Numbered from the stretch's first letter, positions 1 through 62,006 are shown. The stretch is DNA of 62,006 nt from Candidatus Wolframiiraptor sinensis (GCA_023261815.1 JALNKA010000004.1:1-62006); one strand, 5' to 3'. Numbers and translations are program-made. The notes: generated by a model from the letters alone, not told the origin.

Positions 1-8776: not shown

Positions 8777-9319
8777 ATGTGCATGGCTCGGCGAATTCTG
8801 GCGGCCGATATTGCCCTCGTAATACTTACCCTGCTCCTACTCGCCGTGATCGCTTACAGGGTCTCTGGGAATGTTACCCCACTGCTCGTCGTCAAGTCAG
8901 GAAGCATGGAGCCGGTATTACATGTGGGGGACGTAATAGTGATAGAGCCAGCACGCTCCGAGAACATCCGCGTCGGAGACGTAATAGTATTCTGGAACCC
9001 GTGGTATGGAAACTTAGTCGTCCATAGGGTCGTCCGCGTGGCCGAGGAGGGAGTATATACGAGAGGAGATGCGAATGCGGGGATCGATCCATGGTCTCCG
9101 GTTCCATATGAGAATATCGTCGGAAAATGGACCGGTCTCAAGATACCATACTGGCTTGGAATAGGCTATCTATCCTTATTCCTGTCGGGCGAGATATATC
9201 CTCCCTACGGGCTGGTTCTCCTAGCGGGCTTGATAATTCTTAACCTCTTCTTCGCCTTGAGAGGGCTCTTCCGCCGCGGGAGGGGCTCAGGGGAGGAGCC
9301 CGAATCTTCCCAGGGATGA
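8777..9319 (+). CDS. Signal peptidase I (S26B, SipW/Sec11-like)
   Basis: SGSMEP, GDVIV, VVHRV, TRGDAN motifs. Confidence 0.92.
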   Translation: MCMARRILAADIALVILTLLLLAVIAYRVSGNVTPLLVVKSGSMEPVLHVGDVIVIEPARSENIRVGDVIVFWNPWYGNLVVHRVVRVAEEGVYTRGDANAGIDPWSPVPYENIVGKWTGLKIPYWLGIGYLSLFLSGEIYPPYGLVLLAGLIILNLFFALRGLFRRGRGSGEEPESSQG

Positions 9320-9695
9320 GATGGAGATGCTCGATCTGAGTGAATCCCAAGCTCTTGAAGGCCTTTAGCCTGAACCAGTATCTCGTATTTATCTCGCCGA
9401 CGGCGCCCTCCAAAGCCCTCTTAACAAGCCTCATTATCCTCTCTCCCTCCCGATCTAGATCGAAGAGAAGTATGACGCTCTTGATGCCTCTTGCCTCGAG
9501 CCTCCTCCTCAACCCCCTAACCGATTTAACGGGAATTATCTCGCCCGTTATTCCGAGAATTCTGAGGCTCTCGGCGTCCCTCTCGCCCTCGACTATTATC
9601 GGAATACCATTCTCCGAATCCCTTCTAAGCTTCTCGACGATCTCCTCGAATTCCTCCGAGAGCCCAAGTCTTCTATATTTTCCGATGACAGGCAT
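9240..9695 (-). CDS. Small Toprim-domain protein
   Basis: IIVEGERD and LFDLDREG motifs. Confidence 0.85.
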   Translation of the reverse strand: MPVIGKYRRLGLSEEFEEIVEKLRRDSENGIPIIVEGERDAESLRILGITGEIIPVKSVRGLRRRLEARGIKSVILLFDLDREGERIMRLVKRALEGAVGEINTRYWFRLKAFKSLGFTQIEHLHLIPGKIRAPPLSPSRGGRALSRRRRG

Positions 9696-9860
9696 TCCAT
9701 CTCCGGCGATTTAGGTGATTGGCCAAGCATGCTTTAATCATTTTTTGGGCTCAGGTTGGCGGCTTAACACAGTCATAATACCGCTCGAGCATATACGCCC
9801 GTATTACTAACGGCTTTATCTCCAAACCCGCCCTCCCACCCCCAGGAGGTGGTTAAGGGG

Positions 9861-10007
9861 TTGAGAGTTGTAACAGTTCATCTCCCAGAAGCATACATAG
9901 AGGCGATAGATCAGCTGGTTAGGAAGAGGCTTTACCCAAATCGAGCCGAGGCAATTAGGATGGCCATCAGAGACTTCATCATGGAGGAGGCTATGAGGAG
10001 TGAATGA
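9861..10007 (+). CDS. Ribbon-helix-helix regulator, CdrS/aCcr1-like (missed by the ORF track)
   Basis: TTG start after GGAGGTGG; MRVVTVHLPEAYIEAIDQLVRKRLYPNRAEAIRMAIRDFI; overlaps the ftsZ start. Confidence 0.85.
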   Translation: MRVVTVHLPEAYIEAIDQLVRKRLYPNRAEAIRMAIRDFIMEEAMRSE

Positions 10008-11052
10008 CGATCTACTGCTCTTTGGTAGAGACTTCTCCGACGAGGTCAAGATAACGCTGATAGGCGTTGGAGGAGCCGGCTGCAACACCGCTGACAGGGT
10101 CCTCGCGATGAAGCTCAAGGGAGTGAAGATCGTGGCGGCGAACACCGATGCCCAGCACCTCGAGCTCATAAACGCTCACGAGAAGATTCTACTAGGCAAG
10201 GGGACGACCAAGTTCCGGGGAACCGGAGGAAACCCGGAGCTCGGGAGGGCGGCCGTGGAGGAGTCAATAGACGAGGTTAGGGCGGCGCTAGAGGGCTCTG
10301 ACATAGTTTTTGTGGCCGCGGGCTTGGGCGGCGGAACCGGGACAGGCGGAGCCCCCCTCGTCGCCGAGATAGCCAGGGAGCTCGGGGCGATCGTTATAGG
10401 CGTGGTTACGCTTCCATTCAAGTTCGAGGGAAATGTGAGGAAGAGGATAGCGTTGAAAGGTCTCGAGGACTTGCGCGAGAAATGCAATACTGTGGTCGCG
10501 ATAGACAATAACAAGCTGCTCGAGCTCTATCCTCAATACAGCCTGAAGGCGGCCTTCAGCCTCGCAGATGAGGTGATAAGCAACATGGTGTTGAGCATAA
10601 CTGAGTCGATCGCCAAGCCCAGCCTGATAAACATAGACTACGCGGATTTCAAGACCGTGATGAGCAGGGGTAAGCTAGCGGCGCTGGGGATAGGGAGATC
10701 CTCGACGCCGAATAGAGCGGAGGAGGCCACGTTCATGGCGCTCCAGTGCCCGCTCCTCGACATAACCTACGAGGGCCTATCGGGGGCGATAATACACGTA
10801 TCAGGCGGAGATGACATGAAGCTCAGCGAGGCGGCGAGACCAGCCGAAATAGTCTCGGAGCTAATGGGTGAGGAGGCGCTGGTGATCTGGGGCGCGAGAA
10901 TAGACAGCGCGCTCGACTCAACGCTGGAGGTCTCGCTGATATTAACGGGCGTGGAGAGCACGGAGCTCCTGAAAGCGAAGGAGGAGCCGAAGCCGCTGGA
11001 AGAAGATGAGATAGAGGAGATACTGGAGGGTCTCGGAATAAAATCCATATGA
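10000..11052 (+). CDS. ftsZ: Cell division protein FtsZ
   Basis: GVGGAGCN, GLGGGTGTGG, PFKFEG, T7 loop NIDYAD. Confidence 0.93.
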   Translation: MNDDLLLFGRDFSDEVKITLIGVGGAGCNTADRVLAMKLKGVKIVAANTDAQHLELINAHEKILLGKGTTKFRGTGGNPELGRAAVEESIDEVRAALEGSDIVFVAAGLGGGTGTGGAPLVAEIARELGAIVIGVVTLPFKFEGNVRKRIALKGLEDLREKCNTVVAIDNNKLLELYPQYSLKAAFSLADEVISNMVLSITESIAKPSLINIDYADFKTVMSRGKLAALGIGRSSTPNRAEEATFMALQCPLLDITYEGLSGAIIHVSGGDDMKLSEAARPAEIVSELMGEEALVIWGARIDSALDSTLEVSLILTGVESTELLKAKEEPKPLEEDEIEEILEGLGIKSI

Positions 11053-11071
11053 GCTCAGCACTCCTTCCTCT

Positions 11072-12754
11072 CTATTTTTTCAATCTCTCCAGAAGCTTTC
11101 TCATCTGCTCCTCGACCTCCTCGCTCGTTATCTTTCTGAAGAGGGGCTTGGGCTCATTTATCCTGTGGCCTGGCGGTATTATCGCCTCGGCGTCGCTCCA
11201 CCTGAGCTCTGAAACCTTCTTCCCAATATTCATGTAGTCGAGTATCCGCTGGGAGGTGAATGGCAGGTAGGGCGCCGAGATCACGGCGAGGGAATAGACC
11301 ACCTGGCACAGCACGTAGATCGCTGTTCCAGCATTCTCCGGGCTGCTCCATGGAGCTTTCTCGTTCATGTATGCGTTGCCCTCCTGCGCTAGGTCGAGCA
11401 GGGCTCTTAACCCCTTCCTGAACTCGCATGCCTCGATATGCTCCTCGAGCATCCTCGCATAATCGATTCTACGTCTCAGCATCTCCTCGTCTCGGCGATC
11501 GAACTCTCCCGGCCGCGGAATCACGCCGCCCATCTTGGAGTAGGTGAAGCTGAGAACCCTGTGAACAAAGTTTCCATAGGTCCCGATCAGCTCGCCATTC
11601 ACCTTCTCAGCGAAGTCCTGCCATTTGAAGTCCGTATCCCTCGTCTCGGGAGCTATCGCCGCCGCATAATACCTGATCACATCCGGGTCGTATCTCTCGA
11701 GGAGCTCGTGGAGCCAGACAACCCATCCCCGGCTGGTCGAGAGCTTCTCGCCCTCCAAGTTCACGAACTCGTTTACCACGACGTTGTATGGCAGAATGTA
11801 GTCTCCGTGGGCGATTAGGAGCGCCGGGAAGAGTATCGTGTGGAAGAAGAGGTTATCCTTCCCGATGAAGCAGTATAGCTTGACGCTTCCATCAGTCCAG
11901 AATCTCCTCCATTCCTCTGGATTACCCGCGATATTCTCGGCCCAGTCCCTCGTCGCTGAGATGTATCCGAGGAGATTCTCGGCCCAGTTGTAGATCACCT
12001 GGCCCTCTGCTCCCGGGAATGGCGCCGGAGGACCCCAGCTATAATCCCTCGTTATATCCTTGTCCTTTAGTCCCTCCTTCTCGAGCCACGCGACCGTCTT
12101 GTTGTATGTGGCTTTCCTCCAGAACTTCTTATCCTTAACGTACTCGAGGACCTTTTCTGTCAGGGCGCTCAGCTTGAGGAAGAAGTGGGTCTTCTCCCTT
12201 ACCTCGGGCCTCGACCCGCATATCGAGCACTTGGGATCAATTATCTCGAATGATTCATACCACGATCCGCAGACCTCGCAGACGTCGCCATATTGGCCCG
12301 GCGCGCCGCACTTCGGGCATGTGCCGATCACGAACCTATCGGGGAGGAAGATCTCGCAATTCGGGCACCACCACTGCTTGATGGTCTTCGGGTAGATGTA
12401 TCCCCTCTCCCACAGCCTAAGATAAAATTCCCTAACGACTTGATAGTGTATGGGCTTGCTGGTCCTAGAGAAGATGTCGAAGCTTATCCCGAGCTTCTCG
12501 AAGACTTCCTTCTGAACCGGATAATACATGTCGCAGAGCTCCTTTGGCGTCGTCCCCCTCTTCATCGCCTCGATCACTATGCTGCTCGCATTCTCGTCAG
12601 TGCCGCAGACATAGACAACCTCCGCGCCCCTCATCCGCTTAAACCTAGCGAAGATGTCGGCTGGAAGATATGCTCCGGCCAGGTGGCCGAAGTGCCTGGG
12701 AGCATACGAGTACGGGAGAGCCGCGGTAACGAGAACCTTCTCCCCGAGCTTCAC
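11072..12754 (-). CDS. metG: Methionyl-tRNA synthetase
   Basis: ALPY...HFGH (HIGH-like), Zn knuckles, FIGKDN, KLSTS. Confidence 0.95.
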   Translation of the reverse strand: MKLGEKVLVTAALPYSYAPRHFGHLAGAYLPADIFARFKRMRGAEVVYVCGTDENASSIVIEAMKRGTTPKELCDMYYPVQKEVFEKLGISFDIFSRTSKPIHYQVVREFYLRLWERGYIYPKTIKQWWCPNCEIFLPDRFVIGTCPKCGAPGQYGDVCEVCGSWYESFEIIDPKCSICGSRPEVREKTHFFLKLSALTEKVLEYVKDKKFWRKATYNKTVAWLEKEGLKDKDITRDYSWGPPAPFPGAEGQVIYNWAENLLGYISATRDWAENIAGNPEEWRRFWTDGSVKLYCFIGKDNLFFHTILFPALLIAHGDYILPYNVVVNEFVNLEGEKLSTSRGWVVWLHELLERYDPDVIRYYAAAIAPETRDTDFKWQDFAEKVNGELIGTYGNFVHRVLSFTYSKMGGVIPRPGEFDRRDEEMLRRRIDYARMLEEHIEACEFRKGLRALLDLAQEGNAYMNEKAPWSSPENAGTAIYVLCQVVYSLAVISAPYLPFTSQRILDYMNIGKKVSELRWSDAEAIIPPGHRINEPKPLFRKITSEEVEEQMRKLLERLKK

Positions 12755-13056
12755 GCACCCTCTTCTAGAGAGACATCAGCCAGCTTTTAACTGTGAAGTG
12801 ACGAGGGAAGCTTAAAGGAAAAAAGAGGATGTTAGGAGCGGTGAGCCGGTGGACTATGCTGCCATGCCAGCAGTATTCCGCGCATGGAATAGTGGTTAGG
12901 CCGAGAAAGGATCTGGAGGTAGAGCATTCATGCGAGGCCAGGATAGAGGATGGAGCGATTGATAGATGGGGAGAGGATCTGCAAGATAGCGTTCGGAGAA
13001 GGACTCTTCTAAAAATAACTTTTAAATCAACAAAGTTTTTCCCGGGCTGAATTGTC

Positions 13057-14412
13057 TCAGCTCACAGTCTTCGGATGCTCCACCTCGATCACGGAGAGAT
13101 CTATCCTGAGAGGTCTTCTGCCGAGCGCCTCCGCTATATTGGGCTCCGTTCTCCCCTCATCGCCGTCTATAAGCTCCTTTATGTAGAGCCCTCCCTGAGC
13201 CTTGATCCTGAACTTGACGATGCGGTCACCGAGCTTCTCGGCCTCGACGTAGTAGACCTTCTTCTGCCTAATCTTGTCCGCTCTTCTCCTTAAAACCCTC
13301 CTCGGCGTCCGCTGGCTCACCACTATGTCCCTGAACTTCTCCTCTACGAGCTTCAGCGCCCCCTCATCCACATCGCCATCGAGCTCGACTATGGCCTCAT
13401 AGGTTTTGGAGGCGATCGGGGAGAGGCTCTTCATCAACCTCAGCTCCCTCCTGCTGGAATACTCCAGGCCCGAGATCTCGACCTTGCCCCGCGCACCCTC
13501 ATTCACCGCCCTCTCCAGTATCGCCAGATCCACGAATCTTCTTCTGGGGTGCTTTAGCTCCAAGACGAACGGTCTGCCTGTTCCGATAACAGTCGCATCC
13601 ACGTCTTCCCTGCCGGCGCCGTGAAACTTGTAGCTCAGCGCCTCGAAGATCTTGAGAGCCGGCTCGCCGATCAGCTCGCTGACAGACTCGGGGTACTCCC
13701 TACCCGTATAGTTGCATTTCTCGCATCCGCGGCCCCAGCAACGTCTACAGTACCATGGCGTCTGGGGCATGTTCTTTTGAAGCTTCCTGTAGAATCCCTT
13801 GATGAAGATGGGGTTTACTTGTAGCTCATATGAGCCGGAGAACACGTCTACGAGTATGACGATGTCTGGGCTCTGATACTCTACTGGGACCTTGAACTTT
13901 TTCTGGAGAATGGAGCCGACGCACCTCGTAATATCCTCTTTGATGTCCTCCCCGGTATCTATGTTGAAGGCCGCTCTGAGCTCATCCTCCCTCTCCCTCA
14001 CGTCCGCCGGAACCCTGGCCCCAACTAGAAGATTCCGGAACTCGTATTCCCTCAGCTCCTCAGAGGTCTTCTCGGCAACCTCCTCCATCCCCTGCCTGGT
14101 CAGGGCTCCGCCGCAAATATAGCATGGGAGCTGCTCGGGCGATTCCTCGCCGAGAACCTGCAAAGCCTTCACCGCGGGCTTGAAGCCCGTTGATGCCAGC
14201 CTTTTCAGGATCTCCGGGATCTCCCCGGATTCCTTGTGCCGGAGAAGGCTCCACATCGCGAGGATGAGCTTTAGCGCTCTGCCCTTTTCATCGTTTCCGG
14301 CGCCGTAGCATAGCGAGGAGAACTGCCTGCCGAGGCAGTAGTCGCAGAGTGGGTGGGCTAGGAGCAGCTTCTCAGCCTTCTCCAGAATCTCGGCCAGCCT
14401 CTCGAATGACAA
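13057..14412 (-). CDS. pus10: tRNA pseudouridine(54/55) synthase Pus10
   Basis: LCDYCLGRQF, FHGAGREDVD, GRPF, GGLYIKELI. Confidence 0.95.
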   Translation of the reverse strand: MSFERLAEILEKAEKLLLAHPLCDYCLGRQFSSLCYGAGNDEKGRALKLILAMWSLLRHKESGEIPEILKRLASTGFKPAVKALQVLGEESPEQLPCYICGGALTRQGMEEVAEKTSEELREYEFRNLLVGARVPADVREREDELRAAFNIDTGEDIKEDITRCVGSILQKKFKVPVEYQSPDIVILVDVFSGSYELQVNPIFIKGFYRKLQKNMPQTPWYCRRCWGRGCEKCNYTGREYPESVSELIGEPALKIFEALSYKFHGAGREDVDATVIGTGRPFVLELKHPRRRFVDLAILERAVNEGARGKVEISGLEYSSRRELRLMKSLSPIASKTYEAIVELDGDVDEGALKLVEEKFRDIVVSQRTPRRVLRRRADKIRQKKVYYVEAEKLGDRIVKFRIKAQGGLYIKELIDGDEGRTEPNIAEALGRRPLRIDLSVIEVEHPKTVS

Positions 14413-14460
14413 CCCCGGCGTGATGACGATGCAAATATCCTATTAACTCTTAACTCTAAC

Positions 14461-15792
14461 TTAGACTAGAGAGATGTTAGCTCGCCCACGAAGGCTCGCG
14501 AGCTTATGAGGCGCCTTTCTCGCCCTTTTAATGAGCTTCTTCATCAGCTTGTATTGCCGTAGAAGCGCCTTGACATCGCCCTCGGCCACGCCGGCTCCCC
14601 GAGCGATCCTCCTAACCCTCGAGGCATCGAGTATGCTAGGATCACTTCTCTCTTCAGGCGTCATGGATTGGATTATCGCCCACCACTTCTCGATCCTCTC
14701 CTCCGCCTCCCTCATGGCGTCCTGCGGGATCTCGGGAAGCCCGGGTATGGGCAGCTTCGAGAGGAGCTTTGAGAGCGGCCCCATCTTCCTAACTTCCCTC
14801 AGCTGCTTGACGAACTCCTCGAGCGTGAACTCCCCCCTGAGCATCTTCTTCGCGCGCTCCTCGCTGACCTCGACTTCCGCGAGCTTAATCCTCTCGAGCA
14901 GCCCCTCCAAGTCGCCTATGCCGAGAAGTCTGCCCACGTACCCCTTCGGGTTGAAGAGCTCTATGTCCTCCAGCCTCTCCCCGGTTCCGATGAATTTTAT
15001 CACGGCGCCGGTCTCCGCGATCGCGGATAACGCCCCTCCACCCCTCGCCGAGGTATCCATCTTCGTCAGGACTATAGATCCGACTGGCGCGGCCTGATGA
15101 AATGCCCTCGCATGCTCTCCAGCGACCTGGCCTATCGTTGCGTCAACGATGAGAATTACCTCATCCGGCTTAATGCTTTCTTGGAGTATCTTCATCTCCT
15201 TCATGAGCTCCTCCTGATTCTTGTGCCTCCCAGCAGTATCTATCAGGATGACGTCGTAGCCCTCTTCCGAGAAGCGCTTCAAGCCCCTCACAGCTATCTC
15301 GACGGCTTTAGAGCCATCATGGAAGACCGGGATATCCTTTCCATCCAGAAGCTGCTTGAGCTGCTCATATGCTCCGGGCCTATATGTGTCGGCGCAGATG
15401 ACCGCGACCCTATAGCCCATCTTTCTGAGATAATTCGCTATCTTCGCGACGCTCGTGGTCTTTCCAGTCCCCTGTATTCCCACAGCCATCATTACGTACG
15501 GCTTCTTCGGTATCTTTATCTCGGCCGGCTTCTCTCCGAGAAGCTTCACGAGCTCCTCGTAAACGACCTTGATGATGTAGTCCCTCCGGGAGATTCCAGG
15601 CGGCATCTCCTTTGGAAATGCTCTCTCCCTTATCCTATCCGAGAACTTCTTAATGAGCTCGACGTTCACGTCGGCGATTAGGAGAGCTCTCTGAATATCC
15701 CTTATCAGCTCCTCAACGGTCTTCTTGTCCACGGTTGCGGCCGACCTAAACTTGCTCAGAGCGTTGCGTAGCATCTCGGAGAAAGACGGCAT
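14461..15792 (-). CDS. srp54: Signal recognition particle protein SRP54
   Basis: ALLIADV, GIQGTGKTT, DTAGR, TKMD, M-domain SMTPEER...SRVRRIARGAG. Confidence 0.95.
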   Translation of the reverse strand: MPSFSEMLRNALSKFRSAATVDKKTVEELIRDIQRALLIADVNVELIKKFSDRIRERAFPKEMPPGISRRDYIIKVVYEELVKLLGEKPAEIKIPKKPYVMMAVGIQGTGKTTSVAKIANYLRKMGYRVAVICADTYRPGAYEQLKQLLDGKDIPVFHDGSKAVEIAVRGLKRFSEEGYDVILIDTAGRHKNQEELMKEMKILQESIKPDEVILIVDATIGQVAGEHARAFHQAAPVGSIVLTKMDTSARGGGALSAIAETGAVIKFIGTGERLEDIELFNPKGYVGRLLGIGDLEGLLERIKLAEVEVSEERAKKMLRGEFTLEEFVKQLREVRKMGPLSKLLSKLPIPGLPEIPQDAMREAEERIEKWWAIIQSMTPEERSDPSILDASRVRRIARGAGVAEGDVKALLRQYKLMKKLIKRARKAPHKLASLRGRANISLV

Positions 15793-15867
15793 GAAGACCC
15801 GCGTTAAGAAGCCCGGGCGCGGTATTAAGGTTATTATCCCGGGCCCGGCCGAAGAGCCTTCCAAGAG

Positions 15868-16830
15868 CTATCCCAGGGCCGCGAGCCTCTCCGCTATTGG
15901 CCTGATCTCCTCGATTCCTAGAAGGGATTCTACTCTCGGGACGCTCCATGCTCCCCTCCTAGTCGTTGAGAGCGCGGCTACGATGTTCGCGAATCTCCCC
16001 GCGAGCCTTAGCTCCACCTCATTGAGCGTGAGGCTCCTCAGCTTGTTTATCGAGTAGAGCGATGCTAGGAGCGCGGCCATATATGCGTCTCCCGCCCCGG
16101 TCGGGTCTATCGCCTCAACCCTGTAGGCTGGTATGCTCACGCGCTGCCCCGCATGCATCAGCTCGCTCCCCTCACCGCTCCTCGTAACTGCGATCAATTT
16201 CACGTCAAAGCTCTCTACATCGACGCCATGCTCCTCCAGAAACCTCTTCTCCCCCCTCCCGAGCTTAACTATGTCGGCGCAGCTAAGCGCCTCCTCCATG
16301 CATCTTATCAGCTCATCCATTCTGCCAACCCAGAGATTGGGCCTGATGTTAGCGTCAAAGCTCGTGGGAATCCCCCGACTCCTAGCCATGCGGGCGAGCT
16401 CGAGGCTCGTTGATCTGCTGGGCTCCCTCGCTAAAAGAACTCCGCCGAAGTGCAGTAGATCAGCAGCGTCCAGAAATGACTCATCCACATCATCTATCCT
16501 GAGATTGAAGTATGCCACGTTATCGTAGATTAGGAAGCTCGGTTCAGCCTGCTTGAGCTGCACGAAGACCACTCCAGTATTCCTCTCATGATCGTAGGAG
16601 ATGTAGCGCGTTTCAACCCCCTCTCCCCTGAGCTTCTCGATTAGAAATTCTCCGAAAGAATCTCTCCCGACCTTGCTTATCAGCCCTGATGGGACATTCA
16701 ACCTCCTCAAGCCGACAACCATGTTCGCCGGAGCTCCTCCGGGATGCTTCTCAAACGTCTTTACATGCTTCAAATCAGCATCCTCGATGGCGATGAAATC
16801 TATCAAAACCTCACCAACAGCAAAGATCAT
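15868..16830 (-). CDS. PfkB family carbohydrate kinase
   Basis: GEVLID, GGAPAN, DPTGAGD motifs. Confidence 0.92.
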   Translation of the reverse strand: MIFAVGEVLIDFIAIEDADLKHVKTFEKHPGGAPANMVVGLRRLNVPSGLISKVGRDSFGEFLIEKLRGEGVETRYISYDHERNTGVVFVQLKQAEPSFLIYDNVAYFNLRIDDVDESFLDAADLLHFGGVLLAREPSRSTSLELARMARSRGIPTSFDANIRPNLWVGRMDELIRCMEEALSCADIVKLGRGEKRFLEEHGVDVESFDVKLIAVTRSGEGSELMHAGQRVSIPAYRVEAIDPTGAGDAYMAALLASLYSINKLRSLTLNEVELRLAGRFANIVAALSTTRRGAWSVPRVESLLGIEEIRPIAERLAALG

Positions 16831-16918
16831 AATCAAGAGAAAAATAATGCGAGGGTGGATATTAGTCTTCATGCGTGAGAAAAGTCTAAAATACTCCACC
16901 GAGAAGAAGAAAATTGCC

Positions 16919-16991
16919 GGGCCGGTAGATCAGCTGGGAGATCGCCCGCCTTGCACGCGGGAGGTCGCGGGTTCAAATCCCGCCCGGTCCA
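16919..16991 (+). tRNA. tRNA-Ala(TGC)
   Basis: GGGCCGG acceptor stem, CCCGC-CT-TGC-AC-GCGGG anticodon arm, GGTTCAAATCC T-arm. Confidence 0.95.
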
Positions 16992-17132
16992 TGATTCCAA
17001 GCATTTTGATTAAAATTAAACATGTTTTCCCCCAGCATCACCAGCAGAATATAGGTTTGTTAATTCGATGAACGGTGCATGGAGTTAGATTATTAAGGTG
17101 AACTTCTTCTGGTCGTCGTCGGCCGGAAGGGC

Positions 17133-19031
17133 TTGAGCGAGGAGGCTAGGCTTAAGCGAGAGATTGGGTGGTTCAGCTCCTTCGCCATGGGCTACGGCGA
17201 CGTGGGTGCGGATATTTTCATAGCTCTCGGAATAGTAGCATTGTATGCTGGCGGCGCCGCCCCGCTCGCTTCCTGATCGCGGCTCTAATCTACGTCTCCA
17301 TAGGCCTGGCTTATAGTGAGCTGGCTCCAACGTATCCGTACGCTGGAGGCGTGCACATTTATGCGCTGAGGGCTTCGGGCTCTTTGATGAGCTTTCTGGC
17401 CGGCTGGGCGATAATGCTCGACTACATGCTATGCCTTTCCCTCTTCGCGACCGCCGCGGCAGGATACCTGAGATAACTCTTCCCATGGACGAAGGTCTTC
17501 TCGATCCAAATTCTCCCCGGCATCGAGGTCGGTAGCCTCGGGCTAATCGCCTCATGCTCGTCGCATTCCTCATCGCGATAAACCATATTGGGATAAGGTA
17601 CTCGGCGAGCTTGATCTCCGGCCTGGTGGTAGTGGGGCTAGTAATCCAGGCTCTGGTGCTGGCCGTAGGATTCCTCACGAAATTCGACGCGAGACTTTTT
17701 CTCAGCCAGCTCGCACACTTAGGAAACCCGGAGCGCCTCCCCGAGGTCGAGTACTTCGACTTCCTAGACACGGGCCTCAACAATTTCCTCTACGGGCTAA
17801 CGCTCGCGATGGCATCTTTCATAGGGATAGAGTCGATAGCGCAGGCAGCAGAGGAGACGAGGAAACCTCACAAGTGGATTCCGAGGGCCGCTAAGCTATG
17901 CGTCTTGGCCGTCCTGCTCTCCGTCCTGCTATTCAGCATTCTGTCCATGGGCTCCCTCGACTGGCGCGAGCTCGGCTCCTCATACGAGAACCCGATCGCG
18001 GTTCTCGTGAGCAAGTTCCCCGCGATCGGCGGGCATCTCTCCATCCTCGTGGCCCTAGCAGCCTTCGTCCTATGCCTTGCATCGGCGAACACCGGCTTGA
18101 TAGGGGTTTCGCGCTTAGCAGCGAGCATGGGAAGATTCCACCTGATTCCCAGATGGTTTTACAGCATACACCCGAGGTTCAGGACGCCCGCGAGAACCAT
18201 AGTCATATTCGGGATAATAGGGCTGCTGCTAACCCTGCCAGGCGACATACCATTCCTCGCGAGCCTCTACAATTTCGGCGCCTCGCTAAGCTACATGTTC
18301 CTGATGATGAACCTCTTCCTGCTCAGGAGCAGGGACCGGGAAGTTTACAGACCTTGGAGGATGCCGCTCTCGATAAAGCTGAGGGATAAGGGAGAATACG
18401 CTCTCGAGATACTGATACTCGGGCTAATCGGCCTCATAGGACAGCCGCGATCTGGATTCTGGTAATCCTATTGCACCCGGCGGGAAGGCTCTTCGGCTTC
18501 ACGTGGATGGCGGCGGGCATCGCGCTCTACATAATCTTCAGAAAAATCTCCGGAGAATCTATGCTAGGCAGAGAGGAGAAAAACATGGTTCTACCAGCTG
18601 GCTACCGAATGAGGGTGACAGTTCTGGTGCGGCCATATGATGAACCGGAGGTGATAAGAAAATCTATCGAGAGAGCACTTGATAAGCGGTTCAGCATCAA
18701 GCTCCTCAGCATAATAGATGTGCCGATGGGCTTGGCTGCTGGTCGCGATGAAGCGGAAATCGAGGCGGCGAAGCGGGAGACGGAGGAAATGCTCGCGTCT
18801 CTCGCAAAGGAGCTTAGATCGATGGGCTATGAGGCGGAGTATGATGTGAGGATTGGAGACTTAGAGAAGATTCTTGAGGAAGAGGCTGAGAGGGGCGAGG
18901 TGGACTTCTTAGCCTACATCGTCCGAGGATTCGAGAAGGCCTCCATAGAGAAGGGGCTTGATGAGAGAGTTCGCTCGCTGATGCGTAGACATCCCGGGAA
19001 GATAATGCTCCTAAAAAGGATCATGGAGTAG
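17133..19031 (+). pseudogene. APC-family amino acid permease with C-terminal USP-like domain, split by about 3 frameshifts (or sequence errors)
   Basis: MSEEARLKREIGWFSSFAMGYGDVGADIF... then frame changes near 17265, 17480-17550 and 18440; YSELA..YP.AGG and FIGIESIAQAAEET motifs. Confidence 0.75.
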
Positions 19032-19082
19032 ATCGCACCCAAATGCTTAATATCACCCGATCAGCCTCAGCCCTGGATACGT

Positions 19083-19367
19083 ATGGCATATCTCAAGAGA
19101 CCCGGCATTAAGGCGTTCATACATGTCTTCGTGGAGTCTAGTCAGCTCGAGGAGGTCTGCAGGGAGATGGGAAAGCTCCCGGAGGTAATCGATGTCTACG
19201 AGGTGACGGGGGAGTTTGACGTGATCGCGGTCGTCGCGGCCACGAACATCAACGAGTTCAGGAGATCCCTGAGAGACAAGATCCTGAAGATACCTGGCGT
19301 GAAGAGCACTGTGACCTCAATAGTGCTTCATACCCATAAGCGAGACGGCGTGGAGCTGGAGGAATAG
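19083..19367 (+). CDS. Lrp/AsnC ligand-binding-domain protein
   Basis: VYEVTGEFD, IPGVKST.T motifs; no HTH. Confidence 0.88.
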   Translation: MAYLKRPGIKAFIHVFVESSQLEEVCREMGKLPEVIDVYEVTGEFDVIAVVAATNINEFRRSLRDKILKIPGVKSTVTSIVLHTHKRDGVELEE

Positions 19368-19417
19368 AATCTCAATAACGTCTATCTAGAAGCAGAATGC
19401 TTATCGGGTGAGCGGAC

Positions 19418-20920
19418 ATGAGTGCAGGCCGCGGCGGCCTATATAGGTCGAGGCTCGAGGAAATGGATGAGGAAGCGCTATCATATCTCTCATCGCTTGC
19501 CGAGGATCAGGAGATATTGCTCGAAGACATCGAGGGAACCGAGGCACACGTGATAATGCTGTGTGAGCAGGGCATCATTCCTCGAGATGATGCGGCCAAG
19601 ATCCTCTTAGCGCTCGAGGAGCTGAGGGAGAAGGTCCTCCAGGGGGAGCTGAGGCTAGAGGGGGGATACGAGGACGTCCACGAGCTCATCGAATCAAAGG
19701 TGATAGAGAAGCTCGGGATCGAGGTCGGCGGAAAGCTGCATACGGGTAGATCTAGGAATGATCAGGTAGCCCTTGATATAAGGCTGAGGATTAGGCGGCT
19801 CCTCCTCGAGCTCTGGAGGGCGGCACTTAAGCTCGCCGAGGAGCTTCTCTCGAGAGCCGAGAAGGAGCTCGAGACGCCGATGATCCACTACACCCATCTC
19901 CAACACGCCCAGATCGGATACGTATCCCAGTATCTACTCGCCCACCTAGATCACTTATTAAGGGACATCGAGCGGATGGAGAGCTGCTATCGGAGGACGA
20001 ATAAGTCCCCACTGGGAGCATGCGCGGTCGCCGGCTCCACGCTTCCGCTAAATAGGGAGCTGGTCGCGCGTCTCCTCGGATTCGACGGCGTAGTAGAGAA
20101 CTCGGTTGATGCCGTCAGCTCGAGGGACTTCGCTCTGGAAGCGCTATCGGCGGCCGCGATAATGATGACGAACCTGAGCAGAATCGCGGAGGACATTATA
20201 ATCTGGTCAACCAGCGAGTTCGGCTACCTGGAGCTCCCGGACAGCCTCGCCTCGCCCTCGAGCATCATGCCCCACAAGAAGAACCCGTGCATCCTAGAGC
20301 TTCTCAGGGCGAAGACAGCCAAGGTGATTGGCCTCCTCGCGGGATCCCTGGCGCTGATGAAGGGGATACCAACAGGATATGATCGAGACTTGCAAGAGGG
20401 CAAGCCGATGATCTGGGAGGCCCTCAAAGAGACTAGAAGCTCCCTAATGATGATGGCGAAGACGATAAGGCTGGTCAGATTCAATGCTGATAGGCTCCGT
20501 GAGGCAGTCGAGCAAAGCTACGCGCCGGCGATCGAGCTGACAGAGGCGCTGATGAAGCATGCAGGCCTCTCACTCAGGGAAGCTCATAAGCTCGTAGGCT
20601 ACATGGTAAAGCTTCTCCACGAGCAGGGCAGAGCCCTGAAAACCCTGAAGCCCGAGGAGCTTTCAGCAGCCGCCAGCCGCGTCCTCGGAAAAAGCATAAT
20701 CGTCCCGCCCGAGATCCTGGAGAGGGCCATAGAGCCCGCGGAGATAATGAGACAGAGGATGACGCTGGGCTCCGCGAGCCCCCAGGAAATCAGGAGAATG
20801 CTCGAGAAAAGGCGCGAGGCCCTTAACCAAGCATGGGCGAGGCTTAGAGAAGTCGAAAATAATCTTTTACTGGCAAGGCAATTTTTCGAAGAATCTTTGG
20901 AAAAAATCGCGAAAAAGTGA
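19418..20920 (+). CDS. argH: Argininosuccinate lyase
   Basis: EDVH, HTGRSRNDQ, YTHLQHAQ, SSIMPHKKNP. Confidence 0.95.
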   Translation: MSAGRGGLYRSRLEEMDEEALSYLSSLAEDQEILLEDIEGTEAHVIMLCEQGIIPRDDAAKILLALEELREKVLQGELRLEGGYEDVHELIESKVIEKLGIEVGGKLHTGRSRNDQVALDIRLRIRRLLLELWRAALKLAEELLSRAEKELETPMIHYTHLQHAQIGYVSQYLLAHLDHLLRDIERMESCYRRTNKSPLGACAVAGSTLPLNRELVARLLGFDGVVENSVDAVSSRDFALEALSAAAIMMTNLSRIAEDIIIWSTSEFGYLELPDSLASPSSIMPHKKNPCILELLRAKTAKVIGLLAGSLALMKGIPTGYDRDLQEGKPMIWEALKETRSSLMMMAKTIRLVRFNADRLREAVEQSYAPAIELTEALMKHAGLSLREAHKLVGYMVKLLHEQGRALKTLKPEELSAAASRVLGKSIIVPPEILERAIEPAEIMRQRMTLGSASPQEIRRMLEKRREALNQAWARLREVENNLLLARQFFEESLEKIAKK

Positions 20921-20976
20921 AAATTATTTCGCCGAATATTTATTAGTAGCCGATAGATCTAACCCCCTCGAGGAGC

Positions 20977-22164
20977 ATGGCTAGCAAGCGCGTCGTTCTA
21001 GCATATTCAGGGGGGCTGGACTCGACCCTAATAGCAATCCTCCTTCGAGAGCACTATAAGTTCGATGAGGTGATAGGGGTCTGCCTGGACGTCGGACAGG
21101 GAGAGGCGGAGATAGCGCTGGCGAGGGAGCGGGCAGAGAAGATAGCCATAGATCTCAGGCTGATTGATGCGAAGGAGGAGTTCGTCAAGGAGATGGTGCA
21201 TCGCTGCATAAAGGCGAATGGCAACTGGGAGGGATATCCGATGGGCACATCTATGACGCGGATCCTAGTGGGCATGAAGGCCGCGCAGATCGCGGTCCAA
21301 GAGGGCATTGACTACATAGCTCATGGGTGTACCGGCAAGGGGAATGATCAATTCAGGATCGAGACAGCGGCCAAGTACGTTGCGCCGCACCTCCAGGTAA
21401 TAGCCCCCGTGAGGGAGCTCAATCTAACGAGAGATCAGGAGGAGGAGATGCTGAGAAAATACGGCATAGACCCGACCAAGAGGCCGAAGGGCAGAATCGG
21501 CGGAGACGTAAACCTATGGTCCCACTCAATTGGAAGCGGCCAATTCACGGATCTAAAGACCCAGTGCCCGGACGAGGAATACTATTGGGTTAAGCCTCTA
21601 AGCGAGGCGCCGGACAAGCCGCGAGACATAACGATAACATTCAGAAACGGCGTGCCGATCGAAGTTGATGAGATCAAGGACCCAGTCAAAATGATAATAG
21701 ACTTGAACTACATCGTCGGAGAATACGGCATAGGTAAGATCGACATCCTGGAGGACGGCATGATAGGATTCAAGTCGAGGGAGATCTACGAGGCTCCCGC
21801 GGCCACGGTCCTCCTAGCAGCTCACGCCGACCTAGAGCACCTAACGCTAACGAGGGAGCAGCTCATGTTTAAGCGCATGGTTGACGCGCAGTGGTCATAC
21901 CTCGTATACAACGCCCAGTGGCTGCACCCGCTGAGAAAGGACTTGGACGCATTCATAGACTCCACGCAGAAATACGTGAACGGCACAATAACAATACGGC
22001 TGGAGAAGGGGCACTTCAGGATAATCGAGAGGGACTCGCCGGACTCGCTCTTTGCGCCCGAGATAAGAAGCCTGAGAGCCACGGGATTTGATCAGAGAGA
22101 CGCGACAGGCGCCGTGAAAATCTTCACGTTACCATTCCAGCTATACAGCAAGAAGGGAAGATAA
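20977..22164 (+). CDS. argG: Argininosuccinate synthase
   Basis: LAYSGGLD, HGCTGKGNDQFR, KSREIYEAP. Confidence 0.95.
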   Translation: MASKRVVLAYSGGLDSTLIAILLREHYKFDEVIGVCLDVGQGEAEIALARERAEKIAIDLRLIDAKEEFVKEMVHRCIKANGNWEGYPMGTSMTRILVGMKAAQIAVQEGIDYIAHGCTGKGNDQFRIETAAKYVAPHLQVIAPVRELNLTRDQEEEMLRKYGIDPTKRPKGRIGGDVNLWSHSIGSGQFTDLKTQCPDEEYYWVKPLSEAPDKPRDITITFRNGVPIEVDEIKDPVKMIIDLNYIVGEYGIGKIDILEDGMIGFKSREIYEAPAATVLLAAHADLEHLTLTREQLMFKRMVDAQWSYLVYNAQWLHPLRKDLDAFIDSTQKYVNGTITIRLEKGHFRIIERDSPDSLFAPEIRSLRATGFDQRDATGAVKIFTLPFQLYSKKGR

Positions 22165-22400
22165 GCTCCAACGAGCTCGCAAAATAGGCCTTCCAATCCC
22201 AAATATCTCCATTCATTTCATTTTCATTTTCATTGCATTCTATTCTAAAACTACCTGCATCTTCCAAACTTAATCCGAGAAACGCGTGAGCATTAAAAAC
22301 ACGTGCCTCAAATTCCCGCAAGCTCGCCTTCGATTCATAGCTTTCCCGATTTCCTGCGAGGACACACCTCCCAGTCTGAATGCTGGTGGGGTGCTTTTAT

Positions 22401-22474
22401 TGGGCCCGGTGGGATTCGAACCCACGACCACCCGGTTATGAGCCGGGCGCTCCGCCAGGCTGAGCTACGGGCCC
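22401..22474 (-). tRNA. tRNA with CAT anticodon, probably tRNA-Ile2
   Basis: GGGCCCG acceptor stem typical of archaeal Ile tRNAs; CCCGG-CT-CAT-AA-CCGGG. Confidence 0.88.
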
Positions 22475-22514
22475 CTGTTTAATCATCGTTTTTCGCCTGG
22501 ATTTAATGGTTACT

Positions 22515-23309
22515 TTAGGCTGAGAGATATCCGCCATCGACTGGGATTATTGCGCCGGTCATGTAAGAGGAGAGGTCGCTTGCGAGAACTAGGGCTATCC
22601 TCGCGACCTCATCGGGACTTCCCAGCCTGTTCAGGGGGATTCTATGCATGAACTCTGCAGCTGTCTTGATTAACTCGAATCTAAATTTGAGGATCTGCTT
22701 TGCCGTCTCCTTAAACCCCTTCGTCATTATGCCTCCCGGTATGATCGCGTTGATCCTGAATCCACGCTTACCATACTCTTTCGCCAAGCTTCTCGTGAGA
22801 GCTATTACTCCGGCCTTGCTGATCGCGTAATGCGTTAGATCCTTAGCGATGGGTAAGATGGCCTCTATCGAGCTCACGTTCACGATCACGCCGCCCTTAT
22901 CCAGCCTCCTTCTAATCATCTCCTGGCACATCCAGAAGACCGCGTCCAAATTTATGCTGATGACCTTCCTGAGGAACCCCTCATCAACCTCCAGGAAGCT
23001 CTTGAATGGATAGATCCCGGCGTTATTAACCAAGATGTCAGGTTCTCTCCCACTCAGCTCATTCCAGAGATTGATGATGCTCGCTCTGCTGGATAAATCG
23101 ATGACATGCAGATTCACCTCGACTTTGAAGTTCGCCAATCTCTCCATAACCCTCCCGAGCTCCTCCTCATTTATATCAACGAGCTCTAGATCCGCCCCAG
23201 CCTCGGCGAAGCGATAAGCCACCGCCTCACCGATCCCCGCAGCGGCACCGGTTATTAGAGCCCTCTTGCCCCTCAACGATATAAGCTCTGAAAGAGACTT
23301 AAGCTCCAT
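22515..23309 (-). CDS. SDR family oxidoreductase
   Basis: TGAAAGIG, NNAG, YAISK. Confidence 0.93.
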   Translation of the reverse strand: MELKSLSELISLRGKRALITGAAAGIGEAVAYRFAEAGADLELVDINEEELGRVMERLANFKVEVNLHVIDLSSRASIINLWNELSGREPDILVNNAGIYPFKSFLEVDEGFLRKVISINLDAVFWMCQEMIRRRLDKGGVIVNVSSIEAILPIAKDLTHYAISKAGVIALTRSLAKEYGKRGFRINAIIPGGIMTKGFKETAKQILKFRFELIKTAAEFMHRIPLNRLGSPDEVARIALVLASDLSSYMTGAIIPVDGGYLSA

Positions 23310-23349
23310 GCCAGATTAAGATCATCAAATAGGCTGCAAATAAGTATGA

Positions 23350-23424
23350 TGCTCCGGCCGGGATTTGAACCCGGGTCACGGGCTCGAAAGGCCCGTATAC
23401 TTGTCCGGGCTATACTACCGGAGC
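23350..23424 (-). tRNA. tRNA-Glu(TTC)
   Basis: GCTCCGG acceptor stem; CGGGC-CT-TTC-GA-GCCCG. Confidence 0.95.
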
Positions 23425-23654
23425 CCGATTAATGCCTGACATCGCGCCCTTTATGAATACTTTTCGCCCGGCTTCCCGCGATGCGGCAGAATTTTTCCGG
23501 AAGAAGTTTAATGGATCACGTGAGCCCATAAATCACATGGTCTATCCGCTCTTAGGTAGGTAGCGTCATGGAGACTAATGTGCTTATCATGGGCTCAATC
23601 TCGAGCTCGCCATCTCTTGATGATTCTTTCGAAGAATCTTCAAAAATCTTCTCC

Positions 23655-23976
23655 AGCTTACATCTCCTAGGAGACCATGCCTCATGCGTCAAGTTATCGA
23701 GTTATGATTTTAAGTGCTTCTACTTTCTGGTGGAAAGCTGCATCCTAAAATCAAAAAGTCTCCAAGGAAGATGGAAAAGAGTGCTTAGGGGGAGAGCGTC
23801 TGGATGGTTCTTAGCCCGCATCTAAAGACCGCCACTCTTCTATAGGAGCATCAAATCTCACGCCACGGGTCTCATCAGGGCTTTTATCCTGCCCCTCCAT
23901 CCGCATAGACCCCACCGCAGGTTTAAGGATTCTTAGTAACCTTCTCAGCCCCTCCCTCCTACACCTAACCCTCGGC
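23655..23976 (-). mobile_element. Degenerate 3' remnant of the IS110-like element (transposase tail, RNA motif, right end)
   Basis: Minus strand encodes PRVRCRREGLRRLLRILK, compared with PRMRHQREVLRRLLSILR at 61.6 kb. RNA motif at 23773-23897. CTCCTAGGAGACC at 23664 resembles CTCCTAGGAAACC at 50208. Confidence 0.8.
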
Positions 23977-23989
23977 GGGTTATATCCTT

Positions 23990-24457
23990 ATGAGCGAGCT
24001 TCAGCATCTCTTTTCGGGAGAATCGAGGTTGTCGGCGATAGTCTCTAAAAGGTTTTCGGATGAGCTCTCGGCGCTGATCGGCAAGAGAATTAGGGTCATC
24101 CTCTCGAGCGGTGCATGCTTTGAGGGAACTGTGGCCGCTCTGAACCCGGGCGATTACAGCATCTGGCTCTCGGATGTGAGGGAGAAGGATGGCGGAATCT
24201 ATGATAAGGTCTTCATCTCGGGCAGGAGCATAGAATGCTTGTTCGTGCTGGAGGCTGGACCCGACCTATCCAAGCTCGCCGAAAGGCTCAACAAAGTCTT
24301 CCCGAACATGGTCCGTTACATCAAGGAAGCGGACGTGATTCTCGTGATGGATAGGATTAGGGTCACGAGAGATGGAGTAGTCGAGGGAACCGGCCCGGCC
24401 GCTGAGCGCGTGAAGAAGATCTATGAGGAGTGGCTGAGCGAGGAGGCGAAGGTGTGA
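23990..24457 (+). CDS. Augmented Sm-like protein (SmAP3-type Lsm); true start may be the TTG near 24030
   Basis: Sm fold (EL..LIGKRIRV.L..G..FEG...) plus C-terminal domain (F..MV.Y...A....VMDRIRV...GV.GTGP.AERV). Confidence 0.85.
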   Translation: MSELQHLFSGESRLSAIVSKRFSDELSALIGKRIRVILSSGACFEGTVAALNPGDYSIWLSDVREKDGGIYDKVFISGRSIECLFVLEAGPDLSKLAERLNKVFPNMVRYIKEADVILVMDRIRVTRDGVVEGTGPAAERVKKIYEEWLSEEAKV

Positions 24458-24544
24458 GGACCGGCATGAAGCTGGAGCAAAATCAGAGCTCAAGAAGTAA
24501 AACTTAGATTAAAAAGGCGCCTTATAAGAATTTTTTATCAGGGC

Positions 24545-25489
24545 TTGGATATAAGAGTTGTTGATGTCTTCGCTGGGTGCGGTGGCTTCAGCCTGGGTTT
24601 CGGCGAAGCCGTGAAGGCGGCGATAGAGAATCACCCCCACGTAGTCAAGACCTACATGCGGAATTTTCCATGGGTCTCGGTGTTCCCCGAGGATGCTAAG
24701 CGTGTTTGCGGCAGGTTCATACTGGATGTTTTGGGCGGCGAGGTCGATGTCGTCATAGGCGGCCCGCCATGCGAGCCATTCACCAGCATGAATAAGGGGC
24801 GGAAGAAGGATCCTCTCGATAGGCTTTTGAGCGATCCTCAGGGCAGGCTTGTGATGGAGTTTATCAGGCTCGTGGAGGAGCTTAGGCCCAAGATATTCAT
24901 CATGGAGAACGTGCATGAGCTGGTGGAGGAGCCGCTTGGAAGCCTCCTCAAGAAGTTCTTCGCGAGAATAGGCTACGAGGCTCATTTCAACTTCATTGAG
25001 GCGCACCGCTACGGTGTCCCTTCAAAGAGATACCGGGTATTCATCTCGAATATACGGCTGGATCTCTCGGGGATGGAGGAGAGGCCGAAGAGCGTTGAGG
25101 AGGCATTATCGGGTCTCGGAAACTTCGGCGAGGTTCCCAATCACGTCCCCATCAAAGTAGGCAAGATCAAGCTGAGAAGGATCAGCAGGCTGAAATGGGG
25201 GGAAGCCCTCTACGCATTCAAGGGCTCCTCGGGTAAGATCTACAGGAACTGGGTGAGGCTTCATCCAAAGCATATCGCTCCTACAATTCATGGAAGATCG
25301 CGCTTCATCCACCCATATGAGGATAGGCTACTGACCGTGAGGGAGCAAGCTAGGCTGATGAGCTTCCCCGATAACCACGTCCTCTTCGGGGGAGTAAATG
25401 TTCAATTCGATCAGGTTGGCGAGGCGGTTCCACCGCTCCTAGCGAAGAAGATAGCTAAGCTAGTCTTCGATAAGCTGAATGAGCTTTAA
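24545..25489 (+). CDS. C5 DNA cytosine methyltransferase (orphan)
   Basis: DVFAGCGG, GGPPCE, MENV, R.RVF, LTVREQARLMSFPD, GEAVPP. Confidence 0.92.
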   Translation: MDIRVVDVFAGCGGFSLGFGEAVKAAIENHPHVVKTYMRNFPWVSVFPEDAKRVCGRFILDVLGGEVDVVIGGPPCEPFTSMNKGRKKDPLDRLLSDPQGRLVMEFIRLVEELRPKIFIMENVHELVEEPLGSLLKKFFARIGYEAHFNFIEAHRYGVPSKRYRVFISNIRLDLSGMEERPKSVEEALSGLGNFGEVPNHVPIKVGKIKLRRISRLKWGEALYAFKGSSGKIYRNWVRLHPKHIAPTIHGRSRFIHPYEDRLLTVREQARLMSFPDNHVLFGGVNVQFDQVGEAVPPLLAKKIAKLVFDKLNEL

Positions 25490-25525
25490 GCAGGAGCAGG
25501 CAGCGCGTTAGATTTGCAGTGGAGA

Positions 25526-25813
25526 TTACTCGGTTTTCTTCTTCTCTTCGGCTTCCTCTGGAAGCATGACGTGGATGATCCCATTGGAGTCCTTCCTGAT
25601 CAGGACTCTTATTCTTCTCGGGGGCTTCTCGGCGCCGCGACTCCAGACGAGTTCATTGACGCCGTTGGATATTCTTACCTCCTCGCCCTTCATGTGCCTC
25701 TGAGCGAATTTTTTGATTAGGCTTATCGCCTTCTTAGCCCTCCTCGTTCTAGAGGCCTCATAAGCATCTTTCAAGGGGATTACATAGATCCTCTCCACAA
25801 CGGTCTCGCTCAT
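25526..25813 (-). CDS. rpl31e: 50S ribosomal protein L31e
   Basis: ERIYVIPL...RAKKA...NE.VWSRG..KPPRRIRV. Confidence 0.95.
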   Translation of the reverse strand: MSETVVERIYVIPLKDAYEASRTRRAKKAISLIKKFAQRHMKGEEVRISNGVNELVWSRGAEKPPRRIRVLIRKDSNGIIHVMLPEEAEEKKKTE

Positions 25814-25827
25814 ATCACTCCACGCCC

Positions 25828-25980
25828 CTAGGTCTTGATCTTACTCCTTCTCCAATGCCTTCTCTTAACGTGGAACCTGACCCTTCCCTTAGTCTTCATG
25901 ATGACCCAGCTGGGAACAGGCCAAGCCCTCTTCATCGCTTTAGCCAGCTTCTTCTTCAAGACGAGCGTCCTGATAGTCAT
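25828..25980 (-). CDS. rpl39e: 50S ribosomal protein L39e (missed by the ORF track)
   Basis: Manual translation MTIRTLVLKKKLAKAMKRAWPVPSWVIMKTKGRVRFHVKRRHWRRSKIKT. Confidence 0.93.
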   Translation of the reverse strand: MTIRTLVLKKKLAKAMKRAWPVPSWVIMKTKGRVRFHVKRRHWRRSKIKT

Positions 25981-26049
25981 CGGCTTTCCTCCCGGGCATA
26001 ACGGCTTCCCCCGAGCTTCACATAAACATTATCCTCGATCTCCGGGGGG

Positions 26050-26373
26050 CTAGAGCCTCCTGATCCTTATCTCGCGCTTGGACGTGATTCTCGCTAAAAT
26101 CTCCTTGAGCACTTCATCCGTGATGGGCAGAGGAACTCTCCCGGAGTTCGCGAGCTGAATTAGCTGCTCCTCGAGCTGTGCGACGAGCTCGGGCTTTACG
26201 AGCCTCAGGTTCGCCAGCCTCTGGCGCGCCTCCGACGTCAGGATCACCCTCATGGCCGCCTGTCTCTCCGCCTCCCTCCTGATCCTCTCCTCTTCAGCCA
26301 TCTTCCTCTGGAGCTCGGCCATTCTCGCGGCCTTCAGCTTCTCGAGCTCCTCATCGCTCATATCCGCGGACAT
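26050..26373 (-). CDS. PDCD5/TFAR19-like DNA-binding protein
   Basis: LTSEARQRLANLRLVKPE...VEQ-like LIQLA...ITDEVLKEIL. Confidence 0.92.
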   Translation of the reverse strand: MSADMSDEELEKLKAARMAELQRKMAEEERIRREAERQAAMRVILTSEARQRLANLRLVKPELVAQLEEQLIQLANSGRVPLPITDEVLKEILARITSKREIRIRRL

Positions 26374-26526
26374 GAGCAGCAGTCCTCCAAGAAATCTCCA
26401 GCGCGAGCTGCCTTAATAGCTTCTCCTCGCAAAAGAATATCCTCACTCGAGCGGGTGCCACGAGCGTGCGCAGGATAGCCTGATCCGCGCGCCATGGCCG
26501 AGCTTCTCGAGACTAATAATTGGACT

Positions 26527-26576
26527 ATACACGAATATGTAAAATATTCGTGTATCGGTTCAGAATATTTTAAATA
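26527..26576 (+). promoter_or_regulatory. Perfect 12-bp inverted-repeat operator followed by TATA box of the ABC operon
   Basis: ATACACGAATAT-N5-ATATTCGTGTAT (26527-26555), then TTTTAAATA about 27 nt before the ATG at 26603. Confidence 0.7.
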
Positions 26577-26602
26577 GGGTTGTAAAAAAGATCTAGTACG
26601 TC

Positions 26603-27943
26603 ATGAGATCCGGGAAGATCTCTAGGAGGGCGTTTCTCGGAGTCGCGAGAAGTGCGGCGATAGCGGGGGTCGTAGCAGCCGGCGCTGTGGGAGCTTTAGC
26701 AGGCTATCTAGGAGGTTCCTCAGCCGCTCCTCCCAAGACCGTTACGACAACGATGACCGTCCCTGGAGTCGCTGAGCCGCTTAAGGTCGGCTACGTCTAT
26801 GTCGGGCCTGTAGGAGATTATGGCTGGAGCTATGGCCATGATAGGGGTAGGCGATGGGCTGATGAGCACTTCGGCTTGCCCGTGAAGAGCTTCTACAGGG
26901 AGAGTGTCCCAGAGGCCGAGGTCGGCAGCGCGATAGAGACCCTAATAGATGAGGGGGCGAAGCTAATCTTCACCACCAGCTTCGGCTACATGGATGCGAC
27001 GGCCGAGTATGCTGAGAAGTATCCAGACCGCTACTTCGTCCACATAAGTGGATACAGGAGCGGAGCCGCTGGAAATGCTCCGGAGAACATGAGCTCGGCC
27101 TTCGCGGAGTTCTATCAGCTCTATTACCTGAATGGTCTCGCGGCAGGCGCTGTAACCGAGACCGGCGTGATAGGCTATGTTGGCGCGTATCCGATACCTG
27201 AGGTCGTCCGGCACATAAACGCCTTCGTCCTCGGAGCAAACTACGCTTACAAGAAGAGGACTGGAAAGAACATCAAGGCTCACGTGAACTGGATATTCAA
27301 ATGGGTTGGCCCCGATGATGCTAGGAAAGCGGCAATCGCCTTAGTCGAGGAGAAGAACTGCGATGTCCTCGCGTTCACTGAGGACACCCCAGCGGTTCTG
27401 CAGGTCGCAGAGGAATACCAGAAGAAGGGTAGGAAGGTTTGGAGTTTCAGCCACTATAGCGACATGAGGGAGTATGGGCCGAATGCCCACCTCACGGGCC
27501 AGATAGCGAACTGGGGCCCGATCTACCTCGACTTCTACAGGATGGTCGCGACAAATAGCTGGAGGTCCGTCGACATCTGGACGAGGATCGGCGACTACAC
27601 GCCATATAAGTGGAGGAGGCCGGTCGAGCAGAGCACGGCCGGCCAGCCTGAGGGGACAGTGTACCTCGCTCCGCTACATCCCGCGATTCCGAGCGAGTGG
27701 CAGCTGCTGATAAAGCAGAGGTATGAGGAGATGAAGGAGCTTCTATTCGAGCCGTTCAGCGTCGAGGGCAATCTCGGCGAGCCGATAAGAGACCAAGATG
27801 GAGAGGTCATGATAGATCGAGATAAGATAATCGTCAGCAAGGCGAGCGGAGAGGTCAGGAGCGGCGGAAGAGCGGATCACGACGCTCTATGGAGCATGGA
27901 CTGGTTTGTGGAGTACATCGAGGAGCCCCTGCCGAAACTCTAG
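26603..27943 (+). CDS. BMP-family ABC substrate-binding protein (nucleoside/purine type), Tat signal
   Basis: SRRAFL Tat motif; YVGPVGDYGWSYGHD, TTSFGY, PIPEVVRHINAF. Confidence 0.9.
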   Translation: MRSGKISRRAFLGVARSAAIAGVVAAGAVGALAGYLGGSSAAPPKTVTTTMTVPGVAEPLKVGYVYVGPVGDYGWSYGHDRGRRWADEHFGLPVKSFYRESVPEAEVGSAIETLIDEGAKLIFTTSFGYMDATAEYAEKYPDRYFVHISGYRSGAAGNAPENMSSAFAEFYQLYYLNGLAAGAVTETGVIGYVGAYPIPEVVRHINAFVLGANYAYKKRTGKNIKAHVNWIFKWVGPDDARKAAIALVEEKNCDVLAFTEDTPAVLQVAEEYQKKGRKVWSFSHYSDMREYGPNAHLTGQIANWGPIYLDFYRMVATNSWRSVDIWTRIGDYTPYKWRRPVEQSTAGQPEGTVYLAPLHPAIPSEWQLLIKQRYEEMKELLFEPFSVEGNLGEPIRDQDGEVMIDRDKIIVSKASGEVRSGGRADHDALWSMDWFVEYIEEPLPKL

Positions 27944-28032
27944 CTGCAGGCGTTATGCTCTTAAACCCCCTCCCCCATTTTTCCTCGTCTCGCGCTTAAC
28001 ACTCATAGCGTATTGAGAGGGCGTGATTCGGG

Positions 28033-29559
28033 TTGGAAACGCTTGTTGAGCTCCGGGGAATAGTGAAGAAGTTCCCCGGCGTATTGGCCAATGATAGGGT
28101 GGATTTTGAGCTTAGGCGCGGCGAGGTTCATGCTCTCCTCGGCGAGAATGGAGCCGGGAAAACAACACTCATGAACATTCTCTACGGCCTCTATAGGCCC
28201 GATGAGGGGGAGATATACATACGCGGTAGAAGGGTTGAGCTCAGGTCTCCGAGGGATGCGATAAGCCTCGGTATAGGGATGGTTCATCAGAACTTCAAAC
28301 TCGTCGAGAGCCACACCGTTCTCGAGAACATCATCCTCGGGCTCAGGGAGAATGGTCTGAGAATAGATTTCGAGAGCCATCGCAGGCGGATAACCGAGCT
28401 CGCCGAGAGATATGGATGGAGGATAGATCCGATGGCGAGGATCTGGCAGCTCTCAGCCGGAGAGAAGCAGCAGGTCGAACTCCTCAAGATACTGTATCGG
28501 GGCGCCGAGATCTTGATACTGGATGAGCCGACATCCGTTCTGACGGTCCAAGAGACGCGGAGGCTTTTCGAGGCTTTGAGGAGGATGGCGGCTGAGGGCA
28601 AGGGCGTCATATTCATCACGCATAAGCTCAACGAGGTGATGGAGGTCAGCGATAGGGTTACCGTGATGAGAAAAGGAAAGGTCATCATCACGAAGGATAC
28701 CCGGGAGACCACGAAGATGGAGCTCGCGAACTACATGATCGGGAGGCAGGTAATCTTCGGTCGAAGGGAAGCATCGTCAAAGCCCGGCGCCGTGGTCCTC
28801 AAGATACTGGACTTGAAGGTTTTGGGCGATAGGGGCTATCCGGCGGTTAACGGCGTCAGCCTAGAGGTTAGGAGCGGCGAGATACTCGGGGTAGCGGGGG
28901 TGAGCGGGAATGGTCAGGTCGAGCTCGCGGAAGCGATTGCGGGCCTGAGAAAGCCTATGGCCGGGAGAATCCTGCTGAACGGCGTTGACGCCACGGGGAT
29001 GGATGCCGGAAAAATGATAGAGCTTGGAGTGGCATACATCCCGCCCGAGGGAAATAAGCTGGGAATAGTGCCGGAGTTCAGGATAGTGGACAACCTCTTT
29101 CTCAAGGCTTACAGGTATCCGCCATACTCGAATAAGATTCTCCTGAACTGGAGGAGGATGCTCGGGAAGGCTAGGGAGCTCATCGAGGAATTCGGCGTGG
29201 TCACGCCGAGCGTGTTCTCTAAGGCCAAGTCGCTCTCAGGCGGAAACATCCAGAGGCTGATCCTCGCGAGGGAGCTCTCCGGAATCGTCGGCGGGGCTCC
29301 AAGACTCATAGTCGCCGCATACCCGACCAAAGGGCTCGACGTCGGCGCAACAGAGTTCGTCCACGACCTCCTCATGAGATACAAGGAGATGGGATCCGGG
29401 ATAATCTTCATCTCAGAAGATCTTGAGGAGCTTCTCCTACTCTCGGACAGGATAGCGGTCATGTCCGGTGGAAGGATAAGGGGTGTGCTCGCGAGGGAGG
29501 AGGCGGACGCCGAGAAAATAGGTCTCCTAATGTCCGAGGCAGCTATTCAGGCCGGGTGA
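28033..29559 (+). CDS. ABC transporter ATP-binding protein (dual domain)
   Basis: GENGAGKTT, DEPT, LSGGNIQ. Confidence 0.93.
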   Translation: METLVELRGIVKKFPGVLANDRVDFELRRGEVHALLGENGAGKTTLMNILYGLYRPDEGEIYIRGRRVELRSPRDAISLGIGMVHQNFKLVESHTVLENIILGLRENGLRIDFESHRRRITELAERYGWRIDPMARIWQLSAGEKQQVELLKILYRGAEILILDEPTSVLTVQETRRLFEALRRMAAEGKGVIFITHKLNEVMEVSDRVTVMRKGKVIITKDTRETTKMELANYMIGRQVIFGRREASSKPGAVVLKILDLKVLGDRGYPAVNGVSLEVRSGEILGVAGVSGNGQVELAEAIAGLRKPMAGRILLNGVDATGMDAGKMIELGVAYIPPEGNKLGIVPEFRIVDNLFLKAYRYPPYSNKILLNWRRMLGKARELIEEFGVVTPSVFSKAKSLSGGNIQRLILARELSGIVGGAPRLIVAAYPTKGLDVGATEFVHDLLMRYKEMGSGIIFISEDLEELLLLSDRIAVMSGGRIRGVLAREEADAEKIGLLMSEAAIQAG

Positions 29560-29566
29560 ACGCGCG

Positions 29567-30673
29567 GTGCCCTTCACGCTCGAGACGCGGCTCGGTAGGA
29601 TAAGAGTCGAGCGGCGGGTCGGATACGGCAGGCTCTACTCGATCTCGATGACGCTTCTCTCGCTGGCCATCGCCCTACTCGTGGCCGGGCTAATACTCGC
29701 CTCGCTGGGCCTAGACCCTGTTGCGGCGTTCCAAGTGATCTTCGGCGTCTTCATGAAGCCATCCCTCCTCCTCGAGAGCATCAAGCAGTCAATTCCGATA
29801 TGCTTGGCGGCACTGGGCCTCAGCATAGCATTCAAGATGAATTTCTGGAATATCGGGGCGGAGGGCCAGCTCTACATGGGCATGATAGCCTCGACGGGAA
29901 TAGTTCTACTGCACAGCTACTATGGCCTCTTCAACGAGTGGGCCATTATGCCCCTTATGCTCCTGGCGTCATTCCTGCTCGGCGGCGCATGGTGCCTTAT
30001 CGCCGGAGCCCTGAAGGCCAGGCTGGGAGTCAACGAGATACTTCCGACGTTAATGCTCAACTACGTCGCGATGCTGGTGGTGGAATTCTTGGTTCACGGG
30101 CCATGGAGGGATCCGAAGGGATACGGGTTCCCGCTCTCAATACCATTCCCAGATTATGCCAAGCTCAACTTCGTTTTCGGAGAGCCCGCCTACACGGGCC
30201 TGCTACTCTCCGTGCTGGGAGCAGCCGCGGTATTCCTTCTCCTCGAATACACGAAGCCCGGCTTCGAGATAAAGGTGGTCGGCCAGAGCCCGGCCGTAGC
30301 AAGATACGCTGGCATAAGAGTTCGGAGGACGATATTATTGGGCTCATTCCTCTCCGGCGGGCTGGCCGGGATCGGCGGCCTCTCGATAGTTAGCGGGATA
30401 ATCGGGAGGCTGAGGCCGGGAGCATCGCCGGGCTACGGGTATACGGCGATAATGGTCGCGGCTCTGGCGGGCTTAAACCCGTGGGTCGTAATCGTGGCGA
30501 GCATCTTTTTCGGCGGCTTATTGACCGCTGGGGGCGCTCTTCAGATGAGCATGGGCATCCCGAGGGCCGCGGCGCAGATGATTCAGGCCATAATATTCCT
30601 CATGATACTCGTGGGCGAGTTCATCAAGAGGTATAAAATAGTGCTCGAAAAGCCGGGGGTGAGCGGGAGCTGA
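29567..30673 (+). CDS. ABC transporter permease
   Basis: NIGAEGQ, NEIL.TLMLNY motifs. Confidence 0.9.
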   Translation: MPFTLETRLGRIRVERRVGYGRLYSISMTLLSLAIALLVAGLILASLGLDPVAAFQVIFGVFMKPSLLLESIKQSIPICLAALGLSIAFKMNFWNIGAEGQLYMGMIASTGIVLLHSYYGLFNEWAIMPLMLLASFLLGGAWCLIAGALKARLGVNEILPTLMLNYVAMLVVEFLVHGPWRDPKGYGFPLSIPFPDYAKLNFVFGEPAYTGLLLSVLGAAAVFLLLEYTKPGFEIKVVGQSPAVARYAGIRVRRTILLGSFLSGGLAGIGGLSIVSGIIGRLRPGASPGYGYTAIMVAALAGLNPWVVIVASIFFGGLLTAGGALQMSMGIPRAAAQMIQAIIFLMILVGEFIKRYKIVLEKPGVSGS

Positions 30674-30690
30674 TCGAGTGGATCGAGTCC

Positions 30691-31644
30691 GTGCTCAGCT
30701 TGACAGTCCAAGTTGGAACAGTATACCTCCTCGCATCGCTTGGCGAGATCTACGCCGAGCGCTCCGGGATCCTGAACCTCGGCCTCGAGGGCATAATGGT
30801 CATGGGAGCCGCCATCTCATTCATCTTCACGCTAGCCTATGGCCACCTCGCCGCGATACTCGCCTCCATAATCGTGGGTATTCTGATGAGCCTGATACTA
30901 GCAGTCATGGCCATCTACATGAGGCTCAACCAGACGGTCACGGGGCTCGCTCTGACGATGTTCGGCCTCGGCCTCAGCGGCTTCCTAGCATCGCCCGAGA
31001 TAAGGAGGATAATACTCCTAGCCCTGAACCCATCGCTCCCTGAGAGGCTCCTTGCGATCCAGGAGGCGCCGAAGCTACCCGAGATACCCGTGCCGGGGCT
31101 ATCCGAGATACCGGTGATAGGATGCTTCTTCCGCCAGAATGTGCTGGTCTACATCTCCTATATGGCCGCGCCCCTCATGTGGTTCATCCTCTTCAAGACG
31201 AAGCCAGGCCTGAGCCTCAGGTCCGTGGGAGAGAACCCGGCGGCAGCGGACGCGATGGGCATAAACGTCTTCAAGCTGAGATGCGCTGCGACGATGATAA
31301 GCGGCGGCTTTGCGGGCTTGGCCGGAGCATACCTCTTCCTGGGATTCCAGCCGTTCTGGCAGGAGGGATTAACGGCCGGAAAGGGCTTCATAGCATTATC
31401 CCTCGTGATCCTCTCGACCTGGAATCCCCTGAAAGCCATCCTGGGCGCATACCTATTCGGCGGAGTCGAGGTCATCCAGTATAGGCTTCAGCTCTTCGGG
31501 CTCGGAGCCCTAAGCCCATATCTCCTAGCGATGCTCCCATATCTCATCGCGATCGCGGCTCTAATAGCAGTTTCCATCGAGAGCGTCAGGAAGAGGATAG
31601 GAGTTCCAGCATCCCTGGGAATACCCTACTCCCGCGAGGAGTAG
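30691..31644 (+). CDS. ABC transporter permease
   Basis: ERSGILNLGLEG, GENPAAAD..GI, G.GFIAL. Confidence 0.9.
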   Translation: MLSLTVQVGTVYLLASLGEIYAERSGILNLGLEGIMVMGAAISFIFTLAYGHLAAILASIIVGILMSLILAVMAIYMRLNQTVTGLALTMFGLGLSGFLASPEIRRIILLALNPSLPERLLAIQEAPKLPEIPVPGLSEIPVIGCFFRQNVLVYISYMAAPLMWFILFKTKPGLSLRSVGENPAAADAMGINVFKLRCAATMISGGFAGLAGAYLFLGFQPFWQEGLTAGKGFIALSLVILSTWNPLKAILGAYLFGGVEVIQYRLQLFGLGALSPYLLAMLPYLIAIAALIAVSIESVRKRIGVPASLGIPYSREE

Positions 31645-31648
31645 CCTG

Positions 31649-32086
31649 CTAGCCTTTTCGAGCCTCGGCCTTTAGAACAGCTTTCGCCGCCTCCTCCAAG
31701 AGCTCCCTACCCTTCTCGGTCACGACCCTACCCTTATTGTTGTATTTCTGGGCGAGGCCTGCGGCCTCCAGCTGCTGGAGAATCTTCCTTATTATCGCGC
31801 CGCTGCCCTTCGCGAACTTCGGGGGCTTATGGCCCCTCCTATGCCTGCCGCCATAAAGCTTCCTGAGCTTTGAGACGCCGAGAGGCCCCCTGAGATACAG
31901 CTTCCTCAGCACGGCGGCCGCCCGGACATACCACCAGTCCGGGTCTTGGGGTGGCCTCTCCTTATGCACCCCTGTCTTGACGAACATGGCCCATGGAGGA
32001 GGCTCGATAACCTTATTCTCCTTAAAGTACGTCGCGACTTTCTGGATGAGCTTCATCGCGTCCACGAGCTGCACGGCCGACACCAT
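31649..32086 (-). CDS. rps19e: 30S ribosomal protein S19e
   Basis: PPWA.FVKTG..KERPP..DWWYVRAA.VLRK. Confidence 0.96.
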   Translation of the reverse strand: MVSAVQLVDAMKLIQKVATYFKENKVIEPPPWAMFVKTGVHKERPPQDPDWWYVRAAAVLRKLYLRGPLGVSKLRKLYGGRHRRGHKPPKFAKGSGAIIRKILQQLEAAGLAQKYNNKGRVVTEKGRELLEEAAKAVLKAEARKG

Positions 32087-32116
32087 CCGCGGCTTCTTGA
32101 AACCTCATGCTGATTT

Positions 32117-32452
32117 TTAGCCTTTAGCCCTGATTCCCCTCTTTTCCCTGATCGCGGGAATCCTCTTGACGTGGCCGCACGCGGCGCATGTGATGACTAC
32201 GTGCGTGCTTCTCCTGCTCCTAACCCTGACCCTAAAAGAGCCGGGAACATAAAATAGCATCCCGCACTTCCTGCATATCAGACGCTTATAAGCCGCTGGA
32301 AGCCTGATCCTCGCCTTCCTGCATATCCTCAAGATGAGCCTCCCGGCCTCCCTCGCCAGCTCCGGCCTTTCCGCAGCATGCCTTTTTGCGAACTCCATGA
32401 GCCTCGTGATCCTATCATAAGCTATTCTCCTAACCTCGCCGGAGTGTGTCAA
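32117..32452 (-). CDS. rnp4: RNase P protein subunit Rpp21
   Basis: IA..RI..L, R.ICRKC, CAACG..KR.P. Confidence 0.88.
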   Translation of the reverse strand: MTHSGEVRRIAYDRITRLMEFAKRHAAERPELAREAGRLILRICRKARIRLPAAYKRLICRKCGMLFYVPGSFRVRVRSRRSTHVVITCAACGHVKRIPAIREKRGIRAKG

Positions 32453-32525
32453 TTCAGCCCATTAAGCGACTAGGCGATCCTTAAACATGCCTTCAGCCTA
32501 GGGATCTTCGGGGAAGCCTGGGGGA

Positions 32526-33233
32526 TTGGAAAGGCTGATTTTGGTGATCGTGGAAGCGGCCATCGAGCTCGTCCCGGAGAGCATTCAGGATCACCCATCG
32601 ATAAGGGCTTATGCCGCGAGAAGGGGCAAGAAGCCCTGGGAAATACTCTTGGACAGAAGCTATCATCACTCGGCGATGAAGAGGCTCCCGGAGGCCGAGA
32701 AGCGGGGCAGGCCCGACATCGCGCACTTCATGCTCCTCGAGGCTCTCGGCTCGCCCCTAAACAAGCTGGGCCTCCTAGAAGTATATGTCCACACCAGAAG
32801 CGGCCACGCGATCTGGGTGAACCCGCGAACCAGGCTGCCGAGGGTCTATGAGCGATTCAAGGGTTTGATAGAGAAGCTGTACCAGGAGCCCGTCGTTGAG
32901 GTTGATGGCGAGATCCTGCTGAAGCTGGAGAAGAAGACGCTGGCCCAGCTCATAGATGAGCTAAACCCCGATCTGAAGATCCTCTTATCCGAGAGGGGCG
33001 AGTCCATGAGCTGGAGCGATCTCGGCAGGCTTGTGGTCTCCGCTAAAAAGCCCCTCCTAATGATCGGCGGATTCCCCCACGGAGACTTCCACGAATCCGT
33101 GTACCAGATGGCCGACGAGATCATAAGCATATGGCCGGAGCCCCTGGAGGCCTGGATCATAACCTCCAGAGCAATATCGATAATCGAGCATGCTCTGGGG
33201 ATCGGAGAGCAGAGCACCCAGAGGAAACCATAA
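32526..33233 (+). CDS. nep1: Nep1/Emg1 rRNA pseudouridine methyltransferase (SPOUT)
   Basis: LLD.S.H, KRGRPDI.H, SPLN, R.PR...RF.GL, IGGFPHG. Confidence 0.93.
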   Translation: MERLILVIVEAAIELVPESIQDHPSIRAYAARRGKKPWEILLDRSYHHSAMKRLPEAEKRGRPDIAHFMLLEALGSPLNKLGLLEVYVHTRSGHAIWVNPRTRLPRVYERFKGLIEKLYQEPVVEVDGEILLKLEKKTLAQLIDELNPDLKILLSERGESMSWSDLGRLVVSAKKPLLMIGGFPHGDFHESVYQMADEIISIWPEPLEAWIITSRAISIIEHALGIGEQSTQRKP

Positions 33234-33261
33234 ATAACCACTTTGAGAAGATTAGATTCCG

Positions 33262-33358
33262 GCGGCCGTAGTCTAGTCTGGTAGGACGCCGGCCTGCCAG
33301 TATCTCCATGAGGATAGCAGAGCGCCGGCGGTCCCGGGTTCAAATCCCGGCGGCCGCA
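33262..33358 (+). tRNA. tRNA-Gly(GCC) with 23-nt intron at 37/38 (33300-33322)
   Basis: GCGGCCG stem; CT-GCC-A|intron|C; BHB central helix CTGC/GCAG. Confidence 0.92.
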
Positions 33359-33420
33359 TCATAACGCTTATCTTTTGCGCTTAAAGTGAGAAATTGTCAG
33401 CGCTAGAGGGCTTGATCAGA

Positions 33421-34851
33421 ATGGTCTTGGAGTTCATGGAGACCGGTATTCCTGGCGCGGAGCGCTTGCTTCGAGGTTTTCCGAGGGGCAGTTTGATCGT
33501 AGTTAGGGGCACTCCGGGGACTGGGAAGACAGTGTTCGGGGGCAACATTCCTTCATGAAGGCGTGGTGAAATACGGTGAGCCGGGAGTATACGCGTCATT
33601 CGGGGAGAATAAGGAGAAGTTTTATGGATTTATGAAGGGCTTCGGGATGGATTTTGAGAAGCTTGAGGGTAAGAGCTTATTCAGGTTTCTCTCCCTACCG
33701 ACCATGCTGGAAGCAGGTATCGGCGGTATATTCGCTGAGATTCTCGAGACCGTTGACGCGATAAGTGCTAGGAGGCTCGTGATAGACCCCTTCACAGCGC
33801 TGAGCCAGGGGTTCAAGAGTGAAGCCGAGGCCAGAGTATTTCTACCTCTCTTATTACTCTCTTATATCTAATATCGTGAGCCGGCTCGGATGCACCACAA
33901 TTCTCATCAAAGAGGAGCTGGAGTCTGAGGGAGGATACAGCTTCGAGGACTACGTGGCTGATGCTCTGATATGTTTGAAGACCGCGAGATTCGAGGACAA
34001 GCTTCTCAGAGAGGTTACATTCGTCAAGACTAGGGGCTCTGAGATAAGGTCTCCAAATGTATGCGCAACCCTTCATCAGGGTTTTAAACTGCTTCCGCGT
34101 CAGAGAGTGCCCAAGCCTCCCATAAGCCCGAGATTTGAGCCGCCTCAGGACCCACCTGGAGCATACACGACGGGCATAGCCGAGCTGGATAACGAGATCG
34201 GGGGCTACCCGCATGACTCGATTATATTGTGGGAGATTAGCCCTTAACGTAACTTTCCATGAGTATTCCCTCGTACTCGCGCCGGCGCTCGCATCATTTC
34301 TCGCGAAGAATAGGCCATACGTCCTCCTGCCATCAATAGGCATCACGTGGAGGAATATACGAGATCTCTATGTCAAGTACTATGGAATATCAGAGAGCAA
34401 GCTCGGCGAGCTTATGAGAATACTCGTAATGGGGCCTATTGAGATCGAGCCGCCATCATACGTAAAACTGCTGAGTGGGCAGAGCTGCCAAGAGACATTC
34501 AAGGAGTTTAAAGAGATCGTGCACCTTCTAGCCGAGGAGAAGGGACGCCATATAGCCCGCCTACTTAGAGCGGATACACTGATAGCGATGTTTGGAGAAG
34601 AAGTCTTCAGGTTCTTCGAGATATGGACAAGCTGCTTCAAGGAGACGGGCGGGCTGGCGATGTTGATAGCGAAGCCAGTTCATCCACACCTGATCAAGAT
34701 GTTATCTCCGATGGTTGACATGCACTTCAAGATCACGAAGAAGCATGGTTGCATTATGTTATATGGTAAGAAGCCCGAGACGCCGCTTTATGCGGTGCAG
34801 CCCGACCCGGAGAAGAGCGCGCTGACCCCGAAGATAATGCCGGTAGTCTGA
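33421..34851 (+). pseudogene. KaiC/RAD55-family tandem ATPase, disrupted
   Basis: TGIPG, GTPGTGKT, LVIDP, DYVAD, KTRG and a second TGIAELD..IGG spread over four frames or stops (about 33545, 33845, 34245). Confidence 0.75.
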
Positions 34852-34940
34852 GCATGATAGCCTCTGAAGGGTCGCCTGAGAAAGCTATATGAGATGGCGG
34901 CTAACAGGTTGTCCGCCATAAAGCTGGAGGCTAGAGCATC

Positions 34941-35153
34941 ATGTCCCAGAGAATTTGCAGTTTCGAGAGAAATCTCAAGAACTGCCCCTGCACTTGGGAG
35001 CCTTGTAGCAGGAAGGGCATCTGCTGCGAGTGCCTGAGATATCACTGGAGCCACCGCGAGCTTCCTGCATGCTTCTTCCCGCCCGAGATCGAGAGGACCT
35101 ACGACAGATCCCTGAATAGGTTCATCGAGTATTGGGGCAAGAAGGTCAAGTAG
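34941..35153 (+). CDS. Small Cys-rich protein (DUF6485-like)
   Basis: C.CT..PC.RKG.CCEC..YH....ELPACFF...E.TYDRS. Confidence 0.75.
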   Translation: MSQRICSFERNLKNCPCTWEPCSRKGICCECLRYHWSHRELPACFFPPEIERTYDRSLNRFIEYWGKKVK

Positions 35154-35173
35154 CGCTTGGAAGGAGCGCGATT

Positions 35174-35998
35174 TCACCTTATTTTTGGCATAGGCGGCAG
35201 CCCCCTCTTATGCTCATTCGCCCTAACCCTCGCAACTATCATGTTTATCTTCTCCCTGCTTATCCCCGTCATCCTCTCGACCTCGCCCAATGGCAGCCCC
35301 CGCTCGAAGTGCAGGTATAGCACCTGATCTATCTCATCATATCTCGCTCCGAGCTCTTCCTCGGCGAGCTGGCCCGGCAAGAGCCTCGGGCTACTCGGCT
35401 TCTCCGCGATCCTCGATGGCAGGCCAAGCGCCCTCGCAAGCCTTCTAACCTGAGTCTTATAGATGTCTCCGAGCGGGAGGATGTCTGCTGCGCCGTCGCC
35501 GTATTTCGTGAAGTATCCCAGCATTATTTCGCTCTTATCGCTCGAGCCGCAGACGAGGAGCCTCTTCAGGTTCGCGTAGTAGTAGAGGATCACCATCCTT
35601 ATCCTGGCTCTGAGATTCGCGTTAGCGGTGTCGGCGCCCTGGCTATAGAAGCTCATCGCGTGGGAGAAGCAGTCATAGACGCCATCTATCGGAGTGATGT
35701 GGTACTCTATCCCGAGCATCTCCGCGAGCATCTTGGCATCCTCCACGTCCTCCGCGGGCGTAACCCTGGTATCCGGCATTATGAGGCCGTGAACCCTGCT
35801 GGGCCCGAGAGCCCTGACCGAGAGAGCGCACGCAACCGATGAGTCGAGCCCGCCGCTCAAGCCAATTACGACGCCGCCCATGCCCGAACCCCTAACATAA
35901 GACCTAAGAAACCCCACTATCCTCTCAACCGCATCCTCGACATCGAGCGGTATGGACAAGCCGTAAACCCCCCGGAGAAAACCTAAAACCCTCCTCAA
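35174..35998 (-). CDS. nadE: NH3-dependent NAD+ synthetase (start may lie about 35960)
   Basis: GLSGGLDS, N.RARIRM, GYFTKYGDG, K.PS..L. Confidence 0.93.
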   Translation of the reverse strand: MRRVLGFLRGVYGLSIPLDVEDAVERIVGFLRSYVRGSGMGGVVIGLSGGLDSSVACALSVRALGPSRVHGLIMPDTRVTPAEDVEDAKMLAEMLGIEYHITPIDGVYDCFSHAMSFYSQGADTANANLRARIRMVILYYYANLKRLLVCGSSDKSEIMLGYFTKYGDGAADILPLGDIYKTQVRRLARALGLPSRIAEKPSSPRLLPGQLAEEELGARYDEIDQVLYLHFERGLPLGEVERMTGISREKINMIVARVRANEHKRGLPPMPKIR

Positions 35999-36014
35999 AA
36001 CAATATCGGAGCAG

Positions 36015-36088
36015 GCGGCCGTCGTCTAGCCTGGAAGGACGCTGGCCTTCCGAGCCAGCGGTCCCGGGTTCAAATCCCGGCGGCCGCA
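36015..36088 (+). tRNA. tRNA-Gly(TCC)
   Basis: CTGGC-CT-TCC-GA-GCCAG; GCGGCCG stem. Confidence 0.95.
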
Positions 36089-36169
36089 CTTTTTAAACTT
36101 GAAGAATTGAAGTATGGCTGCTCAAAAACCTTATAAAACTTTTTCGGCAATATAGCCTGGTGCTTCTTC

Positions 36170-37069
36170 ATGATGTTTGAGGAATTTCTGGATTTGATAG
36201 AGCGTCTCAGAAAATTAGTGAGCGACTATAGAGTTGATCTGGAGAAGAGCGAGGCGCTAACGCGCTACTGTCTGGTTGATCCATTTCTCAGGGCTTGGGG
36301 CTGGAATCCGGAGAATCCTTCTCATGTTAGGCCTGAATTCGCAACAGAGGCGGGCAGGCCGGATTACGCGCTCCTCATCGATAACAAGCCCGTAATTTAT
36401 GTCGGCGTCAAGGCCTTGGGAAAGCAGGAGAAGATCGAGCAGTACATCAACTACTGCATAACCACCGGCGTGCCGTACCTCATCACGACGGATGACGTGA
36501 AGTGGGAGGTCTACGACACGCACATCCCTAAACCCCTCCCCGAGAAGAAAATAACCGAGTGGGACATAATTAATGATGATCCCGCTGAAATTATCAGAAA
36601 GGCATTTGTGATCTGGAGGCACAATAGGCGAATGCTAGAAGCAGCTGTTCCATTAACTCTGCAGCATAGCAGAATGATTGCGGAGGGAATTAAGGCAGAA
36701 GGGGTGCCGCTGGTGAATGTGAAGGTTGAGCCTGGGAGAAAGCCCCCATACACAAAGTTGATCTTCCCAGATAACAGGTCATATGATATCAGGCATTGGA
36801 GGGATGTTTTTGTGGCCGCGGCCGCATGGCTCATAGATTCTGGGAAAATTTCTAAGCGAGATATGCCCATAAAGCCCGAGCGAGGTAGAGTTAGACGCAT
36901 GGTGAATGATAAGCCGGTGCATGAAGATGGCTCCAAATTTAGAGATCCTAAAAGAGTCGGGGAGTATTATGTGGAGACAAATATAAGCAGTGAGCGCGCG
37001 ATCAAATGGGCGATCATGCTACTTGATAAATTCGGGGTGGACTCTTCTAAAGTCCTTCTTAAAGCCTGA
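36170..37069 (+). CDS. HsdR_N-like restriction-endonuclease-fold protein
   Basis: EALTR..LVDPFL..GW, V.PE, RPDYAL, T.D...W..YD; C-terminal 'W.D.......WL...YYVETN.S' domain. Confidence 0.7.
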   Translation: MMFEEFLDLIERLRKLVSDYRVDLEKSEALTRYCLVDPFLRAWGWNPENPSHVRPEFATEAGRPDYALLIDNKPVIYVGVKALGKQEKIEQYINYCITTGVPYLITTDDVKWEVYDTHIPKPLPEKKITEWDIINDDPAEIIRKAFVIWRHNRRMLEAAVPLTLQHSRMIAEGIKAEGVPLVNVKVEPGRKPPYTKLIFPDNRSYDIRHWRDVFVAAAAWLIDSGKISKRDMPIKPERGRVRRMVNDKPVHEDGSKFRDPKRVGEYYVETNISSERAIKWAIMLLDKFGVDSSKVLLKA

Positions 37070-37113
37070 GCTCGGCAATAGACTTAAAATAGCATCCGCG
37101 CTCATAATTTTTC

Positions 37114-38379
37114 GTGAAGAATTTTGCGAACATTGCGGAGGAGTTTTTCGGGGAGTTTGCTTCTCGGCCTGAGGTCATCGTCTCCGCTCCGGGCAGAGCT
37201 GATTTCCTGAATTTCCTGAATACCCACCAGGATTATAAGGGGCTTCCCGTAGTCCCGGTTGCTATTCGGCTCAGATGCTATGCCGCGGGAGCATTGAATC
37301 GCTCTAGGATAGTGAGGGTTGCGAGCCTAAACTTCAAGAAGATGGGCGAGGATTATCACGACGAGTTCAGCATAGATGATATAAGGCTCGCCGGCGGAGG
37401 ATGGTTTGGAGACTATGTGAGGGCGGTGATAAAGTCCATCATGGATTATGGGCGCCGCGTGCACGGCATGGATATCATGATCTGGAGCGAGGTCCCGATA
37501 GGCGCGGGCTTATCAAGCAGCGCCTCCCTGGAGATCGCGGTCGCCAAACTCGTCTCCGAGCTGTGCGGGCTAGGCCTCGATAAGAGGGATTTAGCGGAGA
37601 TAGGATATAGGGCGGAGCACGACGTGATGGGGATACCGTGCGGGAGGCTGGATCAATACTCATCGGCGTTCGGGGGAATCATAGTGCTCGAGACAAGGCC
37701 TCCCTTCAGGGTTGAGGAGCTCAGAGTCCGCGACTTGACATTCGTGATCGCAGACTCGGGTGAGCATCGTAGAATAATCTCGGTTCACCCGGTAAGGCAG
37801 AGCGAGATAAATGAGGCGCTGAGGATACTCATTGATGAGGTTCGCCCTCCCCGGGATATCCTGAAGCACCTCGCATACAATTACTATGATGCGAGGTGGG
37901 ATCACATAGTCGACCTGTTGGAGCCTTATTTGGGCGCATTGCCGGAGAAGCTCGCGAACAGGATAAGATTCACTCTGAGAATGCATAGGTCGACGCTCTA
38001 CGCGATCGAGCTCCTAAGAGGCGCCGAGCCGAGCATGGAGAGATTTCTCAGAGCGGTTGGAGAGGATTTTGCGGGGGAGTGCAAGATAGACTTTTCCGAC
38101 CGCCTCCAAGTAATGGGCGCCATAATGAACTACCAGCACATCCTGCTAAGGGACTTATATGAGGTCAGCACGCCGAGGCTCGAGGATCTCAGGAGCGCGC
38201 TCTTGGAGTCTGGCGAGCTGGGAGCCAAGATCTCCGGAGCGGGTATGGGTGGGGCGATAATCGCGCTTGCCAGGAGCATGAAGTCCGGGGAGGAGATCAG
38301 GAGAGCGTGCGCAGAGAGGGGATACGAGCTCGCCTGGGTCTCGATGCCGGATGAGGGTGCCAGGAAGGAAATATCCTAA
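37114..38379 (+). CDS. galK: Galactokinase (GHMP family), with a 9-bp in-frame duplication in the sugar-binding motif
   Basis: APGRADFLN(FLN)THQDY, P.GAGLSSSA, CG.LDQ, GAKISGAG.GG. Confidence 0.82.
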   Translation: MKNFANIAEEFFGEFASRPEVIVSAPGRADFLNFLNTHQDYKGLPVVPVAIRLRCYAAGALNRSRIVRVASLNFKKMGEDYHDEFSIDDIRLAGGGWFGDYVRAVIKSIMDYGRRVHGMDIMIWSEVPIGAGLSSSASLEIAVAKLVSELCGLGLDKRDLAEIGYRAEHDVMGIPCGRLDQYSSAFGGIIVLETRPPFRVEELRVRDLTFVIADSGEHRRIISVHPVRQSEINEALRILIDEVRPPRDILKHLAYNYYDARWDHIVDLLEPYLGALPEKLANRIRFTLRMHRSTLYAIELLRGAEPSMERFLRAVGEDFAGECKIDFSDRLQVMGAIMNYQHILLRDLYEVSTPRLEDLRSALLESGELGAKISGAGMGGAIIALARSMKSGEEIRRACAERGYELAWVSMPDEGARKEIS

Positions 38380-38390
38380 ATTTTAGATGG

Positions 38391-39362
38391 TTGCCGGGAG
38401 GGTCTGGGGGCAGTGATGCTGGCTTGAGGGCTCTCGTGACGGGCGGGGCGGGCTTCATAGGAAGCCACCTGGTGGATGCATTGATGAGATCAGGATACGA
38501 GGTCAGGGTGATAGATAATCTCAGCCAGGGCAGAATCGAGAACATCTCTAGATGGATTGGGGCGCCGGGCTTCGAGTTCATTGAGGGCGATGTGGCGGAT
38601 GAGGCCATCATGCGCGAGGCCGTCAAATCCTGCGACGCCGTCTTTCATCTCGCCGCGAACCCGGAGGTTAGGCTCGGAGACCCGAGAACGCACTATAGGG
38701 AGAATGTTCATGCAACCTACGTCGTCTTGGAGGCCATGAGAGCGAGTGATGTGAAGAAGATGATATTCACGTCTTCCTCAACGGTTTACGGCGAGGCGAG
38801 GATCATGCCCACGCCGGAGGACTATTCCCCACTCCTCCCGATATCCATGTATGGAGCTTGTAAGCTCGCGAGCGAGTCCCTCATCATCGGGTATTGCATG
38901 ATGTATGATATGGGGGCGGCGATACTGAGGCTCGCGAATATCGTTGGGTCCAGGGCGCGGCACGGGGTCATAGTGGACTTCATCATGAAGCTTCGCTCGA
39001 ATCCGAGAAGGCTCGAGATCCTCGGCGATGGAGAGCAGACGAAGTCGTATCTCCTCGTGGATGACTGCGTTGATGCGATCATGAGGGCTTTCGAGAGCAT
39101 TGATCGCGGGGTCGAGATATACAATGTTGGATCGGAGGACGCGATAAACGTGAAGACAATAGCCGGGATAGTGATTGAGGAGCTCGGTCTCAGGGATGTC
39201 GAGATGACTTACACGGGCGGCGTCGAGGGCAGGGGGTGGAGGGGGGATGTGAGGAGAATGCTCCTCGACATCTCTAAGATTAAGAGCTTGGGCTGGAGGC
39301 CAAGGCATAATAGCGCGGAATCCGTGAGGCTGGCGGCGAGAGCGCTGAAGGAGGAGCTTTAG
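38391..39362 (+). CDS. galE: NAD-dependent epimerase/dehydratase, probable UDP-glucose 4-epimerase
   Basis: TGGAGFIGS, SSSTVYG, YGACK; lies between galK and galT. Confidence 0.8.
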   Translation: MPGGSGGSDAGLRALVTGGAGFIGSHLVDALMRSGYEVRVIDNLSQGRIENISRWIGAPGFEFIEGDVADEAIMREAVKSCDAVFHLAANPEVRLGDPRTHYRENVHATYVVLEAMRASDVKKMIFTSSSTVYGEARIMPTPEDYSPLLPISMYGACKLASESLIIGYCMMYDMGAAILRLANIVGSRARHGVIVDFIMKLRSNPRRLEILGDGEQTKSYLLVDDCVDAIMRAFESIDRGVEIYNVGSEDAINVKTIAGIVIEELGLRDVEMTYTGGVEGRGWRGDVRRMLLDISKIKSLGWRPRHNSAESVRLAARALKEEL

Positions 39363-39364
39363 CG

Positions 39365-40347
39365 ATGTCCCATGAACTTAGATGGAACCCGCTTCTGAGA
39401 TGCTGGACTATAGTCGCCGGCCGGAGGATTAAGAGGCCATGGAGATCCGGAAAGTGCCCATTCTGCCCCGGAGGTGAGGAGACAGCGGGCTCATGGAGGG
39501 TTCTCGCCCTCCCCAACAGGTATCCAGCTCTCTCGCCGAATGCCCCTGAGGTAATCGGAGACGACTTATTTGGTAAGGCGAGGGCCCTCGGGGAGTGCGA
39601 GGTGATAATCGAGTCCCTCCAGCATGAGGGAGACTTCCCCGATTTTCCGCTTGATCAGGTCGCTCTCTACATCGAGCTGCTGGCTGAGAGGACGAGGATC
39701 CTGGGCTCAAAGCCTTACATCAAGTGCGTTGTTCCCTTCAAGAATAAGGGAGCGCTGATAGGAGTCTCGCTGACGCATCCTCATAGCCAGATTTACGCGC
39801 TTCCATTCATACCGCCGAGGATAGCGAGGGAGCTCGAATCCACCGAGGATTATGGCCGGAGATATGGCAGGAGCATCTTCGACGACATACTTGCGAGGGA
39901 GCTCGAAGAAGGCTCCAGAGCGATATACGAGAACGACTCGTTCATCATCTTCATGCCATTCTTCGTGATGTGGCCCTACGAGCTGCACGTCTATCCAAAG
40001 ATCAATGTTACATCTCTCCCGGAGCTCGGCCGCGGTGATCAGGAGATGCTCGCCGACGCGGTAAGGGTCGCGGTCGGAACCTACGAGGAGCTATTCGGCA
40101 AGGACTGCGCCTACATGATGATCTTCCACCAGGCTCCAACGAGCGGGAAATATCCAGACTACAGGCTTCACCTAGAGTTTTATACGCCGCACTTCAGAGC
40201 GACAGAATAAAGTATGCGGCGGGTATAGAGTGGGGCGCATGGGTCTTTACATATGATGGCGTCCCGGAGGAAAGGGCTGAGGAGGTTAGGGCGGCCGCGA
40301 GAAAGGCTCTCGGGAGGATCGATCACCTAGGGAGAGCTCTCGGCTGA
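39365..40347 (+). pseudogene. galT: Galactose-1-phosphate uridylyltransferase with a frameshift near 40195
   Basis: ELRWNP, CPFCPG, HPHSQ; after the stop at 40210 another frame continues KYAAGIEWGAWVF...PEE.A to TGA at 40347. Confidence 0.8.
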
Positions 40348-41271
40348 TCGCGCGGCCAGCATCGAGATGAGCTTGCAGTAGCTGCATCTGCTCGCGAGCG
40401 ATGGCATCCCGCATCTCTCGCATTCCACGAGATTGGGCTCAGCCACGGACTTCTCAAGCCTCGGCAGAATCCTCTTAACATGCGACTTGTAGAGCATGTG
40501 CTTGAACCCTGTTATCTCGCGCTCGATCAGATCTATCAGCCTCTTCCTCCTCAGCATCCTAGAGCCCTCGACGAGCGGGCACGAGGAATCCAGGATCGGC
40601 ATCTCATGAGCCAGAGCGTAATACAGGTTCTCCCTCTCCGTCAATTCTATGAGGGGCTTTATCTTCGTGACCAGCTTCGGGTTATCGCTCCGCGAGATGG
40701 GCTTAACTCTCACAAGATCCTCGACCGATCCCCTGAGATAGAGCTCGAAGAGGAGCTCCACGACGTCGTCGAGATTGTGGCCGGTGGCAAGCCTATCGGC
40801 TCCAAGCTCATATGCAAGCCTATTCATCAGGTATCGCTTAACGGTTCCACATGCTCCGCATATCCTCCTGCGGAGGGGCGTGGACCTCAGATCCGGAATC
40901 CTATAGCCCTCCGCGCTGAATAGATCATGAATGACAAGCTCCACTCCAAGGTTTTCGCAGACCCTCTCAACGATCTCCTGGCATTTCTCCGAGTAACCTT
41001 CTATTCCGAGATTTATGTGGATGGCCATGACCTCTATTCCCGGGAATTTCTCGCGCGCCAGCTTGCTCATGGCCGTGAGAAGAGCCGTGCTATCCTTTCC
41101 GCCCGAGACCGCGATGGCAACCCTTCCAGCGCCGCGGAGCATTCCATGCTTCATGACCGTGTTATAGACCTTCCTCTCATAATACTTGATGAAGCACTCC
41201 CTGCAGAGCATCATCTTCGAGTGCTCAATGAAATAGGCGGCCGGGCCGCCACACAGCTTACAGATGGGCAT
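40327..41271 (-). CDS. TtuA/TtcA-family tRNA thiolation protein (PP-loop)
   Basis: N- and C-terminal Zn fingers, SGGKDS, CGAC, TGHNLDD. Confidence 0.88.
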   Translation of the reverse strand: MPICKLCGGPAAYFIEHSKMMLCRECFIKYYERKVYNTVMKHGMLRGAGRVAIAVSGGKDSTALLTAMSKLAREKFPGIEVMAIHINLGIEGYSEKCQEIVERVCENLGVELVIHDLFSAEGYRIPDLRSTPLRRRICGACGTVKRYLMNRLAYELGADRLATGHNLDDVVELLFELYLRGSVEDLVRVKPISRSDNPKLVTKIKPLIELTERENLYYALAHEMPILDSSCPLVEGSRMLRRKRLIDLIEREITGFKHMLYKSHVKRILPRLEKSVAEPNLVECERCGMPSLASRCSYCKLISMLAARSAESSP

Positions 41272-41288
41272 CCTAATCGAAGAGAGAA

Positions 41289-42545
41289 TCAGATCTCGTA
41301 TTTATGATGCTTCTCTGGGAGGACTGCGTCCAGGCTCAACTCGTTCCTGGCGTAATCTGCGAGGTCGCGGCAGGCCTCGGGCTCTCCGTGAATCGTGAAG
41401 ACCTTGGTGCCGGGGCTTAAGCTTCCGAGATAGGATCTCAGCTCGCTTCTGCCAGAGTGAGCGCTGAAGAGGAACTGCTTCACCCGCGCCTTCACCTCAA
41501 CATCCTCACCCCTCACGGTTATCTTTCCCTCCTCGAGAAGCCTCGCGCCCGGCGTCCCAGGCACCTGAAAGCTCACCAGAAATATCCCGGAGTAGGGGTC
41601 ATCGAATATCCTCTCGAGGTAGTATGCCGCCGGCCCTCCCTTCAGCATCCCCGCCGGGCTTATGATCACCCCGGGGCTCTCAGCGGCCCTCTTGCGCTTC
41701 TTCCTATCATTCACCCTCATCACGTGCTTTGAGGCCGAGTAGAGGAGCTGATATCCCTGAACGAATTCCTTGGACTCTAGGAAGAGGTCCAAGATCTTCA
41801 CGGCCATGCCATCTAGGTAGACCGATTCCCTCACGCCATAAGCCTCTAGGATGCACATCATCTCCTGCGATCTCGCCACGGCGAAGGCCGGGACGAGAAC
41901 TCTCCCGCCAAGATCGATCAGCTCTATGACGTCATTCACGAAATCCCTCTCAAGATCCATTCTCCTCGGGTGCTCTGTTAGGGCATACGTCGCCTCCGTC
42001 ACGACGGCGTCAACATCTCTCGGCATATTCTTCGCGCCCGATAGCAGCCTCGTCTTCCGGGTTGAATAATCTCCAGTGTAGAGGAGGGTTTTGTCGGCGT
42101 TCACCAAGACTTGGATACTTCCGGGTATATGACCAGCATCGAGAAACGTTATCTCCGCATCCTTGACTTTCACCGTGTCGCCGTAATTCACCCTTATCCC
42201 CCTTCTAAGGAGCTCTTCCACCTCCAGCACCTCGTAGGGGATGTAGTATCCGCTCAGCTTGAGGAAATCCCTGAGGAGAATATCGCTCAGCTTGAACGTC
42301 ATGTCGGTCGCGTAGACCTTCACCCCGCCATTCAGCATCAATAATGGGGCGGCCCCGCTATGATCAAGGTGAGCATGAGTGATCACAACGGCGTCGAGAT
42401 CCTTTGGAGAAATATGGCCCGGGAAGAGGGGCTCTGGCTCGGAGGGCTTAACACCGTAATCTAGCAGTATTCTAGCATCTCTAGTCTCGACTAGAACTGC
42501 GGCTCTCCCGACCTCCCCAATCCCGCCCAGAAAACTTACCCTCAT
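41289..42545 (-). CDS. Beta-CASP metallo-beta-lactamase ribonuclease (aCPSF2-like)
   Basis: GG..EVGR, HAHLDHSG, AGHIPG, P.FAV.RSQE, FSAH, HGE. Confidence 0.9.
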   Translation of the reverse strand: MRVSFLGGIGEVGRAAVLVETRDARILLDYGVKPSEPEPLFPGHISPKDLDAVVITHAHLDHSGAAPLLMLNGGVKVYATDMTFKLSDILLRDFLKLSGYYIPYEVLEVEELLRRGIRVNYGDTVKVKDAEITFLDAGHIPGSIQVLVNADKTLLYTGDYSTRKTRLLSGAKNMPRDVDAVVTEATYALTEHPRRMDLERDFVNDVIELIDLGGRVLVPAFAVARSQEMMCILEAYGVRESVYLDGMAVKILDLFLESKEFVQGYQLLYSASKHVMRVNDRKKRKRAAESPGVIISPAGMLKGGPAAYYLERIFDDPYSGIFLVSFQVPGTPGARLLEEGKITVRGEDVEVKARVKQFLFSAHSGRSELRSYLGSLSPGTKVFTIHGEPEACRDLADYARNELSLDAVLPEKHHKYEI

Positions 42546-42608
42546 GCCGGCTTCAACACGCGCTTCAGGCTTTCCGCCTTCTCCGCTACCGGGCGCTCAG
42601 CCCAATTC

Positions 42609-44252
42609 TTAAACATTGCGACTCGACTCGTCTCCCGCAGCGGAGCCCCAGCCGCCGGCGTAGCTCATCAGCTCCCCAAGATCCCCGAGCTCCTCCACCG
42701 CAACTCCCAGATCCCTCAGCTTCTTGGCAAGCTCCTCCTCGAACTTCTTCAGCGTTCTCGTTTCAGGCTTCAGAATATAAGCTCTCTTATAGCCGGCTGC
42801 CATGAATTGTTTAAGCGCCTCCGCGAGCAGCTCCTCAAGGTTACTATCGAGCAATGCCCTGGGGTAATTCGTCTGAGAGAAAGGGTAAGTGTATCTGAGA
42901 CCGAGGGGTATCAAGCCGTATGGGCTTCCATAGAAGAGTATGTCGAGGTTTTTGGGAAGCTTTAATGCTTTCTCGAGGGAGAGCTTGAAGGTCTCGGGTA
43001 AGAGCAGCGCCTCTCCGCCGGATCCCCTTCCCGCGAGACAGTTCTCGAGAAGCCTCCTCCTAGCAACTCTCACGAGCGGCCTTCCCAAGCTCATCTCGTC
43101 ATAGAGGTTTATCCCTCTCCTCCCGGAGATAGGCGCATTCTCCTCCATCAGCTTCACGAGGTCCTCGTCTCGCATGATCTCGATGAAGCCCTGGTAGAGG
43201 CTTGGATGGCTTCTCGCCCTCTGCTCTATCAGCTCCATGAGCCTTCCATCCCTTATCGCCTGCTTCACCCTCTTCACCTCCTCGAAGCAGACGTAGAGAT
43301 TGTGCATGGCGATCGCCCTCACCCTCTCGCTCCTCGGCATCTGCTTGAGCGTGGCCGCATCTATCCTGGAGCATACCGGGCAGCAGCATGGCAGGTAGTC
43401 GAGCTTCTCAACTCTTATGGTCCCAGTCTCTGTCATGTATCTACCATCCCTAGCATAGAGATAATAGCTGGCCGAGTCGAACATATCCACGCCCAAAGCT
43501 ACTATGAATGGGAATATCATCGGATGGCCGGCTCCGAAGAGGTGGAGCGGCTTCCCGAAGCCCACCGCGAACCTGGCAGCGCATATCATCCGGAACAGCT
43601 TATCGAACTTGTATCCCTCCATTAGGGGTGTCGGGCTTCCTAGGGCATAGAGGTCGAAGTTCATCTCCTTCTCCCTGCCGGCGCAGTAGCTGATGAGGTC
43701 CAAGTGTATTCCGCCCTGAATCGGCGCAGCCCAGAGGCATCGCCTAGCACCCCTCCTCGCCAGGAACTCGAGTGTCGCCTCGAGATTTCTCAGGGTCATC
43801 TCCACGGACTCCCTAGCCTTCTCCCTGCCACTCAGCCCAGTCGGGACGTCTAGAGGGACGGCGATATCACTTCTCATCTCCTCCTGAAGCTCCGCGATCT
43901 CCTCCGGGGAGGCCTCAACCCAGCCATATTCCAAGACCTGGTATCCGCCGCTATCGGTCATGACCACGCCATCGAAGTTCAGGATCCCGTGAACCCCCCT
44001 CCTCAGAGCATCATCCCTGAGTCTCCGCAGGATTATGTAGGCATTCGTTATTACGGCTTCCGCTCCGAGGTTCTCCTTCATCCAGCTGGCCGGAATATCC
44101 TGCGCGACCGGATTTATGACGGGGAGGAAGAGCGGCGTCTCGGCGGCTCTCCCGCTCGCGGTCCTGAGCCTTCCAATCCTCCCCAAGTGATCCTCGGCGA
44201 TTATCTCGAACAAGGGTCTCCAGGATCGAGAGGGGCGCGCGGCTCTTAACAA
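42609..44252 (-). CDS. tgtA: Archaeosine tRNA-guanine transglycosylase
   Basis: ETP.FLPV, MTDSGGYQ, LDVPT, HLFGAGHP, G.D.FDSA, CCCPVC. Confidence 0.92.
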   Translation of the reverse strand: MLRAARPSRSWRPLFEIIAEDHLGRIGRLRTASGRAAETPLFLPVINPVAQDIPASWMKENLGAEAVITNAYIILRRLRDDALRRGVHGILNFDGVVMTDSGGYQVLEYGWVEASPEEIAELQEEMRSDIAVPLDVPTGLSGREKARESVEMTLRNLEATLEFLARRGARRCLWAAPIQGGIHLDLISYCAGREKEMNFDLYALGSPTPLMEGYKFDKLFRMICAARFAVGFGKPLHLFGAGHPMIFPFIVALGVDMFDSASYYLYARDGRYMTETGTIRVEKLDYLPCCCPVCSRIDAATLKQMPRSERVRAIAMHNLYVCFEEVKRVKQAIRDGRLMELIEQRARSHPSLYQGFIEIMRDEDLVKLMEENAPISGRRGINLYDEMSLGRPLVRVARRRLLENCLAGRGSGGEALLLPETFKLSLEKALKLPKNLDILFYGSPYGLIPLGLRYTYPFSQTNYPRALLDSNLEELLAEALKQFMAAGYKRAYILKPETRTLKKFEEELAKKLRDLGVAVEELGDLGELMSYAGGWGSAAGDESSRNV

Positions 44253-44267
44253 ATCTTCGCGCCGGAG

Positions 44268-46064
44268 CTAGGTGAAGAGGCTGATGATCCTAAAGTTCAC
44301 GGTGTCTATGAGCCCCTTATCTGTTAGCCTCAGCTCCGGGAGCACGTCTAAAGCTAAGAGCGAGATGGTCATGAAGGGCGAGACCCACTCGCATCCAAGC
44401 CTTCTCCACGTCTCATACATCTTCTCCAGCTTCTCGGCGACGACCTCGACTGGCTCCGTTGACATGAGCCCTGCTATCGGTAGCTCCACGGCTGATAGTA
44501 TCTCGCCATCCTTCACCGTTATTATTCCTCCTCCCAGCTCCGCGAGCTTATTGGCCGCCAGGGCCATGTCCTCCCTGCTGCATCCTAGTATGATCATGTT
44601 GTGGCTATCATGCGCCACGGTGGTCGCGATCGCGCCTACCCTGAATCCGAAGCCCTTCACGAATCCCAGCCCAATGTTTCCCGTCCCTCTGTGCCTCTCA
44701 GCCACGGCGAGCTCGTAGATCCACCTATCAGGATCCGGGAGAACTATCCCGTCCTTAACTTCCAGATGATCGATTACATGCCTCGTCAGGACATTTCCCT
44801 CGATGGCCTCGATAACCCTCACCTCGACCTCGCCCTCCTCAATGGGCGCCCTTATCTCGAAATCCCGCGGCTCGAGCCTCCTCTTCAGCCTCACGGATCT
44901 CGTGGCCCTCTCTGGATACGATGGTCTCGGGAGATCTATCAGCATCCTGCCATCCTTCGCGACGAGCTTGCCATCTGCGAAGACGGCCTCAACCCTGACC
45001 CTCGATAAATTGCCGATCACCAGTATGTCGGCGAACCTCGCAGGCGCGATGCTCCCAATCTCCCTAGCAACCTCATAATGTTCCGCGGGGTTAAGAGTGG
45101 CCATCTGGATCGCTGTGACCGGGTCCACGCCCTCCTCTATAGCCCTCCTCACGACGTAATCCATGTGGCCCTGCTTGACCAGAGACTCCGGCTCCCGATC
45201 ATCGGTGACTAGGCACGCGTGTCTTGAATCGAGACCCGCCTCCGTTATCGCCTTAACGGTCTCCGCCACGTCGAGCCAAGCGGAGCCCTCGCGCATGTAT
45301 GCGTACATTCCGAGCCGGATTCTCTCGATCGCGTCGCGCTTGGTCGTTAGCTCGTGGCTGGATGTTATCCCGGCGGCGGAGTACGCGGCCAGCTCTCTTC
45401 CTAGGAGGCCGGCGTCATGCCCCTCCACGAGCTTTCCAGCTCTTAGGGCGGCCGCTATCTTCGCGTGCACCTCAGCGTCTCCGGCGAGGACTCCGGGGTA
45501 GTTCATCATCTCCCCCAGCGCTATTACGCCATCCCATGAGAGCGCCTCCTCAACCTCCTTCGGGCCGAGATATGCTCCAGCGGTCTCGAACATGGGGTTT
45601 GCTGGAACGCATGAGGGGACGGTGATGAAGACTTTTAGCGGCAAGTTCTCCGCCTCCTGGAGCATGAGCTTAACTCCCTCCAAGCCGAGCACGTTAGCTA
45701 TCTCATGCGGGTCTATGAAGACGGTAGTGGTGCCCCTGGGGAGAACGGCTCTAGCGAACTCGGTCAAGGTAACCATGCTGCTCTCGACGTGCACGTGCGC
45801 ATCCAGGAAGCCGGGGGCGAGGTACTTTCCGCCCGCATCATATACCATGGTGTCGGGGCCTATGCAGTGATCTGCCTCGCCGATGAGCGCTATTCGATCT
45901 CCCTTAACAGCCACATCAACTCCCTCGAGAACCTCCCCGGAGTTCACATTCACGAGAACCCCATTCTTTATCACCAGGTCAGCCTTAATCCTGCCGAGCG
46001 CCACATCGACTAGAAGCCTCGTCACATCATGAAGCCTACTCCTTCCACCGAGAAAACGCGCCAT
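44268..46064 (-). CDS. ade: Adenine deaminase
   Basis: DAHVHVESS, DPHEIANV, EMMNYPG, REGSA, TDD, AHDSHN. Confidence 0.95.
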   Translation of the reverse strand: MARFLGGRSRLHDVTRLLVDVALGRIKADLVIKNGVLVNVNSGEVLEGVDVAVKGDRIALIGEADHCIGPDTMVYDAGGKYLAPGFLDAHVHVESSMVTLTEFARAVLPRGTTTVFIDPHEIANVLGLEGVKLMLQEAENLPLKVFITVPSCVPANPMFETAGAYLGPKEVEEALSWDGVIALGEMMNYPGVLAGDAEVHAKIAAALRAGKLVEGHDAGLLGRELAAYSAAGITSSHELTTKRDAIERIRLGMYAYMREGSAWLDVAETVKAITEAGLDSRHACLVTDDREPESLVKQGHMDYVVRRAIEEGVDPVTAIQMATLNPAEHYEVAREIGSIAPARFADILVIGNLSRVRVEAVFADGKLVAKDGRMLIDLPRPSYPERATRSVRLKRRLEPRDFEIRAPIEEGEVEVRVIEAIEGNVLTRHVIDHLEVKDGIVLPDPDRWIYELAVAERHRGTGNIGLGFVKGFGFRVGAIATTVAHDSHNMIILGCSREDMALAANKLAELGGGIITVKDGEILSAVELPIAGLMSTEPVEVVAEKLEKMYETWRRLGCEWVSPFMTISLLALDVLPELRLTDKGLIDTVNFRIISLFT

Positions 46065-46242
46065 AGCGTTTAAACTCCCCCTCGATTTATATAATTTCTC
46101 GGTTTAGAGTGATGTTCGCGCATTTTCTCGATCGAGTTGCTGGGGAAGAGCCGGCTCCTTACCTTTTCCCCGGGGCGAGGGGCGCCGCGGGAGATACTAA
46201 AATAAAGCTCCTCCTCTTCTCGGTGTGAAGGGGTGTAGGTTG

Positions 46243-46941
46243 ATGGAGACCGATGCTGTTTTTGAGCCCGGCGCCGAGAAGATCAAGGTTCCTGGAGCGG
46301 TGTTGGTGGAGGGACTTCCCGGCGTCGGGCTTGTCGCCAAGGCGGCTGTAGCTTACTTGCTGATGAAGCTCGGCAGGAGGAAGAGGATATGCAGGTTCTA
46401 CTCGCCATTCTTCCCGTCAGTCGGCTATGTTAGGGATGGCAGGATTCTCCCATACTTCGCGGACTTCTACCTTGTGGAGTCGCCGAGGCCCATGATACTG
46501 CTTTACGGCAATGCCCAGCCCTCGACATATTATGGCCAGCACGAGTTCTGCCAGCGGATCATAGAGGTCGCCGCCGATCTCGGAGTCAGCTCCGTGATAA
46601 CACTCGGGGGATATGGGAAGGATCAGGTGAGCGATCCCAGAACGATATACTTGTCCTCGACGAGCGAGGAGTCTGTGAGGCGGGCGCTCGAGAGGATCGA
46701 CGCCATCCCTTATGAGGGCCAGATAGTGGGCGCGGCTGGACTCTTGATACTGATGGCCGGCGAGCTCGGCATGGAGAACTTGTCGCTCCTGATTGAGGCT
46801 GGAGACATGATCCCGGATTATCTCGCGGCGAGGAGGGGGGTTGAGGCTCTCGTCAAGCTTCTAGATCTGGACTTGGAGGTTGGGGACATCTACGACTTCT
46901 CCATGGCATATGAGGAGGCGGTCAAGACGATAGAGAGCTAG
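46243..46941 (+). CDS. PAC2-family proteasome assembly chaperone-like protein
   Basis: EGLPGVG.V.K, G..QP, TLGG, I.GAAGL, PD..AA. Confidence 0.85.
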   Translation: METDAVFEPGAEKIKVPGAVLVEGLPGVGLVAKAAVAYLLMKLGRRKRICRFYSPFFPSVGYVRDGRILPYFADFYLVESPRPMILLYGNAQPSTYYGQHEFCQRIIEVAADLGVSSVITLGGYGKDQVSDPRTIYLSSTSEESVRRALERIDAIPYEGQIVGAAGLLILMAGELGMENLSLLIEAGDMIPDYLAARRGVEALVKLLDLDLEVGDIYDFSMAYEEAVKTIES

Positions 46942-46943
46942 CA

Positions 46944-47648
46944 ATGGTGGAGCTCATGAGCAAGGTTGCGGCGAGACCACACGGAATATACCTCGAGACA
47001 TTCTTCGGAACAGCGGAGGTCGGCTTATTCTCCATCGCCACGGAGAACATCTGCCTGGTTCCGCCGCAGCTCAAGCCCAGGCAGAAGAAGCTGATAAGAG
47101 ACGTGCTCGAGGTGGAGGTCGCGCCGACCACCATAGCGGGCTCAATACTCCTCTCAGCCCTAGCGGCGGGCAATAGCAATGGTCTTGTCCTATCAAACCT
47201 GATACTCGATGAAGAGCTTGATGCCCTCAGGAAGAGGGCCGGCGACATGAACCTCGCGGTGATTGAGGGGAAGTATACGGCGATAGGGAACCTAGTTCTC
47301 GCGAATGATCGAGCTGCCCTCGTGAGCGAGCTTCTCCCGAAAAGTGCGGTGAAGGCGATAAGCGATGCTCTCGGCGTCGAGGTCGTGGTCGGGAGGATCG
47401 CGAATAGGAGCTACGTGGGCTCTCTTGCGGTCATAACGAATGCCGGCGGCCTGGTATTCGTCGAGGCATCAGAGGAGGAGGAGAAGATGCTATCCGAGCT
47501 CTTCAAGGTCAATATCATTCCCGGGACTGTCAATAACGGCGTGAAGTTCGTTAGAAGCGGCATACTAGCGAATAGCAAGGGCGCGATAGTCGGGTCATTA
47601 ACCACGGGCCCGGAGCTCATGACGATATCTAGGGCGCTCGGAGTCTAG
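46944..47648 (+). CDS. eif6: Translation initiation factor aIF6
   Basis: GNSNG, A.GN.V.AND, GTVN.G...V.SG..AN..G..VG..TTG.E. Confidence 0.92.
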   Translation: MVELMSKVAARPHGIYLETFFGTAEVGLFSIATENICLVPPQLKPRQKKLIRDVLEVEVAPTTIAGSILLSALAAGNSNGLVLSNLILDEELDALRKRAGDMNLAVIEGKYTAIGNLVLANDRAALVSELLPKSAVKAISDALGVEVVVGRIANRSYVGSLAVITNAGGLVFVEASEEEEKMLSELFKVNIIPGTVNNGVKFVRSGILANSKGAIVGSLTTGPELMTISRALGV

Positions 47649-47655
47649 CCCGGAG

Positions 47656-47964
47656 CTAGAGGTATATCTGGACGTGCGGTATGTCCCCAACCCTGATAAC
47701 GGCTCTCTCCGGCACAACGCCTTTCTCGACCATGTAGGATACGGCCACCTCGCCGAGGAGATTCAGGATCTTGGCCTGGACTATGTACTTATCCAGCTCG
47801 TCCCGCGCGATGAGGGCGCCGCCGTAGAACGCCTCGCTCACCTCCACGGTGAACCCCTCGCTTACCTCGATCCTCTTCCCGAGAAGGTCCTCATCACAGA
47901 CCGCGAGCACGGTCTCGCCGGTCCTCGAGTGATGAATCTTGACCCACAACCTGCCCGAGGCCAT
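47656..47964 (-). CDS. DUF424 family protein
   Basis: VLAVCD..LLG, FY.G, NL.G..AV, PH.Q. Confidence 0.85.
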   Translation of the reverse strand: MASGRLWVKIHHSRTGETVLAVCDEDLLGKRIEVSEGFTVEVSEAFYGGALIARDELDKYIVQAKILNLLGEVAVSYMVEKGVVPERAVIRVGDIPHVQIYL

Positions 47965-48044
47965 CCTAAGCCTCGCGTCAAGAGGGTCGGCGCATGATTT
48001 AAGCTTCTCGGAAAGGTTCAAAAGCGTTCTTCCGAGGATATTTC

Positions 48045-48773
48045 ATGACCTTCATGGAGGAGGTGTCTAGGGAGGAGCTCATGAGGAGGATCGCGGGCGA
48101 GATAATTCTCTCGGAGAGCCCAGGCCGCATCATGAAGAAGTGGAGAAACCTCTTCGAGCTCACACAAGCCGAGGTGGCCAGGCTTATGGGGATCTCCCCC
48201 TCAGTCCTCAGCGACTACGAGAATGATAGGCGAAAGTCCCCGGGAACAGCCTTCGTGAAGAGATTCGTCCGAGCGCTCGTGGAGGCGGATGAGCTCAGGG
48301 GCGGGCAGCAGATAAGAAAATACGCCATCTTCTACAGAAACTTGAGCGCGGCCGTGATAGACCTCGACGAGTTCGAGTCGCCGAAAACGATTAGGGAAGT
48401 GATATCGGCCGTCGGAGGCGAGGTGCTCGCGGGAGAGAGCCTCCTCGACTCGCCGATCTACGGATACACGGTCATCGATAGCCTCAAGGCGATAAAATCG
48501 CTCGATGCATATGACTTTCTCTACCTCTTCGGGAGGAATCCCATGAGGGCATTCATCTTCGCGTCGGTTACGCGCGGCAGGTCGCCCATGGTCGCGGCGA
48601 GGCTCTACCCGATAAAGCCGAGGCTAATCATAATACACGGGCCGAGGAGGGAGCAGGTCGATGGGCTCGCGATAGAGCTCGCGAAACTAGAGAACATATG
48701 CTTCGCCCTCTCCACGCTCCCAACCGTCAAGGAGATACTCGATGGGCTCAAGTCCCTTAAGAAGATCCAATAA
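48045..48773 (+). CDS. HTH (XRE) transcriptional regulator, COG1709-like
   Basis: IAGEI.LS..PG..MKKWR..F...Q, S.LSDYE.RRKSPG, GRSPMVA. Confidence 0.88.
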   Translation: MTFMEEVSREELMRRIAGEIILSESPGRIMKKWRNLFELTQAEVARLMGISPSVLSDYENDRRKSPGTAFVKRFVRALVEADELRGGQQIRKYAIFYRNLSAAVIDLDEFESPKTIREVISAVGGEVLAGESLLDSPIYGYTVIDSLKAIKSLDAYDFLYLFGRNPMRAFIFASVTRGRSPMVAARLYPIKPRLIIIHGPRREQVDGLAIELAKLENICFALSTLPTVKEILDGLKSLKKIQ

Positions 48774-48798
48774 ATATCGGCGCCTGGGGTGTTGGGGC

Positions 48799-49719
48799 GT
48801 GAAGCCCGTAAGAGACATCCGGCTAGCTCCGGGGATGAAGGTTTCCGAGCTTATCGAGCAGCTTCACGAGGCGGGGGGATTCTCCGCCAAGTATCTCGGG
48901 GTCGCCGCCAAAATACTCAGAGAAATGATCGGGGATGAGGGATGCGTTAGGTTCCTGTCCTTTGTCGGCGCGCCCGTCGCGACGGGGCTCAGGGGGGTGA
49001 TCGTTGAAGCTATTAGGCGCGGCATGTTCAACGCCGTAATCACGACATGCGGAGCGCTGGACCACGATATAGCGAGATCAATCGCGCAATACTATGATGG
49101 AGATTTCTGGATGGATGATGAGGAGCTGAGGGCGAGGGGCATTCACAGGCTTGGAAGCATCCTCATACCGCTCGACTCCTATGGCCCGGCGATAGAGCGC
49201 TTCATGCAGGAAGTTCTCGAGGAGGCCTACTCGGAAGGCGCGAGGGAGCTTGGAAGCTACGAGGTCTGCGAGCTGATTGGCAGAAAGCTCCAGGATGAGG
49301 GGAGCATACTCTATTGGGCGCATAGGAGGGGCGTCAAGGTCTTCGTCCCCGGGATAATGGATGGGGCCGTGGGAACCCAGCTCTGGATATTCCAGCAGAG
49401 GCGCAGGGACTTCAGGCTGAACCTCTTCAGGGATGCGGATGAGCTCGCGGGCCTGATCTTTAAGGCCGAGAGAACGGGCGCGCTGATGATTGGGGGCGGG
49501 ATCTCGAAGCATCATACCCTCTGGTGGAACCAGTTCAAGGAGGGCCTCGATTACGCGATCTACCTGACCACCGCTTGCGAGTATGATGGTAGCTTGAGCG
49601 GCGCCCGGATACACGAAGCGATCTCATGGATGAAGGTTAAGGCTGGCGCTAGGAAGGTCACGGTTTACGGCGATGCCACGATAACCCTGCCGCTCATAAT
49701 AGCCGCGGTCATCGAGTAG
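48799..49719 (+). CDS. dys: Deoxyhypusine synthase
   Basis: GGG.SKHH, DGSLSGA...EA.SW.K, DATI.LP. Confidence 0.93.
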   Translation: MKPVRDIRLAPGMKVSELIEQLHEAGGFSAKYLGVAAKILREMIGDEGCVRFLSFVGAPVATGLRGVIVEAIRRGMFNAVITTCGALDHDIARSIAQYYDGDFWMDDEELRARGIHRLGSILIPLDSYGPAIERFMQEVLEEAYSEGARELGSYEVCELIGRKLQDEGSILYWAHRRGVKVFVPGIMDGAVGTQLWIFQQRRRDFRLNLFRDADELAGLIFKAERTGALMIGGGISKHHTLWWNQFKEGLDYAIYLTTACEYDGSLSGARIHEAISWMKVKAGARKVTVYGDATITLPLIIAAVIE

Positions 49720-49722
49720 CCT

Positions 49723-50157
49723 TCATCTACTCATCTCGCGGCTCTCAACCAAATCAGCCTTCATAAGCCTCAGGTGCAGTATACCATTCACGTAGGAGCT
49801 CTCGATGAGCTTGACCCTGCACGGTAGCTTGATCTTTCTCCTAAAGCCTCCTCCGCCCCTGAGAAGCACCCTATCTCCCGAGACCTCGAATGAGACCTCG
49901 CTCTCGGGGCCTGGGACCTCGGCGGTGACGCTTATCAAGCCATCCTCCTCATTGACCTCGACCGGGTATCCTTTTAAGTGCTTCGAGCTCTCCAGCGCCC
50001 TCCTAATCTCCCTGAACCAGTAGATTCCCAGGATTATCAGTATTCCCGTGAGGATTAGGCCTAGGAGTCCCTTCTGGAGCCTTGCGAGTATCGCTAGCCC
50101 CATTAGACCGAGGAGGATGAGCAGCACCACGAGTGAGAGGCCGCTCCTAACCGACAA
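49723..50157 (-). CDS. Membrane-anchored Hsp20/alpha-crystallin-domain protein
   Basis: Two N-terminal TM helices; AEVPG...Y.NG.L C-terminal motif. Confidence 0.7.
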   Translation of the reverse strand: MSVRSGLSLVVLLILLGLMGLAILARLQKGLLGLILTGILIILGIYWFREIRRALESSKHLKGYPVEVNEEDGLISVTAEVPGPESEVSFEVSGDRVLLRGGGGFRRKIKLPCRVKLIESSYVNGILHLRLMKADLVESREMSR

Positions 50158-50196
50158 GGCTCAGCATCCCATCCATGATCATGTGCACCACGGCTT

Positions 50197-50769
50197 AAAT
50201 ATTTAAACTCCTAGGAAACCCTCCCCATCATCCACCTTGCTGAAGAACGTGTTCTCAGCAAGCCTAACTCACATATAGTTCAGGCGACTTTGATATTTTT
50301 AAACTTGGAAAGGGAAAAGGGGTGGTGTCGGGGGGAAGGGACATTTGGACGGCCCTTCACCCGCATCAGGCCATGGACCACTCCTCTACGGGAGCATCAA
50401 ACCTATTATCACAGGTCTCATCAGGGCTTTTATCCTGCCCCTCGCCCTCCTAATGGCCTCATCGTAGAGCCAAAAAACATTCCTCTCCTAGCCAGCATAA
50501 GAGGCGTCAAGGGCAGGGGAAGCATTGTTGTATTATGTTTATCCGCCCGCGATATCCGGTATATACAGGATAATAGTCAAGCCGAGAAGCGATCTGAAGA
50601 TAGAGTATCCCTGTGAGGTTAGGATGGAGCAATAATCGTGATTGACAGGGAGAGGGTTTAAAGAGTGGTCGAGGGATGAGACTAAGCGATCTGATACTTT
50701 TACTGGTAGAGGCTCATGGAAGTGGCTGGGCGCGACCTACCTAGGAGAATTTCATAGGAACTCCACAAA
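50197..50769 (-). mobile_element. Non-autonomous IS110-like element (about 570 bp) carrying the guide-RNA motif but no transposase
   Basis: Imperfect sub-terminal inverted repeats 50209-50224 and 50744-50759 (13/16); AAA at both junctions; RNA motif 50311-50443; guide-flank match at 50766-50775. Confidence 0.7.
50311..50443 (-). ncRNA. Putative bridge/seek-type dual-guide RNA (copy B)
   Basis: Conserved stems shared with 61437-61572 and 23773-23897; variable 11-nt slots TAATAGGTTTG and TCCATGGCCTG. Confidence 0.65.
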
Positions 50770-50770
50770 C

Positions 50771-53542
50771 CTATTTCCCGGCTATCGCGATGTAGTGTAG
50801 CTCCACCACGCCGTTCTCAGAGAATATTGAGCCCACGATCATCTTATTTTCCTCGCTCCAGACCAGCACCCTATCGAGGCTTCTCCCGAAAACCCACTTC
50901 TCCACGAAGCCTGTTACAAGCGCCCTCAGCTCCTCCTCGGAGCCCTCCTCGAAAACCCCTTCCTCGAAGACCAGATGCGAGCTCACCTCCTTCGGATAAG
51001 CAATCTTCACGCCGAGCTCCCGGAGCACGGATAGCGTAAGGTTGTGTATGTCCACCTCCCTCGGCACGGGCGCGTCCTCAAGCTCCCTAAGAAACGCATT
51101 GAAGGATTCTCGAAGGTTCGATCCAAGCCCAATATAGTATCTTCCAGTGAACTCGGCGCCTATAGTCGCTATGGTTCCGAGCTGGGCCACGACCCCGCCC
51201 GCGGGCGACGTGTAAACAGGGATCACGTAGACGAGCTGATCCCCGATGTAGTAGAGGAGCGTATCGCCCATCCTCGGATTCTCTAAGAGCGTTCTGAGCT
51301 TCCTGAACTCCGCGTGCCTCTCGAGGGCCTCCATGGCGGCTGATGGGCCGAGCAGCTTCGTCTCAGCCTCCACGGGAACCTTATAGAAGATTTTCTCGCC
51401 GAGATGCGGATAATCGTTCCTAACGATCATGAAGCCCGCGAGATTTCTTCCCAGAGAACCCTTCAGCTGGAGCGAGAGTATCCCGACGAACTCTGGCCTC
51501 TCGAACCCCGGATACCTGGCGATCACGAAGTATACCTCAACCCCCTCAGGGATCTCGTAAAACTCCCTCGCGTGTATGAATGTCGCCGGATCCTCTACGT
51601 GGTAGTAGTTGAACATCTCCACCTGATACCTGAAGACCTCGGCGGGAAACCTGGTCTGATTCCTCAGCCAATCCGGAACCTCGTCGATCAGTATGTCCTC
51701 GTATGCCGATCTTATCAACTCGCTAAAGAAGTCTCCGCCAGTAATGATCAGCCTCACATCGCCATGATAAATGTCGACCAGAGCATATCCGATGAACCTG
51801 ACGTAGCTACTTCCCTTACTCCAAGGCACATTGCTAGCCGGGATCTTGACTATCAGCGGCATGAGCCAGTAAGTGTTCTCACCATCCGTCACCGGGAACA
51901 TGTCAACGTATTCTCCATTCCACCTGTAGGTGAAGTATGGTAGGAGGAGGCCGAGCCTCTCGTAGATATCCCTGTACCTGAGCAGCTTGACTTCCTTATC
52001 GGGGTATGAGAGGAGGAAGGTGACGTCGTAGAGCCATGTGATCGGCGGGCCGACCACTATGCCCCCTCTACCGTTATATCTCGTCCCGGTTATCTCGTCA
52101 CTCTCCTCCTTCCCGAGTATTATGGCCGCCCAGGTTGTCTTGAGGAGTCCGCCCTCACCATAATAGACCCTCCGCTGCTTGAAGAAGGCGGAGCTATCGA
52201 CTACACTACCATTATTCGCGTCGAGGAGGAGGAAGCCGTTCGGGACATGCGTGTACACGAGGTGCTTATTATACCACACGTTCTCTAGCTGAACCCCCCT
52301 CGGTAGTATCGGCTTCATCGAGGCGCTCCAGTAAAGCCTATTCCCGAACCTGAGTATATCCGAATCCTCGAAGTCCACGTAGGGTATCAGCCCAATCTCC
52401 GGCTTGAGCTTTGTGAACGCTGCATCCCAGTCCCACAGCTTCACCAGCGATAAGTCATCATCATAGGACTTTACGAGGCTTATCCCGCCAGCCTGCCCCC
52501 TCGTGAAATTATAGTGGATTATCGTTATGTCCGAGATGTCCGCGAGATACCTGTTCACCTCTATCTCCTGCTTGATGTATGGGCCGAGCCACTCCACCTT
52601 CCTAGCATCCGCTATCCCATTCTGTATGGCGGCCACGGCTGCCACCATCAGCAGGATGAGCATGAGGGTTCCGAGCTTGATCTTGAAGGCATAGAGGAAT
52701 CCGGGCTTCCTCCTATCTAGGTATATGAAGAGCAGGAGTACCGCTGCGATGGCGAAGGCGCCGAGCACATACACCTTCGTGTTGTAGTCTATGTAGCTGG
52801 AGAAGAAGAGGTTGAAGCCTGTCCATGCTGCCGCGAGGGCTATTAGGGCCTCGACGACCTCGATGGGCGCTCGGAATACGCCGGTCCTGATGTACTCGAC
52901 CACCATCGTGGATAGCGCCTTAACTATGGCCGTTAAGCCGACGAGTATCATCAGCCTCAGGCCGAGGGCGGAGAGGATCGGCGGGGCCAGCAATATGAGA
53001 GCGGGGGCGGCCGAGATAACGCGGAGAGCTGGCGAGACATCGCCAGCCGAGACGGGCGCGAATGGTAAGACGAAAAGCTCCGGGATATTTCGTACTCCAA
53101 GATCCATTCCCTGAAGCGCGGCGGAGACCGCGAGCCCGAAGATGCTGTTGGCGAATATGAGGGCGCCGGCGAGGGTTTTCGTGACCTGCCATGCTAGAAA
53201 CCTGCTTAACGGTAGCCTGTAAGCCGAGAAGTCCAAGTCTTGGAGCTCTAGGTAGCCGGCCCTCCGATAAAACTTCAGGATGAGCGAGATCAGCCAGAGC
53301 GTGAACGACCTCCTGCTCCTAAAATCCACACGGAAGAATGCTATAGCCGATAGTATCAAGCCTCCGATGAGCGAGTAATAGAATGGCCTGACGAAGAGGT
53401 CCCCGAACTCCCAGAAGTTCAGGATCAACTGTACCATCTGGGATAACGTTACGAGGGCTATGATCATGGCGATCAAAACCAATAGGATTAAGCCTACGGG
53501 CCTCCCCCCCCTCGCGGAGCGATAATCATAGCGGAACACCAT
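50771..53542 (-). CDS. UPF0182 family membrane protein
   Basis: Multi-TM N-terminus; WYN.HLVYTH, RVYYGE, R.PA..F..Q...F..YH..DP..F. Confidence 0.85.
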   Translation of the reverse strand: MVFRYDYRSARGGRPVGLILLVLIAMIIALVTLSQMVQLILNFWEFGDLFVRPFYYSLIGGLILSAIAFFRVDFRSRRSFTLWLISLILKFYRRAGYLELQDLDFSAYRLPLSRFLAWQVTKTLAGALIFANSIFGLAVSAALQGMDLGVRNIPELFVLPFAPVSAGDVSPALRVISAAPALILLAPPILSALGLRLMILVGLTAIVKALSTMVVEYIRTGVFRAPIEVVEALIALAAAWTGFNLFFSSYIDYNTKVYVLGAFAIAAVLLLFIYLDRRKPGFLYAFKIKLGTLMLILLMVAAVAAIQNGIADARKVEWLGPYIKQEIEVNRYLADISDITIIHYNFTRGQAGGISLVKSYDDDLSLVKLWDWDAAFTKLKPEIGLIPYVDFEDSDILRFGNRLYWSASMKPILPRGVQLENVWYNKHLVYTHVPNGFLLLDANNGSVVDSSAFFKQRRVYYGEGGLLKTTWAAIILGKEESDEITGTRYNGRGGIVVGPPITWLYDVTFLLSYPDKEVKLLRYRDIYERLGLLLPYFTYRWNGEYVDMFPVTDGENTYWLMPLIVKIPASNVPWSKGSSYVRFIGYALVDIYHGDVRLIITGGDFFSELIRSAYEDILIDEVPDWLRNQTRFPAEVFRYQVEMFNYYHVEDPATFIHAREFYEIPEGVEVYFVIARYPGFERPEFVGILSLQLKGSLGRNLAGFMIVRNDYPHLGEKIFYKVPVEAETKLLGPSAAMEALERHAEFRKLRTLLENPRMGDTLLYYIGDQLVYVIPVYTSPAGGVVAQLGTIATIGAEFTGRYYIGLGSNLRESFNAFLRELEDAPVPREVDIHNLTLSVLRELGVKIAYPKEVSSHLVFEEGVFEEGSEEELRALVTGFVEKWVFGRSLDRVLVWSEENKMIVGSIFSENGVVELHYIAIAGK

Positions 53543-53740
53543 GCTCTTCCAGCCCTGTAGTTCCTAGATTCCATTATTTAACCACTTCTCCCCAGCTAAT
53601 AACAGATTTAGAAGAACAGGAAATTTAATATTACTAAGCGCTCAGCGCCATCGCGGGGATCTTTTCTACCGTGCAGAGTTTGAGGGCTATTACCTCGTCG
53701 TGAGGTATGATCGTGGTTGAGCAGGCTGTTAGGAGGAGGG

Positions 53741-54511
53741 TTAGCGTGCGGGAAGTGGCTCCGAGTCCTTCCAGAGGTTCTCGAAGTATATCTTGGCTAT
53801 TCTCGCCAGGCCCGCGTGGTCGGACCATATGGCGAGCGTGGGGCTCTTTCCCTCCTCCCCGAATATTATTATCGTCTCATTGGAGTCGGCTATGGCCCCT
53901 CCGCCGAAGAGCTGATCCCTGAGCTTAACCTCGGCGTATTCTCTCAGCCTCATTGCTAGAGCCCTACTGCAGTCGCCGGAGAGCATTATCTGGACCCTGC
54001 CATTCTTCGCTTTAAGGGCCGTGAGGGTTGGGAGTAGCATGGAGAAGATCTCCTTATTCATCCAAGGCGTGGCCAGCTGGAGCTCCATATCGCATCCCGC
54101 TAAAAGGGACTTGAGCTTGGAGAGTATGTTCAGCTCGCCCCTAAGTATCCATACATCATGCTTTTCCCTCGCGCCCAGGCCCCTGGAGATCGGGGATAGC
54201 TCGCTGAGAAGAAAGCTCTCAATTCTCCTGAGATCCCTCTCAACCCTCATCCTACTTATCTCCAGCGCCGTCGATATGCTCCTGGCATGATATCGCGCGG
54301 GCCTTCCACCCTCACTCCCGATCCACCCCTTCTCCTCCAAGCTCTCAAGGACTTCATAGACCTTCGAGTAAGGTATCTCGGCGATCTCGCTAACCTGATT
54401 GGCCGTCATCTCCCCATGCTGAAGGAGGACGAGATAAGCCCTCATCTCATACTCCGTTAAACCAAGCCTCTGAAACGCCTTCCTAAGCTTCTCTCCCACC
54501 TGAACCGGCAT
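53741..54511 (-). CDS. TrmB family transcriptional regulator
   Basis: LGLTEYE..AY..LL, IPYSKVYEVL.SL..KGW. Confidence 0.9.
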   Translation of the reverse strand: MPVQVGEKLRKAFQRLGLTEYEMRAYLVLLQHGEMTANQVSEIAEIPYSKVYEVLESLEEKGWIGSEGGRPARYHARSISTALEISRMRVERDLRRIESFLLSELSPISRGLGAREKHDVWILRGELNILSKLKSLLAGCDMELQLATPWMNKEIFSMLLPTLTALKAKNGRVQIMLSGDCSRALAMRLREYAEVKLRDQLFGGGAIADSNETIIIFGEEGKSPTLAIWSDHAGLARIAKIYFENLWKDSEPLPAR

Positions 54512-54613
54512 ATCCCAATTTTTAGATCAACAAATAGTATTCAAATGTTGTGAGCCCATGCAATGTAAGAAAATAATGGGATGCTAAAATGTGTTTGGAA
54601 AAAATGGGTGTGC

Positions 54614-56257
54614 TTACTCGAACTCGGAACTTGTCTCGGATTTCGACTCCTTCTCTTCTTTGCCTTCCTTCTTCTTGGAGGCGGCGATTACCTCGTCTAT
54701 TCTCAGGATCATCGCGGATGCTTCGAAAGCGCTCTTCAAAACCTGCTCCTTAACCTTCACGGGCTCTATGACGCCAGCTTTCACCATGTCTTGGACCTTG
54801 CCGGAGAACACCTCAACTCCATAGCTGTTTGAGCCGCGCTCATGCTTTGCTCTAAGATCAGTCAGTATCTCAACGGGCTCTAGGCCGGCGTTCTCGGCGA
54901 GCGTTCTAGGAATGGTCTCCAGAGCATCCGCGAAGGCCAGCATCGCCAGCTGCTCCTTTCCGGGATACTTCGGAGCCTCTCTCCTTATGGCCGCCGCCAG
55001 CGCCATCTCCACCGCCCCTCCACCCGGGACGTATTTCAGGTCCCTGATCAGGGAGATGAGGTTCATGATCGCGTCGTTTAGGGCTCTCTCGGCCTCATCG
55101 AGCTGCCTCTCAAGCCCAGCCCTCACCAGTATCGAGACGGCCTTCGGGTTCTTGCACTCCTGCACGAACACCATTTTGTCCTCTCCTATCTTCCTCTCCT
55201 CCACCAAGCCGGCCTCCCCGAGATCCTTCTCGGTCAGGTCGTCGAAGTTCGTGACGATCCTGGCGCCAGTTGCCCTCGCGAGCTTCTCCATATCCGAGGA
55301 CTTCACCCTCCTAACCGCGAGTATGCCGGCCTTTGCGAGGAAGTATTGAGCTATGTCATCTATGCCCTTCTGACAGAATACGACGTTCGCTCCGACGCGC
55401 GCCACCTTATCGACCATCTCCTTCAATATCCTCGTCTCCTCATCGAGGAACTGCTTCATCATCAGCGGATCCCTTATCCTTATCTCAGCGCTGAACTCGG
55501 TCTTCTCTATCTCGAATGGAGCATTTATCAGGGCTATCTTGGCGTTCGCGACGCGCTTCGGCATCGCAGGGTGCACGACCTCCTTGTCGATGATCACGCC
55601 TTTAACGAGCTCGCTCTCCAGAAGGCTTTTACCCATCTTCTTAATTATCTGGATATTATCCTTATCCGCGTAAAGCTTTCCATCCCTCTCCTCAACCACC
55701 TGCAGGACCGCCTCAATCGCGAGCTCGGCTATGCGATCCGTCGCGAATCCGAGGCTCTTGCTTCCCAGCGAAGTCTTCACGATCTTCGTCAACGTCTCCT
55801 TATCATCTAGCTTGACGGGCTTGGCTAGCTTCTGAAGCTCATTGAGGGCTATATCTAGGGCCCTCCTATAGCCGGTTATGATAATGCTCGGGTGAATCTT
55901 CTGCTCGACCATGTCCTCGGCCCTCTTCAGCAGCTCGCCGGTGAGCACGACCGCGCTCGTTGTGCCATCTCCGACGCTCGTATCCTGGGCTTTAGCAACC
56001 TCGATCAGCATCTTGGCCGCTGGGTGCTCAACATCCATCTTATCCAAGATTGTCGCGCCATCATTTGTTACGATGACATCCCCGATCGAGTCTACGAGGA
56101 TCTTATCCATCCCCTTCGGGCCGAGAGTACTCTTGACTATCTCGGCGATGATCTTCGCCGCGGCGATGTTATTCCGCATAGCAGCTCTGCCCCTAGTCCT
56201 ACTAGTACCCTCCTTCAGTATCAGGACAGGTTGACCGGCACCAACAACTCTAGACAT
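54614..56257 (-). CDS. ths: Thermosome (group II chaperonin) subunit
   Basis: [28 protein letters not shown]. Confidence 0.96.
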
Positions 56258-56431
56258 CTCATCACACCTCCTAAAACTGATAATCGCAGTCCGAGATGAG
56301 GGGGCTTCAAGCTGAATTTAAGGATTATTATGCGCCCCCTTATAAGCGGAGCAAGACGCATTATGGCCCTCGATAAGGCTTGATGAGCTTCCTAATCGGA
56401 CGCCACGCAGCAGATCACCCCTGAGGCAATG

Positions 56432-56671
56432 TTACTGGGTTGAGTAGTATCCTCTTAAGAGCGTTCTCGCCGCCCTATCGATATCCTCTCTCCTGACCGT
56501 TCTTCTACCCGCATATTGCGCTAGGCTTAGCGCCTCCTTTGCTATCGCTATTCCTATCTCCTCCAAGATTCTTCTAAGCTCCTCCGCTGCATCCTCGCTC
56601 GCTCTAGCAGCTCCAGCCTTCTTTATCAGCCTGTGAATAGGCGCTAGTGAAAGCTCCTTATCGCCCGCCAT
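56432..56671 (-). CDS. Archaeal histone (HMf-like)
   Basis: EL.LAP..RLIKKAGA.R.S..A...L......A..AGRRTV..EDI. Confidence 0.93.
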   Translation of the reverse strand: MAGDKELSLAPIHRLIKKAGAARASEDAAEELRRILEEIGIAIAKEALSLAQYAGRRTVRREDIDRAARTLLRGYYSTQ

Positions 56672-56851
56672 CTCAGCTCACTTTCAATGTTTAACTGCGC
56701 TCAGGTAAATTTAAAAAGTTTGCCCGAGGTGTGCAAGCCCCCATGAAAGTATTACCTCGAGCATTCGCGGTTGCTTATCGCGTGCTCATATTCGCCGCGC
56801 TCCGAGAGAATTTTTATAACGTAGGATTGCTGGAATCGGCTTGATAGAGTA

Positions 56852-57661
56852 ATGTGGAAGGAGAAGGTCGTCTGTCCCCACTGCGGCAGGGGAACACCCA
56901 AGGCCCAGTTTTGCAAGTTTTGTGGGAGGCCGCTCATGGAGGAGAAGCCGGAGGAAGAGATCGTATCCGAGATAGAATCACACGTGGAGAAGGTTAAGCA
57001 GGAGATCTCGGAGGAAGTTGAAAGGAAGCCCCACGAGATCTCGGAGGAGCGGAAGATCGTGGAGCAGCTCGCGAACTATCTCAACTGGAGGCATAGACTC
57101 ATCGACCTATTCCTCAATGGCGAGGCATCGGCCGAGATATTCATAGACCTTTACAGGGAGTATCAGGGGAAGATAAAGTCGATAAACTCGAGGAGGCTCG
57201 AGCTCATAAGCTCCCTCGAGCAGAAGCTGCACGAGCTGACTACGAGGCTTGAGCAGCTCAAGGTCAGGCACGAGATCGGAGAGATCTCCGATAAGCAGTA
57301 CATAACCGAGAAGCTCGCGATCGATAGGGAGATCTCGAAGATTAGGCCGAGGATTGATGTGCTGCGAAACTTCTTAGACACGAAGCTCAGCGAGATCCCG
57401 GCTTATGAGGAGCGGATCAAGAGCCTGAAGGATCGGATCTTGGAGAAGGGCGCCTCTCTCGGCTTGAGCGATGAGGATGTCGGCATGATCACCAGCGACC
57501 TCGATGAAACTCTCGATGCGCTAAAAGACCTCCTAAAGCAATACGAGAAGCTGAAAAAAGAGCTCGATAAGATAGAGCTGAGGTATAAGATCGGCGAATT
57601 GAGCGATGAGGAATATCAGGCGGCGAAGCAGAGGATAGAGAGGCAGATGCAGCTATCCTAG
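56852..57661 (+). CDS. Zinc-ribbon plus coiled-coil protein with CdvA-like/SHOCT-like repeats
   Basis: CPHCG...FCKFCG; two 'L..R..IGE.SD..Y' repeats. Confidence 0.65.
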   Translation: MWKEKVVCPHCGRGTPKAQFCKFCGRPLMEEKPEEEIVSEIESHVEKVKQEISEEVERKPHEISEERKIVEQLANYLNWRHRLIDLFLNGEASAEIFIDLYREYQGKIKSINSRRLELISSLEQKLHELTTRLEQLKVRHEIGEISDKQYITEKLAIDREISKIRPRIDVLRNFLDTKLSEIPAYEERIKSLKDRILEKGASLGLSDEDVGMITSDLDETLDALKDLLKQYEKLKKELDKIELRYKIGELSDEEYQAAKQRIERQMQLS

Positions 57662-57704
57662 CTGCCGGCAATCTTTATCCCGTCGTTCTCTCATGGGGTC
57701 TCCC

Positions 57705-58313
57705 ATGGTTAGGGTAGTGGTTGTCGCGGTCCCGGGAGCGGGCAAATCCACGATACTCAAGAAGCTCGTCGAGAAGATTCCTGGTCTGAGGATCGCGAAC
57801 TTCGGGGACTACATGTTCGAAGAGGCTAGGAAGATTCTCGGGATAACGGATAGGGATGAGATGAGGAGAAGGATTAAGCCCACGGATTACAAGGAGCTCC
57901 AGGAGAGAGCGGCTGAAGAGATCTCGAAGCTCAGTGGAGATCTGATAATAGACACCCACGCGGCGATAAAGACTCCTTATGGATATTATCCCGGAATGCC
58001 GTCCAAGGTTGTCGAGACCTTGAAGCCGGACGCGATCGTCGTCCTAGAGTTCAGGCCCGAGGATATACTTCAGAGGAGGATGAAGGATCTTCAAGCCGCT
58101 GAGGGCCAGAGGAGGATTAGGGAGGTCGAGGCGGCTGAGGAGGTCGAGGAGCATCAAATGATCGCTAGGGAGCTCGCCGCGGCCGCCGCGAATCATGTCT
58201 GTTGCTATTTCCTGCGACTAAAGTTCATGCACCCACAAAAATACCCATATCAGCATGCCGATGAGGCGGCGGAAGCCTTAGCAGATTTGATCAAAAAGTT
58301 GAAGGGCGAATAA
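57705..58313 (+). CDS. adkA: Archaeal adenylate kinase
   Basis: VPGAGKST, NFG..M, DRDEMR, DTH..I.TP.GY.PG.P. Confidence 0.92.
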   Translation: MVRVVVVAVPGAGKSTILKKLVEKIPGLRIANFGDYMFEEARKILGITDRDEMRRRIKPTDYKELQERAAEEISKLSGDLIIDTHAAIKTPYGYYPGMPSKVVETLKPDAIVVLEFRPEDILQRRMKDLQAAEGQRRIREVEAAEEVEEHQMIARELAAAAANHVCCYFLRLKFMHPQKYPYQHADEAAEALADLIKKLKGE

Positions 58314-58317
58314 CCTC

Positions 58318-58539
58318 CTACCTCCACCTTATCACGGTCAAGCCTACGTAAACTATCAACAATAGTATCCACGCTACGGCCAGTGCTATCGCCCACGTTG
58401 ATAAGCTCGATATCATGGCGTAGAGTATCGGCGTGCAGACCGCGAGCACCAGTAGAAGTATCGGGATTATCTGAGCTATCGATGCCCGCTTCATCGCATT
58501 CGGCTTTACACGAGCACGTCTTAAAAGTTTAGCTTTCAT
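58318..58539 (-). CDS. Small membrane protein
   Basis: 73 aa with two hydrophobic segments; overlaps the trmI stop. Confidence 0.5.
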   Translation of the reverse strand: MKAKLLRRARVKPNAMKRASIAQIIPILLLVLAVCTPILYAMISSLSTWAIALAVAWILLLIVYVGLTVIRWR

Positions 58540-59311
58540 TCTCCCTGTATGCCTTCCTCGCGGTAACTATGTACGCCGTGTGAGCATGCATTTGGTGCTC
58601 GGGCCGCGTCATCCCCCTCCGCACCCTAATCCTCCTCAATAGTATCTCGACGCATGATATGTCCGCGAAGCCCTCCTCCCTCAGCCTCTCGACGGTCTCA
58701 ACTATCTGCTCCATCGTCGGGCTTATCGAGATGAATGCGCCGCCATCCCTCAGCGCCTTCCTAGCATTCGAGACGGCGAGCCATGGAGTTGGTATATCCA
58801 GTATGACGGCGTCCACATCCTCCTCATCTATGGATTTCGTCAAGTCCCCATGCTTCAGCTCAACATACTCCCTCAAGCCGAGCCTCTCCAGATGCTTTGC
58901 CACGAGCTCCAGATGCTCCTGCTCGGTGTCATAGCTGTAGACTCGCCCGCTGGGCGCGACGTAGTAGGCGAGCATGGTCGTCAAGACGCCGGCTCCCGTC
59001 CCGCCCTCGACCACCCTGCTCCCGCACCTCACGCCGCTCATCAGGATTATGTATCCCAAGTCCTTCGGGTAAATTATCTGGGTTACCCTCGGGAAGTTCA
59101 GCACGTGGTCGAGAATCGTGGGCTTCGCCGCCACCCAAATGGATCCGGTGTTCGTCCTTATCCTCGACCCATAGCGCAGGCCGATGACATTCTCCAAGTC
59201 AACGTAGCCCTCGCTGCTATGAAATCTCCTGCCCCTCACAACTCTCAGCAAATACTTCTTTCCTTTCTGAGTTATGAATAGGACCTCGTCGCCCTCCCTT
59301 ATCGCGCTCAT
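58529..59311 (-). CDS. trmI: tRNA (adenine-N1)-methyltransferase TrmI
   Basis: TQIIYPKD, E.GTG.G.LT, LDIP.PW, SPT.EQ, RP....HT.Y. Confidence 0.93.
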   Translation of the reverse strand: MSAIREGDEVLFITQKGKKYLLRVVRGRRFHSSEGYVDLENVIGLRYGSRIRTNTGSIWVAAKPTILDHVLNFPRVTQIIYPKDLGYIILMSGVRCGSRVVEGGTGAGVLTTMLAYYVAPSGRVYSYDTEQEHLELVAKHLERLGLREYVELKHGDLTKSIDEEDVDAVILDIPTPWLAVSNARKALRDGGAFISISPTMEQIVETVERLREEGFADISCVEILLRRIRVRRGMTRPEHQMHAHTAYIVTARKAYRENES

Positions 59312-59453
59312 CCCGAGGCTAAGTCCCCGAGAACGAGGCTTAAACGCTTACTATTCCCCGGCACTATCGAGCCTCTTCCTTTTTTGGAAGGATGCTCCCA
59401 GCCCCATTCTCGGCTGATTCCGACATAATGCTTATAGAGCTTGCCCTCCCTTA

Positions 59454-62006: not shown

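Follow-up and report, generated by a model that had tools for sequence, protein, structure and literature searches.

A 567-bp block that separates two genes of a hot-spring archaeon derives, with good confidence, from an unannotated archaeal RNA-guided mobile element that would operate by the mechanism proposed below, and has lost the protein gene by deletion. That the block derives from an RNA-guided element whose two slots specify the site it occupies is very probable. It lies in the window, by which we mean the whole stretch of 62,006 nucleotides analysed, and retains a structured RNA gene of ~150 nt together with an upstream module; the ORF of ~300 aa that precedes the RNA gene in fuller copies of the element is absent. 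The initial annotation had proposed a mobile block with an RNA gene and no protein gene, and this agrees with the match to covariance model R1 and with the lack of any coding gene in the insert. We found no description of this element family in the literature searched. The element works like a seekRNA or a tigRNA system, yet is a member of neither IS110 nor the TIGR arrays. The two 9-nt guides of its RNA specify the 18-nt site in which the insert sits, and a new relative of the bridge-RNA and TIGR-Tas systems thereby becomes directly testable.

The insert and its empty site

Three congeneric genomes (G005, G009 and G002) read ...GGCTT-AAA-CCTATTT... without interruption where the window carries the insert (Table 1). 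Their sequence is ...GGCTTAAACCTATTT..., with the flanking genes 10–37 nt apart. This is exactly the empty site predicted by the initial annotation, and the boundaries fall on the AAA triplets noted there, at 50197-50199 and 50767-50769. Because AAA stands on both sides, each insert boundary is uncertain by 3 nt. Contigs from four hot-spring metagenome runs bridge both junctions. The occupied site, CCACGGCTT/AAACCTATT, lies at the UPF0182 stop codon, and the predicted target reads CCACGGCTTAAACCTATT in its continuous form.

Table 1. Features of the insert, its flanks and the further copies in the window, numbered from the first letter of the window
Feature	Position	Strand	Basis or remark
Mobile insert, 567 bp	50200..50766	-	block missing at G005:C24, G009:C19, G002:C7
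Guide-RNA gene (module A)	50303..50455	-	covariance model R1: 132 bits, E 3e-40
Slot 1, RNA AAUAGGUUU	50399..50407	-	same as minus strand of 50767-50775
Slot 2, RNA CCAUGGCCU	50368..50376	-	7/9 identical to + strand of 50188-50196
Module B, conserved noncoding, left-end-proximal; upstream of ORF in fuller copies	50489..50719	-	80% identity to C28:41174-41412
Right-end tail, decayed upstream region and first ~24 codons of PCC-domain gene	50208..50293	-	78% identity to C10:163078-163164
Left-end tail, decayed fragment like S-adenosylmethionine decarboxylase gene	50709..50756	+	85% identity to C10:3282-3327
Target half-site AAACCTATT, left flank in element's sense	50767..50775	.	overlaps TAG stop of UPF0182 gene (50771-50773)
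Target half-site CCACGGCTT, right flank in element's sense	50188..50196	.	31 nt past start codon of HSP20-like ORF
HSP20-like ORF	49723-50157	-	flanking gene
Second window copy	61431..62006	-	RNA gene 61431-61582, R1 143.5 bits
Third window copy, ~510 bp, beside tRNA gene	23454..23964	-	RNA gene 23759-23909, R1 113 bits

Module B has about 10 further copies, some of them upstream of ORF remnants. Both tails of the insert resemble host genes. The counterpart of the right-end tail sits within an ORF with PF03479 (E 2e-22), and that of the left-end tail within an ORF with PF02675 (E 3e-39); the PCC-like tail is not common to other copies of the element. From copy to copy the tails vary in sequence and in length (about 0–300 nt), and the termini are not conserved. 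The imperfect subterminal inverted repeats described in the initial annotation are present in this copy (12/16 positions, 8–25 nt from either end; 20 of 2000 shuffles reached this score), but they are not a feature of the family, as none of three other copies with known ends has one. Both arms fall inside the fragments that resemble unrelated host genes, and the repeats of the window copy are probably fortuitous.

The guide RNA and the slot-flank rule

The guide RNA is a nested hairpin (helices P1–P3) with an internal loop in which two 9-nt slots surround a distal hairpin, and the 3' end of its gene is a pyrimidine/T-run. RNAalifold assigned -36.7 kcal/mol to the sense strand versus -18.3 to the antisense strand. 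Covariation follows this fold: 93.7% of cells are paired (43–52% in slid controls), and 14 cells of the alignment changed on both sides, a number reached by none of 500 shuffles. The genome contains 19 copies of the RNA (nhmmer E ≤ 1.3e-19; also R1), each with two hypervariable 9-nt slots in the frame GUGRU...GAUGC. Among 16 aligned copies the slots hold fixed scaffold positions and are 9 nt long in 27 of 32 cases, 10 nt in four and 8 nt in one. Slot 1 is framed by CUGUGAU and GAUGCUCC, common to all copies, and slot 2 by GGAGUGGU and GAUGCGGG; a second variable loop was not found in the RNA. A search of Rfam gave no family, whether the gathering score or E ≤ 10 served as the threshold, and no snoRNA match.

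The initial annotation had noticed that slot 1 matches one insertion flank and slot 2 the other, and both observations stand. When both strands of the window are searched, CAAACCTATT occurs at 50398-50407 and 50766-50775 only (2 matches versus 0.02 expected), and none of 100 dinucleotide-preserving shuffles reached two. By its sequence, slot 1 would pair with the + strand of the 50767-50775 flank. On the opposite side, TCCATGGCCTG (RNA sense) shares 7/11 identities with the + strand of 50187-50197, with U.G and G.T at two positions. Slot 2 proper has two mismatches to its own flank and, with the position given by the empty site, its 7/9 match to 50188-50196 has a binomial chance of about 1.3e-3. 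On this side, the pairing partner of the slot would be the minus strand.

The same relationship holds across the family. Comparison of 13 of the 19 copies with relatives gave the site of 11. Without exception, these 11 elements sit precisely between a pair of 9-mers: one slot reappears as one 9-mer, and the second slot reappears in reverse complement as the other 9-mer. Since one slot is direct and the other reverse-complement to the flanks, the slots pair with opposite strands, as the initial annotation had suggested for target guides. Ten of these copies keep their own junctions, with the insert between the 9-mers; for C12, the intact autonomous copy, the relatives' site shows the 9-mers side by side. 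Each end of the element can be faced by slot 1 or by slot 2: slot 1 equals the left flank in 10 copies (class I), and seven copies belong to class II. The two guides match 9/9 and 7/9 in the window copy (RNA gene at 50303), 9/9 and 9/9 in C23, C14_9088, C9_60474 and C10_87920, 8/9 and 9/9 in C5_34148 and C12, 9/9 and 6/8 in the third window copy (RNA gene at 23759), and 8/9 and 9/10 in C32. C4_24629 and C14_3515 have a 9/9 match for slot 2, with the left flank fused at slot 1. The two sites that were not recovered belong to C4_36514, the flanks of which lie on different contigs in relatives, and to C9_196167, which has no synteny there. At loci L107 and L112, which belong to more distant protein subfamilies, candidate slots had no flank match of at least 8 nt within about 1.4 kb.

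A permutation control separates own from foreign flanks. The reverse complement of a slot recurs over at least 9 nt within 75 nt downstream in 10/19 own pairings versus 2/342 cross pairings, and over at least 8 nt in 12/19 versus 9/342; in direct orientation a downstream match of at least 8 nt was found in 0/19 own pairings. The reverse-complement matches follow the scaffold at a distance of 0–142 nt on the same strand, where a read-through transcript could fold back, and one could read them as cis structure of an RNA with a 3' extension, or as chance. The permutation and shuffle controls exclude chance. Pairing in cis is not available to the other slot, which matches the opposite flank in direct orientation, and the matched 9-mers are adjacent host sequence in insert-free relatives. 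These empty sites refute the cis-pairing or chance reading of the slots, to which we assign next to no probability.

The site of the window copy is also occupied in G007, by a distantly related autonomous element whose two slots match it over 10 and 12 nt. That element has an 8-bp junction duplication, whereas overlaps in the family of the window copy span 0–4 nt (0 nt in C10; 2 nt in C23; 3 nt in the window copy, C14_9088 and C14_3515; 4 nt in C4_24629).

The element protein and known RNA-guided systems

An intact ORF of 303 aa lies at C12:672-1580. AlphaFold2 (pLDDT 92) predicts for the element protein a RuvC-like domain, a coiled coil and an all-helical Nop/TasR-like C-terminal domain. The best two Foldseek matches of this model are chains A and B of TasR (9mty; E 2e-6 and 5e-6, TM 0.57–0.60). 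The model also matches IS621 (8wt6_C; E 2e-5, TM 0.55) and ISCro4 (9t56; E 5e-5) over the full length, with TM 0.54–0.55 for this pair. D8, D45, D96 and D99 do not vary among 40 sequences, and conservation of E41 reaches at least 90%; these acidic residues would be equivalent to the IS621 set.

The assignment to IS110/IS1111 made in the initial annotation is not supported by the comparisons. An ordinary member of that group, with a seekRNA and serine-recombinase-like DEDD/Ser chemistry, would account for the RNA downstream of the ORF, as in IS1111, for guides that match both target strands, and for a fold like IS621 and ISCro4. A faint match to NCBIfam NF033542 in 9 of 40 members of the family (10 bits versus a cut-off of 140, at a best E of 0.012) and the nearest named ESM-Atlas clusters, which carry PF02371 and PF01548 at 0.93–0.94, point the same way. 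Against this, no Pfam family, PF01548 and PF02371 included, matched the 303-aa copy at E ≤ 1 or the window fragment at E ≤ 0.01. PF02371 gave no match in the whole genome translated in six frames; it is present in 7/121 genomes of the phylum and in 6/14 control genomes. Alignment by hhalign to five canonical archaeal IS110 proteins returned a probability of 1%. The G--P----SG position is not conserved: the residue after GLY(K)P varies, and the sole SG reads S/N/Q/G across members. The predicted model has no strand after residue 117 and lacks the serine beta-finger, unlike a canonical archaeal IS110 protein modelled in the same way as a control, which shows a hairpin (E273-278/E281-287) with invariant S278-G279. 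The family also has neither a shared core nor conserved ends. The absence of a conserved serine and of the beta-finger, together with the lack of similarity to canonical IS110 at the profile level, rules out the published phosphoserine route, and we consider ordinary IS110/IS1111 membership improbable.

In the IS1111 elements ISEc11, ISPa11 and ISKpn4, as reported by Siddiquee et al. (2024, PMC11187229), a short seekRNA carries two segments, one per target strand; donor flanks must match the same guides, and close relatives are redirected by changes to the guide segments alone. Set beside that account, the present element likewise has its RNA gene downstream of the protein gene and two guide segments that address both target strands. 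Unlike IS1111 as portrayed there, its protein has neither the PF01548/PF02371 signature nor an SG finger, and its C-terminal domain is predicted to be all-helical. Family-wide subterminal inverted repeats are missing, and the ends, which are not conserved, contain pieces of host genes. One family includes both guide orders, and every one of the 19 copies in the genome has a target of its own.

The bridge recombinases of IS621/IS110, with their bridge RNA, were reportedly described by Durrant et al. in 2024. The account of such enzymes (PDB 8wt6, 9t56) by Hiraizumi et al. (2026, PMC13626964) features a second, donor-binding loop and a core shared with the target. The element has in common with them the RuvC-like domain, the coiled coil, an RNA-binding domain and guides on opposite strands either side of the crossover; it differs from that description in having one variable loop, no shared core (0–4 nt overlap) and no serine finger. 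A further parallel is found in ISPpu9, for which Pares-Guillen et al. (2025, PMC12288879) report solitary ssr9 RNA modules that are thought to use the element's transposase. In the account given there Ssr9 is dispensable for transposition and no guide function is ascribed to it, whereas the RNA of the window copy carries guides that fit its own flanks.

TasR is presented by Faure et al. (2025, PMC12045711) as a nuclease that leaves 8-nt 3' overhangs; its two spacers (9+9 nt) address the two strands of a contiguous 18-bp target and can be exchanged. The TIGR guides lie in tandem arrays and, once processed, measure 36 nt. TasR (PDB 9mty) is the best fold match of the element protein and about equal to it in length, and it has the same symmetric pair of 9-nt guides on an 18-bp site. 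Like the TIGR RNA, the element RNA is pseudo-symmetric, with short conserved motifs around each guide. Unlike the TIGR-Tas systems of that report, the element has a single guide unit of ~135–150 nt that lies in a mobile insert and overlaps the protein gene at its end; the guides are aimed at the element's own insertion site. No tandem array was found: the 19 RNA units are solitary at separate loci, and Tandem Repeats Finder returned one trivial 21-nt repeat in the window.

Some motifs of the RNA may recall a box C/D sRNA, in which box C (RUGAUGA) and box D (CUGA) flank guides of 10–12 nt to rRNA or tRNA. CUGAUGA is nearly invariant 5' of helix P3, GUGA stands 3' of this helix and opposite, across P2/P3, and a YUGA-like motif follows each guide. 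The element RNA is much longer than a box C/D sRNA. Unlike the Nop5/C/D system, the element has conserved acidic RuvC residues, and its guides correspond to the flanking DNA instead of rRNA. Vaysset et al. (bioRxiv 10.1101/2024.06.21.599552) propose a link between Nop5 and IS110 and describe Nop5 as lacking the serine beta-sheet; the C-terminal domain modelled here is likewise all-helical and devoid of this sheet.

Proposed movement and loss of the protein gene

We propose that the full element consists of a variable left tail, module B, the ~300-aa ORF, an RNA gene of ~135–150 nt that overlaps the ORF's last codons, and a variable right tail. The RNA, presumably transcribed from the minus strand and bound by the element protein, would present in the internal loop of the nested hairpin two 9-nt guides, each between GUGRU and GAUGC; this pseudo-symmetric layout would suit a protein dimer. 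One guide would pair with the left 9-mer of the 18-bp site on one strand and the other with the right 9-mer on the opposite strand; the 3' ends of the guides would meet at the centre, usually TT/AA. The DNA would be broken and rejoined exactly at this point with no loss of target bases and no fixed duplication. The element would not need conserved ends, and the limits of the mobile unit would thus be set by guide-flank pairing, as in IS1111 seekRNA donors. A copy devoid of the ORF would depend on protein supplied in trans; the intact C12 copy (303 aa) is one possible source.

Whether such conservative recombination at the centre of the site takes place, rather than nuclease cutting and repair, we judge to be evenly balanced. 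A TasR-like RNA-guided nuclease could cut empty sites and home by homologous repair, with new sites reached via rare illegitimate events. The TasR fold match and the absence of the serine finger would fit such a nuclease, as would the 9+9 guides, which address the two strands of one contiguous 18-bp site; the 10 class I and 7 class II copies recall the symmetry of TasR spacers A and B, and the 8-bp duplication in G007 is as long as the 8-nt stagger reported for TasR. If breaks with such a stagger were end-joined, however, 8-bp duplications or losses should result, whereas the ten kept junctions are centred exactly on the 18-bp site with both 9-mers intact and 0–4 nt of overlap. Unlike the products expected of the TasR nuclease as published, these junctions look like conservative insertion. 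Moreover, at least 11 different sites are occupied in one 1.18-Mb genome, and TasR systems are described as arrays and not as single units within inserts, while the window has no array. We regard homing by a nuclease as a tentative alternative.

A separate question is when the protein gene disappeared. We moderately favour a full-length insertion whose ORF was lost in place; that the copy was already devoid of its protein gene when it moved is conceivable, if somewhat short of probable. The initial annotation had read the block as a MITE that borrows its recombinase in trans. In a true MITE the protein-less unit itself would have transposed, guided by its own RNA and served by the protein of an autonomous copy. 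The window copy does retain module B and an intact 132-bit RNA gene whose guides fit the flanks, a second copy (C23) likewise consists of modules B and A without the ORF, and an intact ORF is available at C12. In the seekRNA study cargo was moved between element ends with protein and RNA given separately (PMC11187229). On the other side, protein-less copies share neither a deletion junction nor tails, which fits independent decay in place, and a full-length insertion with later loss of the ORF predicts the identical guide-flank match. Several copies with the same internal deletion and ends would mark a MITE; for the window copy no second one was found. A BLAST search of the block against its own genome gave separate matches to modules A and B only, with the A–B junction and the tails at no other locus. 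Decay of a full-length insertion in place is at least as likely as a trans-mobilised MITE, which we hold to be possible but doubtful.

The remaining copies illustrate different states of the element. In the window copy module B is fused to the terminal ~35 nt of the ORF; C23 retains ~130 nt, and other copies are truncated differently. The second window copy, source of the 61.5-kb protein named in the initial annotation, has its RNA gene directly 3' of the ORF and overlapping the ORF end. The ORF (61548-62006) is cut by the contig end, and the remaining fragment is 63–76% identical to the C12, C14 and C18 copies; the reverse complement of slot 1 stands 11 nt beyond the scaffold. The third window copy has lost its left end and carries a right-end tail of about 300 nt. 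Its empty site is present in G007, G002 and G005, where the reverse complement of slot 1, AAATCTCAC, matches 9/9.

The insert and its empty site

The source genome of the window measures 1.18 Mb in 33 contigs and is 92% complete; the window is its contig C33. Named homologues of the window proteins come from Nitrososphaerota and from Wolframiiraptor-type archaeal metagenome-assembled genomes (MAGs). The sequencing runs that contain this stretch are DNA runs from hot-spring metagenomes, and no RNA run is listed among them.

The flanks of the window insert were searched against 40 relatives. In three congeners (G005, G009 and G002) the flanking genes adjoin with 10-37 nt between them (sequence GGCTTAAACCTATTT). 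The filled site in the window reads GGCTTAAA, then the insert, then AAACCTATTT. Comparison of the filled with the empty sites sets the limits of the insert at 50200-50766, give or take the shared AAA that is present at both junctions, as the initial annotation had noted. That annotation had also predicted the empty site and proposed a search for relatives without the insert; the predicted site is indeed uninterrupted in all three congeners. Its claim that slot 1, one of two hypervariable guide segments in the RNA gene of the insert, is repeated at the flank is borne out as well: CAAACCTATT occurs within the window solely at 50398-50407 and 50766-50775, against an expectation of 0.02. Slot 2 and the other flank, compared in opposite senses, share 7 of 11 positions.

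Contigs from four metagenome runs (four studies), some at ~96% identity, bridge both junctions, so we can conclude that the insert is real and common to related strains. No contig that skips the insert, and hence no empty allele, was seen in the assembled contigs of four DNA runs. Over the conserved scaffold (50393-50453), metagenome contig depth rises 4-9-fold, and loose ends cluster at 50406-50411 and 50443; other copies in the community thus diverge exactly at slot 1.

Features of the insert and its surroundings in the window
Feature	Position	Strand	Remarks
HSP20-like ORF	49723-50157	minus	Left neighbour of the 613-bp gap that holds the block
End piece	50208-50293		Similar to the beginning of a PCC-domain gene, including the upstream A/T-rich box; decayed; absent from other copies
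Module A (guide-RNA gene)	50297-50470		Repeated in genome
Module B (upstream non-coding module)	50489-50719		Repeated in genome
End piece	50709-50756		Resembles part of an S-adenosylmethionine (AdoMet) decarboxylase gene; decayed; absent from other copies
UPF0182 gene	50771-53542	minus	PF03699, E 2e-37; other neighbour of the 613-bp gap
Putative target site of the window-copy guide RNA			CCACGGCTTAAACCTATT

Slots and flanks across the copies

Module A occurs in 19 copies in the genome, by nhmmer and by covariance model alike. Most copies carry the reverse complement of one slot a short way past the scaffold; it extends over at least 9 nt in 10 of 19 own pairings versus 2 of 342 cross pairings, and none of the 19 copies reaches a direct-orientation slot match of 8 nt. 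Comparison of 13 copies with close relatives recovered the uninterrupted site for 11. All ten copies that have kept their junctions are inserted exactly between two 9-mers, one of which equals one slot and the other the reverse complement of the other slot. The copy with the intact ORF (contig C12) has partly lost its own right half-site, and its two 9-mers adjoin in the uninterrupted site of relatives. The fit of slots to flanks that the initial annotation described holds in the 11 recovered sites.

Both slots match their flanks over 9/9 positions in four copies (C23, C14_9088, C9_60474 and C10_87920). Values of 6/8 to 9/9 per slot are found in five others, among them the intact C12 copy and the window copy (9/9 and 7/9). 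Since one 9-mer is direct and the other reverse-complemented, the guides would pair with opposite strands. Judged from these sequences, the 3' ends of the paired guides would meet at the centre of the site, most often between TT and AA. The left flank fits slot 1 in ten copies (class I) and slot 2 in seven (class II); ORF-bearing copies occur in both classes alike.

The junction overlap is 0-4 nt and the termini vary from copy to copy, so a fixed duplication, a shared core and a conserved end are all absent. The subterminal inverted repeat reported for the window copy is present there (12/16; a score reached by 20 of 2000 shuffles), but such repeats were rejected as end signals because they are not a feature of the family. 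A donor-binding loop was also discarded: the conserved sequences of the internal loops have, by eye, no partner at the ends, and the ends themselves are not conserved. In C9_60474 and C23, which have related scaffolds, the slots are alike at 5/9 and 6/9 positions. This would fit guides that drift through near-cognate sites to new targets.

The guide RNA and the anatomy of the element

The RNA scaffold is common to the aligned copies and holds both slots, each with GUGRU on its 5' side and GAUGC on its 3' side. Among the 32 slots of 16 aligned copies, 27 are 9 nt long, four 10 nt and one 8 nt. RNAalifold favours the ORF-sense strand (-36.7 vs -18.3 kcal/mol for the antisense strand), and the consensus fold consists of three nested helices with a distal hairpin between the slots. 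In the consensus helices 93.7% of cells are paired, compared with 43-52% in slid controls. Covariation is seen at six pairs, with 14 cells altered on both sides, a cell count reached by none of 500 shuffles. The 5' strand of the outer helix doubles as the final codons of the ORF, and a T-run, near 50315 in the window copy, closes the scaffold at its 3' end; T-runs terminate transcription by archaeal RNA polymerase. At gathering score, Rfam finds five tRNAs and nothing else in the whole window, and over 50000-51000 it gives no match at E <= 10. R1, our covariance model of the guide RNA, was also run on 34 further genomes from the taxonomic family; six gave matches, all of them weak (22-36 bits). 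A weak partial R1 match to the 3' tail of the RNA (12 bits, E 0.05) lies in a DNA ligase region of the window (2938-2999).

BLAST against the organism's own genome (G000) splits the block into four parts, two repeated modules and two end pieces (see table). The host-gene-like sequence of the end pieces suggests that host DNA flanking an earlier location travelled with the element. At eight loci, module A lies directly behind an ORF of ~300 aa or its remains, as found by tblastn with the ORF fragment of the window. One of these ORFs is uninterrupted within its contig (C12:672-1580, 303 aa), and several others are cut by contig ends, for example the window's own at 61548-62006. In ORF-bearing copies module B is located upstream of the ORF. 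In the window block both modules are kept and the ORF is reduced to its last ~35 nt; the block is thus module B plus module A without the ORF. The initial annotation, which saw a protein-less unit here, was right in this respect. Its further reading, a MITE-like element that moves with a recombinase borrowed in trans, is disfavoured: the deletion differs in every protein-less copy, and we therefore favour loss of the ORF in place over movement without it. Insertion of an A+B element inside a small element already in place was considered too and rejected, because slot 1 fits the outer junction set by the empty sites.

Several copies are irregular. Two of them, C14_3515 (C14:3565-3657) and C4_24629 (C4:~24650-24822), retain only the 3' half of the RNA gene, with the left host flank fused at slot 1, as expected of a deletion that runs from the flank to the slot of identical sequence. 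At C9:60322-61128 the RNA module and ~40 nt of right flank stand in inverse orientation to module B and the left end; in the uninterrupted site of the C9 copy in G005 and G007, both slots still match over 9/9. The flanks of the copy at C4:36505-37199 lie on different contigs in four relatives, so that a synteny break coincides with the element. In C12:1-650, upstream of the sole intact ORF, both strands hold long open frames that overlap and are rich in Gly, Pro, Arg and Ala. Module B has no match there; the region may result from an assembly join or represent another kind of left end. A third window copy (23350-23964 region) is separated by 29 nt from a tRNA gene (23350-23424) and has an unusually long right tail of ~300 nt. 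Relative to G007, G009 and G002, a second insertion of ~780 bp (C10:88550-89414) is found 335 bp downstream of the C10 element. A short repeated module with GGACTCCGAGGGC stands beside element copies at C4:~48-195 (upstream), C9:~60900-61000 and C4:~36670-36750.

The protein family and its affinities

One collection holds 90 clusters of the protein family, and another, of 1.8 billion, holds 63 representatives. All members are unnamed, lack a Pfam domain and come from archaeal MAGs. Within the class, the family profile has matches in 24 of 76 genomes, frequently in many copies. Pfam, NCBIfam and PDB sequence searches with the protein gave no significant match. The AlphaFold2 model is confident (pLDDT 92), and only four PDB chains match it at E <= 1e-3, namely two TasR, IS621 and ISCro4 (whole-length TM 0.54-0.60). 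D8, E41, D45, D96 and D99 form a conserved acidic set, S215 and Y226 are conserved too, and the C-terminal domain is modelled entirely as helices. In the ESM Atlas, IS110-annotated clusters follow next after the family's own (0.93-0.94), which is a lead only.

The initial annotation took IS110/IS1111 as its model for the element, and membership of that family is not supported. The family has no conserved serine at the G--P----SG position of IS110 proteins, PF02371 has no match in this genome, and a profile of canonical archaeal IS110 proteins shows no similarity to the family profile (hhalign probability 1%). Five such proteins, retrieved with PF02371, served as the control, and a control IS110 model made in the same way displays the expected hairpin with the invariant S278-G279.

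As described in PMC11187229, IS1111 seekRNAs are encoded downstream of the gene, match one top and one bottom strand and require donor flanks that fit the guides; in IS110-type elements the two matches follow in the opposite order. The family works like a seekRNA element, because its guides aim at the element's own insertion site and flank pairing sets its limits. Its fold, its 9+9 guides and their symmetry resemble those of TasR. PMC12045711 describes two 9-nt TasR spacers on opposite strands of an 18-bp site, tolerance of their swap and a cut with an 8-nt stagger. It does not have the full set of defining features of either the seekRNA (IS110/IS1111) family or the TasR family. Within their limited literature coverage, our searches did not turn up any account of the family described here.

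Two discoveries in this area are recent: RNA-guided insertion of DNA, by bridge RNA and seekRNA, dates from 2024, and the dual-spacer targeting of TIGR-Tas from 2025. It is possible, if somewhat doubtful, that we are dealing with a system for RNA-guided DNA insertion that is native to archaea, TasR-like and serine-less, and a living intermediate between TIGR-Tas nucleases, the bridge recombinases of IS110 and the box C/D particles of Nop5. Such a system would have no fixed ends; since its limits would be set solely by the pairing of two 9-nt guides with the flanks, it could carry neighbouring host DNA and insert in either orientation relative to the guides. Vaysset et al. asked whether an archaeal lineage lies between IS110 and Nop5; their preprint notes that Nop5 lacks the serine beta-sheet and reports no archaeal IS110 clade ancestral to Nop5 (bioRxiv 10.1101/2024.06.21.599552). 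The family bears on this question by combining a conserved RuvC acidic set and a Nop5/TasR-like helical domain with the lack of an IS110 serine finger. The published surveys consulted for their methods chose candidates partly or wholly by Pfam IS110 profiles and so are likely to miss it. To the field it offers a compact 300-aa thermophile protein, one RNA of ~140 nt whose two 9-nt guide slots are clearly bounded, and a ready-made specificity table of 11 natural guide pairs with verified 18-bp sites, from one genome and in both guide orders. For genome biology, it displays guide-bearing remnants, flank-to-identical-slot deletions, host-gene fragments in tails and rearrangements at element copies.

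A distantly related autonomous element occupies the same intergenic site in the same orientation in congener G007 (locus L031, G007:C4 ~7305-8480). Its ORF, of 295 aa, is a distant homologue of that in the window family; its RNA, built on a different scaffold, has a perfect stem of 14 bp and two slots of greater length, which fit the site over 10 and 12 nt. An 8-bp duplication (AAACCTAT) is present at the junctions of this element. The idea drawn from this element, an 8-bp target duplication by a TasR-like stagger, was rejected for the window family, in which overlaps are 0-4 nt and both 9-mers are intact. Automatic slot search in distant subfamilies recovered mostly RNA stems. Candidate slots of L107 and L112, two loci of such subfamilies, have no flank match of at least 8 nt, L102 has one of 7-8 nt, and in L108 both half-sites are adjacent, just beyond the right end. 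In the organism's own genome, the protein superfamily has additional members, more distant paralogues or fragments, at C17:28909-29556, C15:2172-2651 (open frames of 321-325 aa at these two) and C14:33730-34147, so more than one subfamily coexists there.
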